NCBI GenBank assembly: GCA_963715985.1
Contig: CAVQSP010000014.1
Span: 352,001-416,000 of the forward strand
Source: an uncultured Thermoleophilia bacterium
GTDB taxonomy: Bacteria; Actinomycetota; Thermoleophilia; UBA2241
Length of the DNA: 64,000 nt
Direction: 5' to 3'
The position numbers were made by a program, and so were the translations under genes. Below are positions 1 through 64,000 of the stretch, one piece after another. Below the pieces are notes generated by a model. The model was not told where the DNA came from. It worked only from the letters and a program-made list of their open reading frames with translations, and ran no database searches. Position 1 is the first letter of the stretch; each line of letters begins with the position of its first letter.

Positions 1-3
1 GTC

Positions 4-714
4 GTGAGGGACGCGGCGCAGGAGTCGGGCGTGGCGGAGGGCAGCCTGCAGGCCACGCTCGAGGAGCCGCCGCGCTTCTGGCAGAAGACGCCCGGCAAGA
101 TCCCCGCCCACCTCAACCTGGTGCGCACGGCGCTCCTGAAGCGCGCGCAGGGCGGCGATCTCGTCTATCACGGCTACGCCGGGCATCTCCTGCTGAGAGG
201 GGTCCCGCACGTGCTGCGCGCGCGCATCATCGCCGACGACGCCTCGCGCGTGGCCGCGGCGATGCGCGACAAGGGCCTCACTGAGAAGCAGGCCATCGAG
301 TTCGTGCGCAAGCTCGACGTACAGCTCGCCAAGTGGACCAGGTTCCTGTACGGCGTCGACTGGCAGGACCCGTCCCTGTACGACGTGGTGCTCGACCTCG
401 AGCGCATGAGCGTGGAGGAAGCGGCGGCGACCCTCGCAGGTATGACTCGTCTGGACGCGTTCCAGCCGACGGCGGAGGGCCGCAAGGCCTTCGCCGACCT
501 GCTGCTGAGCAGCACGGTGTGGGCGGCGCTCAGCGCGGATCCGCGCACCCGGTCCGCCAACATCCGCGTAGCCGCCGCCGGCGGCGCTGTTTTCATCTCT
601 GGCTCAGCGGGCAACGAACGCGTACTGAGAGCCGTCACGGAGGTGGCTTCGCAGGTTCCCGGCGTCACCGACGTCACCAGCGAAGTCGGTGTCGGCGCGC
701 ACTGGCAGTGGTGA
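4..714 (+). CDS. Cytidylate kinase-like family protein with C-terminal BON domain (5' partial)
   Basis: Motifs 'GYAGHLLLRGVPHVLRARIIA' and 'YGVDWQDPSLYDVVL'; C-terminal 'GAVFISG...VPGVTDV' is BON-like. Confidence 0.75.
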   Translation: MRDAAQESGVAEGSLQATLEEPPRFWQKTPGKIPAHLNLVRTALLKRAQGGDLVYHGYAGHLLLRGVPHVLRARIIADDASRVAAAMRDKGLTEKQAIEFVRKLDVQLAKWTRFLYGVDWQDPSLYDVVLDLERMSVEEAAATLAGMTRLDAFQPTAEGRKAFADLLLSSTVWAALSADPRTRSANIRVAAAGGAVFISGSAGNERVLRAVTEVASQVPGVTDVTSEVGVGAHWQW

Positions 715-735
715 GCGGAGAGGAGCGATGGACCC

Positions 736-1095
736 ATGAGCGAAGCCGGAGTGGTGGGCAGCAAGGACGACGTGGCCGTGGTGGTCATGGCCGGCGAGGG
801 CATCGCCGACGTGGGCAAGCGCGTGCTGGTGTCGCCGGCCGAAGGCTGGGACGGCTGGGTCATGCGCCTCTTCGACGTCGGGCCCGGTGGCCACACGCCG
901 CGCCACGCGCACCCGTGGCCGCACATCAACTTCGTCGCCGCGGGGTCGGGCACGCTCCACGTGGGTGGCCGGGACCACCAGCTGGTGGCGGGCAGCTATG
1001 CCTACGTGCCCGCCGACGTGGAGCACCAGTTCCTCGCCGCCGACGGTGAGCCGCTCTCCTTCGTCTGCATCGTCCCCGCGGAGGGCGACTACTGA
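736..1095 (+). CDS. Cupin domain protein
   Basis: 'PGGHTPRHAHPWPH' and 'VPADVEHQF' cupin motifs; AGGAG RBS upstream. Confidence 0.85.
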   Translation: MSEAGVVGSKDDVAVVVMAGEGIADVGKRVLVSPAEGWDGWVMRLFDVGPGGHTPRHAHPWPHINFVAAGSGTLHVGGRDHQLVAGSYAYVPADVEHQFLAADGEPLSFVCIVPAEGDY

Positions 1096-1218
1096 GCCTG
1101 CGGACCGGCCGCGCGGCCCGTCCTTGAAAAGCGCGGCCGTGGGGAATCTACTAGCGGTCAGCCGTACGGCCCACGACAACGACGATGCCCGCGCCAGGGC
1201 GAAGCTGGCGCAAGGAGC

Positions 1219-2379
1219 GTGATCACGATGCCCGGTGCCTCCGCGAGTCGGCTGGCGCAGCTTCACAGATTCGGCCAGAGCCCCTGGCTCGACCACATCG
1301 ACCGCGAGCTCGTGGCGCGCGGCGGTCTCAAGCGGCTGGTGGATCGCGACGCTCTCGGCGGCGTCACCACCAACCCGGCCATCTTCGAGAAGGCCGTGGC
1401 CTATGGCAAGGCATACGACCAGCAGATCCTCGAGCTCGCCCATGACGGCCTCGGCGCGGCCGAGATCCTCGACCGCCTCGCGGTGGACGACGTGCGCGCC
1501 GCCTGCGACGTGCTCGCCCCCGTGTACATGGGCAGCGGCGGCGAGGACGGCTTCGTGTCCATCGAGGTCGCACCCTCGCTGGCCTACGACGCGGCGGCCA
1601 CCATCGTCGAGGCACAACGCCTGTTCGCGGCCGTGGACCGGCCGAACGTCATGATCAAGATCCCCGGCACGGCGGAGGGCATCCCCGCGGTGCTCGAGGC
1701 CATGCGGCAGGGGCTCAGCATCAACATCACGCTGCTCTTCACCGTGGGGCACTACGAGGCGGCGGCCGACGCCTACCTGGACGCGCTCGAGTACCGCCTG
1801 CGGCGCGACCTCACGATCCGCGCCCTGTCCTCGGTGGCCAGCGTCTTCGTCTCGCGCGTGGACACGCTCGTGGACGCGGCCCTCGACGAGCGCATCGCCG
1901 CCGCCGGAGACGACCGGCGCCGCCTCGAGGCGCTCAAGGGCCGGGCCGGGGTGGCCAACGCCAAGGTCGTGTACGAGCGCTTCCGCAGCTACCTGGGCGG
2001 CCGCGACTGGCAACTCATCGCCGCCTCCGGCGCCAAGATCCAGCGGCTGCTGTGGGCCAGCACCGGGGTCAAGGACCCCGGGTATCCGGACGTCATGTAC
2101 GCCGACGAGCTCATCGGCGACCACACGGTGATCACGCTTCCCGAGGCGACGTGGAAGGCGTTCAACGAGCACGGCACGCCGGCACGCACGGCGGACCGCC
2201 ACATCGAGGACGCTCACCGCGTGGTCCGCGAGCTGGGCCGCCTCGGCATCGACGTGGACCGCCTCGGCGCGCAGCTGCAGGCGCAGGGCGTGGAGCTCTT
2301 CCGCGAGGCGTGGGACAGGGCCGTGGCGGTCGTCGAGGCCAGGCGCGCCGCGCTCCTCGGCCAGGAGGTGGGCACGTGA
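1219..2379 (+). CDS. tal: Transaldolase
   Basis: 'GQSPWLD', 'GVTTNPAIF', Schiff-base Lys in 'MIKIP', 'RLLWASTGVKDP'. Confidence 0.95.
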   Translation: MITMPGASASRLAQLHRFGQSPWLDHIDRELVARGGLKRLVDRDALGGVTTNPAIFEKAVAYGKAYDQQILELAHDGLGAAEILDRLAVDDVRAACDVLAPVYMGSGGEDGFVSIEVAPSLAYDAAATIVEAQRLFAAVDRPNVMIKIPGTAEGIPAVLEAMRQGLSINITLLFTVGHYEAAADAYLDALEYRLRRDLTIRALSSVASVFVSRVDTLVDAALDERIAAAGDDRRRLEALKGRAGVANAKVVYERFRSYLGGRDWQLIAASGAKIQRLLWASTGVKDPGYPDVMYADELIGDHTVITLPEATWKAFNEHGTPARTADRHIEDAHRVVRELGRLGIDVDRLGAQLQAQGVELFREAWDRAVAVVEARRAALLGQEVGT

Positions 2380-4053
2380 GCGTTCCCGACTTCACGGAGG
2401 CCGTGCGCGAGCGCCTGGCCGCCCTCGCCGCCGAGGACGTGCCCGAGCGCCTCTGGCAGGCGGACACCACGCTCTGGAAGGACGGCGACGCGGACCATCA
2501 GAAGATCGTCGCCGACTCGCTCGGCTGGCTCAGCGTGTTCGAGGCGGTCCGCGACGAGATCGGCGGCCTGCGCGCGTTCGTGGACGAGCTGCGCGCGGAG
2601 GGGTACCGCTCGGCGGTGCTGCTCGGCATGGGCGGCTCGAGCCTCGCGCCGGAGGTCATGCACGCCATCCTGGGCACGCGGCCCGGGTTCCTCGACCTGC
2701 ACGTGCTGGACTCCACCGACCCGGTCGCTGTGGCCGCCGTGGAGGCCGCGGTGGATCTGGAGACGACGCTGTTCATCGTCGCCAGCAAGTCCGGCGGCAC
2801 TACCGAGACGGCGTGCTTCCACGCCTACTTCTACGAGCGTTATGCAGGAGCTGGACGGGGAGCACGCCGGCCACCACTTCGTGGCCATCACCGACGAGGG
2901 CACGTCGCTCGAGCAGGAGGCGCTGGCGCAGCACTTCCGCGCCGTGTTCGTCAATCCGGGCGACATCGGCGGGCGCTACTCTGCCCTGAGCTTCTTCGGC
3001 ATCGTGCCCGCCGCCCTCATGGGCGCGGACCTGGAGCGCCTGCTCGACGGCGTCCGCGCGATGGCCGTAGCCTGCGGCCCGGACGTGGCCCCCGGCGACT
3101 CGCCCGGGCTGCGCCTCGGCGCCGCCATGGGCGAGCTCGCCCTGCGCGGCCGCGACAAGCTCACGCTCGTCTTCGAGGGTCCTCTGGCGCCGCTCGGCGC
3201 CTGGGTCGAGCAGCTCGTCGCCGAGAGCACCGGCAAGGAGGGCACCGGCGTCCTGCCGGTCGACCTCGAGCCGCTCGGCGAGCCGGAGGTCTACGGCGAC
3301 GACCGCGTCTTCGTCGCCGTGCGCCTCAAGGGGCAGCCGGATCCGGCGGCGACGGCGGCTCTGGCGCGGTTGCGCGACGCCGGCCACCCGCTGCTCGAGC
3401 ACGAGCTCGCCGACGAGTATGACCTCGGCGGTGAGTTCCTGCGCTGGGAGATCGCCACGGCCATCGCCGGTCACGTGCTCGGCATCGATGCCTTCGACCA
3501 GCCCAACGTGCAGGAGAGCAAGGACATCACCAAGCGTCTGCTCGAGGAGTACACGGAGATTGGCGAGCTGCCGGCCACCGCTCCCGCGGCGGACGGCGGC
3601 CGGCTCGTGTACCCGGTGGCCGACGAGGAGCTCCCGGCCGCGCTGGCCGCGTTCTTCGCGCAGGCCGCGGCCGGGGACTACGTCGCTCTGCAGGCCTACG
3701 TCACGCCGGGGGACGCCGCCTGGGAGGGCCTGCAGGCCCTGCGCCTGCGTCTGCGCGACGGCCTCCGCGTGGCCACCACCCTGGGCTACGGCCCGCGCTT
3801 CCTGCACTCCACCGGCCAGCTGCACAAGGGTGGGCCCAACACGGGCCTCTTCCTGCAGCTCCTGGGCCACGACCCCGAGGACCTCGCCATTCCGGGCCGG
3901 ACGTACAGCTTCGGTGTGCTCAAGCGCGCACAGGCCCGCGGCGACCTCACGGCGCTGCGCGCTCACGACCGCCGCGCCGTGCGCGTGTGTCTCGGCGACG
4001 ACGCGGCCGCCGGGCTCGCACTGCTGACCGGCCTTCTCGACGGGGTACTCTGA
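2376..4053 (+). CDS. pgi: Glucose-6-phosphate isomerase (frameshift near 2840, likely assembly error)
   Basis: 'GMGGSSL' and 'ASKSGGT' in one frame, then 'IGGRYSALS', 'ESTGKEG', 'FDQPNVQESK', 'HSTGQLHKGG' in the next; GTG overlaps the tal stop. Confidence 0.9.
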
Positions 4054-4096
4054 GTCCGGCGACGGAGGCGGCAGAGCCGTGGCGGTCCGGTAGGAG

Positions 4097-4282
4097 ATGA
4101 CGGTGGAGGACAACCTCCGCTTCGTCGCGGCGTCCGGGTTCGACGAGAGTCCGGACGAGGTGGAGGGCTGCGGCATGGCGGTCATCGGGGTCGCTGTGGA
4201 ACACAAGGTCACGGACATCCACGAGGCGCGCGCTCGGCTGGACGCCGAGGCAGAGCCCAGCCCGTGGCCAGACAGCCGGTGA
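4097..4282 (+). CDS. Small hypothetical protein
   Basis: AGGAG RBS plus ATG, 61 aa, no recognisable motif. Confidence 0.35.
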   Translation: MTVEDNLRFVAASGFDESPDEVEGCGMAVIGVAVEHKVTDIHEARARLDAEAEPSPWPDSR

Positions 4283-4794
4283 GGCCTCGCCGCTGGGCGC
4301 TGCGGCGGCTGACGGCGGCCGACGCCCCAGCGCTCTTTCGCACCGTCGGCGATCCTGAGGCCATGCGTTTCTGGGCCCCGGGACCAGACTCCAGCGTGGC
4401 GGCCACCCGCGAGCGCATCGCCGCCATCGAGGCGCACTGGCAGGCCCACGGCTTCGGCGATCGGGCCGTGGTGAGTCGCGGCCTCGTCGTCGGGTTCGCC
4501 GGTCTTCACCTGATCCCCGACGTGGATGAAGTCAACATCGGCTGCGCTCTCGAGCGGTCGGCATGGGGCCGCGGGCTGGGGACGGAGGTGTATCGACGGC
4601 TTCTCGACTGGGGGTTCGGCCGTCTCGGTCTGCCCGAGGTGGTCGCCGTCATCGACCCCGAAAACGAGGCCTCGATCGCCCTGGCACGCACCTGCGGGCT
4701 GACGCTCTGGAAACGCTTCGAGTGGACCGGGCATGACCGGCTCGCCTACCGCGTCACCGCGGACGACTGGGCCGCGCGGGCGCGCCGGGCATAG
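4264..4794 (+). CDS. GNAT N-acetyltransferase (RimJ/RimL-like)
   Basis: 'WGRGLGTE' motif A and 'ENEASIAL' motif B. Confidence 0.85.
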   Translation: MARQPVRPRRWALRRLTAADAPALFRTVGDPEAMRFWAPGPDSSVAATRERIAAIEAHWQAHGFGDRAVVSRGLVVGFAGLHLIPDVDEVNIGCALERSAWGRGLGTEVYRRLLDWGFGRLGLPEVVAVIDPENEASIALARTCGLTLWKRFEWTGHDRLAYRVTADDWAARARRA

Positions 4795-4970
4795 CGGGCC
4801 GTCCGGCTCACGGGTGCGGCCCGCTGGGTGCCGGGTCCGGCCGGCGGCCGCCCGGGCGCACGACCCGATCCGGACGGGACGACCCCCGCGGGTTTGTTCC
4901 TCAATCTCCCCGGGCACGACCCCGACGACGTCGGCGTGCCGGGCGCGCCCGGAGGGACGAGGAGGTACTC

Positions 4971-5873
4971 ATGGACATGGCCATGGTCGGGCTCGGCCGT
5001 ATGGGCGGCAACATGGCGCGGCGCCTGTTGCGCGGCGGCCACCGCGTGGTGGTCTGGAACCGCACCTACGCCAAGGCCGAGGAGCTCGGCGGCGAAGGCG
5101 CCGAGCCGGTCCGTGAGCTGACGGACGTGGTGGCCGCGCTGCCCATGCCGCGCGTCATCTGGCTCATGCTCCCCTACGGCGGCCCGACGCAGGAGGCCAT
5201 CGACGAGCTCGTGCCGCTCCTCGATGAGGGCGACATCCTCATCGACGGCGGTAACTCCCCCTTCCAGCTCGACATCGAGCGCGGGGCCGCCCTGGCGGAC
5301 AAGGGCATCCGCTATCTCGACGCCGGCACCAGCGGCGGCGTTTGGGGCCTGGAGGTCGGCTACTGCCTCATGGTGGGCGGCGAGCGCTCGGCCTTCGACC
5401 ATATCGAGCCCATGCTGAAGACCCTCGCGCCGCCCGGCCACGGCTACGAGTACTGCGGCGGCCACGGCTCCGGCCACTTCGTGAAGATGGTCCACAACGG
5501 CATCGAGTACGGCATGATGCAGGCCTACGCCGAGGGCTTCGAGCTCCTCGAGGCGACCGACTGGGACCTCGACCTCGCCGCCATCGCCGACCTGTGGAAC
5601 CAGGGCAGCGTCGTGCGCAGCTGGCTGCTGGAGCTGGCCGCCGACGCCTTCAAGAAGGACCCGGGCCTGGAGAAGATCACCGGCTACGTCGAGGACACCG
5701 GCGAGGGGCGCTGGACGGTGGAGCAGGCCATCCAGCACAGCGTGCCCATGCCTGCCATCTCCGCAGCCCTGTTCATGCGCTTCCGCTCGCGGCAGCCCGA
5801 CACCTTCAGCGGCAAGGTCCTGGCCGCGCTGCGCAACGAGTTCGGCGGCCACGCCGTCCAGGAGAAGGGATGA
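4971..5873 (+). CDS. gnd: 6-phosphogluconate dehydrogenase, decarboxylating (short type)
   Basis: 'GLGRMG', 'IDGGNS', 'DAGTSGG', 'GHFVKMVHNGIEYG', 'FGGHAV'. Confidence 0.96.
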   Translation: MDMAMVGLGRMGGNMARRLLRGGHRVVVWNRTYAKAEELGGEGAEPVRELTDVVAALPMPRVIWLMLPYGGPTQEAIDELVPLLDEGDILIDGGNSPFQLDIERGAALADKGIRYLDAGTSGGVWGLEVGYCLMVGGERSAFDHIEPMLKTLAPPGHGYEYCGGHGSGHFVKMVHNGIEYGMMQAYAEGFELLEATDWDLDLAAIADLWNQGSVVRSWLLELAADAFKKDPGLEKITGYVEDTGEGRWTVEQAIQHSVPMPAISAALFMRFRSRQPDTFSGKVLAALRNEFGGHAVQEKG

Positions 5874-5924
5874 ACGCCGTAGGACCTTCATCGTGTGGCG
5901 CGCCGCAGGAGCGCCGCGCGCACA

Positions 5925-7619
5925 ATGAGCGACGGCAGCGACTCGCCGCGCTACCGCGACGACGCCCCCGAGCCGCATATCGGCTACGAGGACGCGGACC
6001 GCTTCGGCGACGACGAGGGGCTGCGCATCGGCGGCCTGCCGCGGCTCGAGGAGGCGCCGTCGCCCTTCGGCGGCGAGCGCAACCCCGACTCGTGCAGCCT
6101 CGTCATCTTCGGCGTCACCGGCGACCTCACGTACCGCAAGCTCATCCCGGCGCTCTACGACCTCGGCTGTCACGGCGTGCTCCCGTTCGGCACCACGCTG
6201 GTCGGCTACGGCCGGCAGCCGCTCGACGACGACACGTTCCGTGAGCTCATGCGCAAGGCCATCGACGACCACTACGGCGAGGACGTCGTGGACGGCTCCC
6301 TCTGCGAGCGCATCCTGATGACGCCGAGGTACGTGCAGGGCGAGTTCGGCGACCCTGAGGGCTACACGCGCCTGGCCGCCACGCTGCAGGAGCTCGACAC
6401 CCGCGGCGGCCGCGGCAACCGCATGTTCTACCTCGCCACGCCGCCGAGCCAGTTCGAGCCCATCATCACGCAGCTCGGTGACAGCGGCCTGGCGCGCCCC
6501 GGCGCGTACGACGGCGCCCACGCCGAGGGCGAGCCCCGGCCCGGCTGGACGCGCATCGTCATCGAGAAGCCGTTCGGCCGCGACCTCACCACCGCGGAGG
6601 AGCTGGACCGAGTGATCGCCCGCGTCTTCGACGAGCGGCAGGTGTACCGCATCGACCACTACCTGGCCAAGGAGACGGTGCAGAACCTGCTGGTGCTGCG
6701 CTTCGGCAACGGCATCTTCGAGCCCATCTGGAACCGTCGCTACGTGGACTTCGTCGAGATCACCGCCGCGGAGACCCTGGGCGTGGAGCACCGCGGCCCG
6801 TACTACGAGGAGGCCGGGGCGCTGCGCGACATGATCACGCCGCACCTGATCCAGTTGTTCTCGCTCGTGGCGATGGAACCGCCGGTGGCGTTCGACGCCG
6901 ACGGCGTGCGCGACGAGAAGCTCAAGGTGCTGCGCGCCGTGCGGCCCATCCCGCACCACTTGGTGTCCCAGTGGGCGGTGCGCGCCCAGTACGTACAGGG
7001 CATCATCGACGGCGAGGAGGTGTCGGCGTACCGGGGGGAGGACCGGGTGGCGCCCGACTCGCACACCGAGACCTACGCCGCCGTGAAGTTCCTGGTGGAC
7101 AATTGGCGCTGGCAGGGCGTGCCGTTCTACCTGCGCACAGGCAAGCGCCTGGCCCGCCGCGTCACCGAGATCGCCATCCACTTCAAGCTGCCGCCGGTGC
7201 GGCTCTTCCGTGATGTCGCGGTCGGGCACGGCCTGCAGCACAACGTGCTCGTCCTCCGCGTCCAGCCGGACGAAGGCTTCTCACTCGGCATCGAGTCCAA
7301 GGTGCCCGGTCACGCCGTGGCCCTGCAGCCGGTGGCGATGGACTACTCCTACGGCACGACACTGCACGAACTGCCGTTCAGTGCCTACGAGACCGTGCTC
7401 GTTGACGCGATGGAGGGCGACATGACCCTGTTCACCCGCGGCGACCAGGCCGAGGAGGCCTGGCGGGTCGTCGGCCCCATCCTCGACGAGTGGGCTGCCA
7501 AGCCCGACCGTGAGATACCGATCTACGAGGCCGGTAGCTGGGGGCCGGAGGCGGCTGACTCGCTCATCGCCGCCGACGGCCACGCCTGGCGCCGACCATG
7601 GAAGGAAGGCGAGTCATGA
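5925..7619 (+). CDS. zwf: Glucose-6-phosphate 1-dehydrogenase
   Basis: 'FGVTGDL', 'EKPFG', 'RIDHYLAKE', 'PFYLRTGKRL'. Confidence 0.96.
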   Translation: MSDGSDSPRYRDDAPEPHIGYEDADRFGDDEGLRIGGLPRLEEAPSPFGGERNPDSCSLVIFGVTGDLTYRKLIPALYDLGCHGVLPFGTTLVGYGRQPLDDDTFRELMRKAIDDHYGEDVVDGSLCERILMTPRYVQGEFGDPEGYTRLAATLQELDTRGGRGNRMFYLATPPSQFEPIITQLGDSGLARPGAYDGAHAEGEPRPGWTRIVIEKPFGRDLTTAEELDRVIARVFDERQVYRIDHYLAKETVQNLLVLRFGNGIFEPIWNRRYVDFVEITAAETLGVEHRGPYYEEAGALRDMITPHLIQLFSLVAMEPPVAFDADGVRDEKLKVLRAVRPIPHHLVSQWAVRAQYVQGIIDGEEVSAYRGEDRVAPDSHTETYAAVKFLVDNWRWQGVPFYLRTGKRLARRVTEIAIHFKLPPVRLFRDVAVGHGLQHNVLVLRVQPDEGFSLGIESKVPGHAVALQPVAMDYSYGTTLHELPFSAYETVLVDAMEGDMTLFTRGDQAEEAWRVVGPILDEWAAKPDREIPIYEAGSWGPEAADSLIAADGHAWRRPWKEGES

Positions 7620-8365
7620 GTATCGAGATCCTCCCCGACGCCGAAGCTGTCGGGATGCGCGCGGCCGACCTGCTGGCCATGGCCGCCCAGGAGGCGGCGG
7701 CGGCGCGCGGCCGCTTCGCCGTCGCCCTCAGCGGCGGCGAGACGCCGCAGGTCCTGTATCGCCTGCTGGCGCGCCAGCAGTTCAGCCAGAAGGTCCCGTG
7801 GCGGCGCGTCCACCTGTATTGGGGCGACGAGCGTTGCGTGGCGCCGGACGACCCGGCCAGCAACTACGGCATGGCACGCGACACGTTCATCAAGCACGTG
7901 CCCATCGCCCCGGCCAACGTGCACCGCATGCACGGCGAGGACGAGCCGGAGGCGGCGGCGAAGGCCTACGAGGCCGAGCTCCGGGCGCTGGCTGCCCAGG
8001 AGCGGCCCGCCAGCGGCACCCCGGTCTTCGACCTGGTGCTGCTGGGCCTGGGCGCCGACGGGCACACGGCGTCGCTCTTCCCGCGCAGCGACGCCCTGAC
8101 CGCCGAGGACCGCTTCTGCGTGGCCACCCAGGCGCCGGACGGGTCGCCGCGCCTCACCGTCACGGCGCCGGTCATCAACGCCGCGCGCCGCGTGTGGTTC
8201 CTCGTGAGCGGCGCCGGCAAGGCCGGCATGCTGGCCGAAGTCCTGGAGGGTCTGCGGGCGCCGCTGGCCGTGCCCGCTCAGGGCGTGGCGCCGGTGCACG
8301 GCACGCTCACCTGGCTCATCGACGAAGCTGCGGCCGCCGAGCTCAGCCCAAACGTGACCGGCTGA
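7616..8365 (+). CDS. pgl: 6-phosphogluconolactonase
   Basis: 'ALSGGETP', 'WGDERCV', 'LGLGADGHTASLFP'; ATGA overlap with zwf. Confidence 0.95.
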   Translation: MSIEILPDAEAVGMRAADLLAMAAQEAAAARGRFAVALSGGETPQVLYRLLARQQFSQKVPWRRVHLYWGDERCVAPDDPASNYGMARDTFIKHVPIAPANVHRMHGEDEPEAAAKAYEAELRALAAQERPASGTPVFDLVLLGLGADGHTASLFPRSDALTAEDRFCVATQAPDGSPRLTVTAPVINAARRVWFLVSGAGKAGMLAEVLEGLRAPLAVPAQGVAPVHGTLTWLIDEAAAAELSPNVTG

Positions 8366-8433
8366 GGGGCCCGCGCGCCGGCAGCCGGCCGCGTGTCGGC
8401 GCATCACCGCTCGTGACGAAGGAAGGAGAAGAC

Positions 8434-8716
8434 ATGTCCGACAGCTACGACGTCCTCGCTGCCGACGGCTCGGTGCTGCAGTACCGGGCGGACCAGTTCA
8501 GCGAGTTCACCGAGGCGCGCTCGCGCGAGCAGCACGACAAGCTCGTCGCCGACGGCTGGCTGGCCCTCGACGAGCGCATCGAGACGGGGGAGATGCCCGA
8601 ACACCCGTCGGCGCTCGAGGAGGCGTTCACCGAGCACGTCGTGCCCGCCCGAGCCTGCACCGCACATCACGGTGTTCATCCTCGGGCGCCTCAAGCCCGG
8701 GGAAGAGGGCGCTTAA
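8434..8716 (+). CDS. Hypothetical acidic protein (probable frameshift near 8650)
   Basis: AAGGAG RBS, GC3-rich codons 'MSDSYDVLAADGSVLQY...'. Confidence 0.5.
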
Positions 8717-8824
8717 GGTCGTCTGAGGAGCGGGGCGCGAGGGCGCGTCGGCGGCGCCGCTCGCGCCGCGCCGAGTATCGATACGACAGACGTCATACCA
8801 TTGAGCTATCGATAGGGTAGCGGT

Positions 8825-9064
8825 ATGATGACGGTGAGCGACGAGGAGGTCTCCGTGGCGCGCGCCGTCATCTCACCCAAGTTCCAGATCGTGATCCCCA
8901 AAGAGATCCGTGAGCGGCTGGACCTCAGGCCCGGCCAGCAGGTGGCGCTCATCGAGCGCCAAGGGCTCATCACCATCGTCCCGCAGCGGCCCATCAGCGA
9001 GCTGAGGGGGATCCTCAAGGGCGCGCCGACCAACGACTATCGCGACGAGACCGACAGGTTCTGA
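8825..9064 (+). CDS. AbrB/MazE-family antitoxin (VapB-like)
   Basis: 'ISPKFQIVIPKEIRERLDLRPG' AbrB signature, directly upstream of a PIN gene. Confidence 0.9.
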   Translation: MMTVSDEEVSVARAVISPKFQIVIPKEIRERLDLRPGQQVALIERQGLITIVPQRPISELRGILKGAPTNDYRDETDRF

Positions 9065-9075
9065 GGGCACTCGAG

Positions 9076-9454
9076 ATGCGGGTACTGGACTCGTCCGTCT
9101 GGGTGGAGTTCTACGCCGGCGGCGCCTTGGCTGCTCGGTGCGAGCCTCTTGTGCGCAACGAGCGCGAGATCGTGACGCCGGCTCAGGTGCTGTACGAGGT
9201 CTATCGCTGGGCGCGGCGTCACGGCGACGACACCGTCGCCATGGAGATCGTGTCTCACCTGGAATACACGCGCTTCGCCCCCGTCGATGTCACCACAGCA
9301 ATCGTCGCCGTCGACCTGAGTCTGGATCACGGTCTGGCGGCGGCCGACGCACTCATCTATGCTGTGGCGCGCCTTGAAGGGTGCGAACTCGTCACGCTGG
9401 ACGGCGCACTTTAGCGGCCTTCCGGGGGTCGTTCTGATCGAGGCCGAACAGTGA
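9076..9454 (+). CDS. vapC: VapC PIN-domain toxin (C-terminus needs a frameshift near 9410)
   Basis: 'VLDSSVWVE', 'VLYEV', 'ADALIYA', 'LVTLD'; shifted tail reads 'FSGLPGVVLIE'. Confidence 0.85.
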
Positions 9455-9500
9455 GCTGCGCGCCACCGATGTCTAGGTTCCCGGCCTCGGTGGTAAACTC

Positions 9501-9887
9501 GTGAGGCAAGCCAGGTGGCCGCGGCGGCCCCGCGTCACGATCCTCTTCGGAGCTCGTGAGGCGCCCGTCGAGGAAAGTCCGGACACCGCAGAGCAGGGCG
9601 CTGGCTAACGGCCAGCCGGGGAAACCCGAGGGAAAGCGCAACAGAGAGCAGACCGCCAGCGGCCCCTTTCGAGGGGTGCGGGTAAGGGTGAAACGGTGAG
9701 GTAAGAGCTCACCAGCGGTCCTGGTGACAGGCCGGCTCGGCAAGCCCCGCCCGGTGCAAGGCCAAATAGGGGAGTGTTTGAGGGTTGCTCGCCCGAGACT
9801 CCCGGGTTCCGGCCGCATGAGGCGCGCGGCAACGTGCGTCCCAGATGGATGGTCACCCACGACAGGATCCGGCTTACGGCTTGCTAC
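9501..9887 (+). ncRNA. rnpB: RNase P RNA, class A
   Basis: Universal motifs GAGGAAAGTCC and ACAGGATCCGGCTTAC, GGTAAG loop, P1 pairing GGCAAGCC/GGCTTGCT. Confidence 0.97.
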
Positions 9888-9888
9888 T

Positions 9889-9927
9889 GAAAGGCCCCTC
9901 GTTCCAGCTGGACGAGGGGCCTTTCCA
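9889..9927. terminator. Intrinsic terminator hairpin between rnpB and the convergent gene
   Basis: GAAAGGCCCCTCGT ... ACGAGGGGCCTTTC inverted repeat. Confidence 0.8.
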
Positions 9928-9936
9928 TTGCCGGGC

Positions 9937-10212
9937 TCACCGCGCCACGGTCTCGACTTCATCGACCACAGAAGGGCCATAGCTGTCGCTGAAGCGCTCA
10001 AGGACGCCCGACGCCAGCAGCCGGCTGCGAGCGGTTAGGGCGTCCTCTCGCGAGCCGTACTCGATCTGGATGTACACCTCACCGGGGTCGTCCAGCGTGC
10101 GGAAGATCCGGTAGCCGCGAGCCGCCTCGCGGGCGCGGGGCACGTCCTTGTCGAACGACTGCTTCCAAGCGGAGTACTCGCCGACGTTTATGCGGGTGAT
10201 GATGAACGCCAT
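9937..10212 (-). CDS. Small ferredoxin-like / ABM-type alpha-beta barrel hypothetical protein
   Basis: 'RINVGEYSAWKQSFD...IFRTLDDPGEV' pattern; divergent from TetR. Confidence 0.65.
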   Translation of the reverse strand: MAFIITRINVGEYSAWKQSFDKDVPRAREAARGYRIFRTLDDPGEVYIQIEYGSREDALTARSRLLASGVLERFSDSYGPSVVDEVETVAR

Positions 10213-10287
10213 CGGTGGCCTTTCGACGGCAGCGCCAGACAGATCATGACGCTGGCAGAGTATTGATTACAGTGATACTATACCCAA

Positions 10288-10932
10288 ATGGCGGACGAGC
10301 AGAAACGGAGCTACGACTCGCCGCGGCGGCGGCGGCAGGCGGCCGACACCAGGAGCGACATCCTCGAAGCTGCGCTGCGGCGCTTCGCGGCGAAGGGGTA
10401 CGCCGGCACGTCGATGGCGGCGATCGCCGCGGACGCCGGCGTCGCCGCGAAGACGGTCTACCTCGCGTTCGGCTCCAAGAGCGGTCTCCTGCTGGCCCTG
10501 TGGCACCGGCTGCTGCGTGGCGACGAAGAGCCGGTGCCGGTCGGCGAGCGCGCGTGGTATCGCGAGGTCCTCGAGGAGACGGACCCCCGCGGTGTACTAC
10601 GTCTCAACGCGCGCAATTCGAGAGCGGTCAAGGAACGAGCCGGGACGCTGCTCGAGGTCCTGCGCGGAGCCGCGCAGGTCGATCCGCCGGTCCAGGCATT
10701 GTGGCGGCGTATCGAGCGCGAGTTCTACGAGAACCAGCGCGCCGTGGTCGTGAGACTCGAGGAGATCGGGGCGCTGCGTCGCGGCCTGGACGCGGCGCGT
10801 GGCGCCGACATCCTGTGGACGCTCAACCACCCCGCCGTGTACGCGTTGCTGGTGGGGGAGCGTGGCTGGACGGCGGCCGAGTACGAGGAGTGGCTGGCGG
10901 ACGGCTCGTGCGCGCAGCTGCTCCAGCCCTGA
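10288..10932 (+). CDS. TetR/AcrR family transcriptional regulator
   Basis: HTH 'FAAKGYAGTSMAAIAADAGVAAKTVYLAFGSK'. Confidence 0.92.
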   Translation: MADEQKRSYDSPRRRRQAADTRSDILEAALRRFAAKGYAGTSMAAIAADAGVAAKTVYLAFGSKSGLLLALWHRLLRGDEEPVPVGERAWYREVLEETDPRGVLRLNARNSRAVKERAGTLLEVLRGAAQVDPPVQALWRRIEREFYENQRAVVVRLEEIGALRRGLDAARGADILWTLNHPAVYALLVGERGWTAAEYEEWLADGSCAQLLQP

Positions 10933-10962
10933 TCCTCGCGGCCGCGCATCGCGGCCGCCGGC

Positions 10963-11625
10963 TCAGTGTGGTCGAGCGGCCACGGCTTTCTGGACTGTGC
11001 GCGAGGCGCGAGCAGTGCCCTCGCCGATCGCCATGCCTACGAGTGCCCCGGCCAGCACGTCGCCCGGGTAGTGCACGCCCGTGTGCACGCGCGAGTACGC
11101 CACCACGGCCGCCAGGGTGCGGAGGGGCAGGCCGAGCTCGGGCCGGGAGGCGGCCACGGCCTGCGCGAAGGCGAAGCCCGAGGCCGAGTGCCCGGAGGGG
11201 AAGGACGCCGAGTCAGGCATGCGCACGTGGCGGTCGGCCACGGCCTCGTGTGTGCCGCGGTCGGGCCGCTCGCGCCGGCCGACGTACTTGAGCGGCACAT
11301 TGACGATGAACGAGTTGAGGCCCACGGCGGCCGCGCCGGTGACGGCGGCGCGGCGACCCGACCTGCCACCGAAGGCGAACAGCGCGGCGGCGATCACGAG
11401 CCAGAGCTTGGAGTGGTTCGCGAACCGCGAGAGGCGGCGTAGCGGCACGTCGAGCGTGGGCGTGGGCGTGCCCTCCACGGCGCGGTAGACGGCGAGGTCG
11501 ACGGCCTTGAGCTCGTCGAGCACGCGCTTCGGCAGCGACCGGGGTGGCTGTGGGCGTGCCTCGCCTGCGTCCTCCGGTGGGACGCCGTTGACGCTGGGGT
11601 CGTCTGACTGGCCGTCGTCGGTCAC
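10963..11625 (-). CDS. PAP2 family phosphatase
   Basis: 'K...RERP', 'SFPSGH', 'SRVHTGVHYPGDV'; start uncertain. Confidence 0.9.
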   Translation of the reverse strand: MTDDGQSDDPSVNGVPPEDAGEARPQPPRSLPKRVLDELKAVDLAVYRAVEGTPTPTLDVPLRRLSRFANHSKLWLVIAAALFAFGGRSGRRAAVTGAAAVGLNSFIVNVPLKYVGRRERPDRGTHEAVADRHVRMPDSASFPSGHSASGFAFAQAVAASRPELGLPLRTLAAVVAYSRVHTGVHYPGDVLAGALVGMAIGEGTARASRTVQKAVAARPH

Positions 11626-11665
11626 AGCGGCGATGCTACCATCGCGCCGGCGACCGGGCGAGGGC

Positions 11666-13027
11666 TCAGACACCGCCGACCGGGCGCCCGAGGGCGACGC
11701 GCCACACGTCCGCCGTCAGCGAGCGCAGGGGCTTTGAGCGCGCCGCGGGCGAGTAGCCGATCGCCTGGGCGTGCAGCCGGATGCGCAGCACGCGCGGACG
11801 CGACGAGAACACGAGCGGAGGTTCCATCTCCAGCGACTCGCCATCCAGGCCCACGGCGATGGGCGAGGCCGAGTCCACCGTGAGCGCCCGGGTGCTCCAG
11901 GCGAGGTAGCCGTCGTAGCGGTCGGGCCGGCCGGCTGCGAACTCGGCGATGAACGTAGTGGCGGCCAGGGCGTTGGGGACGAGCAGGGCGAAGACGCCGA
12001 GCGTGCCGGTGTCCAGCCGGGGGCGCGAGGCGATCGTCCCGATGGTCGTGCCGTAGGGCCCGTTCGAGATCTGCAGCACGTGGGCGCCCTCGTGCACGGC
12101 GCCGTCGGGGTCGGTGAAGCGCAGGTCGAAGGGCTCGGAGTCGGGGCCGAGCATCTCCGGCAGAGCCGCCAGCGTGGTCTCTCGCTTGGCATCGCGATAC
12201 TCGGGCGAACTGACGATCGTCGCGTAGAGACCCAGAGAGACGTTGTTCACGAACACGCGGCCGTTGACGTCGGCGAGGTCGATGGCGTGCTCGAAGGCCT
12301 CGCCGTACGCGTCGAGCGCCCCGATCACGTCCGTGCGGTCCAGGCCGAGGTCCAGGGCGAAGTGGTTGCGCGTCCCCGCCGGCACGACGACCATCGGCAC
12401 GCCGCGCTCTGCGGCGATGCTGGCGACGAGGGCCTGAGAGCCGTCCCCGCCGGCCATGCCGATCACGTCGGTCCCGCGGTCGATGGCGTCCCGCGCGAGC
12501 TGGAGCAGGTCATCGCCGGGCGTGAGCACCACCGGCTCGATCCCGCGTGCTTTGCACTCGTCGACGAGGTGGAACCGCTCCGCCTTCCCGCCCCCCGACT
12601 TGAGGTTCATGATCAGCGTGCCGCGCCGGGCCGCGGGCACCGGTGTGCCCGGTGTGGCGCTCTGCTTGAGGGTGCGCACGTCGCGGGACAGCGAGTACTT
12701 CGCCAGACCCGCGGCGATCAGCAGGGCCGCGACCCTTACGGCCAAAGAGAGGATGCTCAGGCGGCCCTTGGAGACCTCGGCCAGGACGATCCCGGCGGTC
12801 GCGGCCACGGCCACGGCCACGCCCACCCACCGCCACGCTCCCTTGCGCGTGAGCGCGTCCCAGACGGCGATGCCGACGATCACGAGCAGGGCGGCCTGGA
12901 GGAGGAAGAGCAGCGGCTGGTCCAGGATGACGGCCAGTGTCGTCGCGAGCACTGCGACGACGATCACGATGGCGGCCAGCGCCGCCACGCGGCGCATGGC
13001 CGTCGGGCGGCGCGACGCGCCGCTCAC
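11666..13027 (-). CDS. Diacylglycerol kinase family protein with N-terminal TM helices
   Basis: 'NLKSGGG', 'AGGDGS', 'PAGTRNHFA', 'DGE'; start uncertain. Confidence 0.88.
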   Translation of the reverse strand: MSGASRRPTAMRRVAALAAIVIVVAVLATTLAVILDQPLLFLLQAALLVIVGIAVWDALTRKGAWRWVGVAVAVAATAGIVLAEVSKGRLSILSLAVRVAALLIAAGLAKYSLSRDVRTLKQSATPGTPVPAARRGTLIMNLKSGGGKAERFHLVDECKARGIEPVVLTPGDDLLQLARDAIDRGTDVIGMAGGDGSQALVASIAAERGVPMVVVPAGTRNHFALDLGLDRTDVIGALDAYGEAFEHAIDLADVNGRVFVNNVSLGLYATIVSSPEYRDAKRETTLAALPEMLGPDSEPFDLRFTDPDGAVHEGAHVLQISNGPYGTTIGTIASRPRLDTGTLGVFALLVPNALAATTFIAEFAAGRPDRYDGYLAWSTRALTVDSASPIAVGLDGESLEMEPPLVFSSRPRVLRIRLHAQAIGYSPAARSKPLRSLTADVWRVALGRPVGGV

Positions 13028-13171
13028 GCGCGTGCCTCGCCGCTGTCTGTGCTTCGTCTCACCGTCTCCTCCGCCCTGGCTCACGTGACGACGCGATTGC
13101 TGGCACAGAATGGACGTTGCAGGCACGCGTCCTGGCTTGGTCCGATTCGCGCGCCCGGGTATGCTCGCGCC

Positions 13172-13741
13172 ATGCGACCGACCGCCACACGGCTGGCTGC
13201 CTCACTCGGGCTCGCACCCCACCCCGAGGGCGGGTACTTCCTCGAGACGTATCGCGCTGCCCACACGCTCAGCACGCCGCGTGGCGAGCGGGCGGCGTCG
13301 ACCGCGATCATCTTCCTGGTCACGCAGGACTCGGTCAGCCGCCTGCATCGTCTCGCCGGCGACGAACTGTGGGTCTACCAGGGGGGGCTGCCGCTCGAAC
13401 TGGTGACCATCGACGTCCAGGGCGCGCTGGAACGGCGCGTGCTCGGGGACCTGGAGGAGATCGTCCGCAGCCGCGATCACGCCGTGCCGGCCACGGAGGA
13501 GGTCCCGGTGGGATCGCCGGAGGGGTCGCGGGACTGGCTGACGCAGGCGCTGGTGCCGGCGGGCAGCTGGCAGGGCGCCCGCATCGCGGGCGGCCCGCAC
13601 CTGCCGGCCGAGTACGCCTGGGCGCTGGTCAGCTGCATCGTCACCCCCGGCTTCGACTACGCCGACTTCGAGATCGGCGAGCGTGAGGCGCTGCTCGCCT
13701 CTTACCCGCAGCACGAGGGGACGATCCTCGAGCTGACCTGA
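13172..13741 (+). CDS. Cupin_5 (DUF985) protein
   Basis: 'PHPEGGYFLET', 'STAI', 'LVSCIVTPGFDYADFE'. Confidence 0.9.
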   Translation: MRPTATRLAASLGLAPHPEGGYFLETYRAAHTLSTPRGERAASTAIIFLVTQDSVSRLHRLAGDELWVYQGGLPLELVTIDVQGALERRVLGDLEEIVRSRDHAVPATEEVPVGSPEGSRDWLTQALVPAGSWQGARIAGGPHLPAEYAWALVSCIVTPGFDYADFEIGEREALLASYPQHEGTILELT

Positions 13742-13834
13742 GGGCGGAGGGACCCGGCTGCCGTCTGCCCCGCGGCGCCGCCGCCGCGGGGCCCGCCCGG
13801 GTCCGTCCGGACCCCGTGATACGCTCGCCGCCGT

Positions 13835-16800
13835 ATGAGCGAAGAGACGGATCAGGACTCGCGGGCGGCTCTCGAGCGGCCGCTTCCCGGAGCTGGAGGA
13901 CGCGCTCTGCGAGCGGGTCCGCGAGCTCCGCGGCGGCGGGCGGCTCGACCCCCTCGCGGTCGTCGTCGGTTCGGCGGCCGTCCGCACGAGGGTCGGCGAC
14001 CTCCTCGTGCGCCGTCTCGGCGCCGTGGCCAACGTGCGGGTCGTCACGCTCGCGCGGTTCGCCGCCGACCTCGTCGCGCAAGGCGGCGCGGCGGCGCCTG
14101 ACGCGCTCGGTGGCCTCGCGCGTGAGCGCCTCGTGCGCCGTACTCGTCGCAGCCCGGCCGGACCTCGGGTACTTCGCCCCGGTCGCCCAGCGGCCGCACT
14201 TCGCGCAGGCGCTGGCGGCCACGTTCGCCGATCTCCGGGAGGCCTGCGTCGCGCCGGACGCGCCGTGGGCCGAGGCCGTCGCCGAAGCGGCCACCGGGGA
14301 GTCCGCGCAGGCAAAGGCCGCAGATCTCGCACGGCTCTACAGCGACTACTGCGCCGGACTCGAGCGGCGCGGCCTCACGGACGCCGCCGGCGTGCAGCGC
14401 GCGGCCGCGGCTATCATCGCCGCCGGTCCAGGAGGCGCGGGTCCGCCGCCCGCGCACGTCATCGTCTACGGTCTGTACGACCTCAACCAGGCGCAGGAGC
14501 AGCTCCTCCGCGCGCTCGTCGCCGCGGGCGCCGACGTGTTTGTCCCGGTGCCCCGCGGAGGGACTCGCGACATGCGCGGCCGCGCTGGCCGCCGCCGTCT
14601 CGGCCGGTCTCCGCGAGAAGCGGCTGCAGGCTCCGCCGTCCGCGTGCAACCGCGATGCCGTCGCCGCCGTCTGGGCCGTGCGCGGCGAGGGCGACGTCGC
14701 GGCGGACCGGCTCCGTCTCGAGCAGGACGACCCCAGCCTGGCCGTGGTCTCGGTCAGCGACCAGCGCGCGGAGATGCGCGAGGCCGCCCGCGAAGTCCTC
14801 GCCGCGATAGGGGAGGGTGGAGCGGCCGCATGGGACTGCGCCGTCGTCGTCCCGCACGGCGACGACGTCGAGCACGCGGCGGCCGCACTCAAAGGGGCGG
14901 GCCTTCCGGTCGCTTGCCGTCTTCCGGACCGCTCCGCCGGTCCGCGCGTGCTCCTTCGACTCGCGGACTGTCTCGCTCCACAGGCCGGCGGCGCCTTCGC
15001 GCGGCGAGCCGTCGTCGACCTCCTCACTGCGGCCGGTCTGCGCGAGGGAGCTTCCGAGGCCGGCGACGCGGCCCTGTGGCTCGACGAGGCGCGTCAGGCC
15101 GGAGTGGTGAGCGGTCTCGACCAGTGGACCGAGCGCCTGCCGCGCCACGTGGCAGGCCTGCACCAGCGGGTCGCCTCTCTGACTGCGCGGGGCGAGGCCG
15201 GGGCAGGCGAGGAGGACGACGCGCCGTACAAGCTCGCCGTCGCCCGTTCGCGTCTTGACGCCGCGAGGGCTCTCGAGGCCACCGTCTCGGCGCTGGCCGG
15301 CGCGTGTGCCGAGCCGCCCGCTCCCGCTGCCTGGGGCCAGTGGGCCGAGTTCTTCGCCCGCGTGGTGGAGGCTGTCTTCGACCCAGCTGTCGCGGACGCG
15401 GCGCGCGATGCAGCGGCACGGCTTCACGCTCTCGCCGTGCTGGGCGAGGAGGTCGAGCTCGTCGAGGCTGCGCTCGCTCTCCGCGACGTGCTGGCCGGCG
15501 CCGGCCTCCCGCACGGCAGGGTGGGCCGCGACGGGGTAGCGGTGCTTACGCCGCTCGAGCTTCGCGGCCTCAGCTTCCACACGGTGGTGTTCACCGGCCT
15601 CGCGGCCGGCGGGTTCCCGTCGCGCGGCCGCCCGGATCCGCTGTTCGGCGACGCCGAGCGGCGGGCGGTCGCCGACGCGCTCGGCGTGCGGCTTCCGCTC
15701 GCCGAGCTGCGCGACGCCGAGTCCACGCTGCTCTTCGCGTTCTGCTGCGAGGCGGCCCGTGACCGCCTCGTCCTCCTCGCGCCCCGGTCGGACGCGACCG
15801 ACGGGAGGCCACGCCTGCCCTCCCGGGTCCTGTTGCGGTTGGCCTCGCTGGCGGCAGGCGCCCCTGTCGGCGTGGACGAGTTCCTCGCCGGCGACCCGCT
15901 GCGGCCCGTGTGGCGGCGCACATCGGGTGCCCCGCGCTTTGAAGGGGGCGGGGTGTGGGTGGACCGGCGCGAGCGCGACACGGCAGCCCTGCTCGCCTTC
16001 ACGGCCGCCGGGCGGCGCGCGGCCGCCCGCGAGTACCTCGCCGGCGTGATCGGCGACGACGCCGTCGTGGCACGAAGGCTCGGTGCCTGGCGCTCCGCGT
16101 CAAGCCCCTTGCCGGGGCCGTGGGACGGCCTCCTGGGCGAGGACGCCCGCCGTGAGCTTGCGGCGCGTCACCCCTTCACCGGCGAGCTGTCGCCCACGGC
16201 GCTCGAGCGGTACGTCTCGTGTCCGTTCGCCTATCTGCTGCAGAACGTCTTCGGGATGAGGGCCCCGGAGGAGCCTGCCGACGCGCTCGAGATGGACGCG
16301 GCCGAGTTCGGCAGCCTCGCGCACGCCATCCTGCACGATGTCTACGCGCGCGTCATCGAAGGCGATCTCGGGGCCGACGAGGCAGGGGAGGCGCTCGAGC
16401 ATGCCTGGGGCCTGCGGTGCGCGGAGGCCGAACGCGACGGGGTCACCGGGGCGGCGCTCGCCTGGGAGGTCCGCCGCGCCGTGCTTCTCGAGGACCTGCG
16501 CGAGTCGCTGCGCCGCGATCCCGTCTTCGCGTCGGCCGACGGCCGCCCGCTGCACGTGGAGTGGAGCTTCGGCGAGAAGGCACGGGCGGCCCGTCGCGCT
16601 CGAGCTGGAGGACGGCTTCACCGTCCGGTTCAGGGGGCGGCTGGACCGGGTGGACGTCACCGCGTCGGGCGCGCGCGTCATCGACTACAAGTCGGGCGGC
16701 GGCGGCACCGAGCGCAACCGTCTCAAGGAGGGCCTCAGCGTCCAGCTTCCCGTGTACATGCTGGCGGTGCGTCAGACCGCGGACGAGGACTACCCGGCCG

Positions 16801-17093
16801 TCTCCTGCCTCTATCGGCTCGTCACGCGTCGCGGAGGCTTCGAGGACCTGCCGCTGCCCCAGGACGAGCAGGACGCCGAGGCGCGCCTGCGGCGCCTCGT
16901 CGGCGGCGCCGTACGGCTGGTCGGCGACGGCCTGTTCCCGCGCACCACGCGCCAGCGCTGCGAGTACTGCGATGTGAGCTATGCGTGCGGCACCGCTGCC
17001 TGGGTGCGCGCGCGCAAGCGCGAGGCGGCTGCGCTCGCGCCGGTGGTCGCCCTGCAGGCCCCTGAGCACAAGGGGGACGGCGATGGCTCCTGA
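13835..17093 (+). CDS. addB: AddB/RexB-like helicase-nuclease subunit with PD-(D/E)XK domain (several frameshifts)
   Basis: 'LSPTALERYVSCPF', 'GRLDRVD', 'VIDYKS', 'QLPVY', Fe-S 'CEYCDVSYAC'; coupled to addA. Confidence 0.8.
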
Positions 17094-20000
17094 GCGCACC
17101 ATCCACGACCTCCGGACGCGCGAGCTGGTCACGAGCGAGCTGGGCACCACGTTCCTCGTCGAGGCATCGGCCGGTACGGGCAAGACGCGCGTGCTCGTGG
17201 ACCGCTACCTGCGCTGCGTTCTTGATGCGGAGCGCGGGGCCGGCGATGTGCGCAAGGTCGCGGCCATCACGTTCACGGAGAAGGCCGCCGCCGAGCTGCG
17301 CCAGCGCATCCGCGAAGACCTCGAGCTGCGCGCCCAGACCGCCCCTGCCGGCTCGGACCTCGCGGCGCGCATCGCCGGTGCGCTCGACGCTCTGGACGAC
17401 GCGCCCATCGGCACCATCCACGGGTTCGCCGGACGGCTGCTGCGCGAGTTCCCCGTCGAGGCGCGCGTCGACCCCGCCTTCGAGCAGCTGGACGAGCTCG
17501 GTGCCGGCCTGGAGCGCGAGCGCCTCTGGGAAGAATGGGTCACGGGCCTCGCCGCGAGCGACGCGGCCGCGTCGCCCGGCCGCAGGCGTCTCTCCAGGCT
17601 TCTGCGTGCGGGGGTGCGGCTCGACTCCGTGCGCACGCTCGCCATCGGGCCAAAGGGCGTGTTCGGCGAGCGGTACGACCTGGACCCGGCGACCCAGCTT
17701 GCGGATCAGCCGGATCTGAGCGCGGGACTCGGGCGCCTTGCCGCACCGCTGCAGGCCCTCGCGGGTTTCTGTGCCGTCGCCTGTCTGGACCCGTCGGACA
17801 AGGGCTATGTGGCCGCCGCAGACCTCGTCGATGCGTGCCGGCGGCTCGCGGACGAGCCGCCGGCCGACCTCGACCAGCTGGCGGCGGCCCTCTACCGCCT
17901 GCCGGTCCGCGAGACGGCCTCAGCGCCGGGGGGTGCCAAGGGCAACTGGGACGCCGCCCGCGGCGGCAAGGACGCCCTTCAGCTGCACTACCAGGCGCTC
18001 GTCGCCGAGGTCGCGGTGCTCCGGGACGCCTATGCGGCCTTCCTCACCGGCCTCGCCGTCGCCGTCGCCGACGAGTTCTCGCGCTGGGCCGGCGGCACGC
18101 AGCTGGCGTTGGGCCGTCTGGACTTCACCGACCTCCTCGGCTGCCTGCGCGACCTCCTCAAGCGCGACATGGGGGCACGGCGGGCGCTCCAGCGGCGGTT
18201 CCGCTACGTGCTGGTCGACGAGTTCCAGGACACCGACCCTCTGCAGGCGGAGATCGTCTTCTTCCTCTGCGAACATGAGCCGCTGGCGACGGAGTGGCAG
18301 GAGGTGGTGCTCGAGCCGGGCAAGCTGTTCGTGGTCGGCGACCCCAAGCAGTCCATCTACCGGTTCCGGCGCGCGGACATCGCCATGTACGACCAGGTCA
18401 AGCGCCTCGTGGCGGCGCAACCGGCCGGCGGGGGCGCGTTCAACGTCATCTCGCCAGAACTTCCGCACCACACCCGCGGTCACCGACTGGGTCAACCGTG
18501 TGTTCGACGGAGTCTTCGAGAGCGACAGGCAGGAGGGCCGCCAGCCGGGCTACGTGCCGGTGCAGCCGTTCCGCCCGCCCGACGGGCACGGCGGGGTCGC
18601 CGTGCTGCTCGGCAGACCGTACACGAGCGCGGCCGGCGAGGCCGAGAGCGCCCGCCGGGACGAGGCCGCCGCCGTGGCGTCACTCCTCCTCGAGATGCAC
18701 GACGGCGCCGGCGAGCGCTGGCAGGTGCAGGATCGCGACGGCGCGCCGGCCGGCGCTGCCGAATCGTGGCGCCCGATCCGCTGGGGCGACGTCGCGCTGC
18801 TCTTCCGCGCCACCACCGGGCTCGAGACCTACGAGCAGGCGTTCCGCGCCGCCGGCGTGCCCTACCGCGTGGAGGGCGGCAAGGCCTACTTCTCGCGTCG
18901 TGAGGTGGACGACGCGCTGCTCTGCCTGCGGGCCGTGGACGACCCCAGCGACGGCCCGGCGGTCTACGGGGCGCTGCACTCGAGCCTGTTCGGCTTCAGC
19001 GACGACGAGCTCTTTCTGTTCTGGGCCCACGGCGGCAGGTTCGAGCTGTACGCCGCCGCGCAGCCGGAGGGGCACGCGGAGATCGTCACCGCGCTGGCCA
19101 CGCTGCGCGAGCTGCACGAGCAGCGCACAGCATGTGAGCCGCACGAGCTGGTTGCGGAACTCGTGCGCCGTACGTGCGCGTACCGAGTTCCTCGCCGGCG
19201 CCGGACCAGGGGCCGCCCAGGCCATCGCCAACCTCGACAAGCTCATCGACCGCGCCGAGGCGTTCGCCGGCGCCGGCGGCGGCGGGCTCGGCGCCTTCCT
19301 TGCGTGGGCAGCCGAGGCCGGAGACGCCGCCGGGGAGCAGGAGTCCCAGGTCGACGACGACGGCGACGTGGTGCACCTGCTCACCATCCACAAGGCCAAG
19401 GGCCTCGAGTTCCCCGTCGTCGTGCTCATCGGCGGCGCCCTCGGGACGGGAGGCGGCAGGGGCGAGCCCATCGTCGACCGCGCCGCGCGCCGTCTGTCGG
19501 TCAAGCTCAAGGTGGAGCTGCCGGGGATGCCGCCTCGCGACCTCGAGCCTCGGGAGTACACGATGCTCAAGGAGCGCGAGGCCGAGATGGAGGCCAGCGA
19601 GATGCGCCGCCTGCTGTACGTCGCGGCCACGCGGGCACGTGACCGGCTGGTGGTGGCGTGCTTCGGCAAGCTCACCAACAAGGACGGCTCGCCCTCCGCA
19701 GTGCTCCTCGGGCCCCTCGCCGGCGTGTTGCCCGAACCGGCGGCCATCACCGAGGCGTTCGACCATGAGGGCATGCTCGTGCTTCCGCCGGGTACGCCGC
19801 CGGACCGCGAGCAGCCGGACACGGCTCCCGACGGCGGCCCTGCTCTGGCCGAGCGCGCTGCGTGGCTGCGAGAGAGGCAGGAGTTGCTGGTCCGAGCCGC
19901 GAGGCCGGCTCTTGCCACGAGCCCCAGCGGCCTCGAGCGCGTCGACGAGGAGGTCCGCACGGGCGGGCCGGGCGCGCCGCCCGGCCGGGCCCGAGCGCTG

Positions 20001-20597
20001 GCTCTGGGCTCGGCGGTCCACCGCGTCATGGAGCTCTGCGACCTTCAGGACGAGGGTACCCTTGCGTCGGCGGCCGCTGCCGCTGCCGCCGAGCTGGGGA
20101 GGCCGGATCTGGCCGAAGACGCGGCGAGTCTCGCCGCCGCCTGCTGGCGTTCCGCTCCCGTCCGCGCGGCCGCCCGCGCCCAGGCCGCGGACCGCGGCGC
20201 CGTGCACCGCGAGCTGCCTCTCGGTGCGCTCGTCGGCGACGTGGTCGTCAATGGCGCCGTCGACCTTCTGTACCGCGACGACGGCGCCTGGGTGGTCGTC
20301 GACTACAAGACCGATCGTGCCGACGAGCCTGGGGTGCTGCTGCAGCGCTACAGCCCGCAGGGCGCCGCTTACGCCGTCGCCGCGGAGGCCGTGCTGGGCC
20401 GCGGCGCCGTGCGTGAGGTCGTGTTCGTGGCGGCGCGCGCCGGCGGCCTCGACGTGCACGTGCCCGTGGACGACGCGCTGCGCGCGTCCGCCGTCACGGA
20501 CATCGCCACTGCCGCCGGCGCCGGTCACGCCGTCGCCGAGCACGAGCTCACGGGCGAGCCCGTCGTCTCCGACCAGGGCGGCGCCGTCTCGGGCTGA
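17083..20597 (+). CDS. addA: AddA/UvrD-type helicase-nuclease subunit (frameshifts near 18455 and 19180)
   Basis: 'EASAGTGKT', 'VDEFQDT', 'VGDPKQSIYRFR', 'TIHKAKGLEF', 'YVAATRAR', nuclease 'GAVDL...VVDYKT'. Confidence 0.88.
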
Positions 20598-20966
20598 CCG
20601 CGCCTCGTGCCCCTCGTGCGGCGGACCGCTTCAGCCGCGCCCCCTTCTCTGCCGATACTCACCCTGGCGCTTGCGCGGGTACCGGTGGAGCCGCGGGGTC
20701 GCCTCCAGAACCCATCCGGATGTGGTACATCCCCGAGAAGCAGACCACGGTGATCGCCTTCTTCAACGAGACCTCGACGTTCACACCGCGCTGTGAGGTC
20801 CGAGGGCAGATGGCCCTGCAGAAGCTGCTGCTCACCGCCTTCGAGGTGATCTGAGCGGCGGCGGCGGTCGCGACCGCGTGCCCCGCGCCGCCGCCGCGAA
20901 CCTCCGCGTGCCTCAAAGCCGCCGGGATGTGGAACACTCGCTCCAGACCACCCAAGGAGAGCGAGC

Positions 20967-21464
20967 ATGGCTACCATCCAGAAGATCACCCCGAACCTCT
21001 GGTTCGACGGCCAGGCGGAGGAGGCGGCGCGCTTCTACGTCTCCATCTTCCGCGACGCCGAGATACGCAAGATCAGCCACTACGGCCCCAACGCCCCCAT
21101 GCCCGAGGGCACCGCGCTCACCGTGGAGTTCACGCTGGAAGGGCAGACATTCACGGCGCTGAACGGGGGTCCGCAGTTCACCTTCAGCCCGGCGATCTCG
21201 TTCATCGTGCACTGTGCGACGCAGGATGAGGTCGACCACTATTGGGACCGTCTCACCGAAGGCGGCGACCCGCAGGCGCAGATGTGCGGCTGGCTCAGCG
21301 ACAAGTACGGAGTGTCGTGGCAGATCGTGCCGGAGGCGCTCGGGCGGTTCATGACCGATCCCGACCCGGCCCGGGCAAGCAGGACGATGCAGGCGATGCT
21401 GCAGATGAAGAAGCTCGACATCGAAGCGCTGCGGCGCGCCCACGATGGGGAGGAGGAGGCCTGA
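20967..21464 (+). CDS. VOC family protein (PhnB / 3-demethylubiquinone-9 methyltransferase-like)
   Basis: 'ITPNLWFDGQAEEAA', 'ALNGGP', 'CGWLSDKYGVSWQIVP'. Confidence 0.92.
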   Translation: MATIQKITPNLWFDGQAEEAARFYVSIFRDAEIRKISHYGPNAPMPEGTALTVEFTLEGQTFTALNGGPQFTFSPAISFIVHCATQDEVDHYWDRLTEGGDPQAQMCGWLSDKYGVSWQIVPEALGRFMTDPDPARASRTMQAMLQMKKLDIEALRRAHDGEEEA

Positions 21465-21466
21465 CC

Positions 21467-22141
21467 GTGGCGCGAAGAGCGTCCGCCGAGCCGGACCCCG
21501 GCGCGGCGTCGGGACTGGGTCTCCCCGCCGGCGACTTCTCGGCCTGGCTCGCGCGCATGCGTGCGGGCCTGCATGAGCACACCGATACCGATGTGCCCTG
21601 CGGCAGCTGCTGCGCCTGCTGTTCCACGTCCCACTTCGTCCACGTGGCGCCGGACGAACGCGACGTGCTGGCGCTCGTCCCGCGCGAGCTCCGCTTCCCC
21701 GCGCCGGGGCTGCCCGCGGGCCACGTCGTGCTGCCGTACGACGAGCGCGGGCGGTGCCCGATGCTGGCGACCGACGGTCGCTGCAGCATCTACGAGCACC
21801 GCCCGCGCACCTGCCGCGTCTACGACTGCCGGGTGTTCGCGGCGGCCGGCATCGACGCCGACCACGACGCCATCACGGCGCGGGCCCGCCGCTGGTGCTT
21901 CGCCTATCCGGCGGAGCAGGACCGCGAGGAGCACCAGGCGGTCGTGGCGGCGGCGCGCTTCCTGCGCGACCACGCCGCCGCCTTCCCTCCCGGATTCGTC
22001 CCGGACGCGCCGCGGCTCGCCGTCCTCGCGGTGGAGGTGAGCAGCCTCTTCCTCGGCCGTCCCGCCGGCGGCGAGGCCGAGCCGCCGGACGCGAGCCTCG
22101 TCGCCGCCATCGAGCGCGCGGCGCAGCGCCTCGTCCCATGA
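21467..22141 (+). CDS. YkgJ family cysteine-cluster protein (CxxCxxCC), copy 1
   Basis: 'CGSCCACC', 'CPML', 'CSIYEHRPRTCRVY'. Confidence 0.88.
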   Translation: MARRASAEPDPGAASGLGLPAGDFSAWLARMRAGLHEHTDTDVPCGSCCACCSTSHFVHVAPDERDVLALVPRELRFPAPGLPAGHVVLPYDERGRCPMLATDGRCSIYEHRPRTCRVYDCRVFAAAGIDADHDAITARARRWCFAYPAEQDREEHQAVVAAARFLRDHAAAFPPGFVPDAPRLAVLAVEVSSLFLGRPAGGEAEPPDASLVAAIERAAQRLVP

Positions 22142-22798
22142 CGTGCGGCCCACACCTGGGTGACGAGATCCCCGCCGGGGAGTTCGCGGCCTGGCTGCGA
22201 GACACGCGCGCGGCGCTCGACGAGAAGCGCGAGGCTGACGTCCCGTGCGGGCCCTGCAACGCCTGCTGTCGCACGGCCCACTACATCCACGTCCGCCCCG
22301 AGGACAGGCGTGCGCTCCGTCAAGCTGCCGCGCGCGTACCTGTCGCCTGCCCCGGACCTGCCGCCGGGCAACCTGGTCCTCGGCTACGACGAGTCCGGGA
22401 GGTGCCCCATGCTCGTGGGCGGCCTGTGCTCGATCTATGCCGACCGGCCGCGCGCCTGCCGCACCTATGACTGCCGGATCTACGCGGCCGCAGGCATCGC
22501 GGCCGACCGGCCGGACATCGACGCCCAGGCGCGGCGCTGGACGTTCGCCTTTCCGTCCGCGCGGGACCGCGAAGAGCAGGCCGCCGTGCGCGAGGCGGTC
22601 GCCTTCATCCGCGAGCACCCGGAGTCGTTCCCCAGCGAGGCGGCCCATCGCCAGCCCCTTCGTGTCGCCGTGCTCGCCGTCGCCGTCCACGAGCAGTTCC
22701 TGCCCGGACGGCACCACGTGTGGCGCCGCGCCGACCCCGACCGTCGCAGGGTCCGTGTCATTGCCGATGCACATGAGCTTCTGTTCGGCGACGGTTGA
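22138..22798 (+). CDS. YkgJ family cysteine-cluster protein, copy 2 (frameshift near 22320)
   Basis: 'CGPCNACC', then 'CPML', 'CSIYADRPRACRTY' in the next frame. Confidence 0.82.
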
Positions 22799-23078
22799 CC
22801 CGTTCCGCGACCCCGCATAGCATCGGCCCTGTCCCCGGCGCCCGCCGGAGGCGCACTGCGACCGAGGAGGCGGTGATGGGCAAAGAGCTCTCCATCCTCG
22901 CGCACGACACGGTCGACCAGCCTCCTCCAGCTTCTCTCCTCTAGCCGCACGCCGCGCGTCCGCCGACGCGCAGCGCGGCTCCCGCACGCTCGCAGCCGGC
23001 GAGCCTCCACCATGCGACCCGTGCCTGTGGGGCTGCCTGTGGCCTCACCGCATCGCATGGTCGAGTCACGCCGCGGGC

Positions 23079-23095
23079 TGTATATTCCGTATGCA
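23079..23095. promoter_or_regulatory. Candidate operator TGTATA-N5-TATGCA overlapping a -10-like TATATT upstream of ord
   Basis: Near-palindrome; same motif and spacing as the site at 37398 upstream of orr. Confidence 0.5.
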
Positions 23096-23146
23096 TCCAT
23101 GAAAATCGGCGCCGTAGCGCGTTCGATACGCAAAGAGGAGTGAGCC

Positions 23147-24157
23147 ATGATCAAGGTCGCTGAGTGGGGCACCGGCATGATGGGCCAGGGTCTTCTGGGC
23201 TACATCCTGGACCGCCCGAAAGACATCGACCTCGTCGGCGTGATCGTCACCAACCCCGCCAAGGAGGGGAAGACCGTCGGCGAGCTGCTGGACCGCCCGT
23301 GCGACGTCAAGATGACCACCGACTTCGAGGCCGTGCTGGCCAAGAAGCCGGACGTCGTCTGCATCAACACGCAGTCCAACCTGAACGAGATCGAACCGCA
23401 GGTCATCCCGGCGCTCAAGGCCGGCTGCAACGTGATCTGCATCGCCGAGAAGCTCTCCTACCCGTGGGCCAGCGACCCGGAGCGCGCGGACCTGTTCGAC
23501 CGCGTCGCCAAGGCGAACGGTGTCAGCATCCTCGGCACCGGCATCAACCCGGGCTTCGTGCTCGACGCGCTCATCGTCATGTGGAGCTCCATCTGCTTGC
23601 GCGTGGACAGCATCGAGGCCTCCCGCGTCAACGACCTCTCGCCGTTCGGTCCGACAGTGATGGTCGGCCAGGGCGTGGGCACCACCGTGGAGCAGTTCGA
23701 GAAGGGTGTCGCCGACGGCAGCATCGTCGGCCACATCGGCTTCCCCGAGTCCATCGAGCTCATCGCCAGGGCGCTGAACTGGACGATCGACGAGATCGTC
23801 GAGACGCGCGAGCCCATCGTGACCGAGGTGGAGCGCTCCACGCCGCACGTGCACGTGCCAGCGGGCTGGGTCGCCGGCTGCAAGCAGGTGGGCAAGGGCT
23901 ACGTCAACGGTGAGCTCAAGATCCACCTCATCCACCCGCAGCAGATCCACCCCGAGATGGCCGGCCAGGGCACCGGCGACTACATCAAGATCGTGGGCGA
24001 CCCCAACGTGAACATGGTGAACTCCCCCGAGATCCCGGGCGGCAAGGGCACGTACGCCAGCACCGGCAACTACATCCCGCTGATGAAGGACGCAAAGCCC
24101 GGCATGCTGACCGTGGTCGACATGCCGCTGCCGCGCTTCTGGACGCCTACCGCCTGA
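23147..24157 (+). CDS. ord: 2,4-diaminopentanoate dehydrogenase
   Basis: 'WGTGMMG' Rossmann fold, 'GTGINPGFVLD', 'RVNDLSPFG', 'GHIGFPES', 'HPQQIHP'; synteny with ortAB/oraSE. Confidence 0.93.
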   Translation: MIKVAEWGTGMMGQGLLGYILDRPKDIDLVGVIVTNPAKEGKTVGELLDRPCDVKMTTDFEAVLAKKPDVVCINTQSNLNEIEPQVIPALKAGCNVICIAEKLSYPWASDPERADLFDRVAKANGVSILGTGINPGFVLDALIVMWSSICLRVDSIEASRVNDLSPFGPTVMVGQGVGTTVEQFEKGVADGSIVGHIGFPESIELIARALNWTIDEIVETREPIVTEVERSTPHVHVPAGWVAGCKQVGKGYVNGELKIHLIHPQQIHPEMAGQGTGDYIKIVGDPNVNMVNSPEIPGGKGTYASTGNYIPLMKDAKPGMLTVVDMPLPRFWTPTA

Positions 24158-24162
24158 GAGGG

Positions 24163-24534
24163 GTGACCGCGTTGACAGACGACGTCCGCGCCCGCGAGGG
24201 CGACTGGGTCGAGGTCGAGGCCACGCTGCTCGACCCTGCCGACCGCAGCACCAACCTGCCGCCGGAGACGGCGGACAAGCCGCTCCGGATGTGGATCAAG
24301 GGCTTCGCCCTGGGCGCAGCCTCTCTGGGCGAAGCCCTCACCGTCGAGACCATGACCGGCCGCCGCGTCGCCGGCGTGCTCTCCGCCGTCAACCCCGGCT
24401 ACTTCATCACCTACGGCAACCCGATCGCGGAGCTCACGCACGTGGGCCGCGACCTGCGCGCCCAGCTCGCGGCCTTCAGGGCGGCAGAGGCCGGCGGCCC
24501 CGGCGGCGCGCCGGCCGCAGGCGGTGAGCGCTGA
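24163..24534 (+). CDS. ortA: 2-amino-4-oxopentanoate thiolase subunit alpha
   Basis: 'GDWVEV...LPPET...PLRMWIKGF...ETMTGR...VNPGY'. Confidence 0.9.
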   Translation: MTALTDDVRAREGDWVEVEATLLDPADRSTNLPPETADKPLRMWIKGFALGAASLGEALTVETMTGRRVAGVLSAVNPGYFITYGNPIAELTHVGRDLRAQLAAFRAAEAGGPGGAPAAGGER

Positions 24535-25946
24535 TGGCCACACGATTCGACGCCATCATGGCGCGCCGCGGCGAGATCATGCGCAAGGCCCTGGGCATGG
24601 ACTACGACGAGTTCGAGCTCAGTCCCATCGCCTTCGACTACGAGCGCATGATGGCCGCAGGCGGCTACTCTCTCGAGGAGATCGTCGCCATCCAGGCCAA
24701 GGCCGGCGTCGGCAACACGCCGCTGCTCGAGCTGCGCAACCTCACCGACCTGGTGCGCAGCGTCAGCGCGCCCGGCATGGGTGCCCGCATCTTCGTCAAG
24801 GACGAGGCCGCCAACCTCGCCGGCGCCTTCAAGGACCGCCGCGCCAGCGTCAGCATCCATGTGGCCAAGGCCAAGGGCTACGAGGGCGTCATCGCGGCGA
24901 CGTCGGGCAACTACGGCGCCGCCGTCGCCAGCCAGGCGGCGCGCAACAGCCTCAAGTGCATCATCGTCCAGGAGACCTTCGACAGTCGCAAGGTCGGCCA
25001 GCCGGAGATCCTCGAGAAGGGCCGTATCTGCGAGTCCTACGGGGCGGAAGTGCTCCAGCTCACCGTCGGCCCCGAGCTCTTCTTCCACATGGTCGAGCTC
25101 CTCGATGCCACCGGCTACTTCGCGGCCTCGCTGTACAGCTCGTTCGGGGTGAGCGGCATCGAGACCCTGGGCCTGGAGATCGCCCGCGAGATGGAGGCGC
25201 TCACGGGGGCGCCGCCGACGCACGTCGTGGTCACCCACGCCGGCGGCGGCAACACCACCGGCACAGCTCGCGGCCTCAAGCGCGCCGGCGCCACGCAGAC
25301 GCAGATCGTCAGCGCCTCCGTGGACCTCAGCGGCCTGCACATGGCCAGCGATGACGACTTCAACCGCAAGAGCTTCACCACCGGCCACACCGGCTTCGGC
25401 GTGCCGTTCGCCACCTGGCCGGACCGCGCCGACGTGCCGCGCAACGCGGCCCGGCCGCTGCGCTACATGGACCGCTACCTCACCGTGACGCAGGGCGAGG
25501 TGTTCTACATCACGGAGGCCATGGCCAAGCTCGAGGGCCTCGAGCGCGGCCCGGCCGGCAACACGGCCATGACCGCGGCCGTCAGCCTGGCTCGCGACCT
25601 TCCGCGTGACGCCACCGTGGTGGTGCAGGAGACGGAGTACACCGGCGCCGGCAAGCACCACTGGAGCCAGCTCAACTTCGCCAAGCAGATGGGCGTGGGC
25701 GTGTGCAGCGGGGACCCGAAGAACAACGTCCCGGGCAAGGTCATCGTGATCCCCGAGCGGCTGGAGCAGATCCGCGCCAAGGACTTCGACGTGGCGCGCA
25801 TGCGCGCCAGCTACATCCGCAACGCGCTCAAGAACGCGCCCGAGGGCTACGTGCCCACGACGGACGACATCGCCTTCCTGGCGGTCGACACCAACTCCGA
25901 CGCGGCCGCCGTTGAGGCAACGCTCGCCGGGCTCAGGGAGGCCTGA
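24534..25946 (+). CDS. ortB: 2-amino-4-oxopentanoate thiolase subunit beta (PLP fold II)
   Basis: 'GNTPL', 'KDEAAN...FKDRRA', 'ATSGNYG', 'HMASD', 'ERGPAGN'. Confidence 0.93.
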   Translation: MATRFDAIMARRGEIMRKALGMDYDEFELSPIAFDYERMMAAGGYSLEEIVAIQAKAGVGNTPLLELRNLTDLVRSVSAPGMGARIFVKDEAANLAGAFKDRRASVSIHVAKAKGYEGVIAATSGNYGAAVASQAARNSLKCIIVQETFDSRKVGQPEILEKGRICESYGAEVLQLTVGPELFFHMVELLDATGYFAASLYSSFGVSGIETLGLEIAREMEALTGAPPTHVVVTHAGGGNTTGTARGLKRAGATQTQIVSASVDLSGLHMASDDDFNRKSFTTGHTGFGVPFATWPDRADVPRNAARPLRYMDRYLTVTQGEVFYITEAMAKLEGLERGPAGNTAMTAAVSLARDLPRDATVVVQETEYTGAGKHHWSQLNFAKQMGVGVCSGDPKNNVPGKVIVIPERLEQIRAKDFDVARMRASYIRNALKNAPEGYVPTTDDIAFLAVDTNSDAAAVEATLAGLREA

Positions 25947-25947
25947 C

Positions 25948-26310
25948 ATGGCGCGTGAGGACACCTACCTGCAGATCCGCGGCCACCTGGCCGAGCTCAA
26001 CGACGCCGAGCTGGAGGCCAGGTTCTGGGAGCTGGCGCAGCAGGTCGTCGACCCCTTGGTCGAGCTGGCGCGCACGCACACGTCGCCCAGCATCGAGCGC
26101 TCGGTGCTGATGCGCATGGGCGTGGACTCGCCGACCTGCATGGCCGTGGTCGGCGAGTGCGAGAAGCGCGGCCTGCTCGGCCACGGCGCAGGGCACGTCG
26201 TGCTGCACTGCAGCACGACCTGGGGCTGCGCCGCGCCCGAGGCCGCCCGCCGCCTCGCCGGCGGCGAGGGCTGGGACCTGGCCGAGCAGAAGTGGGGAGG
26301 GGCGCGATGA
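25948..26310 (+). CDS. oraS: D-ornithine 4,5-aminomutase subunit alpha
   Basis: 'RFWELA...HTSPSIERSVLMRMG...GLLGHGAGHVV'. Confidence 0.92.
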   Translation: MAREDTYLQIRGHLAELNDAELEARFWELAQQVVDPLVELARTHTSPSIERSVLMRMGVDSPTCMAVVGECEKRGLLGHGAGHVVLHCSTTWGCAAPEAARRLAGGEGWDLAEQKWGGAR

Positions 26311-28607
26311 ATACCCCACGTAGCGAGGGTATCGAGCGGGGCGCCGAAGGTGCACCGCTCCGTCTGCCGCCCCTCGACCCCGACGAGAAGCTGGATGTCG
26401 CCGCTCTGCTCGAAGACCTCGAGCACTACCGCCCGCGGCGCAAGGGCTGGCACTGGCGCGAGCTGGTGCCCGACCAGAAGCTCCACAAGTTCGTCTACAA
26501 GGAGACGTCCACGGGCGTCAAGCGCAGCATCCCGCTGCCGGCCGCCCACTACTTCGGCGACATCGACCCGCAGCCCGACTGCGTCGTGACCACGGAGATC
26601 GCCTCCGGGCGCTTCGAGGACGACATCCGCCGCATGCGCATGGCGGCCTGGCACGGCGCCGACCACATGATGGTCATCCGCACGGCCGGGCAGAGCCATA
26701 TGGACGGGCTCCTCGAGGGCACACCCGAGGGCGTCGGCGGCATCGCCGTCACGCGCAAGCAGGTGCGCGCCACGCGCAAGGCGCTCGACCTCATCGAGGA
26801 CGAGGTGGGCCGGCCCATCAACTTCCACTCCTACGTGAGTGGAGTCGCCGGCCCCGAGATGGCCGTGATGTTCGCGGAGGAGGGCGTGAACGGCGCCCAC
26901 CAGGACCCGCAGTACAACGTCCTGTACCGCAACATCAACATGTATCGCAGCTTCGTCGACGCGGCGGTGGCCAAGCACGTGATGGCCAGCGTGCGCATGG
27001 CGCAGATCGACGGCGCCCACAACGCCAACGCCACCGCCGTCGAGGCCTGGAACGTGATGCCCGAGCTGCTGGTACAGCACGCCATCAACTGCGCCTATTC
27101 GGAGAGCGTCGGGATGCCCAGGGAGGACATCTGCCTGAGCACGGTGCCGCCCGACGCGGCGCCGGCGCCTTGCATGCGCATGGACCTGCCCTACGCCGTC
27201 GCGCTCCGCGACTTCTTCGGCGACTACAAGATGCGCGCCCAGGAGAACACGCGCTACATGGAGGCCGACGGCCGCGACGCCACCGTGAGCCACGTCATGA
27301 ACCTCATGATCAGCCGGCTCACGAGCGCCGACATCCAGAGCACCATCACGCCCGACGAGGGCCGCAACGTGCCCTGGCACTACAACAACGTGGCGGCCGT
27401 CAACACAGCCAAGCAGAGCCTCGTCGGCATGGACGGCCTGCGCGAGATGGTCAAGATCGACCGTGAGGCGCCGGAGCTCAGGGCCAAAGTGCGCGAGATC
27501 AAGGAGCGCGCCGTCCTGTTCCTCGAGGCGATGCTGCATGAGGGCGGCTACTTCGCCGCCGTCGAAGAGGCCTACTTCGTCGACTCCGGCATCTACCCCG
27601 AGACGCACGACGACGGCATCGCCCGCAAGAGTGACGGCGGCGTGGCGGCCGGGACCATCGTCGAGCGCGCCGCCGACTACCTCGCCCCCGTGTGCCACCA
27701 CTTCGGCGAGAACCACCTGCCGGAGGGGTACGGCGACGCGTCTTCAGGCGGCGCGACGGCTTCGCCCGCCGCCGCCCACAAGCCCTGCGACCTCATCGGC
27801 GGCTGCACGCTGTGCGACGCCGACAAGGTGCCGTTCATCGACGAGCTCGACCCCGAGGACAACGTCAACGTGCGGCTGGCGCAGACGGCGGAGCTGCGCG
27901 AGAAGGGCCTCATCAAGCCCGAGGTCGAGTGGGCCGCCGACGGCTGGGTGGTGGTCACGCTCTTCCTGCCGGCCGCGCCTCGCGTGGCGCAGGCCGCGGC
28001 CCTCGAGTTCGGCCGCGCCATGAACCTGCACGACTGCGAGGTCATCAACAAGCAGGTCATGCACCCGGCCGAGGGCACGCTGATCGAGATGAAGGGCCGG
28101 CTGGACGCCGTCGTCGACCCGGCCCGCCTGGTGATCCCGCCGGAGCCGGTGGTGATGAAGGACGCGGAGATCAAGGCGTTCGTCACCGAGCGCAAGCTCA
28201 AGTGCGTGGCCGCCACCGTGGGCGAGGACGAGCACTCGGTGGGTATGCGCGAGATCATCGACATCAAGCACGGCGGCCTCGAGAAGTGGGGCTTCGGCTG
28301 CGAGTACCTGGGCACGTCGGTGCCGGTGGAGAAGGTCCTCGACGCCGCCATCGAGCACGCCGCCCAGATCGTCCTCATCTCGACCATCATCACGCACGGC
28401 GACATGCACCGGGACAACATGGAGAAGCTCGCCGACCTGGCCGTGGAGAAGGGCGTGCGCGACAGGCTGCTGCTCATCTCGGGCGGTACGCAGGTGACAG
28501 ACGAGCTGGCGCGAAGCTGGGGCATGGACGCCGGCTTCGGGCGCGGCGCCAAGGGCATCCACGTGGCGTCGTTCATCGTCGAGACGATGCGCGAGCGGGG
28601 GATGTGA
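26307..28607 (+). CDS. oraE: D-ornithine 4,5-aminomutase subunit beta (AdoCbl/PLP)
   Basis: 'EIASGRFEDD', 'HQDPQYN', B12 motif 'GEDEHSVG', PLP Lys in 'IDIKHGG'. Confidence 0.95.
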   Translation: MNTPRSEGIERGAEGAPLRLPPLDPDEKLDVAALLEDLEHYRPRRKGWHWRELVPDQKLHKFVYKETSTGVKRSIPLPAAHYFGDIDPQPDCVVTTEIASGRFEDDIRRMRMAAWHGADHMMVIRTAGQSHMDGLLEGTPEGVGGIAVTRKQVRATRKALDLIEDEVGRPINFHSYVSGVAGPEMAVMFAEEGVNGAHQDPQYNVLYRNINMYRSFVDAAVAKHVMASVRMAQIDGAHNANATAVEAWNVMPELLVQHAINCAYSESVGMPREDICLSTVPPDAAPAPCMRMDLPYAVALRDFFGDYKMRAQENTRYMEADGRDATVSHVMNLMISRLTSADIQSTITPDEGRNVPWHYNNVAAVNTAKQSLVGMDGLREMVKIDREAPELRAKVREIKERAVLFLEAMLHEGGYFAAVEEAYFVDSGIYPETHDDGIARKSDGGVAAGTIVERAADYLAPVCHHFGENHLPEGYGDASSGGATASPAAAHKPCDLIGGCTLCDADKVPFIDELDPEDNVNVRLAQTAELREKGLIKPEVEWAADGWVVVTLFLPAAPRVAQAAALEFGRAMNLHDCEVINKQVMHPAEGTLIEMKGRLDAVVDPARLVIPPEPVVMKDAEIKAFVTERKLKCVAATVGEDEHSVGMREIIDIKHGGLEKWGFGCEYLGTSVPVEKVLDAAIEHAAQIVLISTIITHGDMHRDNMEKLADLAVEKGVRDRLLLISGGTQVTDELARSWGMDAGFGRGAKGIHVASFIVETMRERGM

Positions 28608-28653
28608 GGCCGGCGGGACCCGGACCGGTACAGCCGACAGGAGGAAGGGGCGC

Positions 28654-28875
28654 ATGGCTCGTCTGTTGATGATCCTGACGTACATCGCCGGTGGTGTCGG
28701 CGTGGCGGTGGGCTTCTACGTGCTCGGTCAGGGGTCCGGGCATGGCGAGGACGCCCTCATCGCCGTCACCATCGGCTTCTGCGTCGTGATGGGCGGCCTC
28801 AGCTGGGTGCGCCACTTCCTGCTCGTCGTCATCGCGGCCACCGCCCTGGCAGACGCCGGGGTGCGCCCGTTGTGA
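28654..28875 (+). CDS. Small membrane hypothetical protein (possibly truncated)
   Basis: AGGAAGG RBS, hydrophobic 73 aa. Confidence 0.45.
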   Translation: MARLLMILTYIAGGVGVAVGFYVLGQGSGHGEDALIAVTIGFCVVMGGLSWVRHFLLVVIAATALADAGVRPL

Positions 28876-29411
28876 GGGGGGACATGGCACCGTTCGTCAT
28901 CATCGCGGTGGGGCTCATCGCCGCTACCATCCATCTGTTCGTGAGCCGCACGCCGCGTACCGCCGACCGCGTCCTCGCTCTGTATCTGCTCTACACGCTG
29001 CTGCTCGGCGTCGGTATCGGCGGTCTGTTCTCGGCCGTCGGCCACCTGGCCTTTGCGGACAGGGTGGCCGAGCAGCTGGGATGGCCCAGCGGCACGGGCT
29101 TCCAGACCGAGGTGGGTCTCTTCGACCTGGCCTTCGGCGTTCTCGGCGTGTGCTGCATCTGGTTCCGCGACCAGTGGTGGAACGCCACGGCGATAGGATG
29201 GGCGATCTTCGGTGTCGGCGCCGCGGCCAATCACCTCCTCGACGTCACCGCGAAGGGCGACAGCGCCAGCGGCAACGTCGGCTCCCTGGTCCTCGACCTG
29301 GTCGTCCCGGCGCTTCTGCTGGGCCTGCTCGTCGCCCTTCGGGTGGCGCAGCGCGGTCGCGCCCCGTCCGTCACGGCGGGATCCGCTTCGTCCGCGGCGG
29401 GCGGCGATTGA
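28872..29411 (+). CDS. Membrane protein (DUF6790-like)
   Basis: About 4 TM helices; 'LGWPSGTGFQTEVG...DLAFG' motif. Confidence 0.65.
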   Translation: MRGDMAPFVIIAVGLIAATIHLFVSRTPRTADRVLALYLLYTLLLGVGIGGLFSAVGHLAFADRVAEQLGWPSGTGFQTEVGLFDLAFGVLGVCCIWFRDQWWNATAIGWAIFGVGAAANHLLDVTAKGDSASGNVGSLVLDLVVPALLLGLLVALRVAQRGRAPSVTAGSASSAAGGD

Positions 29412-29450
29412 CCGCGTGACCGAGTGTCGAGCGCGTCCGGCAGATCGCGA

Positions 29451-29666
29451 TCAGGCTTCCTTGTGGTACTTGAACGACGCCTTCACCTTGGCCCTGTAGG
29501 CCACGACCTTGTTGTCGACGATGTGAAGGTCGAGCTGGGTGACCTCCGCCACGCGCAGGTCCTCGAGGTGCGAGGCGGCCTCTTCCACCGCCGTCTTGGC
29601 CGCCTCCTCCCACGACGTGTCGCTGGTGCCGATGATCTCGATCACCTTGTAGACGCTGCCGGCCAT
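29451..29666 (-). CDS. Dodecin family flavin-binding protein
   Basis: 'SVYKVIEIIGTS...SWEEAA...LRVAEV...YRAKVKASFKY'. Confidence 0.92.
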   Translation of the reverse strand: MAGSVYKVIEIIGTSDTSWEEAAKTAVEEAASHLEDLRVAEVTQLDLHIVDNKVVAYRAKVKASFKYHKEA

Positions 29667-29771
29667 GGCTCCTCCTTCGCGACATGTGGATGGTCCACGC
29701 TCATCCTGCCCGTCGCCGGCGCGGAAGCAGCGTTGGGTCCGGCGGTCAGGGCCACGGGCGGTGACGGTCCC

Positions 29772-31130
29772 GTGACCGTCACTGAGCCCTCCGCCGGCAT
29801 GCCGGTCGACGCGCTCGTCGCGGAGATCGGCTCCACCACCACCGTGGTCTCCGCGTTCGCCGGGCTGCGGGAGCCGTCCTCGACGCCCCACCTGGTCGGG
29901 CAGGGCGTCGCCGCCACCACGGTGGCCGACGGCGACGTGACCATCGGTGTCGGCGCCGCCCGGGCGCAGCTGGAGGCGGCCACAGGGCCGCTGGCGCCCT
30001 CCGTCACGCTGGCGACCAGCTCTGCGGCCGGCGGCCTGCGCATGACGGTGCACGGCCTCACGCAGCGCATGACGGCCATGGCGGCGCGCGAGGCCGCCCT
30101 GGGGGCCGGCGCGGTGGTCAAGTACCAGACCGCCGGCCTCCTGCGCGACCGCGACCTCCGCGAGATCGAGGCCGTTCGCCCCAACCTCATCCTCCTCGCC
30201 GGCGGCGTGGAGGGCGGCGACTGCGACACGGTGCTGGAGAACGCCCGTCGCCTCACCGATCTCGAGACGCGGCCGATCGTCGTGTACGCCGGCAACTCCG
30301 TGGTGTGCGCCGACGCTCAGGAGGTGCTGGAGACCGCCGGCTTCAAGGTCCGGCTCACCAGCAACGTGTACCCGGGCATCGACGAGCTGGACATCGTGCC
30401 CGCCCGGGCGGTCATCCACGACGCCTTCGAAGAGCACATCGTCCACGCGCCGGGCATGGAGCGCATCGGAGAGGTGGTCGGCGGGCGCATCCTGCCCACG
30501 CCGGGTGCGGTGCTCCTCGCGGCCGAAGTGCTGGCCGCTGAGGCCGGGGACCTCGTCGTCGTCGACGTGGGCGGCGCGACCACCGACGTGCACTCCATCA
30601 CCGACGGCAGTCCGGAGATCGCGGCGCTGATGACCGAGCCGCAGCCGCACAGCAAGCGCACGGTGGAGGGCGACCTGGGCACGTACGTCAGCGCGCCGCA
30701 CGTCGTGGAGATGCTGGCGGCGCAGGAGCGGCCCGTGCATCTGCCGCCGCCGCTGCCCTCGACGCGTGAGGAGATCGCGGCGGCGGTGACGCTGACGCAC
30801 TTCGCCGCCGTGACCGCCGTCCAGCGGCACGCCGGCAAGCTCACCCACCTCTACACGCCGAGTGGGCGCCAGACGGTGGCGCGCGGACGCGATCTGACGG
30901 CGTGCCGTCTGCTCATCGGCACGGGCGGGGCCCTCACGAGGCTGCCGGGCGGTGGAGCCATCCTTGCCGACGCGCGCGCGAGGACGGGCGGCGGGGAGAG
31001 GCTGCTGCCGCCGCCCGATGCGCGCATCGCCCTCGACGCGGACTACGTCTTCGCCTGCTGCGGCGCCTTGCTCGCGCACTTCCCACCTGCGGCGGTGCTG
31101 GCGCTCCTGCGCCGCAGCGCCGGCATCTGA
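29772..31130 (+). CDS. GlmL/MutL-related ornithine degradation protein (putative aminomutase reactivase)
   Basis: Actin-like ATPase motifs 'AEIGSTTT', 'SSAAGGL', 'PTPGAV', 'DVGGATTDVHS', 'RTVEGDLG', 'GTGG'. Confidence 0.88.
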   Translation: MTVTEPSAGMPVDALVAEIGSTTTVVSAFAGLREPSSTPHLVGQGVAATTVADGDVTIGVGAARAQLEAATGPLAPSVTLATSSAAGGLRMTVHGLTQRMTAMAAREAALGAGAVVKYQTAGLLRDRDLREIEAVRPNLILLAGGVEGGDCDTVLENARRLTDLETRPIVVYAGNSVVCADAQEVLETAGFKVRLTSNVYPGIDELDIVPARAVIHDAFEEHIVHAPGMERIGEVVGGRILPTPGAVLLAAEVLAAEAGDLVVVDVGGATTDVHSITDGSPEIAALMTEPQPHSKRTVEGDLGTYVSAPHVVEMLAAQERPVHLPPPLPSTREEIAAAVTLTHFAAVTAVQRHAGKLTHLYTPSGRQTVARGRDLTACRLLIGTGGALTRLPGGGAILADARARTGGGERLLPPPDARIALDADYVFACCGALLAHFPPAAVLALLRRSAGI

Positions 31131-31624
31131 GTCGCGCGCCCCGAGCAGGTCGCCGCTTCGCCGCAGGCACGCTACGCTGCCTGGGCGGGCGATCGACTCG
31201 TTCATGATTGTGCGGCCCCTGCCGATAAGCATTTCGAGGCGCTCGGCCGCCGCTGCGTGCTCGAGCTGGTCTCAGTGACCCGGGTACGTGATAGAGTGCG
31301 CAACCGCAGGCTGACAACAGTGAGGCTAGACAATTGAAGCCACGGTTACGATGTGTTTAGATTACCGCGTCGCGAACTCGGGGATGAGGAGGTTGAGTGT
31401 CGGAACGAGCACAGGCGATGTCCCCAACCGCCGCAGAGGGTTAGGCTACACAGGCCCGCGGCCCCGGATGAAGGGAGAGGTCCATTCCCGTCGAAGAGGA
31501 CGCTGACCGCCGCCTCGGCGGCTGATATTCACCATGCTGCCGGCGCGGTATACCGCGGCGGTAGTTGAGATATAGTGAGACAGAGTGTGGAAATGCGCTT
31601 CAGGGCAAAGAAACTAGGAGGTCC

Positions 31625-33545
31625 ATGGTGATGAGGAGTTCAAGCAGCTCCGGTAGCGTGAAGCGGTTGTGGCGCATCGGTGCCTTCGTCCTGCTGATCG
31701 CACTGCTCGCCGCCGGCGCCGCGTTCGCGGCCCCGGCCGCGCAGGCGCTGGGCAGCATCGAAGGCACGCTCACGGCCGCCACCGGTCCGGGCGCCGGCAG
31801 TGCGCTCGAGAACATCAGTGTCTACGCGTTCGACCCCGCCGACGTCTCCGCCTACGCGCTGCCCAACCTGGCGCTTGCGGTCGACTCGGCCACGACCGGC
31901 GTCGACGGCAGGTACCACCTCGACGTCCCCAACGGCACCTACGCCGTCTGGTTCAGCGACGGCCTCATGCAGCTGCCGCCGGTGCCGACGGTCAACGACT
32001 ACGTCGCCCAGTGGTACCTGAGCGCGTCGCCGTTCGACGCCGCCAACCCCGGCTGGACAGCCGGTCGTCGTCAACGCCAACCTGAACACCCCCAACATCG
32101 ACGACAGCCTCGCCCAGGCCTGCATGATCTCGGGCACGGTCACGCCGGCCGTGGCCGGCATCGAGGTCTACGTACTGACGAATGGTGCGAACTACTTCGA
32201 TTTCGCCGAGTCGATCCAGTCCGGCGATCTGGACGTGCCCGCTGCGGTCACGGACAGCACCGGCTCCTACCAGATCATGCAGCTGAACCCGACCGGTGCT
32301 GCCGGCCCAGCGGCCTACTGGGTCTACTTCTATGACCCCACAGGCACGTACGCGCCCATGTGGGGCGGCGGGGGCGCTCCGTGGGCCCCCGGCACGGGTC
32401 TCACTCAGACCATCGGCGGGGATCCCATGGTCGCCGACGCCGCCTTGGGGCTCGGGAGCTCCATCAGCGGCGCCGTGGACGGTGACGTCGGCTACGGCGA
32501 TCTTCAGTACGACCTGGAGGGCGTGCACGTCCTCGTGTACGAGGCGAGTAGCGGCCTGCTCGTGGGCGACGCCTGGACCGACTACCTTGGCAAGTACACG
32601 GTCTACGGTCTGCCGGGCGGCACCGGCGTAGTTGGCCAAGCACCCACACCCGTCAACTACAAGGTCTACTTCGACCCCTCCTATGAGTACGACGGCGACT
32701 ACTACGCCGAGTGGTGGAACAACCAGCCCGACTATGCCAACGCCACCCTCGTGCCGATCGCTCACGGCGGCATCAACGTCGCCGGCATCTACGCTCTCCT
32801 GCAGGAGTATCCGTGGCTGTGGGGGATCCATCCCGAGTCGGCCGCCAACGACGGCCCCAACCGCTTCGCGACCGAGGTCACGATCGCCGGCTGGGGTTCG
32901 GACTTCATCAGCAGCATCTGGCTCGAGCAGCAGGCCAGCCCCTACCGCATGATCTTCGCGTATGACTGGTGGTACGACGTCGACAGCAACGGCGAGGAGA
33001 CGGTCCACGCCCTCTTCAACCTCGCCACGCCGCTGGCCCCCACCGGCATGTACTCGTTGAACTGGTCGCACTACGACCCGTGGGGCAATTACACGGACGA
33101 CTTCGAATGGGACGCCTTCTGGGTGCTGAGCAGCTACGTGCCCCTGCCGCCGGTGACGCCGACCCCGCTGCCGGCCGTGCCGGTCCCGGCCGTGCCCGCC
33201 GCCCCGGCCCCTGCTCCGGCCCCGGTCGTCACCCCGACCCCGGCCCCGCAGCCGGTCGCCGGTGACATCACCACCGTGGCCTACGCGGCCAGCGTCAAGA
33301 AGGGCAAGATCGCGACCCTCAAGTATCGCGTCAACGAGGCTGTCCTCGGTGGCACCGCTGCCGTGAAGATCCAGGTCACGAACGCTGCCGGCGCCGTGGT
33401 GAAGAACATCACGGTCGCTGCTGCGCCGATGAACCAGGACAACAGCGTCGCCTTCAAGTGCAACTTCAAGAAGGGCACCTACAAGTACACCGTGACCGCT
33501 GCGAACGGTAAGAACGTCGCTTCGGCCACGCTGAAGGTCAAGTAA
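31625..33545 (+). CDS. Secreted surface (S-layer-like) protein with carboxypeptidase-regulatory/Cna-B-like repeats, Pro-rich linker and basic C-terminal domain (frameshift near 32060)
   Basis: Signal peptide ending 'APAAQA'; repeated 'G.Y...Y.V.F.D...Y..W' units; 'PVTPTPLPAVPVP' linker; Lys-rich tail. Confidence 0.7.
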
Positions 33546-33587
33546 GACGCACACACCTGCACCATCTCGGTGCAGTGCAAGAGAAGC

Positions 33588-33625
33588 ACGCGACGGGGCC
33601 GGCTCTGCCGGCCCCGTCGCGTTTC
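33588..33625 (+). terminator. Intrinsic terminator
   Basis: ACGCGACGGGGCCGGC-TCT-GCCGGCCCCGTCGCGT followed by T residues. Confidence 0.75.
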
Positions 33626-33734
33626 GTGTCTCTGTCACGTGACTCGGACGGGTCGTGCTTCGGGTCTCGTGCCGCTATTCTGAGACGACCCTGCCGGCGA
33701 TGGACGCCGCAGGCGGACCGTCAAAGGGGGTGCC

Positions 33735-35528
33735 GTGCGGGGAGTGCGAGCGGCGTGGCGAGTGTGGCTGCTCGTCGGCTTGACCCTGGTCGTGAGCGGT
33801 GCCGCGGCGCCGCGGGCGGCTGCAGGCCCGCTGCCGCGCACAGCGCCGCTTGACCCGGCGTTTGTGCGCTACCGGGCCGACCTTGAGGTCAAGCGCGTGC
33901 TCGGCCTGGACCGGGTACCGGGGTTTCGGCCGGGCCTGGTCCCGTCGCCCGTGGACCCGACCGTGTCCGGCGGCGGCGTGCTCGCCGCCGCGCGACGGAC
34001 CGCCTACCCCTCCTCCTATGACCTGCGCACCCTCGGCAGAGTGTCACCGGTCAGGAACCAGCTCCCGTGGGGCACGTGCTGGGTCTTCGCCTCCTACGGT
34101 TCACTGGAGTCGTGCCTGCTGCCCGGCGAGCTGGGCGACTTCTCCGAGGACAACGTGTCGCTCAACGCGGGCTTCGATACCGGCGGCGACCCATACGGTC
34201 ACGGCGGCAACTTCGGCATGGTGGCCGCCTACCTGCTGCGCTGGGCCGGCCCGGTGGACGAGAGCGCGGACCCGTATGGCGACGGGTCCTCCCCCGCCGG
34301 ACTGGCGGTGGCCAAGCACGTGCAGGAAGTCCTGTACATCCCCGGCGGCACCACCGGCAAGGATACGGGCAACATCAAGTACGCGCTCACGACGTACGGT
34401 GCGGTGGCGACCCTGTTCTACTGGGACGAGGAGCGGTACGAGCCCGACGGCGGGGGTTACTACTACAACGGTCGCAGTGACGCCAATCACGCCGTGACCA
34501 TCGTCGGCTGGGATGACGCATTCCCCGGGACCGGCTTCGTCTCGCCGGCCCCCGGCGACGGTGCCTGGCTGGTGAAGAACAGCTGGGGGGACGGCTGGGG
34601 TCAGAGCGGCTACTTCTGGGTGTCCTACTATGATCGCTACTGCGGGTCCGCGATCTCGATGAACGCGGTGTTCAACGGCACGGAACCATCGACCAACTAC
34701 GGTGACGTCTACTCCTACGATCCTCTCGGACAGACGAACGTGTACGGCTTCACCTCGAACACGGTGTGGGGCGCCAACGTGTTCACTGCACGGGGCAACG
34801 ATCTCGTCGTCGCCGTCGGCTTCTACACTCACGCGCCCGGCACCGCCTACACCGTCCGTGCGGGCTCGTCGCTGCAGTCGTTGCAGGACGCCGGCTCGGG
34901 CACGATCGCCGTCCCCGGGTTCCACACGGTGAAGCTCTCGTCACCGCTGCCGGTCACGGTCGGCCGCGAGTTCGTGGTGGCCGTGGGCCTGACGTCCCCG
35001 AGCGACACATACCCTCTTTCCGTCGAGAACGCGGAGGACGGATACAGCTCGGCCGCGACCGCCTCCCCCGGGCAGAGCTTCGCCAGTTACGACGGGGTCG
35101 ACTGGAGCGATCTGAGCGAGTGGGACCGCACGGCCAACGTGTGCCTCAAAGCCTACACGGCGGGCCCGGCGCCGAGCCCCACGCCCACGCCTTCTCCGTC
35201 GACGACCCCCAAGCCGCCCGCGGATACCGTCGGCCCTGTGTGCGCCGCGAAGAACGTCACGGTGAAGCGCTACGGGACGTGCAGCATCGCCTTCATGGTG
35301 CACGACGCGACCAGTGCCCAGGTGACCAGGCACGTGGTGCTCACCACGAAGTCGGGGGTCGTGAAGATGAGACGGGCGTGGGACTACGGGGTCGATAGCG
35401 ACGGCTGGAGGTCCTTTCGCTACCGCTGTCCGCTTCCCAGGGGGAGCTATCGCATCGTCGTCACCGGCGAGGACCTTGCCGGCAACAGCGCCAGCGTGGT
35501 CGGCAGGGCCACGTTGACGGTGACGTAG
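33735..35528 (+). CDS. Secreted papain-like C1A peptidase with lectin-like domain and shared C-terminal domain
   Basis: Catalytic 'Q..WGTCW', 'NHAV', 'KNSW'; 'NVCLKAYT' lectin-like end; PT-rich linker. Confidence 0.9.
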   Translation: MRGVRAAWRVWLLVGLTLVVSGAAAPRAAAGPLPRTAPLDPAFVRYRADLEVKRVLGLDRVPGFRPGLVPSPVDPTVSGGGVLAAARRTAYPSSYDLRTLGRVSPVRNQLPWGTCWVFASYGSLESCLLPGELGDFSEDNVSLNAGFDTGGDPYGHGGNFGMVAAYLLRWAGPVDESADPYGDGSSPAGLAVAKHVQEVLYIPGGTTGKDTGNIKYALTTYGAVATLFYWDEERYEPDGGGYYYNGRSDANHAVTIVGWDDAFPGTGFVSPAPGDGAWLVKNSWGDGWGQSGYFWVSYYDRYCGSAISMNAVFNGTEPSTNYGDVYSYDPLGQTNVYGFTSNTVWGANVFTARGNDLVVAVGFYTHAPGTAYTVRAGSSLQSLQDAGSGTIAVPGFHTVKLSSPLPVTVGREFVVAVGLTSPSDTYPLSVENAEDGYSSAATASPGQSFASYDGVDWSDLSEWDRTANVCLKAYTAGPAPSPTPTPSPSTTPKPPADTVGPVCAAKNVTVKRYGTCSIAFMVHDATSAQVTRHVVLTTKSGVVKMRRAWDYGVDSDGWRSFRYRCPLPRGSYRIVVTGEDLAGNSASVVGRATLTVT

Positions 35529-35576
35529 GCACGGCTCCGGTACCATGGACGAGGCACGCGGCCGAGAGGAGATGCG

Positions 35577-37330
35577 ATGCGCAGCGCGCTGGTGAAGATG
35601 AGGATCGTGCTGACAGCGTCGCTGCTGCTGGTCGCCGTGGTCGGCCTGGCCTGGCCGGCGGTCTCGCGCGCGACGACGCTGGAGCGGCTCAGCGTGGCGC
35701 AGATGTCGCGGCACGCGGTGGCCGTAGTGGAGGGCACCGTGCTCTCAACGGCGGCACGGGAGACGTCGTCCGGAGTGCGCACCGCCGTTCGCATCCACGT
35801 GGAACGCGTGCTCAAAGGGGTACAGTCGCGCATCATGACGGTAAACGTCCCAGGCGGCGCTCTGCGGGACGGCAGCGTCGTCGTCGTGAGCGGCATGCCG
35901 TCCTTCACGGTGGGCCAGCGCTACGTCGTCTTCGTCGACGTCTACGGGTGGGTCATCGGCGGCTTCCAGGGGCAGTTCGAGGTGGAGCAGGGCCGCGTGA
36001 CCGCCACCGGCGAGTCGCTCGGAGCCTTCGGGCGCCGCGTGGGGGCGGCTCTGGGCCGGCCGGCGTCGGCGCCTTCGGTCCGGCTCCGCGGCGGCACCGA
36101 AAGCGCGAGCGGTTGCCCTGGCCGCGCCCACGATCACCGGCATCTCGCCGTCCTCGGCCTCCGCCGGCACAGGGAGCTCTGTGACGATCAGCGGCAGCGG
36201 CTTCGGTACCGTGCGCGGCAAGGTGTACTTCTCCTACGGCCGCAAGGGCGTCATGCGCATCGCCTCGACGTCCATCCAGTCCTGGAGGGACTCCTCCGTC
36301 ACCTGCGTGGTGCCCATCGACATCATCGACGACTACGCCGCGTCCGCCGGCAGCGGACCTGTGGTCGTGACCACCGCTCTGGGTATGCAGTCGAACGAGT
36401 TCACGTTCTAGGTCCCCTTCGGCTACGGTGACGCCAAGTGGAACAGGACGTCCGTGACGTATCGCGTGAACACCTCCGGCGTGGACACCGACCTGCGCAC
36501 GAGCCTGCTGGACGCCGGCGCAGAGATGTGGAGCGACGTCGGTGCGAGGTTCTCGTTCAAGGACGGCGGTACGACCACCTCGACCTTGGCCGAGGACGGC
36601 GTCAACGTGATCAGCTGGGCGGACGGTCTGCCCTACGGGGTGCTTGCGTGGACGCTGACGTCTGTCGACGGCGCCGTGATCTCCGAGATCGACATCGAGT
36701 TCAGCAACGCCTTCGCCTGGAGTGACGGGGCCCCCGGCTCGGGCACGTACGACCTGCAGACCACGGCCTCGCACGAGCTCGGCCATTGGCTGGCACTGCT
36801 CGACCAGTACATGCCTGCGGACGCCGAGAAGGTCATGTACGGCTACGGCGACAAGAGGTGCAGAAGCGCACGCCGGCGTCCGGGTGACATCGCCGGCATC
36901 ACCTGGATCTACGGCGGCGGCCCTGGGCCGACGCCCACGCCGACCACGACGCCGACGGTCTCGCCGACGCGACGCCGACGCCACTCCGCGACCGCTCCCA
37001 CGCCGACACCCACCCCGAGTCCGGCGGACGTCGGGGCCGGTGTGCGCAGCTCCGCAACGCCAGCGCGCGGCGCGGCGGCATCTGCAGGATCGAGTACATG
37101 GTCTCCGACGACTCGAGCCTCGTGGTGACCCGCGGATCATCGCATCACCACCACCGCAGGGGTGGTGAAGAAGAGCTGGTCCGGAGTGCCCGAAGCGCTG
37201 GACGCGTGGCAGTCCTTCAGGTTCAGGTGCGACCTGCGCAAAGGCAACGTACCGGATCGTGGTCACGGCAGAGGACCTGCTCGGGCACCCCGCGAGCGTG
37301 GTCGGCCGGGCGACGCTGACGGTCAGGTAG
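35577..37330 (+). CDS. Secreted IPT/TIG plus matrixin-like metalloprotease with shared C-terminal domain (frameshifts and in-frame TAG at 36409; pseudogene or errors)
   Basis: Signal peptide; IPT 'VTISGSGFG'; zinc motif 'HELGHWLALLD'; PT linker; ends 'VVGRATLTVR'. Confidence 0.7.
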
Positions 37331-37397
37331 GCCGGGTCAGGCAGGCCGCCGGTGCCGGTCCGGGGCTTGCGGGCGGCGCCGGCAGGCTATACTCTCG

Positions 37398-37414
37398 TGC
37401 ATAGGTCTTATGCA
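37398..37414. promoter_or_regulatory. Palindrome TGCATA-N5-TATGCA between the -10 (TATACT) and the RBS of orr
   Basis: CGTGCATA-GGTCT-TATGCACG has perfect 8-bp arms; matches the site upstream of ord. Confidence 0.55.
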
Positions 37415-37426
37415 CGGGAGGGCACG

Positions 37427-38503
37427 CTGAACGGACCCACGCTCTTCGTCGATCTGGACAAGGTGCGCGACAACACGCGCCGCGTCGTGGCAGCCCTGGG
37501 CCGCGTCGACGTGATCGGCGTCACCAAGGTGAGCTGTGGCAGCCCGGAGGTAGGCGCCGCGCTGCTCGAGGGGGGCGTCGTCGCCCTCGGCGAGTCGCGG
37601 CTGGAGAACGCCGAGCGGCTTCGCGACGCCGGGGTCACGGCGCCGCTGTGGCTGCTGCGGGCGCCGCCGCCGGGTCTGGCCGAGGCGACCGTCCGGCTCT
37701 GCGACGTGTCGCTGCAGAGCGAGCTCGAGACGGTGACGGCGCTGGACGCCGCCGGCCGCCGGCAGGGCCGCCGGCACGGCATCGTGGCCATGGTCGAGCT
37801 CGGTGACTTGCGCGAGGGCATGATGCCGGCCGAGCTGCCCGGCTTCGTTGCGGCCGTCGAGAGGCTCGACAACGTCGAGCTTGCCGGCGTCGGCGTGAAC
37901 CTCACCTGCTACGGCGCCGTGGTACCCGACGAGGAGAACCTCGGCCGCCTCGCGGAGCTTGCGGCGGCCGTCGAGCGGCAGACAGGTCGCCGGCTTCGTC
38001 ACGTCTCCGGCGGCAACTCCGGCTCCCTCGACGTGGCGCTCTCGGGTCGCATGCCGGCGACCGTCACCTCGTTGCGCATCGGCGAGAGCATCCTTCTCGG
38101 CGTGGACACGCTCACGCGGGAGCCGCTGCCGCTGGGGCTGCACCTGGATGCCTTCACCGTTGCGGCGCCCGTGATCGAGTGCCTGGAGAAGCCGTCGCTG
38201 CCGACGGGCACGCAGGCTCAGGACGCCTACGGCAACAGGCCCGTCTTCGGCGTCGACAGGGGGCTGCGGCGGCGCGCGATCTGCGCCCTCGGGCGCCAGG
38301 ACGCGCCGCCGGAGGGCCTGCGCCCGCTGGACCCCCGGATCGAGATACTGGGGGCCTCCAGCGACCACCTCATCCTCGACGTGCACGACCTCGACCGGCC
38401 GCCCTCTCTGGGCGACCCGGTGAGCTTCGTGCCGACCTACGCTGCCACGCTGCAGCTGTTCACCTCACCGTACGTCCACAAGGTGTTCACTCCGCCAGCC
38501 TGA
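37427..38503 (+). CDS. orr: Ornithine racemase (alanine racemase fold, PLP); apparent CTG start after GGAGG
   Basis: 'GVTKVSCG', 'ESRLEN', 'GDLREG', 'NLTCYG', 'SGGNS', 'LRIGE', 'ILGASSDHL'; ornithine cluster context. Confidence 0.8.
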   Translation: MNGPTLFVDLDKVRDNTRRVVAALGRVDVIGVTKVSCGSPEVGAALLEGGVVALGESRLENAERLRDAGVTAPLWLLRAPPPGLAEATVRLCDVSLQSELETVTALDAAGRRQGRRHGIVAMVELGDLREGMMPAELPGFVAAVERLDNVELAGVGVNLTCYGAVVPDEENLGRLAELAAAVERQTGRRLRHVSGGNSGSLDVALSGRMPATVTSLRIGESILLGVDTLTREPLPLGLHLDAFTVAAPVIECLEKPSLPTGTQAQDAYGNRPVFGVDRGLRRRAICALGRQDAPPEGLRPLDPRIEILGASSDHLILDVHDLDRPPSLGDPVSFVPTYAATLQLFTSPYVHKVFTPPA

Positions 38504-38548
38504 CACCCTGATCGTGGCGCGGAGACACCTGCAACCACAGGAGTGAGC

Positions 38549-39876
38549 ATGGCCAGAAAGACACGAGAGTCCTGATCATGGGAGCCGCCGGGCGCGACTT
38601 CCACAACTTCAACACCTTCTTCCGCCACAACGAGTTCTATGAGGTCGTGGCCTTCACAGCCACGCAGATCCCCTACATCAACGACCGCAAGTACCCCGCG
38701 GAGCTGGCCGGCCGGTTGTATCCCGACGGCATCCGCATCCACGACGAGTCGGAGCTCGAGGAGCTCGTCGGGAAGCTCGAGGTCGATCAGGTCGTGTTCG
38801 CCTACTCGCGACGTACCGTACGAGTACGTGATGCACCGCTCGGCGCGCGTGAACTCCCTGGGGGCCGACTTCCGCCTCATGGGCCCGGCGCACACCATGG
38901 TCAAGAGCACGAAGCCGGTGATCGCCGTCTGCGCCGTGCGCACCGGCGCCGGCAAGAGCCAGACCACGCGCAAGATCCAGACCATGCTGCGCGAGGCCGG
39001 CAAGAAGGTCGTCTCCATCCGCCACCCGATGCCGTACGGCGACCTCGTCGCCCAGCGCGTGCAGCGGTACGCGACGCTGGACGACCTCAAGAAGTACGAG
39101 TGCACCATCGAGGAGATGGAGGAGTACGAGCCGCACGTCATGGCCGGCAACGTCATCTACGCCGGCGTGGACTACGAGGCCATCGTGCGCGAGGCCGAGA
39201 AGGAAGCCGACGTCATCCTCTGGGACGGTGGCAACAACGACTACAGCTTCTACGCCGCCGACCTCTACATCACCGTCGCCGACCCGCACCGGCCCGGTGA
39301 CGGACTCGTGTACTACCCGGGCGAGGTCAACCTGCGGCTCGCCGACGTCGTCGTGCTCAACAAGATCGACACCGCCGATCGCGCCGGCATCGACGCCGAG
39401 CTGGAGGCCGTGCGCTCGGTGAACGCGAAGGCGACGATCATCATGGCGCGCCTCACCGGTCACCGTCGACAAGCCCGCGATGATCAAGGGCAAGAAGCGT
39501 CCTCGTGGTCGAAGACGGCCCCACGCTGACGCACGGCGAGATGAAGTACGGCGCCGGCACCGTGGCCGCGAGGCAGTTCGGCGCGGCCGAGCTCATCGAC
39601 CCGCGGCCGTTCGCCACCGGCGAGATCAAGGCGACGTTCGAGAAGTACCCGAACGTCGGCGTGCTGTTGCCGGCCATGGGGTACTCGGAGCAGCAGCTCA
39701 AGGACCTGGAGACGACCATCAACGCCTCCGGCGCCGACGTCGTCGTCATCGGCACGCCCATGGACCTGCGCCGCATCATCGACATCAAGCTGCCCGCCGT
39801 GCAGGTCGGCTACGACCTGCAGGAGATCGGCAGCCCGACGCTCGAGGACGTGCTCAAGCGTCACAAGTTCATCTGA
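38549..39876 (+). CDS. COG2403 P-loop protein (cyclic 2,3-DPG synthetase-like; probable arginine synthetase ArcE); frameshifts near 38567, 38810 and 39450-39500
   Basis: 'IMGAAGRDFHNFN', 'AFTATQIP', 'VRTGAGKSQT', 'RHPMPYG', 'WDGGNND', 'VEDGPTLTHGEM', 'LPAMGYS'; adjacent to OTC. Confidence 0.85.
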
Positions 39877-39891
39877 GCCACTCGAGGTGCC

Positions 39892-39948
39892 GCCGGGGCG
39901 GCGGCGGGAACACGGCGACTGCCGTCATGTTCCCGCCGCCGCCCCGGC
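39892..39948 (+). terminator. Strong GC hairpin between the COG2403 gene and OTC
   Basis: GCCGGGGCGGCGGCGGGAACA ... TGTTCCCGCCGCCGCCCCGGC; no U-tract. Confidence 0.45.
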
Positions 39949-39996
39949 GCGGTCAGGTAGACTTCACCGGCCGACACTCGCTCCCAGGAGGGTCCC

Positions 39997-40960
39997 ATGC
40001 CCGAGATCGTCAACGCCTGCCTCTCCGAGCTCGACCTCACCGGCCGCAGCTTCCTCACGATCCATGACTTCACGCCCGACGAAGTCCGCTCGCTGCTCGA
40101 TCTGGCCGCCGCCATGAAGGACGCCCAGAAGCGCCGTGCGCCCCATCACGTGCTGGCCGGCCGTGCCGTGGCCATGATCTTCATGAAGACCAGCACCCGC
40201 ACGCGCATGAGCTTCGAGGTCGGTATCGAGCAGCTCGGCGCGCAGCCCATCTTCCTCAATGCCAACGACATCCAGCTCCGCGTCGGCGAGACGATCAAGG
40301 ACACGGCCAACGTGATGAGCCGGTACGTGGACTGCATCATGATCCGCACCTTCGCCCAGCGGGACGTGGAGGACCTGGCCGCGTACGGGCAGATCCCGGT
40401 CATCAACGGGCTCACCGACACGCACCACCCCTGCCAGGGCATGGCCGACGCGCTGACCATTACGTGAGCACTGCGGGCGTCTGGACGGGATCAAGCTGGT
40501 CTACATCGGCGACGGCAACAACGTCACGCACTCGCTCGCCGAAGTGGGGGCCAAGACCGGGATGCACGTCGTCGCCTGCACGCCTGAGGACTACCGGCCG
40601 GACGCGGAGATCATCGCCCGGGCGCAGGAGGACGCGAAGGAGACCGGGGCCACCATCGAGCTGACCGGCGACGTGGCGGCGGCGGTGAAGGGTGCGGACG
40701 TCATCTACACCGACACGTTCACGAGCATGGGCCAGGAGGCGGAGCACGACGTGCGCCTGGCCGCCCTCACGAGCTACCAGGTGAACGCGCAGCTGCTGGA
40801 GGTGGCCGGCCCGCAGGTCAGAGTCATGCACTGCCTGCCGGCCCATTGGGGCGAGGAGATCACCGAAGAGGTGCTGTACTCGCCCAGCTCGGTGGTCTTC
40901 GACCAGGCCGAGAACCGGCTGCACGCGCAGAAGGCGATCATGGCGGCCGTCATCGCCTGA
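39997..40960 (+). CDS. argF: Ornithine carbamoyltransferase (1-nt insertion near 40461)
   Basis: 'STRTR', 'HPCQ', 'GDGNN', 'YTDTFTSMG', 'HCLP', 'QAENRLH'. Confidence 0.93.
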
Positions 40961-41036
40961 CGGCGCCGCCGAGGTCGGTGGCACGTGCGCGAAGGGGCGG
41001 GGCGCCGGCAGGCGCCCCGCCCCTTCGCGCACCGGC

Positions 41037-42531
41037 TCACTTCCAGGTGACGAACCACGTCAGGCGCCGGTAGACCTCGAAGAGCACGGGGTAGCCGAGC
41101 AGGAAGGGCAGCCACGCCAGCCCGAGGCCGGCTACGGCGCCCACGTACGCCCAGGCGGCCGCGGCAAGCGTGACCGGCCGCCGCTCCGGCGCCCGCACGA
41201 TCGCGGCCGCGGCTGCGGCCGCCAGGCAGGCGCCCCCGACCAGGGCCGCGCCGCGCCACCAGAGGCCGGATCCGTCTCCGAGCACGCCCTCTCCCAGGCC
41301 CGCCACGCTCAGGGCGCCGGAGGTGAGCAGCGCGGCGGCGCCGAAGCCCAGGACCTGCGGCGGGCAGGCGACGCGCTGCCGAGCCATGCGCGCGAGGGCC
41401 GTGGCCACGAGGATCGCCAGGAACGGGACGACCGGTGCCATGTAGTAGATGTACGCCTGGCGTGTGGTGAACAGCCACGGCACGTAGAGGACGGCCACCA
41501 GCAGCGGCGCCAGCGCCAGGCGTGCGTCGCGGCGCAGCGGCGGCCTGCACGCCGAGCACCACGAACGCGGCCAGCGCCGCCCACCACAGCAGCGGGTTGC
41601 CGATCGCGATCAGCCCGGTCGTGCCGCGGTCCGTGGCCGCGAACCGGTACCAGATGGGGTGGACGTCCGCGGGCCACGTGGCCGGACGGGAGGCGAAGCT
41701 CACCGTGCCGCGCACGTCCCAGTTGAAGCCCAGCATGTAGCGCTGCAGGTGCAGCCAGTCAGCGACGCCGTGGCCGCTCCAGAAGTAGCCGGCATAGCCG
41801 GCCACGTACACGACGGCCGCGAGCGCGAGGACGACGCCGGCCGCCGCCGCCAGCCGGCGGCCTCCCAGGCGGCGCGCCGCCAGCCCGTACACCACGAAGG
41901 CGGCGAGCACCGCGAGCGCGCCCGACCACTTGCTGCCCACGGCCGCGCCGGCGGCGAGGCCGCAGAGTACGGTCCAGCGCGCGAAGTGGCCGCCGGGGGC
42001 CGCCGCGCGCAGGGCGCAGTAGATGCAGGCCGCCGTGCCCAGGGCGACGAACGCATCGAGCACGGCGAGGCGCGACTCGACGACCAGCATGGTGTCGGCG
42101 GCCGCCAGCACCGTGGCCGCAAGGGCCCACAGCGGGGGCAGGCGCAGGCGCCTCGCCAACGGGTAGACGAGCGCGATGAGGAGCGTCCCCGCCAGGGCGG
42201 AGGGGAGCCGCCAGCCCCAGGGCCCGTCGCCGAAGGCGGCGATGCTGCCGGCGATGGCGAGCGTGGCGAGCTCGGGGTGCGCCAGCGAGCGTGCCGCGCC
42301 GGGCCGCCACGAGTCCGGGCCACGCGGCCCCAGGTCGCCGCGCAGAAGGGCGGCGGCGTCGTGGGCGTAGTAGTACTCGTCGAAGACGTAGCCGGGGAAG
42401 GTGTCGAGGCCCGCAAAGCGCACGAGCGCGGAGACGGCCACGGTGAGGACGACGAGCGTGAGGATGAGGCGCCGCCGGCCGGAGCCCGGCGTGGCGGGCG
42501 CGAGGCTGCTTGCCGGGCCGGCGCTCTGCAT
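41037..42531 (-). CDS. Dolichyl-phosphate-mannose protein mannosyltransferase (PMT/GT39)-like glycosyltransferase (frameshift near 41520)
   Basis: 'VFDEYYY', 'HPELA', 'GWRLP', 'SRLAVLD', 'SKWSG', 'GNPLLWW'. Confidence 0.8.
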
Positions 42532-42538
42532 GGGGCGA

Positions 42539-43918
42539 CTATAGCACCGGAGCAGAGGGCGCCTGCGCGCGGATGCGGCGGGCGAGCACGGCCAGAGCCA
42601 CGGCCGCCGCAGCCGCCGCCACCGCCACGGCAGCGAGCAGCAGCCATACGTACTGGAGCTGTCCGCCGGCGGCGTCGGCCACGAGGCCGCCGGCCCACGC
42701 GGCGAAGGACCCGACGCCGAACGACAGCGTGAAGCTCAGGCCGTAGCCCACGCTGCGGTGCGACAGCGAGGTGTAGCGGCCGGTGAAGGTGTTGTCCATC
42801 GGCTGCGTCGTGAAGTGCACGAAGCTTGTCGCAGCCAGGGCCAGGAGCATCCACCAGTCCACGGCGAAGAACGTGCAGGCGAGGAGGGCCGCCGTGGCGG
42901 CCATGAGCACGGCGTAGAGCGCCTCGGCGCGGCGGCCGCCGCCGAGGTGGCCGCCCCACCACTGCCCGAAGAAGCCGGCGAGGTACACGATGGAGGCGAG
43001 GATGCCGCCCTGCAGCACGGCCGCCGACGGAAGCACGTCGCTGCGTGCGGCGGCCAGCGCCGGCAGGAAGGTGGCGAAGCCGCGGTAGATGAACCCGAGC
43101 GCGATGGTGATGGAGAACACCAGGATGAGGGCGGCGACGTGAGTGGAGCCTGCATGCGCCGCCGCGGGCGCCTGAAGGCAGCCAGCTTCGTCTGTGGTGC
43201 GGGGATCGTCGAGGTCCGACCCTACGGCACCTTCGCGCGACTCGGCGGCCCGCGTCGCTCTGTCGTACGCCTGCCGCTCTGTCACCCCGCCCCGTCTCTC
43301 GGCACCGCCCGTCTTGGCGGCGAGTCCGGGGTCGTGAAGCGTGCGCATGCGCAGGCTGGCGGCGGCCACGCCGAGACCGACGGCCGCGGCCACCGCGAAC
43401 GGCAGGCGCCAGGAGACGCTCCATGCGAGCAGGGCGCCGAAGGCGGGGGCGATGGCAAGCCCCAGGTTGCCCACCATGCCGTGGTGCCCCAGGGAGCGCG
43501 CGTCGTTGCCGCTGACCCTGGAGACGAGGGTGAGTCCGGCCGTGTGGTACGGGCCGCAAGCCACGCCGAGGCCGATCAGAGCCACGGCGAACACCGTGGC
43601 GTTGGGCGCCAGGGCGATGGCGACGCAGGCGATCGCACCGCCGACCAGCACCAGCCTCACGATCACCAGCGGCGAGACGCGGTTGAGGATGAGGCCGGTG
43701 GGCAGCGACAGCAGGCCGTAGACCAGCATGGCGGCGGTGAACACGGCGCCCAGCACGCCGTAGCTCACGGAGAAGGTGCCGTGGAGCGTGAAGAGGACGG
43801 CGGGGTAGAGACCGATGTAGAGGTGTGTGGTGGCGTGCGCCAGGTAGACGGGGAGGAGGGAGCGGAACCCGGCGGGGCGGGTGGCGGGGTGAGGCTCGGC
43901 GGCGGTGTGCGTGGCTAT
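42539..43918 (-). CDS. MFS transporter (start uncertain)
   Basis: About 12 hydrophobic segments, 'HHGMVGNLG', central hydrophilic loop. Confidence 0.8.
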   Translation of the reverse strand: MATHTAAEPHPATRPAGFRSLLPVYLAHATTHLYIGLYPAVLFTLHGTFSVSYGVLGAVFTAAMLVYGLLSLPTGLILNRVSPLVIVRLVLVGGAIACVAIALAPNATVFAVALIGLGVACGPYHTAGLTLVSRVSGNDARSLGHHGMVGNLGLAIAPAFGALLAWSVSWRLPFAVAAAVGLGVAAASLRMRTLHDPGLAAKTGGAERRGGVTERQAYDRATRAAESREGAVGSDLDDPRTTDEAGCLQAPAAAHAGSTHVAALILVFSITIALGFIYRGFATFLPALAAARSDVLPSAAVLQGGILASIVYLAGFFGQWWGGHLGGGRRAEALYAVLMAATAALLACTFFAVDWWMLLALAATSFVHFTTQPMDNTFTGRYTSLSHRSVGYGLSFTLSFGVGSFAAWAGGLVADAAGGQLQYVWLLLAAVAVAAAAAAVALAVLARRIRAQAPSAPVL

Positions 43919-43931
43919 CGCCGCCGCCCCG

Positions 43932-45545
43932 TCAGATCCAGCTGCGGAACCACATGATGTGGCTGAAGTGGCCCGGGCTGATGGGGATGTTGAGGACGAT
44001 CGGGATGAAGGCGACGACGATGCCGATGGCCATTCCCGCCAGCACCATCGCGACCAGCGGTCGCCGCGCGCGCAGGCGCGGCGACACGAGCACGATGACG
44101 ACAAAGAGGGCGAGGAAGATCCCCACGCCCACCGTGACCCAGCCCAACGTGGGGCTCACACGGCTCGGCCGGCTCCAGAAGAGCCACCAGGCGAGCCGCC
44201 CGACCCACTCCCACAGCACCGCCGTGGCCACGGCCGCGACGGCCATCACGAGGGCGCCCCGCCGTGGCAGCGCGACCTGACCGGCGAAGACGAGCAGGAG
44301 GCCGGCCGCAAGGATGGCGAGGAACGGCGCCACAGGCGTCAGGTAGTAGAGGAAGGACGTCCTCGAGGTCGCGAACCAGGGGAGGTAGAGGAGCGCGACG
44401 ATGATGGCAGTGGGGAGGAGGACGTACGACCTGCGCACCGCGGCGAGCACGACGGCGACCACGAGGCCGAGGGTGGCCAGCCACCACACGAACGGGTTGC
44501 CCATGGCGATGACGCCGCGGTAGGTGTGGTCGCCCTGGAAGTAGTACCAGACGGGGCGGTAGTCCACGAGCCAGGTGTACGACGCCGATGCGTACGTGTG
44601 CACCGCCTTGAGGTGGGTGTTGAAGTACCAGGCCTGGCGCTGAAGCTCCACCCACTGGCTCCAGGAGTGCCCGGCGGCGAAGTACTGCACGTAGCTCAGC
44701 ATGTAGAGGCCGGCGGGGATGAGGACGAGGATGGCGGCGGCGAGGAGGGCGGACGGCAGTGCCTGCACCAGTGTCTGCCGGGCAGGCGCTGCGGCGGGGA
44801 CGTCGCCGTCCGCCGCCGGCTCCGACAGCTGCGGCGTCACCGCGGTCGCCGTGACGGCGTCCTCGTCGGCCAGGACGGACCCGGCCTGGGCGGAGCCGCG
44901 ATCGCGCAGCCACGCGAGCACGAGGATCACGCCTACGACGAGGACGGCGAGGGCGCCCGACCACTTGGTGCCCACCGCCATGCCGCCGGCGAGCGCGCTG
45001 AGAAGGAGCCAGGCGCGCCGGCGTCCGTCCTGCACGTAGCGCAGGCCCAGGTAGATGCAGAGCACGGACCAGACCCCGACGAACACGTCCAACGTGGCGA
45101 TGCGTGATTGGGCGATGCCCAACTGGTCGGCGGCCGCGAAGAGCAAGGCGATGAGCGCCCACGCGGGCGGCAGGCCGAGGCGGCGAGCGAGCGGGTAGAC
45201 CAGCGCCAGCATGACCAGGCCCGCGACCACGGCGGGGAAGCGCCAGCCGAAGGCACGGTCGCCGAACACCAGGATGCCCGCCGCGATGGCGAACTTGCCC
45301 ATCTCCGGATGGGGCCACGAGACCTCGTCCCCGGCCTCCCAGAGGAGCGGCTCCTTGGGCCCCACGCGTCCGTCCACGATGGCCTTGCCGTCCTTGGCGT
45401 AGTAGACCTCGTCGAACATGTACTCCGCCGGGGTGGCCACCTGATACAGCCGCAGCGCCGCGGAGACGAGGAGGATGAGTGCCACGGCGAGCACGAAGCG
45501 CTGCCTGCGCCTGGGGTCGCGTATGGGGACCGGCGGTTCGAACAC
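43932..45545 (-). CDS. PMT/GT39-like glycosyltransferase, paralog of 41037-42531
   Basis: 'MFDEVYYA', 'HPEMGK', 'FGWRF', 'SRIATLD', 'TKWSG', 'GNPFVWW', 'FLYY'; TATAAT and AGGAG upstream of GTG. Confidence 0.85.
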   Translation of the reverse strand: MFEPPVPIRDPRRRQRFVLAVALILLVSAALRLYQVATPAEYMFDEVYYAKDGKAIVDGRVGPKEPLLWEAGDEVSWPHPEMGKFAIAAGILVFGDRAFGWRFPAVVAGLVMLALVYPLARRLGLPPAWALIALLFAAADQLGIAQSRIATLDVFVGVWSVLCIYLGLRYVQDGRRRAWLLLSALAGGMAVGTKWSGALAVLVVGVILVLAWLRDRGSAQAGSVLADEDAVTATAVTPQLSEPAADGDVPAAAPARQTLVQALPSALLAAAILVLIPAGLYMLSYVQYFAAGHSWSQWVELQRQAWYFNTHLKAVHTYASASYTWLVDYRPVWYYFQGDHTYRGVIAMGNPFVWWLATLGLVVAVVLAAVRRSYVLLPTAIIVALLYLPWFATSRTSFLYYLTPVAPFLAILAAGLLLVFAGQVALPRRGALVMAVAAVATAVLWEWVGRLAWWLFWSRPSRVSPTLGWVTVGVGIFLALFVVIVLVSPRLRARRPLVAMVLAGMAIGIVVAFIPIVLNIPISPGHFSHIMWFRSWI

Positions 45546-45724
45546 GTGCGGGCGGCTCCTGGTGGGTCGGGTCCGCGCCATTATACTGGCCGCCGCAGTT
45601 TGTGAGCGCCCGGCCCGCGTGATAGAAATCACGGAGTTTGTCCGCGGCCGGGAGCGTGTCGCGGGCGCGCGTTCATCCTTTCCCGCGCGGTACACGCGTC
45701 GCACCAGAGTGGAGGCTGGCAGAC

Positions 45725-46381
45725 ATGGCTGAAGAGAAGGCGAAGACCATACCGGGGCAGGAGTTCGGCCCCATGGGCGAGCGCGGGGTCATCATGGCCA
45801 CCCTGCGCGACGCCAGCGGCAACCCGGGGCCACTCGGCCTCATGGCGTTCGGCATGACGACGATCCTGCTGAACGTGCACAATGCGGGCCTGATCCCCCT
45901 CAGCGGCATCATCCTCGCGATGGGCGTCTTCTACGGCGGTATCGCGCAGGTCATCGCCGGCATCATGGAGTGGCGCAAGAACAGCACGTTCGGCATGACG
46001 GCGTTCCTGTCCTACGGCCTCTTCTGGCTCACGTTCGTCGGCATCTTCGCCTTCCCCAAGTGGATGGGTACCGCCGATCTCGACCTCGGCGCCACGAGCA
46101 CGGCGCTGGGCTACTACCTCGCCGCGTGGGGCATGTTCACCGCCCTGATGTTCGTGGGCACGCTGCGCATCAACCGCTCGCTGCAGACCGTGTTCTTCAG
46201 TCTCACGATCCTGTTCTTCCTGCTCGCCGTCGCCGAGTGGACCGGCAACGCCACGCTCACCAAGATCGCCGGCTGGGAGGGCATCTTCGTCGGGTTCTCG
46301 GCGGTGTACGGTTCCATCGCCCAGGTGTGGAACGAGCTCTACGGCCGCACCATCCTGCCGATCGGCCCCTACCAGCGCTGA
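45725..46381 (+). CDS. satP: Acetate/succinate transporter, GPR1/FUN34/SatP family
   Basis: 'NPGPLGL' signature, 'YGGIAQ', 'SYGLFW'. Confidence 0.92.
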   Translation: MAEEKAKTIPGQEFGPMGERGVIMATLRDASGNPGPLGLMAFGMTTILLNVHNAGLIPLSGIILAMGVFYGGIAQVIAGIMEWRKNSTFGMTAFLSYGLFWLTFVGIFAFPKWMGTADLDLGATSTALGYYLAAWGMFTALMFVGTLRINRSLQTVFFSLTILFFLLAVAEWTGNATLTKIAGWEGIFVGFSAVYGSIAQVWNELYGRTILPIGPYQR

Positions 46382-46410
46382 CGCGGCAGGGCCGCTCCGG
46401 CGGCGCACGG

Positions 46411-46458
46411 TACGAAGAGGGGCGGGAGCGCCGCACGGCGCTCCCGCCCCTCTTCGTA
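46411..46458. terminator. Bidirectional terminator hairpin
   Basis: TACGAAGAGGGGCGGGAGCGCC-GCAC-GGCGCTCCCGCCCCTCTTCGTA perfect inverted repeat between convergent genes. Confidence 0.8.
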
Positions 46459-46463
46459 GCCCC

Positions 46464-47591
46464 TCACCATACGATGGCGTCCACCGTCGTCTTGTCCCAG
46501 CGCAGATCGGCGAGGACGATCGTCATGGCCGGGTCGTAGAGCGGCGGCGGATAGGTCGAGAGCCTGGGCCCGAAGAGCTGCGCCCCGCCGCCCGTGGCCC
46601 ACGGGCCGTAGCCGTCCTGTCCGGTCATGTCCGCGCAGAGACCGGTGATCAGGACCGCCCCGCGCTTCACGAGGTGGAGTGTGACGTTCACACCGCTGTT
46701 GTTCGCAGGCAGCGCGTACACGCGCCGTGCGGAGCCGGGGCTCAGGAGCTCGTCCCGCCCGCTCGGGGTGAACCAGCGACCCACCGTCGAGGTGCTCCAG
46801 TAGCGTTGCATGGCGCTCGACTTCGTCAGGGTGATCACCTGCACGGGAGCGCCGGTGGAGCTGTCGAAGGAGCGCAGGGTGCCGACCGCCTGCTCCTCCG
46901 TCGAGCCCGTTGCGTCCATCACGGCGGAGATCACGGCGGGATCGTCGGCGGCACCGGAAGCGCCGATCTGCGGGTCGAGGATGACGGTGGGGGCCGTCTC
47001 TTCCGAGTATTCGACGAGGGTGTCGCCGTCTTCGCTGATCACCTTCCAGTCGGTGGTCAGAAGGAGCGCGTAGCGGCCCGGCCTCGTGATGGTGGCGGAG
47101 GCGGTGGTGTTCACCTCGCCGACCACGGCCCGGGTGGCGAGGCGCTTCCACGTGTGATCGTCAAGGCGGTACAGCGGCAACGGCGTCTCGCGGAAGATGG
47201 CCTTGGGCAGGGTGAACGTGAGCGTGACGGGCGACGCGAAGTGCCCGGTGCGCCCACTCCACTCGCAGTCGGCGCCGCGCAAGTAGACGTTGCGCGAAGG
47301 CAGGTCGCCAAGGGCGTCTGCCTGTGCTTCGGTGAGACTCTCCAGCTGCGGGGCGGAGCGTCCGCGGAGCGCGCCCAGGCGGCCGGTGAGCGAGAGGCCG
47401 TGATCCTGGGCCAGGACGACCCGCGGCAGGATGGGGCGCGATGCGGTGGCGTGAGTGAGCGCGGCGGGCAGCGACGGCGCCGAGGCGCGAGGGACGCTCG
47501 CCCACGCCGAGGGTGCGAGCGTCAGGAGGGCGAGGACGGCAAACGCCAGGACTGCAGTGGCCGGGCCGCGCGAACGCATGTGGTGTCTCAT
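46464..47591 (-). CDS. Secreted protein with a C-terminal TNT/ART-like domain (tentative)
   Basis: Signal peptide ending 'SAWA'; C-terminal 'RYW..GRWFTP..ALP..G..A..TGGGAQLF'. Confidence 0.55.
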   Translation of the reverse strand: MRHHMRSRGPATAVLAFAVLALLTLAPSAWASVPRASAPSLPAALTHATASRPILPRVVLAQDHGLSLTGRLGALRGRSAPQLESLTEAQADALGDLPSRNVYLRGADCEWSGRTGHFASPVTLTFTLPKAIFRETPLPLYRLDDHTWKRLATRAVVGEVNTTASATITRPGRYALLLTTDWKVISEDGDTLVEYSEETAPTVILDPQIGASGAADDPAVISAVMDATGSTEEQAVGTLRSFDSSTGAPVQVITLTKSSAMQRYWSTSTVGRWFTPSGRDELLSPGSARRVYALPANNSGVNVTLHLVKRGAVLITGLCADMTGQDGYGPWATGGGAQLFGPRLSTYPPPLYDPAMTIVLADLRWDKTTVDAIVW

Positions 47592-47882
47592 GTTCTTCTC
47601 CAGTGGTCGGCCGCCGGCGCCGCGGCGCGGCCGCGTGCGTCCGAGACTGCTATCGGCGGCGAGGTCGGCGCTCTTGACCCGAAGAGGAGACGGCGGGCGC
47701 GATTGTGCGTCCCGGGCGCTGGACGTCCCCCGGCCGCCGTTCCGCCGACCCGTGCTCGGTATATCCTGTGCGCCGCAGACAAACGTCCGGCGGCGCCGTC
47801 CGCCGGTGGCGGCGGAGGTGCTCATGCAGGTGACGGGTGTCCACGGTCTCGCGGCGATGACGCGGCGCAAGGAGGCGGCTCG

Positions 47883-49190
47883 ATGAGCAAGGTCGCCGCA
47901 GACGTCGTGCTCCGCGGAGCGTCCGAGCTCGTCACCATGGCCGCGCCGCCCGCCGCCGGCCTAGGCGCCATCGCCGGCGGTGCTCTGGCGGCACGCGAGG
48001 GCGTCATCGTGTGGGTCGGCCTCGAGTCGGAGCTGACGCAGGCGGTCGACCTCGCCGACGACGGTCTGGACATCGACGCCGAAGGCTGCTGCGTGCTCCC
48101 CGGGTTCGTGGATGCGCACACGCACGTCCCCTTCGCCGGCTCGCGCGCGGCAGAGTACGGCGAGCGCCTCGGGGGCGTGAGCTACGCTGAGATCCTCGCG
48201 CGCGGCGGCGGCATCAACGTCACCGTGGGGGCGACGCGCCAGGCCTCGGAAGAGGACCTGGCGCGGCTCTGCCGTGCGCGCTATGACAGCATGCTGCGTC
48301 ACGGCACCACCACGGCCGAGGTCAAGAGCGGCTACGGCCTCGCCGCGGAGCACGAGGCGAAGCAGCTGCGCGCGGCGGCCGTTGCCCACCCTCTGCGTCG
48401 CGAGTACACGTTCCTCGGCGCGCACTTCGTGCCTCCCGAGTACCAGGGCCGTGCGGACGACTACGTCCACCACGTGTGCGACGAGATGATCCCGGCGTGC
48501 GCCCCGCTGGCGCACTGGTGCGACGTGTTCTGCGACGAGGGCGCCTTCACCATCGAGCAGTCGCGACGGGTGCTCCAGGCGGCGCAGGCCGCGGGTCTCA
48601 GCCTGCGCATCCACGCCGACGAGATGGCGCGCTCGGGGGGCTCCTTCCTCGCCGCCGAGCTCGGCTGCGCCTCTGCCGACCACCTCATCCACGCCACGTG
48701 GGAGGAGATCGCGGCCCTCAAAGAGGCGGGCGTCGTGGCCGTCATGCTGCCGGGGACGAGCTATACGCTGGGCGTGCAGTTCGCGCCGGCGCGAGCCTTC
48801 CTTGAGGCCGGCGTCACCATCGCTCTGGCCACGGACTACAACCCGGGGAGCTGCAACTCCGAGAACCTTCAGCTGATGATCTCGCTGGCGTGTCAGGGCA
48901 TGAAGCTGACACCGGACGAGGCTCTCTACGCCGCGACCCGCGGCGGCGCTGCCGCGCTGCGCAGGGACGACGTCGGCAGTCTGGAGGTCGGCAAGCGGTG
49001 CGACTTCAGCGTGCTGGTGGCCCAGAGTCGCAGCGAGCTGCCGTATCACTTCGGCGTGAACCTCGTGACGGACGTGGTGGTCGGAGGCGCCGTGGTGGTG
49101 CAGGACGGCGCCGTGACGGACGCCGCGGCGCCACAGCCTGTGCCCATCTTCCCGCGCCGCGCCGCGGCCGGTCGCGGAGGCGACCGATGA
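47883..49190 (+). CDS. hutI: Imidazolonepropionase
   Basis: 'PGFVDAHTH', 'EVKSGYGL', 'DVFCDEG', 'IHADE', 'SADHL', 'ATDYNPG'. Confidence 0.95.
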   Translation: MSKVAADVVLRGASELVTMAAPPAAGLGAIAGGALAAREGVIVWVGLESELTQAVDLADDGLDIDAEGCCVLPGFVDAHTHVPFAGSRAAEYGERLGGVSYAEILARGGGINVTVGATRQASEEDLARLCRARYDSMLRHGTTTAEVKSGYGLAAEHEAKQLRAAAVAHPLRREYTFLGAHFVPPEYQGRADDYVHHVCDEMIPACAPLAHWCDVFCDEGAFTIEQSRRVLQAAQAAGLSLRIHADEMARSGGSFLAAELGCASADHLIHATWEEIAALKEAGVVAVMLPGTSYTLGVQFAPARAFLEAGVTIALATDYNPGSCNSENLQLMISLACQGMKLTPDEALYAATRGGAAALRRDDVGSLEVGKRCDFSVLVAQSRSELPYHFGVNLVTDVVVGGAVVVQDGAVTDAAAPQPVPIFPRRAAAGRGGDR

Positions 49191-50092
49191 CCCTCGTCGA
49201 GTGTGTGCCCAACTTCTCCGAGGGGCGCCGCCCCGAGGTCATCGACGAGATCGTCGCTGCCATGGCCGGCATCGCCGGCGTCCACGTGCTGGACCGGCAG
49301 AGCGATCCGACCCACAACCGCTGCGTCATCACCCTCGTCGGACCCGATGAGGCGGCCGCTGAGGCCGCGTTCCGCGGCATCGCCGCGGCCGCCCGGCTCA
49401 TCGACCTCACCCAGCACCGGGGAGCGCACCCGCGCTTCGGCGCCGCGGACGTGGTGCCGTTCGTGCCGGTGCGTGAAGCGGACATGCCCGCCTGCGTGGA
49501 GCTGGCGCGGCGGCTTGCGCGCCGTGTGGGTGACGAGCTCGGGATCCCCGCGTACCTGTACGAGGACGCGGCCCTGCGGGAGGAGTGCCGTGACCTCGCG
49601 GACGTCCGCCGCGGCGAGTTCGAGGGCCTGTGCGAAGTCATCGCCGAGGACCCGGCACGGGCGCCCGATGCGGGACCGTGCCGCATGCACCCGACGGCCG
49701 GTGCGGTGGCCGTGGGCGCCCGCCCGCCGCTCATCGCGTACAACGTGAACCTCGACTCGGACGACATCGACCTCGCGCGGGAGATCGCCGTCGCCATCCG
49801 CGAGCGGGACGGCGGCTTCCCCAGGGTCAAGGCCATGGGGCTGGCCCTGGACGACTGCGTGCAGGTGTCCATGAACCTCGTGGACTATCGCGTCACCTCG
49901 ATGCACACGGTCTACACGGAGATCGCCCGCAGGGCGGCCGAGCGCGGTGTGGCGGTGCGTGAGAGCGAGGTGGTCGGCCTCCTGCCCGAGGCGGCACTCG
50001 TCGACCTGGCGCGCCGCTCCCTGAGGGCGGCCGACTTCACCCGGCAGCAGGTCCTCGAAGCGCGCGTGCTGGACCTGCTGACCGGGGGCTGA
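49187..50092 (+). CDS. ftcd: Glutamate formimidoyltransferase
   Basis: 'VECVPNFSEGR', 'DPTHNR', 'HPRFGAADVVPF', 'GARPPLIAYN', 'QVSMNL'. Confidence 0.93.
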   Translation: MTLVECVPNFSEGRRPEVIDEIVAAMAGIAGVHVLDRQSDPTHNRCVITLVGPDEAAAEAAFRGIAAAARLIDLTQHRGAHPRFGAADVVPFVPVREADMPACVELARRLARRVGDELGIPAYLYEDAALREECRDLADVRRGEFEGLCEVIAEDPARAPDAGPCRMHPTAGAVAVGARPPLIAYNVNLDSDDIDLAREIAVAIRERDGGFPRVKAMGLALDDCVQVSMNLVDYRVTSMHTVYTEIARRAAERGVAVRESEVVGLLPEAALVDLARRSLRAADFTRQQVLEARVLDLLTGG

Positions 50093-50147
50093 GCCGCCTG
50101 CGGGCGCTGCGCACTTTTTCCGTCCGCGCCTCCATCCATACTGCTCC

Positions 50148-50195
50148 TTGACACGAACATGGGTTCGCCCTAGGGTGGACACGAACACGTGTTCG
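50148..50195 (+). promoter_or_regulatory. lexA promoter with two Gram-positive SOS (Cheo) boxes
   Basis: -35 TTGACA (50148), 17-bp spacer, -10 TAGGGT (50171); CGAAC-N4-GTTCG at 50154-50167 and 50182-50195. Confidence 0.9.
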
Positions 50196-50211
50196 TACTC
50201 AAGGAGGAACG

Positions 50212-50814
50212 GTGGAAGGTCTCACACCGCGTCAGGAGCAGGTACTCGAGTTCATCCGCGAGAGCGCGCGCCTCAACGGCTACCCGCCCACGGTCCGCGA
50301 GATCTGCGTGGCCCTCGACCTGTCTGCGCCGTCCACGGTCCAGGTGCATCTCGCCAATCTCGAGCGGCTCGGGTTCATCAAGCGCGATCCCGCCAAGCCG
50401 CGGGCACTCGAGCTCGTCCAGGAGCTGCGCCCGCCGCGGCCGCTCCCGCTCGTCGGTCGCGTCGCCGCCGGCCAGCCCATCCTCGCTGAGGACAATGTAG
50501 AGGACTACGTCGACGTCCCGGCGTTCCTGCGCCGCGACGACGGCGACTTCGTGCTGCGCGTGCGTGGCGACTCCATGAACGGCGCCGGCATCAACGACGG
50601 TGACTACATCGTCGTGCACCCGCAGCAGGAGGTCACGCGGACCGAGATCGCCGTGGTCCGCATCGACGGTGAAGAAGCCACCGCCAAGCACTTCTCCCGG
50701 GACGGGCGCATCATCCGTCTCGAGTCGGAGAACGAGAACTACGAGCCTATCGTCGTCAACGCCGACCGGGTGGACCTCGTCGGCAAGGTCGTGGGGGTGC
50801 TTCGCCAGCTATGA
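50212..50814 (+). CDS. lexA: SOS repressor LexA
   Basis: 'GYPPTVREI', Ala-Gly cleavage site 'VAAGQP', Ser in 'GDSM', Lys in 'TAKH'. Confidence 0.96.
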   Translation: MEGLTPRQEQVLEFIRESARLNGYPPTVREICVALDLSAPSTVQVHLANLERLGFIKRDPAKPRALELVQELRPPRPLPLVGRVAAGQPILAEDNVEDYVDVPAFLRRDDGDFVLRVRGDSMNGAGINDGDYIVVHPQQEVTRTEIAVVRIDGEEATAKHFSRDGRIIRLESENENYEPIVVNADRVDLVGKVVGVLRQL

Positions 50815-51044
50815 GTACCGTGCCGCTCGCTGCAGTCGTCCTGCCCACGCTCGCCGACGCCGTCGACGAATCACTCTCCGCCGCCCTGGCGGACCAGGTC
50901 GCGCCGTGCCTGTGGTGCGGCAGCACCGCAGTCACGGTGGTGAGCGCCGACTATTGGAGCGGCACCGTCGTGGTGCGCTGTCGCGAGTGCGGCAGCGAGC
51001 TGAGCGGCGTGGTGCCCCGGCACCTGCGCGGGGTGCCCGCGTGA
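50811..51044 (+). CDS. Small zinc-ribbon protein (CxxC...CxxC)
   Basis: 'CLWC' and 'CREC'; ATGA and GTGA overlaps with the flanking genes. Confidence 0.65.
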   Translation: MSTVPLAAVVLPTLADAVDESLSAALADQVAPCLWCGSTAVTVVSADYWSGTVVVRCRECGSELSGVVPRHLRGVPA

Positions 51045-51454
51045 GTCCGGCGCGCCACCTGCAGGACGCCCGCCCCGGCGTCACGGCTCTCGGTCCCGCG
51101 GGCCCCGCCGCGTCACCCAGGTCCGCGGTCAGGCCGCGCAGCCGGGCCGGCCGGCGCCAGCTGCGCCGGCGCCGCCTCGCCGGCCTCCTCCGCTTCGTCG
51201 TGTTCCTCCTGCTCATCTTCATCGCGGTGTGGGCCGGCGTGCGCGTCGCCCACGCCGGCACCGACGCCTCGGTCTACACGGGCCACGAGTACGTGGTCCG
51301 TAGTGGCGACACGCTCTGGGACATCGCCGCCCGGGAGTACGGCGCGGGCGCCGATCTGCGGCGTGCCGTCTTCGAGATCGGCGAGGCCAATCACCTCGAT
51401 GAGTCCAGCGTGCAGCCGGGCGAGCATCTCACGCTGCCCTATCTCGAGGAGTAG
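51041..51454 (+). CDS. Membrane-anchored LysM protein (YneA/ChiZ-like SOS division inhibitor)
   Basis: Basic N-terminus, one TM helix, LysM 'YVVRSGDTLWDIA...N.L...VQPGEHLTLP'. Confidence 0.8.
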   Translation: MSPARHLQDARPGVTALGPAGPAASPRSAVRPRSRAGRRQLRRRRLAGLLRFVVFLLLIFIAVWAGVRVAHAGTDASVYTGHEYVVRSGDTLWDIAAREYGAGADLRRAVFEIGEANHLDESSVQPGEHLTLPYLEE

Positions 51455-51523
51455 CGGCTCTCCGCGCCCTTGAGGTGCTTCACGGCCTGACTCCCCGTCT
51501 CGTGGGGTATACTTGCCCGGCGC

Positions 51524-51600
51524 CGGGACGTGGCGCAGCCTGGTAGCGCACCTGCTTTGGGAGCAGGGGGCCGGCGGTTCGAATCCGCCCGTCCCGACCA
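51524..51600 (+). tRNA. tRNA-Pro(TGG)
   Basis: Cloverleaf; anticodon arm CCTGC-TT-TGG-GA-GCAGG; GTTCGAATC; CCA end. Confidence 0.97.
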
Positions 51601-51613
51601 GACACCCATGCGG

Positions 51614-51690
51614 GCGGGAGTAGCTCAGTTGGCTAGAGCATCAGCCTTCCAAGCTGAGGGTCGCGGGTTCGAAGCCCGTCTCCCGCTCCA
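51614..51690 (+). tRNA. tRNA-Gly(TCC)
   Basis: Anticodon arm TCAGC-CT-TCC-AA-GCTGA; CCA end. Confidence 0.97.
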
Positions 51691-51787
51691 TTTCTTACCT
51701 CTTCCATGCAGCGCGCTGCTGCGTGGCGGGGTAGAGTGTCGCTCACCGCACCGCGGCTGTAGTCCGCCTCCGTTGCCGGTGTGACTC

Positions 51788-51864
51788 GCGCCCGTAGCTC
51801 AGCTGGATAGAGCAGGAGACTTCTAATCTTCAGGTCGCAGGTTCGAATCCTGCCGGGCGCGCCA
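51788..51864 (+). tRNA. tRNA-Arg(TCT), integration target
   Basis: Anticodon arm GGAGA-CT-TCT-AA-TCTTC; CCA end; 3' half duplicated at 61269. Confidence 0.97.
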
Positions 51865-51866
51865 TT
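51825..51866 (+). repeat. attL core (42-bp direct repeat)
   Basis: AATCTTCAGGTCGCAGGTTCGAATCCTGCCGGGCGCGCCATT is identical to 61269-61310. Confidence 0.95.
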
Positions 51867-51882
51867 TAGCCTCAAAACGGCC

Positions 51883-51910
51883 AAAAGGAAGGCCCCTCGC
51901 GGGGCCTTCC
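51883..51910 (-). terminator. Terminator between tRNA-Arg and the integrase
   Basis: AAAA-GGAAGGCCCC-TCGC-GGGGCCTTCC (T-tract on the minus strand). Confidence 0.75.
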
Positions 51911-51941
51911 GTCCTCCTACCGTCCTCCTACCCTGACGCGG

Positions 51942-53082
51942 CTACGTGTGCGCCACGTCCACGAGCGCCGCCACGAGCTCCGCCGCCGACTCCTGCAGCG
52001 CCGGGATGACGTGACTGTAGCGGTCCATCGTCATGGCGATGTTCGCGTGCCCGAGCCGCTCCTGCACGACCTTGGGATGGATGCCGGCGCCGAGCGCCAT
52101 GCGTCGCCCAGCCGTGACGCAGATCGTGAAGCCGGATGCTCGGCACGCCCGCGGCCTTCACCGCTTGGCGGAAGAGGTCGGTGATCCTGTCGGGATGCCA
52201 GGGCTCGCCGTCCTCGCGGGTGAAGACGTGCCCGGTGGCCGTCCAGGCATCGGCCCACTCTACGGCGTCCTCGAGCTGCTGGTCTCTCTGCCGCTGCAGG
52301 GCCGACACCGTGGCCGCGTCGATGGCGACGGAGCGGCCCCTGTCGGTCTTCGTGGGACGTTCCATGACCTCGTAGTTCGTCGTCACACGCTGCCGCTGGA
52401 TGGCGAGACGCCCGGAGGCCAAATCAACGTCGGCCCACCGCAGTCCGAGTGCTTCCCCGCGACGCAGCCCGGTCATCGCCAGGAGCCGCCACAGAGGGCT
52501 CAGGCGGTCATCCTTCGTGGCCCGCAGGAACGTGGCCAGCTCATCACGCGACCACGTGTTGAGCTCCGGCATACGGACCTTGGGACGAGTGACGCCGTGG
52601 GCCGGGTTCGTGCGCAGGAGTCCCGCCTTCACCGCGTCCCCGAGCGCATGGTGCAGGACGACGAGGACCGCGCGCCGACTGGCAGGGGAGAGGATGCTGC
52701 CGCGGACGCTGGTCTCGCTGGCCAGCTTGGCCGCCATCACGCTTACGTCGTTGCGGGTGAGCTTCTGCAGCGGGATCGTGCCGATGTGGGCGCTGATGCG
52801 CTTCACGTGCAGCTTGTAGGCGTGCAGGGTGTTCGGTGACAGGTTCTCAGCGCCCAGCGCGGGCAGCCAGCGCGCCTGCAGGTAGTCACTCAGGGACAGG
52901 TCCACCGGGGCGACGTAGTCGCCTCTCTCGCGGTCCCTGAGCGCGTCGTGCATCGCCTTCTCTGCCGCTTTCTTCGCCGTGTACTTCTCGGGCAGCATCT
53001 CCTGCCGGCGTCGACCGTCGACCGGCTCGAGCTCGAGCAGGATGCGCCAGTAGCCGCGCAGATTGCGGACGTGGCCGGTCAT
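51942..53082 (-). CDS. int: Tyrosine integrase (frameshift near 52100)
   Basis: 'TGLRRGEALGLRW', 'PTKT', 'HDLRHG'; shifted tail 'HPKVVQERLGHANIAMTMDRYSH'. Confidence 0.93.
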
Positions 53083-53420
53083 GAGTCGCCCTCCTCGATG
53101 GCCTCGCCGTCGATGACGTCATCTAGCGCGGCCCCCCTAGCAGCGCGCGCGGCCTTGCGAGACGCGGCATCCCACGGCGGCTCACGGTTGAGACGCGCGA
53201 GCGCGTCCCACACGGGCTGCCAGTAGTCGACGTGCCGGTACTGGTCGCGCAGCTTGGTCAGCTCGGCGCGGACGTGGTCCTTCTCGCGGTAGACGAGGTC
53301 CATGACCTCACGTATCTCCGGAGACTCGGCGGCCCGTGCGTCGTCCTGCTCGACGCGGACCCGGAAGGGCTCGGCGATGTCGTCGACAGCATCCCGGTAG
53401 CCGCGTTCGTACTCCTTCAT
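53079..53420 (-). CDS. Hypothetical protein
   Basis: 113 aa ORF with GGAGG RBS, translationally coupled to int. Confidence 0.6.
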   Translation of the reverse strand: MKEYERGYRDAVDDIAEPFRVRVEQDDARAAESPEIREVMDLVYREKDHVRAELTKLRDQYRHVDYWQPVWDALARLNREPPWDAASRKAARAARGAALDDVIDGEAIEEGDS

Positions 53421-54016
53421 GGTGTGCCTCCACTCTTCGGCTTCATCTCAGGGAACCGCTCCCACGCCTTCTGCAGCCGGCGCCACACCGTCGACTGGTC
53501 GACCTCCAGACGTGCTGCGGCTACTTCACGCGGGCGCGCGTAGCCCTGCGCGACCGCCTGCCGGTACACCTCCGCCGTCTGCCGTAGTTCGTCGTCGTCG
53601 AGTCCCCTGCGACCGCGGCGCACGGTGAGCGACTTCACTGTGGCGCCCATCGCCTCGCCGGCCGTCGGCCAGTCACCGAAGCGCAGGTTGAGCCAGTCCC
53701 ACTCCGCGACCCCGGCGACCGCGTCGCGAATGAAGGTCATGACGTTGGCCCACGGGAACACGCGCAGCATCGACTTCGTGACCTCGTGCTCCTCGCCGCC
53801 GTCTGGGGCGCCGAAGCGCAGGCCCGTGCAGATGAGGCGCCCCGACTGCTGCCGCCCGAGACGCACCTCTACGCGGCAGGGGAGGTCGCCGCCGTCCAGC
53901 GCGATCCAGCGCTCCTCGGGTACGTCCGGGTCCGGCTCCGCGACCATGTCGACGCGGTACTTCGGCAACTCCGTTGCATCGTATCCAGCCACCTTCTGCA
54001 GCCTCCTTGCAATCAT
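53417..54016 (-). CDS. Putative repressor with C-terminal HTH (DUF6214-like)
   Basis: 'AEVYRQAVAQGYARPREVAAARLEVDQSTVWRRLQKA'; divergent from the XRE gene. Confidence 0.65.
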   Translation of the reverse strand: MIARRLQKVAGYDATELPKYRVDMVAEPDPDVPEERWIALDGGDLPCRVEVRLGRQQSGRLICTGLRFGAPDGGEEHEVTKSMLRVFPWANVMTFIRDAVAGVAEWDWLNLRFGDWPTAGEAMGATVKSLTVRRGRRGLDDDELRQTAEVYRQAVAQGYARPREVAAARLEVDQSTVWRRLQKAWERFPEMKPKSGGTP

Positions 54017-54029
54017 GGTTGACTGCAAG
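54006..54029. promoter_or_regulatory. Candidate switch operator between the divergent regulators
   Basis: CTTGCAATCA-TGGT-TGACTGCAAG (9/10 inverted repeat) overlapping the leftward ATG and a TTGACT -35. Confidence 0.55.
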
Positions 54030-54065
54030 AGTACCACTACCTGTACCGCTGGACAAGGAGGCACC

Positions 54066-54281
54066 GTGTTTGAACTGACCCGCCAACGTGAGGCGTTCGG
54101 CTGGAGCAGGCGCGAGCTGGGCGCCCGCGCCGACGTGCACCCGAACCGCGTCGGCGCCATCGAGAACGACCGCGTCAGGCCCTACCCGCCCGAGCTCGAG
54201 CGCCTCGCCCGCGCCCTCGGCTACCACGGCGACCCCGCGGACCTGCTGCGCGAGGTAGAAGTCAATGCGCCCCCCGCCTGA
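54066..54281 (+). CDS. XRE/Cro-like HTH regulator
   Basis: 'REAFGWSRRELGARADVHPNRVGAIEND...LERLARAL'; AAGGAGG RBS. Confidence 0.85.
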   Translation: MFELTRQREAFGWSRRELGARADVHPNRVGAIENDRVRPYPPELERLARALGYHGDPADLLREVEVNAPPA

Positions 54282-54471
54282 GCCCCTCACCGTCGACGAC
54301 CTGCGCCGCCGGCCGACGATCACCGTGACCGAGTACGCCGCTTTCATCGGCGTGAGCAAGGACACGGCCTATGAGGCCGCGGCCAGGGGCGAGCTGCGCG
54401 TACTGCATCTCGGCCGGCGCGTGCTCGTGCCGACGGCGCCGGTGCTCGAGGAGCTCGGGTACACGCCGTGA
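54265..54471 (+). CDS. Excisionase / HTH_17 DNA-binding protein
   Basis: 'TITVTEYAAFIGVSKDTAYEAAARGELRVLHLGRRVLVP'. Confidence 0.88.
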   Translation: MRPPPEPLTVDDLRRRPTITVTEYAAFIGVSKDTAYEAAARGELRVLHLGRRVLVPTAPVLEELGYTP

Positions 54472-54716
54472 GCGGCCGGTACGGTTTCCCCGCCTTCACC
54501 GACGAAGAGAAGGCCCGGCTCCGCGAGTGCCTGCCCACCGAAAGAGACGTCATGCTGGGCTGGGCCATGCCGCTGCTCTCCAAGTCGCCGCTTGAGCGGC
54601 GCGTACTCGTGGCCGCACAGATCGAAGTCCTCGACGGCATCAACGAGGACCCGGCGGGCTGGTGTGCCCGTGCCCTGGAGCTGGCCAGAGCGGAGGCCCA
54701 CCGCGATGCCCACTGA
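54468..54716 (+). CDS. Hypothetical protein
   Basis: 82 aa, overlapping start/stop with both neighbours. Confidence 0.5.
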   Translation: MSGRYGFPAFTDEEKARLRECLPTERDVMLGWAMPLLSKSPLERRVLVAAQIEVLDGINEDPAGWCARALELARAEAHRDAH

Positions 54717-55808
54717 CGAGGACGTCGACGCCGCGCGCCGCGTGTTGGAGATGATGGAGGAGCGCGCCGCGCTGCGCGCCGGTGACAACGGCGACAACGG
54801 CGACGGCGACAACGGTACCGGAGACGACGGTTACGACCTCACGCCCCTGGACTGGCCGGCACTCCTGCGCGACGGCGTACCCGAAGTCGAGTACATCAGC
54901 GAGCCCTACCTGCCCCGAGCGCGCCCGCATCTGGGTGTGGGGCCAGACCGGCTCGATGAAGTCGCTGTGGTGCGAGCACGAGGCCGCGAGCCTGTCGCGT
55001 GAGGGCGTGCGCGTCTCCTACTTCGCCGAGGAGAACCCCATCGGCGAGGAGCTGCGCCGGCTGGCGAAGCTGCAGCCGGACCCGGCGCACTTCCGCCTCT
55101 TCCACAGGACGGGGATGGACCTCACCGATGAACGCTGGGTGGTCGCCCTGCTGGGCGCGACCAGGGGCGATGACATCATCTTCCTCGACAGCTGGACCGA
55201 CCTGTGGGGCGGCAACGAGGACGCCAACCGCGAGGTGCAGCAGTTCGACGCCGCCGTGCTCAAGCCGCTGCAACGGCAGGGCGTGACGCCGGTCGTGATC
55301 CACCACATGGGGCACCGCTACATGTTCAGCGACCGCGGCGGCGCCACCGGCGGACGCGGCGCCTCCTCACTGGGGCAGAAGGCCGACGTGACTCTGGAGT
55401 TCAAGAGTGCCGGTGACGACCTCTTCACCATCGTCTACGGCAAGTGCCGCATCGGCGGCATCCACCAGCCGCCGCGCAGTTTCAAGGTGGAAGACACCGA
55501 CGACGGGCGCGTGCGAGATCGTCGAGTGCGAGTCGCTCGAGGACCGCGCCGTCGCGGAGCTGGCCGAGAAGGCGGCGCAGGCGATATTGACGGCGCCGCG
55601 CGGCTACCTCACCACCAACGAGCTGCGCGTCGCCGCGGGCGGCGGCAGGAACCACCAAGCGGCCGCCTGGGCCATCCTCGAAGACGACGCACGAGTGTGT
55701 ACGGGCGTCGAGAAGGTGCAGGCGGGGGACGGCAAGTGGCGGGACTGCAAAGTATGGCGCCCCGCGGCGCACTTGGGGTCGCACTTGAGTCTTGAAGGCT
55801 TGTCTTGA
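54706..55808 (+). CDS. AAA_25/RepA-like helicase (satellite replicase; frameshifts near 54915 and 55515)
   Basis: Walker A 'GQTGSMKS', Walker B 'IIFLDS', 'VIHH.GH', 'GRGASSL..KAD'. Confidence 0.75.
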
Positions 55809-55946
55809 CGCCGACGGTGACGCAAGTGATTGAAGTGCGCCCCGACGCCTATATAGGCGTGTCGTCGGGGCGCACTTGGACCACTTCGCAAGTCTCACCG
55901 TCCAACCGCGCCCCAGAGACGCGGGGCGCACTTGGGGCGTACTTGA
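55767..55946. repeat. Putative replication origin: GCGCACTTG iterons and palindrome
   Basis: Iterons at 55767, 55779, 55833 (reverse), 55870, 55926, 55937; 15-bp inverted repeat 55833-47/55863-77 around the palindrome ACGCCTATATAGGCGT. Confidence 0.7.
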
Positions 55947-55971
55947 CCCGAAAGCCGCGGGAGCGAGCACT

Positions 55972-56379
55972 GTGACCCCCGGCAACTACCTCCGCGCGCT
56001 CCTCAAGGTCGCGCCGGAGCTCCCCGCCGGCTTCGTCGTGATCGACGTCCTGCACGACTCGTGGTGTGCGCACTGGCGCGGCCGTCCCTGCGACTGCGAC
56101 CCGGAGCTCGTGGTGCATCGTGAGGAGTCCGACGATGACCACGCTGACGCCTCTCCGCGCCTGACTCTCGTCTGGAGCCGCGGCGGCAGCGCCAACGTCA
56201 CCGCTGCCGGCCGCGCGCGCCCCTGCCACATCTCCGACCTCGAGCGGCCCGCCGGTCGCTTTCTCTGTGACGGCTGCCGCCACCAACTGTTCATCGACGG
56301 CGGCAGCCACGTCGCCTGCACCTCACCCTCGCGCATCTTCACCCCCCATGGCCCCCGCCACGGCCACGCTGCCCCCTGA
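55972..56379 (+). CDS. Cys/His-rich hypothetical protein
   Basis: 'HDSWC...CDCDP' and 'CDGC'. Confidence 0.5.
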   Translation: MTPGNYLRALLKVAPELPAGFVVIDVLHDSWCAHWRGRPCDCDPELVVHREESDDDHADASPRLTLVWSRGGSANVTAAGRARPCHISDLERPAGRFLCDGCRHQLFIDGGSHVACTSPSRIFTPHGPRHGHAAP

Positions 56380-56689
56380 CCGCGCCCTCTCCCTACGCGC
56401 CACGGCGAAGCTGCTCGGCTGCTCGCCGTCGACCGTGCGGCGCCTCGAGTGCGTGGCGTTGGCGAAGATCGCGGCGGGGTTGCGACGTGGTCCGTCGTCC
56501 AACGCTGGACAACGGGAGATGGAGCGGGGACAGCCATATCCGGGCAGTGCAACCACGTCCGACGTTGGACATGGTTCTGCCTACGCCGTCGCGCTCGCCG
56601 AGACGGGCCATGACGCCGAGCTGCGCTACCTCGCCCGCCTCATGGCCTGCCCCTGGGGCGAGTACCCGGACGCCGAGCCGCCGTCGTGA
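56348..56689 (+). CDS. Sigma70 region-4-like HTH protein (possible late activator)
   Basis: 'SLRATAKLLGCSPSTVRRLE..ALAKI'. Confidence 0.6.
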   Translation: MAPATATLPPDRALSLRATAKLLGCSPSTVRRLECVALAKIAAGLRRGPSSNAGQREMERGQPYPGSATTSDVGHGSAYAVALAETGHDAELRYLARLMACPWGEYPDAEPPS

Positions 56690-56705
56690 CACACCCTGCG
56701 TACAA

Positions 56706-56932
56706 TGGTAGTGAGGCACCGGCGCGCGTGGCGGCGCTGTCAGGTGCCCTCGTCCCGTCCGCTTCGGCGGACGGTGCTCTTCAGCCAGCGCGGGGCTGCC
56801 TTCGGGCGTGGCCGCGACCGGCGAGCCGACGCTGCCGGTTCCAAAGTGCGACGGCGCCCAGGCGCCCGGCGGCATCGCGACCGCCGATGTGGCAAGGGTC
56901 CGGCCCACCTCGCCTGAAACGGGCCACTACCA
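56706..56932 (+). ncRNA. Candidate structured RNA of unknown family
   Basis: Follows TACAAT (56701); ends pair (TGGTAGTG/CACTACCA); internal hairpins include two C-UUCG-G tetraloops. Confidence 0.5.
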
Positions 56933-56954
56933 GGCAATCGACAGGAGGGCGACC

Positions 56955-57281
56955 ATGAAGACGAACACCGACGCCGCCGCCTTCTTCGCGACCATGGACG
57001 ACGAGCTCGCCGCCGCCGGCCTGCACCTGCTCGGTGAGCTGGCCGTGCGCCGCCCGCTGGACGACCGCGACCGCCTGCTCGTGGCCTCCGTCGTCACCGA
57101 GCTGGGCGCCGTCCGCGACGGCCTCCGCGTGGCCGAAGCCCTGGCCCGCCTGCGGCGCTTCATCGCGCAGCTCGGGCTGACCATCTTCGACCTGCCGGCG
57201 CTCTCCCTGGGCCGCAGCGACCTCGCCGCCGTGGTGGCGCCGCTGCTACCGATGCCGACCACGGCCGGGATGATGAACTGA
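56955..57281 (+). CDS. Hypothetical protein
   Basis: AGGAGG RBS, 108 aa, GC3-rich codons. Confidence 0.65.
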   Translation: MKTNTDAAAFFATMDDELAAAGLHLLGELAVRRPLDDRDRLLVASVVTELGAVRDGLRVAEALARLRRFIAQLGLTIFDLPALSLGRSDLAAVVAPLLPMPTTAGMMN

Positions 57282-57443
57282 CAACCGGAGCCCGTGGCTC
57301 CGTAACCGCGTCACCTGCACCACGACCGCCACGGCGGCCGGCCTGGGCTGCTCGCTGACCAGCGCGAGCACTCAGCGCCACCGCTGCCGGAGTTGCCGGA
57401 CACGCGACGCCGATCAGCCACCTTACTGAGAGGCAGCAGCACC

Positions 57444-58652
57444 ATGAGTATCAAGGACCTGCACCAGCAATACCTGGCGGCGGTTAAGACTGCCCGTGAT
57501 CCCTCGCTCAGCCGCGAGGCCCGCGCCTGCGCCGAGGAAGCGCTCGTGGAAGCGCGGCGCCAGCTCGACCTCGGCCTCATGCATGACGCCCAGGAGCGCG
57601 AGCACGTCGCCGACGACGACGCCAAGCAGCGTGCCCTCGCCATCCTCGACGGCAGCGTGCCCGCCGCCGACAGCGACGAGCTGCGCGAGTTCTACCGCCC
57701 GGTCGACCCCTCGCGGCCGATGCAGCAGTACATCAGCGTGCCGCTCGATCTGCGTCACCTGGAGAAGCGCGTCGAGTACCCGCTGGCCCTGGGCGACACC
57801 ACGTACACGTTCGGCAACTACGGCGTCGGCAGCACCGTCGCCAGCGCCATGATGACCGGCCTGACCGGGCAGAGCGCGATCCTCGAGGCCGGCCCCAAGG
57901 TGTTCCGCACGCCGACCGCGGAGCCGCTCGTCGTGCCGACCGCCACCGACATCGTCGCCGGCTACCGTGCCGAGGGTGTCACGGCCGCGGAAGACACCGT
58001 GGTGCTGAGCAAGCTCACGCTGTCGGGGTTCCACCTCGCCGGGTACACGGAAGTCACGTCAGAGTTCGAGGGCAGCGCCCTCAACGGCGGCGGCCCCGCC
58101 TTCGTCAGCGAGCTCTGTGGCCGCAGCCTGGGCGTCAAGCTCGCCACCGAGCTGGCCGTGGGCACCGACGCGAGTGACACGATCTGCGGCGCCTTCACCG
58201 CGCCGACTGTCGGCGTCACTGCCGTGGCGAGTACGAGCTTCTCCGCCCAGGAGCTTCGTGCCCTGCGTCAGAGCGTTCCCCCGGCCGCGAGGCGCAAGGG
58301 CGTCTGGGTGTTCAGTGACGCGGCCATGGCCCACGCCCTGCAGCTCATCGACGACAACGGCAACTTCATGATCCAGCCGGGCATCAACGGCGACGGCGCC
58401 GATACCCTGTGGGGGCAGAAGTGCCTGTGCGATCCCTACGGCCCTGCTCTGACAGCTTCAAAGCACGTCGTCTTGTATGGCGACTTCAGCAACGCCTTCG
58501 TCGTGCGCTTCGTGGGCAACCTCGAAGTCACGCGCAGCGACCAGGCCGGGCTCACCGAGTTCGTTTCTTGGATCTCCGTGTACCGGTATCAAGTCACCGT
58601 CGATTCGGGGTACGTCACGAGTGACGTGCGCTCGCTGAAGATGCTGCCGTAA
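57444..58652 (+). CDS. Phage major capsid protein (HK97 fold)
   Basis: Coiled-coil N-terminal delta-like domain, 'AEG', 'GYTEVTSE', 'GVWVFS', 'DDNGNFMIQP...DTLWG', 'LYGDFS'. Confidence 0.85.
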   Translation: MSIKDLHQQYLAAVKTARDPSLSREARACAEEALVEARRQLDLGLMHDAQEREHVADDDAKQRALAILDGSVPAADSDELREFYRPVDPSRPMQQYISVPLDLRHLEKRVEYPLALGDTTYTFGNYGVGSTVASAMMTGLTGQSAILEAGPKVFRTPTAEPLVVPTATDIVAGYRAEGVTAAEDTVVLSKLTLSGFHLAGYTEVTSEFEGSALNGGGPAFVSELCGRSLGVKLATELAVGTDASDTICGAFTAPTVGVTAVASTSFSAQELRALRQSVPPAARRKGVWVFSDAAMAHALQLIDDNGNFMIQPGINGDGADTLWGQKCLCDPYGPALTASKHVVLYGDFSNAFVVRFVGNLEVTRSDQAGLTEFVSWISVYRYQVTVDSGYVTSDVRSLKMLP

Positions 58653-58726
58653 GCCTGATCTACTGACCACGTGCCCGCTGTCGACCCTTCAGCGGCGGCG
58701 GGCACTCCACCATCAGTGAGGACGCC

Positions 58727-58855
58727 GTGAGCGACGACGAGGACGAGCGCATCCGCGAGGCCGTGCGCCGACTCATCGACGACGACGAGGCGACGGTCGA
58801 GCTGCTGGTGTGGTGCGTGCTGGCGAGCGAGACGATGAAGGAGCAGATGCCGTGA
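58727..58855 (+). CDS. Small acidic hypothetical protein (42 aa)
   Basis: GAGG RBS plus GTG; stop overlaps the HNH start. Confidence 0.4.
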   Translation: MSDDEDERIREAVRRLIDDDEATVELLVWCVLASETMKEQMP

Positions 58856-59209
58856 GTCCGTGGGCACCGAAGGCACCGTGTCGGGTATGTCACCGTGTCG
58901 GCTGCGTCGACCCGAGTCACAAGCGCAAGCCCTTCGCATGCGGCTGCCCCTCGTCGTGAGAGCAGACCGGGATGGGATGCCGACCGCAAGCGCAGGCGTG
59001 CCGTGGTCGAAGCGTGGCGCGCACGAGTACGGCGACGTCTGCCCACGCTGCCGCAGGACGGGCGTCAAGCTGACTGCCGACCACCTGCACCGGTGGCCCT
59101 CGGCGGCGCGGAGGACGGACCGCTCTCCGTGCTGTGCATCGACTGCCAGCGATCACAGGGAGCGCGCGTCGCCAACGCGCGACGGCGGCCCCCGGAGTCT
59201 AGGAATTGA
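58852..59209 (+). CDS. HNH endonuclease (packaging-associated; frameshifted)
   Basis: Joined frames read 'CPRC...TADHL.PVALGG...LSVLCIDC'. Confidence 0.7.
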
Positions 59210-59285
59210 TCGCGGGGGTGAGGCCGGCGCATCCGGGGGTGGCACTGCTTGTGCGTCCGCAAAATGGCGAAGCCCGAACGCAATC

Positions 59286-59630
59286 ATGAAAAGTGAGGCA
59301 CCATGCCCCGCACTCGCAAACGCCCCGAGATACCGCGCCGACGGCCTCTCCGAGCGCGCCAGGCACTCTGGCACGCTGTCGTGCCAACGCGCGGAGTCTC
59401 GCCGGTCGCCTCGTCTCATCGGTGAAGCCTGCGCGCCTCGATCGCGCCGACGAGGCCGCGGCCATCGTCGACGCCGAGGGTATGAGCTTCACCACGGAGA
59501 CGACGAAGACCGTGCACCTGCACCGCTGGTCAAGGTCGAGCGCGAGCAGCGCCAGCTCTTCGCCAAGCTGTGGAGCAGCATGTGCCACCTGGAGTGGGAC
59601 TCGCAGACGGACGGCAGGGTGTGGGACTGA
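59286..59630 (+). CDS. Terminase small subunit-like (P27 type; frameshifted)
   Basis: Joined frames read 'LWHAVV...DRADEAAAIVDAEGMSFTT...HPLVKVEREQRQLFAKLW'; follows HNH. Confidence 0.65.
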   Translation: MKSEAPCPALANAPRYRADGLSERARHSGTLSCQRAESRRSPRLIGEACAPRSRRRGRGHRRRRGYELHHGDDEDRAPAPLVKVEREQRQLFAKLWSSMCHLEWDSQTDGRVWD

Positions 59631-60002
59631 CGCCGGCCATGAGCGTGTTCTCCACCATCGCACACGTCGCCCTGGCCGCTGCGTCGCCGCCGCTGCGTCG
59701 TTCTGTTCTGGCCGCGGCGCCGTCACCGCTGAGCGCCGCTGCATCGTTACGCACGAGGCCCGCATAGAAGCGCCGAAAGCCAAGCCACTCCTACCTCCCG
59801 CGTGCTGCGAGCGCCTGAAACGGGCCCACAACGCGAACGGCGACCGTTAGCGCGGATCGCCGTTGCGGAGCTTTGGAAAGTTGGCGTCAGACTCTACACC
59901 GGGGGCGGGACGGCGGCGCCGTTGTGCGCCTGCAACGCGGAGACGCCCCCGCTCCTGCGAGGGCGCCTCCGTTTGTCCGCGTTCTGACAGCGGGCCGAAG
60001 TC

Positions 60003-60607
60003 TTACTGAGCGACCGTCGAAACGTCGAGCGTGCCGCTGAACGACTTGCCCGCGACGCTGACCGGGGCGTTCATCCAGCCAGAAAGACGATGCGCATGTT
60101 GCAGATCGTGTCCGCGATGATAGGCAGCGGGAAGACGTAGCCGGTGGTCGTCAGGTCCGTCAGCGTGCCTCAGCGACGAAGGCGTTTGACGTGGGCACCG
60201 CCAGGACCTCGAGTTCCCGCCGGGGCCGGTGGAGGCCCAGCCGAGCCGGTAGCGCACGTTGGCGAGGAGCTCGGGCTCCGGCGTGCCGGTGAGGGTCAGC
60301 TTCATGGTCGCGTGCAGCGGGTCGGTGCCCGACTGCGAGAAGCCCAGGTCGTTGCGCAGCGAGGTAGTCCAGAACTCCCAGTCGGTCGTGCCCATGACGG
60401 GGACGGCGCGCGGGAGCAGCGCATTGGCCCTGACGTTGGCGCCTTGTCCGTAGATCACGTCGAGGCCCGCAGGGGCCGCGCCGTGCTGCCCGTGAAGGGC
60501 ATCGGTAGGATGCCTGACCAGATCGCCAGGGCGACGGTCGCGACGCCGAGTGTGCCGGCGAACGCGAACGCGATCCGCAGGCGACGGTGTGTGAACAGTC
60601 TACGCAT
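60003..60607 (-). CDS. Exported cargo protein of the island (frameshifted)
   Basis: N-terminal 'MRRLFTHRRLRIAFAFAGTLGVATVALAIW' signal/TM segment followed by a beta-rich domain. Confidence 0.5.
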
Positions 60608-60665
60608 GGTGACTCATCTCCAGTGGAGCGTTGTCTTCTCACTCAGAGTGGATGCATGGCAGGCG

Positions 60666-60848
60666 TCACCGGCCCTTCTGGCGTCGTGTCCGGTCGAACG
60701 CGAGCACGTCGGCGGGGCGGAAGTAGATCCGGCAGCGGCCGACGTACATGCGGGGCAGGCGGGAGTCGTCGATAGCCTGGAGCTGGGCGTGCGTGAGCTG
60801 CAGACGTGCGGCAGCTTCAGCGAGCGTCAACATCCGGGGCTCGTACAT
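60666..60848 (-). CDS. Second HTH_17/excisionase-like protein
   Basis: 'MLTLAEAAARL...LPRMYVG...IYFRPADVLAF'. Confidence 0.7.
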   Translation of the reverse strand: MYEPRMLTLAEAAARLQLTHAQLQAIDDSRLPRMYVGRCRIYFRPADVLAFDRTRRQKGR

Positions 60849-61268
60849 GCTGGCCCATCCCCCGCGCGTGTCTGCACCCTGGCGGGTGCTTGGGCGATGC
60901 CGGGGGGAGGGTGCCCCCGCGCAGAGGAGTGGACCACTGTCGAGGCGATACACACATGCGCGGAGGCATGGCAACTATACCGCCTCGACGGCCACACATG
61001 CGCGGGGGAACGAAAGATGGTCTACCCCTCCACGGTACCGCCTCGACGACTCCCTTCTACACCACAACAGGAGCCGACGCAAGAGGACAGGACGTTACAG
61101 GGCCCGACACGGGGGCCGGGGGCCGTCCTCCATCCGTCCTCTCACCTAGCGCCGAAGGCCCCTGAAACGCGCCGACAGGGGCAGACGACGCGGCCGACCG
61201 CGCCACCACTTAGCCTCAAACGAGCAGTTTCGGCCGACAGGCGCCGACCGTGCCGCCGTGCGTGCCTG

Positions 61269-61310
61269 AATCTTCAGGTCGCAGGTTCGAATCCTGCCGG
61301 GCGCGCCATT
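61269..61310 (+). repeat. attR core (3' half of tRNA-Arg)
   Basis: 42/42 identity with 51825-51866. Confidence 0.95.
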
Positions 61311-62189
61311 CTCACTTGCGGACGCGCGCTGTGCGGACGCGCACCGCCCAGCCGCAAGCGCGGAGGCGCAGGCGCGAAGGACGAGGGGCCGGACATGAAC
61401 GCCCTCGTCATCGTCATCCTCCCGGGCCAGCGGAAGCGGTGGGTACAGATGAAGCGCACCAGCGCTTCCCAGCATGCGTGGCCGGAGTACGGGTTCGTCG
61501 GTCTCCCCCCCGCCTCGAACGTAGCTCACTGTTCAGGGAGAGTACGAGCCTCATGGCATCGCAAGGGTGCTGCCGTTTGTGCTGTGGTCCACCGGCGAGA
61601 GAGCGCCAGGGGCGGGCCACACGGGCCGGGGATCGATTGAGGCAGGAGAAAGCCGGTGAGACCTGTGGCCCAGAGGGGCGCAGCAGGGGGACCGGCTGAA
61701 GTCATGCTACCCCGACACGACCGTGCGCTGAACACGCACGATGCAGGTATCTGTCGCCAGGGGTGACGACGGGCCGGGGATTGCGCAGGGCTACAGCAGC
61801 AGGCTACACCGCGTCGCGGTCGGTAGGGAGGGTGACGATAGGGGCGACGGGGTGACAACGCAGAAACGCCCATGATCGCGAAGAAGCGTCTCCCGGCGGT
61901 ACTCAAAGGACTGCGCGGCCTGACGGAGTCCGAGGCACCGGATGCGTACAGCTACCGGCGCGCGAACAACCAGAGGACGGCCAGGACTGCGACGAGCACG
62001 AATGCGACCACGAGCATCCAACCGCGCCACGTGAGCGCGAACGCCACGAAGGCATCCATCGTGCCCCTTCCTCTGTGCCCTGCAGGCGTGGCAAGACTAT
62101 CACGGTGGGCCCTCTGAACCGCTCAGCCGCGGTTCTTGCGAGTGTCCATGACGCAGTGATGCTCATCTGAGTCGACGCTCGCCGCCGTG

Positions 62190-62415
62190 TGCCGCGTGCC
62201 GGCAGTCCGCCGGCAGCTACTCCCCAGCTTCCTCGAGCCGCGGCGGCGAAGCGAGCAGGCCTTGGTCGCGGTCACCGCCCAGACATTCTGTGAACGGCGT
62301 CTCGACGCGCAAGGTCGAGCGCCTCGTCGCCCGGCTCGGCATCGAGAGCATGGGCCGCAGCGCCGTCTCCCGCCTCTGCCGCCCTCTCTATGAGCAGGTG
62401 CAGACCCTCCAAGAG
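62190..62415 (+). pseudogene. IS256-family transposase fragment
   Basis: 'PSFLEPRRRSEQALVAV' and 'VNGVSTRKVERLV..LGI...SAVSRLC..L.EQV' across frameshifts. Confidence 0.85.
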
Positions 62416-63002
62416 CCTGGATGTGCAGCCCCGAGGAACCTCCCGGCGAAGAGGGCGTGGAACGTTCAGACGGTGGCGACGGGAACTGGGGAGGCCCTCC
62501 CGGGCCTGGCGGACTGTGGAGAGTCGCCGGAGCGCCGCGCCCCAGGGCGGCGAGGAGCCGGGAAGTGGGTGTTGAGCCGGGAGGGCGTTGAGGCGACCGT
62601 AGTACCGCTTGCAGCCGACGGGACAACAGAACCCGCGGCGAAGGGAAGGGCCGCTCCTTCGTCTGCGCGTCGCGTGGAGTGAATGGCCGGTGAGTGCCCT
62701 CGAGGCTAGCCCACCGAACAAGACAAGGTCCGAGAACTGCAACGATCGCTGTGCCGGGCGGCCAAGGCCGACCCGGGACGACGCTTCCATGCACCCTACG
62801 GCAAGGTCCACCGCAGGGTCACTGGACGCCCCGTCGCGCCACGACCGAGTCGGTCGTGGCGGGTCAAGCCGAATGCCGGCGGCAAGAGGAGTCGATGAGC
62901 CGTGTGAGGGAGAACCTCATGCACGGTTCGATGGGGGGCGGGAGGAGACCAGCGCCGGTGGGCTTGCGCCGTGCGGCGCCAGGCGCCTCTCGCCTACGCG
63001 AC
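62412..63002 (+). mobile_element. Group II intron remnant (5'-truncated, RT core deleted)
   Basis: Domain V GAGCCGTGTGAGGG-AGAA-CCTCATGCACGGTTC at 62897-62929; domain VI ending ...CCTACGCGAC; IEP N-terminal 'DKVRELQRSL.RAAKADPGRRFHA.Y.KV' joined to the IEP C-terminus. Confidence 0.85.
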
Positions 63003-63233
63003 CTTGACCGAAGTGGGAGTACATACCCATCGTGACTCTGCCCACCGTGAGGTGCGGGCAGTCGGCTCATTCTCTTCCAGCTCACGCCGGTCCTACCTCT
63101 CCACCACGAAGAGGTCGGCACCCCGGGCCCGTGCGACTACCACGCCGCAGCCGTGCGGTGCTCGCCTGGTAGCGCGGACTGTTGCGTCTGCTGCGGGTAG
63201 GCTGACGAAGGCACACATAGGGGGAGGTAGAAA

Positions 63234-64000
63234 GTGATGGGGAGTCCATTCAGCTCCCGGAGCGCGGCGCGCTTCTGGCACATCAGTGTGTTCGTCCTGA
63301 TCGTCGCCCTGCTGGCCTCAGGCGCGGCGCTGGCCGCTCCGGCCGCGCACGCTCTGGGCAGCATCGAGGGTACGGTCACGGCCGCGCCCGGCGGCACCGT
63401 TCCACTCGAGAACATCCTGGTCTACGCGTTCAATCCCGGCCAGGTGCCGGTGTCCGCTGTGCCCGACCTGTCGTATGCGGTCGCCTCGGACGGGACCGAC
63501 ACGAACGGCGAGTACAAGCTCGACGTCCCCGCCGGTGAGTACGCAGTGTGGTTCAGCGACGGCCTCATGCAGATCTCGGCAGTGCCGACGGTCAACGACT
63601 ACGTCGCTCAGTGGTTCTGAGGTTCCTCGCCTTTCGACTCCGGTCAGGGCCCGTGGGAGACGGTCAACGTCGTCGCCAACCAGAGGATCGCCGAGCAGAA
63701 TGACAGCCTCGCCCCGGCGAGCAACATCTCAGGTATGGTCTTCGCGGCGGGCGGCACCACCGGCCTCCTGGACATCGAAGTGTACCTGTACACTCGCGAC
63801 ATCGAGTGGTATTGGCCGGCGTGGGTCGAGGCCATCCAGGCCGGAGCCGGGCCAGGCCCTGCCGCCGTCACGGACAGCAGCGGCTCCTACACGCTTCCCC
63901 AGCTCAAGCCGACCAGGGGCGCAGCGGGTCCCGACGACTACTGGGTCTACTTCTACGATCCCAGCAAGCACCATGCGCCTCAGTGGCGCGACATGCAGCC
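63234..64000 (+). CDS. Paralog of the surface protein at 31625 (in-frame TGA at 63618; 3' partial)
   Basis: Shared 'ALGSIEGT', 'LENI.VYAF', 'YAVWFSDGLMQ...VPTVNDYVAQW'; past the TGA the same frame reads 'AAVTDS.GSY', 'YWVYFYDP'. Confidence 0.8.

Follow-up and report, generated by a model that had tools for sequence, protein, structure and literature searches.

A probable portal-less, capsid-encoding phage satellite at a tRNA-Arg gene of an uncultured Thermoleophilia bacterium

The window analysed, a 64,000-nt stretch of the genome of an uncultured Thermoleophilia bacterium, was found to carry a cluster of tRNA-Pro, tRNA-Gly and tRNA-Arg genes that ends with a tRNA-Arg(TCT) gene at positions 51788-51864 of the forward strand (ARAGORN; Rfam tRNA, 71 bits). 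This gene is the integration target of an island of about 9.4 kb, which is enclosed by the exact 42-nt direct repeats of the original prediction. The left repeat, attL (51825-51866), takes in the 3' part of the tRNA from the anticodon loop onward and attR (61269-61310) is an exact copy of it; the 4.35-Mb assembly contains the repeat nowhere but at these two ends of the island. The tRNA cluster and its flank are kept in 49 of the 53 other genomes of the genus. The proposed search of related genomes for an empty tRNA-Arg site was successful in three cases (G024, G027 and G004), where genes located beyond about 67000 in the present genome follow tRNA-Arg within 0.6-7 kb, such that the site is, judged from this arrangement, empty.

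The island has the PICI-like layout that had been predicted, with the integrase and a regulator candidate transcribed leftward, and XRE, Xis, Rep, iterons, small ORFs, capsid, HNH and TerS following one another rightward. The tyrosine integrase gene (51942-53082, reverse strand; PF00589, E = 4e-15) has one frame break near 52101, and reads in frame -3 and then -1 when aligned to the intact integrase of G445. Beside it are a 113-aa ORF (53079-53420, reverse strand) with a coding-like GC3 and no Pfam, PHROG or PADLOC family, and the regulator candidate (53417-54160, reverse strand), which is divergent from the XRE gene and encodes 247 aa from the first ATG, a start at 54016 being likelier. The strand of the regulator candidate was set by codon-position GC. 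Its earlier label, DUF6214-like, was not borne out, as a Pfam search up to E = 5 gave no DUF6214 match; the ORF was assigned to no Pfam, PHROG or PADLOC family and has a weak match to HTH_1 (E = 0.069). The remainder of the proposed regulatory switch stands, namely the divergent layout and the XRE-type HTH regulator (54030-54281, forward strand, start approximate; HTH_31, 1.4e-11; HTH_3, 5e-10). Downstream are the expected Xis, an excisionase-type HTH_17 protein (54265-54471, forward strand; PF12728, 3.4e-6), and an 82-aa ORF (54468-54716, forward strand) with no Pfam, PHROG or PADLOC family.

The next gene, at 54706-55808 of the forward strand (start approximate), encodes Rep, a helicase-type ATPase of the AAA_25 family (9e-9) that also matches the primase/helicase profile phrog_239 (6e-5), in agreement with the AAA replicase originally assigned. 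The frame is broken twice, at about 54900 and 55500, and the resulting three segments share 79-93% amino acid identity with the Rep of G445, a 746-aa protein with an N-terminal extension of about 420 residues without a Pfam family match. The C-terminal domain matches the winged-helix end of the Rep proteins of relatives, among them that of the metagenome contig L007, which combines AAA_25 with HTH_11/HTH_23. Directly 3' of Rep, a putative origin (55765-55944) is formed by the iterons noted earlier, a 10-nt unit that occurs six times, once in inverted orientation, around a centre rich in A+T. These are six of the ten matches to the unit in the whole window, counted with up to one mismatch, and the island of G445 has kept this region.

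Three small family-less ORFs occupy 55950-57281 of the forward strand (stop-to-stop 55834-56379, 56267-56689 and 56715-57281), the middle one having only a weak match to HTH_38 (3.7e-4) and the last one lying immediately upstream of the capsid gene. A 62-aa ORF between the capsid and HNH genes (58667-58855, forward strand) and a 151-aa ORF (60003-60458, reverse strand) are coding-like and likewise without a family. Near attR, a second HTH_17-like ORF (60666-60974, reverse strand) was found with scores below the cut-off for PF12728 (6.2e-4) and of 0.049 for phrog_66.

The full-length HK97-type capsid with a delta-like N-terminus that had been predicted is present at 57444-58652 of the forward strand, in an intact frame (PF05065, 3.8e-22; phrog_10, 7.8e-14). 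The AF2 model of the protein (pLDDT 86.5) places N-terminal helices at residues 3-17 and 24-68, so that the capsid is predicted to carry a built-in helical N-terminal extension of the delta or scaffold type. A Foldseek search of the PDB with this model gave HK97-fold capsids as the best matches (best E = 6.9e-17), with the cf-PICI EcCI2 capsid (9gyi) at rank 11 (E = 4e-13). Sequence identity to the capsids of known phages is at most about 39% over part of the protein, and at most 28% over half of it or more. The close relatives in L006 and L007 lie on contigs of 7.8-9.9 kb, and other close relatives on contigs of 1-19 kb, or of 76 and 397 kb, for which lengths alone were recorded; thus, the closest homologs do not always lie in full-length prophages, whereas those of a decayed prophage would be expected to.

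Family 3 encapsulins, which occur in Actinomycetota, are defined by the same PF05065 family, and the element could on this basis be an integrative, plasmid-like one in which the HK97-fold protein builds a compartment of the encapsulin kind and no virus particle. A recent study also argues for exchange between capsids and encapsulins (PMC13669383). However, PF05065 is the sole Pfam match of the protein, with no encapsulin family, and the 50 best Foldseek matches listed are all phage, GTA or cf-PICI capsids, with no encapsulin among them. Moreover, the neighbouring genes are HNH and TerS, not cargo enzyme or biosynthetic genes, and no FtsK-type transfer gene was found on the island ORFs tested, unlike in actinomycete integrative conjugative elements. 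A compartment of this kind is extremely improbable.

Both packaging genes of the original prediction were recovered across broken frames. The HNH-like endonuclease gene (58864-59209, forward strand) consists of four frame segments with three breaks, and its pieces, when not repaired for frame, had no matches in profile searches. An intact 139-aa homolog, P0163, maps onto 58864-59188 across the four segments with 54% identity (E = 3.7e-17); it matches HNH_5 (8e-5) and HNH (2.5e-3), and P0164 matches HNH_5 (1.2e-5), in each case short of the Pfam cut-offs. The gene for TerS, a P27-type small terminase (59303-59630, forward strand), is in three frame segments, onto which the 111-aa homolog P0171 maps at 59303-59627 with 80-100% identity, the last piece being identical in 35 of 35 residues. 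The nearest ESM-Atlas clusters of P0171 are P27-family small terminases (28 of 30 hits, score 0.95). Its structural model had HK97 small terminase as the four best Foldseek matches, weakly (E about 0.2), and reached a VIA Z of 7.6 against this protein, tied with unrelated helical proteins. Both labels are therefore predictions from homologs combined with sub-threshold or language-model evidence. As HK97-like genomes have their cos site between these two genes, the 94-nt gap separating HNH from TerS (59210-59302) is taken as a candidate cos region.

None of the TerL, portal, protease, tail and lysis families was detected with Pfam and PHROG profiles on the island ORFs tested, as originally predicted. 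When the entire assembly, which is 88.8% complete, was scanned in six frames, no match to PF17289, PF03354, PF03237, PF04860 or PF05133 was obtained, so that neither TerL nor portal, nor a remnant of them, was seen in the island or elsewhere; nor did the island show a remnant of tail genes, and no helper phage is visible in this assembly.

Related small elements were found in metagenomes and within the genus. The contig L006 (9867 nt) has identical ends (1-126 and 9742-9867, 100%) and is apparently a 9.7-kb circle. It encodes an integrase and a capsid 46% identical to that of the island, and beside the integrase a stretch of 41-44 nt matches the 5' half of tRNA-Arg(TCT) exactly, in an attP-like manner. 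No TerL or portal family was found in the 10 ORFs scanned, and the capsid is the sole recognised structural gene. In L007 the order Xis, AAA_25 Rep, small ORFs and capsid is the same as in the island. HNH and TerS were unrecognised in both contigs (10 ORFs each, Pfam only), and BLASTP of the translated island ORFs against theirs matched the capsid and the integrase and nothing else. Within the genus, Rep is present in five of the 53 other genomes. In one of them (G022), an island of 9.0 kb occupies the same tRNA-Arg between att repeats of 40 nt and encodes TerL; in another (G457), the island measures 8.1 kb, lies at tRNA-Ala between att repeats of 55 nt and also encodes TerL. The island of a third (G445) has a tape-measure gene, and the Rep region of G021 is heavily broken. 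Sister islands share the Int/Rep backbone and have TerL or tape measure in place of the capsid.

The frame breaks, at least eight in all (integrase one, Rep two, HNH three, TerS at least two), raise the question of whether the island is a decayed remnant of a cf-PICI-like satellite or an HK97-like prophage that lost TerL, portal, protease and connectors and is now immobile and eroding. They exceed the background of the same assembly, where syntenic core genes spanning about 16 kb had three breaks, and rpoB and two dnaE-type frames had none; breaks are therefore over-represented in the island, which may be in decay. The coding signal is also weak at 58840-59380 and low at 59630-61268, the heavy breakage of Rep in G021 points the same way, and the TerL or tape measure of the sister islands could be other leftovers of one larger ancestor. 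Against this, breaks also occur in core genes, and P0171, which comes from another assembly, has an unbroken frame and is identical to the island TerS outside the frame-shifted stretches, which makes assembly indels at least as likely as decay. Exact att repeats, three att-bounded islands of 8.1, 9.0 and 9.4 kb at two tRNAs, the apparently circular L006 with its single structural gene, and the lack of terL or portal remnants in six-frame scans likewise speak against erosion. Finally, the gene order of cf-PICIs is HNH-TerS-TerL-portal-protease-capsid, from which an internal deletion would not yield capsid-HNH-TerS. A decayed remnant is accordingly considered unlikely.

The island is instead judged likely, though not strongly so, to be an integrative, self-replicating satellite of about 9.4 kb that provides its own capsid shell and packaging-recognition proteins and borrows the rest. 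This is the division of labour originally proposed, with its own shell and specificity factors and the motor and portal of a helper; the predicted gene content is present, and helper dependence is what we infer from it. Because TerS and HNH are useful only with a large terminase, the lack of TerL argues for a helper. Without a motor, portal and tail of its own, the island would most likely spread by borrowing them from a helper phage. This phage would relieve the regulator pair, Int and Xis would excise the island, and Rep would fire the iteron origin. The island capsid protein would form a small shell, roughly T=4 for about 9.4 kb, on the portal of the helper, whose protease would mature it; assembly of a foreign capsid protein on this portal is a demanding step. 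The island TerS and HNH would then steer the large terminase of the helper to cos, probably between their genes, and the particle would be completed by helper tails and released by helper lysis.

A helper would be dispensable if the island were an autonomous, portal-less mini HK97 virus packaged, for example, by a Rep-coupled route. Its own Rep, origin and shell fit such a virus, which was raised for 'twilight-zone' genomes in PMC13669383. Its Rep, however, is of the AAA_25 helicase type and not an HUH rolling-circle initiator, and TerS and HNH are proteins that work alongside a large terminase and portal. In addition, the capsids of tailed phages, GTAs and cf-PICIs are the best structural matches, and the ORFs tested revealed no function in entry or lysis, which leaves this alternative very unlikely.

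Like classical PICIs and SaPIs, the island integrates at a specific site, has divergent regulators and xis, places an origin next to its replication module, encodes its own TerS and is small. Classical elements remodel the capsid protein of the helper and are not known to encode one themselves; the island differs in having a capsid gene, and in a Rep without a primase domain. The cf-PICIs do combine an integrase with HNH, TerS and an HK97-fold capsid that they encode themselves, but they also have genes for protease, portal, connectors and large terminase (PMC10690885). The Streptomyces satellites MulchRoom and MiniFlayer are actinobacterial and have, like the island, their own capsid gene and HNH, together with a tyrosine integrase in MulchRoom; at 14.8-17.4 kb they are larger, and their genes include TerS, TerL, portal, scaffold and adaptor (PMC10690885).

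Closer in kind are the 'twilight-zone' mini HK97-fold genomes, metagenome contigs of 5-11.6 kb with terminal repeats, for which the satellite hypothesis was also raised (Aguilar et al., Nat Commun 2026, PMC13669383). As far as the available part of that paper describes them, they encode integrase, Rep/helicase, regulators and sometimes excisionase, and have in common with the island an HK97-fold capsid as essentially the sole structural gene, with no portal, connector or tail. The island differs from them in being chromosomally integrated with defined att sites and host, in a capsid that matches PF05065 only, and in having TerS and HNH. EPIPs, the 11-kb satellites of Mycolicibacterium aichiense (preprint, 2025, PMC12822802), resemble the island in actinobacterial host, size of about 10 kb, TerS and major capsid protein; their gene list also includes a scaffold, and neither a large terminase nor a portal appears in it. 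Compared by description only, EPIPs differ in a serine integrase, head-tail adaptor, stopper and tape-measure protein, the last also encoded by the sister island G445, and the island in a tyrosine integrase, Rep with iterons, and HNH, with no adaptor, stopper or tape-measure gene recognised in it (PMC12822802). The suggestion of a new satellite family is softened accordingly, since the gene set is distinct while comparable kinds are already described in PMC12822802 and PMC13669383. The best reading of its genes is that the island is a portal-less, capsid-encoding phage satellite, to which mini HK97 genomes and EPIPs would be the comparable kinds.

The assembly that carries the island (4.35 Mb in 22 contigs, 70% G+C, 88.8% complete, 7.3% contaminated) includes a cluster of tRNA-Pro, tRNA-Gly and tRNA-Arg(tct) genes at 51524-51864 of the window. 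A 42-nt att repeat (51825-51866) begins in the anticodon loop of tRNA-Arg and an exact copy lies at 61269-61310. As the repeat is exact and has no further copy in the whole assembly, the boundaries proposed in the original prediction are those of an insertion of 9.4 kb with its two att sites. The left flank and the tRNA cluster are kept in 49 of the 53 other genomes of the genus. Genes found here only from about position 67000 (window-equivalent) follow tRNA-Arg after approximately 0.6, 1.8 and 6.9 kb in the genomes G024, G027 and G004, respectively, and the closeness of these genes to tRNA-Arg marks the three as relatives without the island, in which the empty site looked for among related genomes was found.

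A further 5.7 kb to the right of the island (61311-64000, continuing to about 67000 in contig CAVQSP010000014.1) is also missing from the relatives. It is a separate variable region, and variation at the tRNA-Arg hotspot extends past the island itself. This region encodes paralogous, secreted-looking proteins (63231-63617, 64467-65132 and 65105-66097) and has a match to the group II intron domain RF00029 at 62895-63008 (+), with 42.2 bits versus a cut-off of 40 bits. A 190-nt stretch at 62211-62401 is repeated many times, at 75-87% identity, both here and elsewhere in the genus, and a 2.1-kb query containing it had matches in 23 of the 53; it is possibly part of the intron family matched by RF00029. 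No second, degenerate att copy was found in 61311-68500, and a search for paralogous islands in the same genome gave other integrases only. In genome G022, approximately 7.2 kb (locus L047, 1343-8580), where two large ORFs looked like transporter genes, separates tRNA-Gly from tRNA-Arg, which are adjacent here.

The left arm of the island encodes a tyrosine-type integrase (PF00589, E = 4e-15) and, leftward, ORFs of 113 and 247 aa that matched no family; the label DUF6214-like previously attached to the 247-aa ORF found no support, there being no Pfam profile match at E up to 5. Rightward are an XRE regulator (HTH_31, 1.4e-11), Xis (HTH_17, 3.4e-6), an 82-aa ORF and Rep, a helicase-type replication protein (AAA_25, 9e-9; phrog_239 primase/helicase, 6e-5) without a primase domain. 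Six of the ten window-wide matches to a 10-nt iteron unit (at most one mismatch) fall within 55765-55944, directly after Rep, with one copy inverted and the copies flanking an A+T-rich centre. This stretch, which is conserved in the related island of genome G445, is read by us as a putative origin of replication. The profile matches and the repeat count thus agree with the integrase, XRE regulator, Xis, AAA replicase and iterons that had been named from the sequence.

The capsid protein matches PF05065 with E = 3.8e-22 (79.4 bits versus a curated cut-off of 24.2 bits), as its sole Pfam match and with no encapsulin Pfam domain, and also phrog_10; no other gene of the genome matches PF05065. The AF2 model (73-row alignment, pLDDT 86.5) displays two long N-terminal helices followed by the HK97 fold. 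The best Foldseek match in the PDB was the RcGTA capsid (E = 6.9e-17), and the other best matches were Mycofy1, T5/DT57C, the capsid of the cf-PICI EcCI2 and HK97, with no encapsulin among the matches listed. Assignment of this protein as an HK97-type capsid was therefore confirmed by both profile and fold. No family was found in Pfam or PHROGs for three small ORFs 5' of the capsid gene.

As both are split across frames, the raw ORFs gave no confirmation of the predicted HNH and TerS genes: neither Pfam and PHROGs nor a genome scan with PF01844 nor a tblastn comparison with phages matched the unrepaired HNH pieces, and a six-frame genome scan with PF05119 missed the broken TerS. Candidates for both were recovered through intact homologs. 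P0163, a 139-aa protein found with one HNH piece (54% identical, E = 3.7e-17), maps to 58864-59188 as four frame segments. Together with a second homolog, P0164, it matches HNH_5 (8e-5 and 1.2e-5) and HNH (2.5e-3), all under the Pfam cut-offs. P0171 (111 aa) maps to 59303-59627 across three frames, the last 35 residues being identical, and its nearest ESM-Atlas clusters are small terminases of the P27 family (0.95; 217/256 features; 28/30 matches). The four best Foldseek matches of the P0171 model are HK97 small terminase, though weak (E about 0.2), and by VIA the HK97 TerS (Z 7.6) is equalled by unrelated helical proteins. Searching PDB sequences with the TerS profile gave nothing relevant. 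On the basis of P0163 and P0171 the two are taken as a putative HNH gene and a putative TerS gene, with HNH_5 below its cut-off and a weak fold match for TerS.

P0021, a member of the capsid clade, and P0163 are recorded on one 5541-nt Logan contig, a hint of capsid-HNH linkage in a further element. Six-frame scanning of the genome gave a single Terminase_4 (P27 TerS) match, at G000:C19:4449-4652 (-) with 24.0 bits versus a cut-off of 24.7; it is on an 18.6-kb contig and is unrelated to the island by tblastx.

In comparison with intact relatives, the integrase gene has one frame break, after the motif HDLRHGWAT, Rep has two, HNH three and TerS at least two. The island is enriched for such breaks, with at least 8 in 9.4 kb versus a background of 3 in about 27 kb, and they may reflect poor local consensus or early decay. 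In this assembly rpoB and two frames of dnaE type are unbroken. Three conserved core genes to the right of the window (about 68250, 69502 and 75485, window-equivalent), one encoding an ABC-type ATPase, are frame-broken here and not in three to five relatives, so the assembly has residual indel errors. P0171 is identical to the island TerS outside the shifted stretches and is itself intact, and for TerS at least this favours assembly error. With core genes also broken and P0171 intact, the view that all the frame breaks mean decay was rejected as a firm conclusion.

The absence of TerL, portal, protease, tail and lysis genes noted from the sequence was borne out. No TerL, portal, protease, connector, tail or lysis family was found on the island ORFs examined (Pfam, PHROGs), and neither the TerL families PF17289, PF03354 and PF03237 nor the portal families PF04860 and PF05133 appeared in a six-frame scan of the whole assembly. 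The island likewise revealed none of the TerL, portal or tail remnants that, in the original prediction, would have spoken for a decayed prophage. By the TerL and portal family scans, no helper phage is visible in the assembly. The last 1.6 kb of the island has little coding signal and two ORFs on the minus strand, of which one is HTH_17-like; an ESM Atlas search with the 151-aa minus-strand ORF was uninformative (best score 0.78). PADLOC on 10 island ORFs gave one weak match, mad1 (E = 0.0035), on a 140-aa ORF (56267-56686), to which no weight was given.

A profile search with the capsid among 1.84 billion representatives returned 4908 matches at E <= 1e-3 and 42 at 1e-30, with at least about 11 close relatives among the matches listed, and the capsid clade is small. 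Identity to known phages peaks at about 39% for partial alignments and does not exceed 28% where half or more of the protein is aligned (132 records, all below 60% identity). Genomes gave remote matches only, in 3 of 60 relatives and 11 of 400 genomes of the phylum, and three queries detected no capsid relative among genome contigs. Viral contigs gave no relative at first and then one remote match (L143, 29%). Members of the clade are on contigs of 1-19 kb, and of 76 and 397 kb. One of the metagenome loci with a capsid relative, L006 (9867 nt), has both ends in one 102-nt tandem array, 100% identical over 126 nt, which suggests a circle of about 9.7 kb, the terminal repeat falling inside the array. 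L006 includes the capsid gene, an integrase and a Rep-like ORF extending into the repeats, and no terminase or portal was found by Pfam on the 10 ORFs examined. Beside its integrase (7165-7215), 41-44 nt are identical to the 5' half of tRNA-Arg(TCT); this putative attP corresponds to the 5' half of the tRNA and that of the island to the 3' half, so that the target is the same and the geometry opposite. A second locus, L007, has Xis, an AAA_25 and HTH Rep, small ORFs and capsid in the order seen in the island.

Rep was found in five of the 53 other genomes of the genus. In G022 an island of 9.0 kb (L047, G022:C24, 8618-17650) occupies tRNA-Arg as here, with 40-nt att repeats, and shares 77% (int) and 75% (Rep) DNA identity with the present one. 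Int, Xis and Rep are present without a capsid gene, in the place of which are an HTH protein, a VRR-NUC nuclease and TerL (Terminase_6C, 4e-5; phrog_7579, 1.3e-27). The integrase of G022 has two frame changes. An 8.1-kb island in G457 (L060, G457:C7, 5144-13257), at tRNA-Ala(ggc) with 55-nt repeats, carries VRR-NUC, Rep and pieces of TerL; the small HTH proteins of G022 and G457 are read by us as TerS-like. The island of G445 (L059, G445:C10, 4578-16915), for which no boundaries were found, encodes an intact integrase, VRR-NUC, a 746-aa Rep and a 1294-aa tape-measure protein (phrog_1272, 4.8e-13). The C-terminal half of this Rep is 79-93% identical to Rep of the present island; its extra N-terminal approximately 420 residues match no Pfam family. 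The contents of the three islands therefore describe one backbone with differing minimal morphogenesis cargo.

Classical PICIs have an integrase, divergent regulators, a replication module with an origin and TerS in 10-15 kb, and are not known to carry phage structural genes of their own. The island matches this layout, at a slightly smaller 9.4 kb and with a Rep lacking the primase domain, but differs in having a capsid gene. Actinomycete integrative conjugative elements (AICE) have an FtsK-like transfer protein, whereas no Pfam family of such proteins was found on the island ORFs examined.

The cf-PICIs and the Streptomyces satellites have complete head and packaging sets (PMC10690885). The island shares with cf-PICIs a major capsid protein of its own, and none of their portal, protease, head-tail connectors and TerL was found in it; its putative counterparts of their TerS and HNH are homolog-based (P27 label from ESM Atlas at 0.95; HNH_5 sub-cut-off). 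EPIPs, mycobacterial satellites of 11 kb, carry TerS, scaffold, capsid and tape measure, and their gene list names no TerL or portal (PMC12822802). They have a serine integrase, tape measure, head-tail adaptor and stopper, whereas the island has a tyrosine integrase and no tape-measure or adaptor family on its ORFs (Pfam, PHROGs).

Portal-less HK97 mini-genomes, first in print in October 2026, are described as free metagenome contigs of 5-11.6 kb with integrase, Rep and capsid, no portal or tail, no host and no known packaging route, and the authors there are undecided between satellites and a new packaging mode (Aguilar et al., PMC13669383). These 'twilight-zone' genomes have the size, capsid and lysogeny genes of the island (9.4 kb between att sites) and equally no portal or tail. 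They are closed by a direct terminal repeat, a feature that has no bearing on an integrated copy. The encapsulin-enriched group among them has encapsulin domains and no packaging genes (PMC13669383), whereas the island has PF05065 only, with putative TerS and HNH, two genes that it has in addition to the mini-genome content. No description of a capsid-HNH-TerS combination in an integrated actinobacterial island was found in the literature covered, which was partial and excluded supplements.

Thus the gene content supports the island as a predicted phage satellite akin to recently described kinds, with its own shell and specificity factors as originally proposed and with putative dependence on a helper. 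As TerS and HNH need a large terminase, they make sense only with the terminase motor of a helper. The shell would be built by the island's own capsid protein on the helper's portal, with the helper's motor. A joint reading, offered tentatively, places the island in a family of actinobacterial satellites of 8-9.5 kb that integrate at tRNA genes and have one Int-Xis-Rep-iteron backbone and a swapped minimal 'hijack cassette'. This cassette would be capsid, HNH and TerS here, TerL with a TerS-like HTH protein in G022 and G457, and the tape measure in G445.

If this is true, the capsid version would give portal-less HK97 mini-genomes their first example with a host and defined att sites, and TerS with HNH would be a direct genetic argument for mini-genomes as satellites and not autonomous viruses. 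The island supplies what the mini-genome contigs are without, namely a host, here an uncultured actinobacterium, an integration site known exactly, an empty site in relatives, a putative origin of replication and two packaging-recognition genes (TerS, HNH); it makes the question 'satellite or new kind of virus?' testable. The sister islands, with TerL or a tape measure on the same backbone, suggest that satellites can capture one virion-assembly step at a time, which would widen the targets of satellite finders in Actinomycetota.
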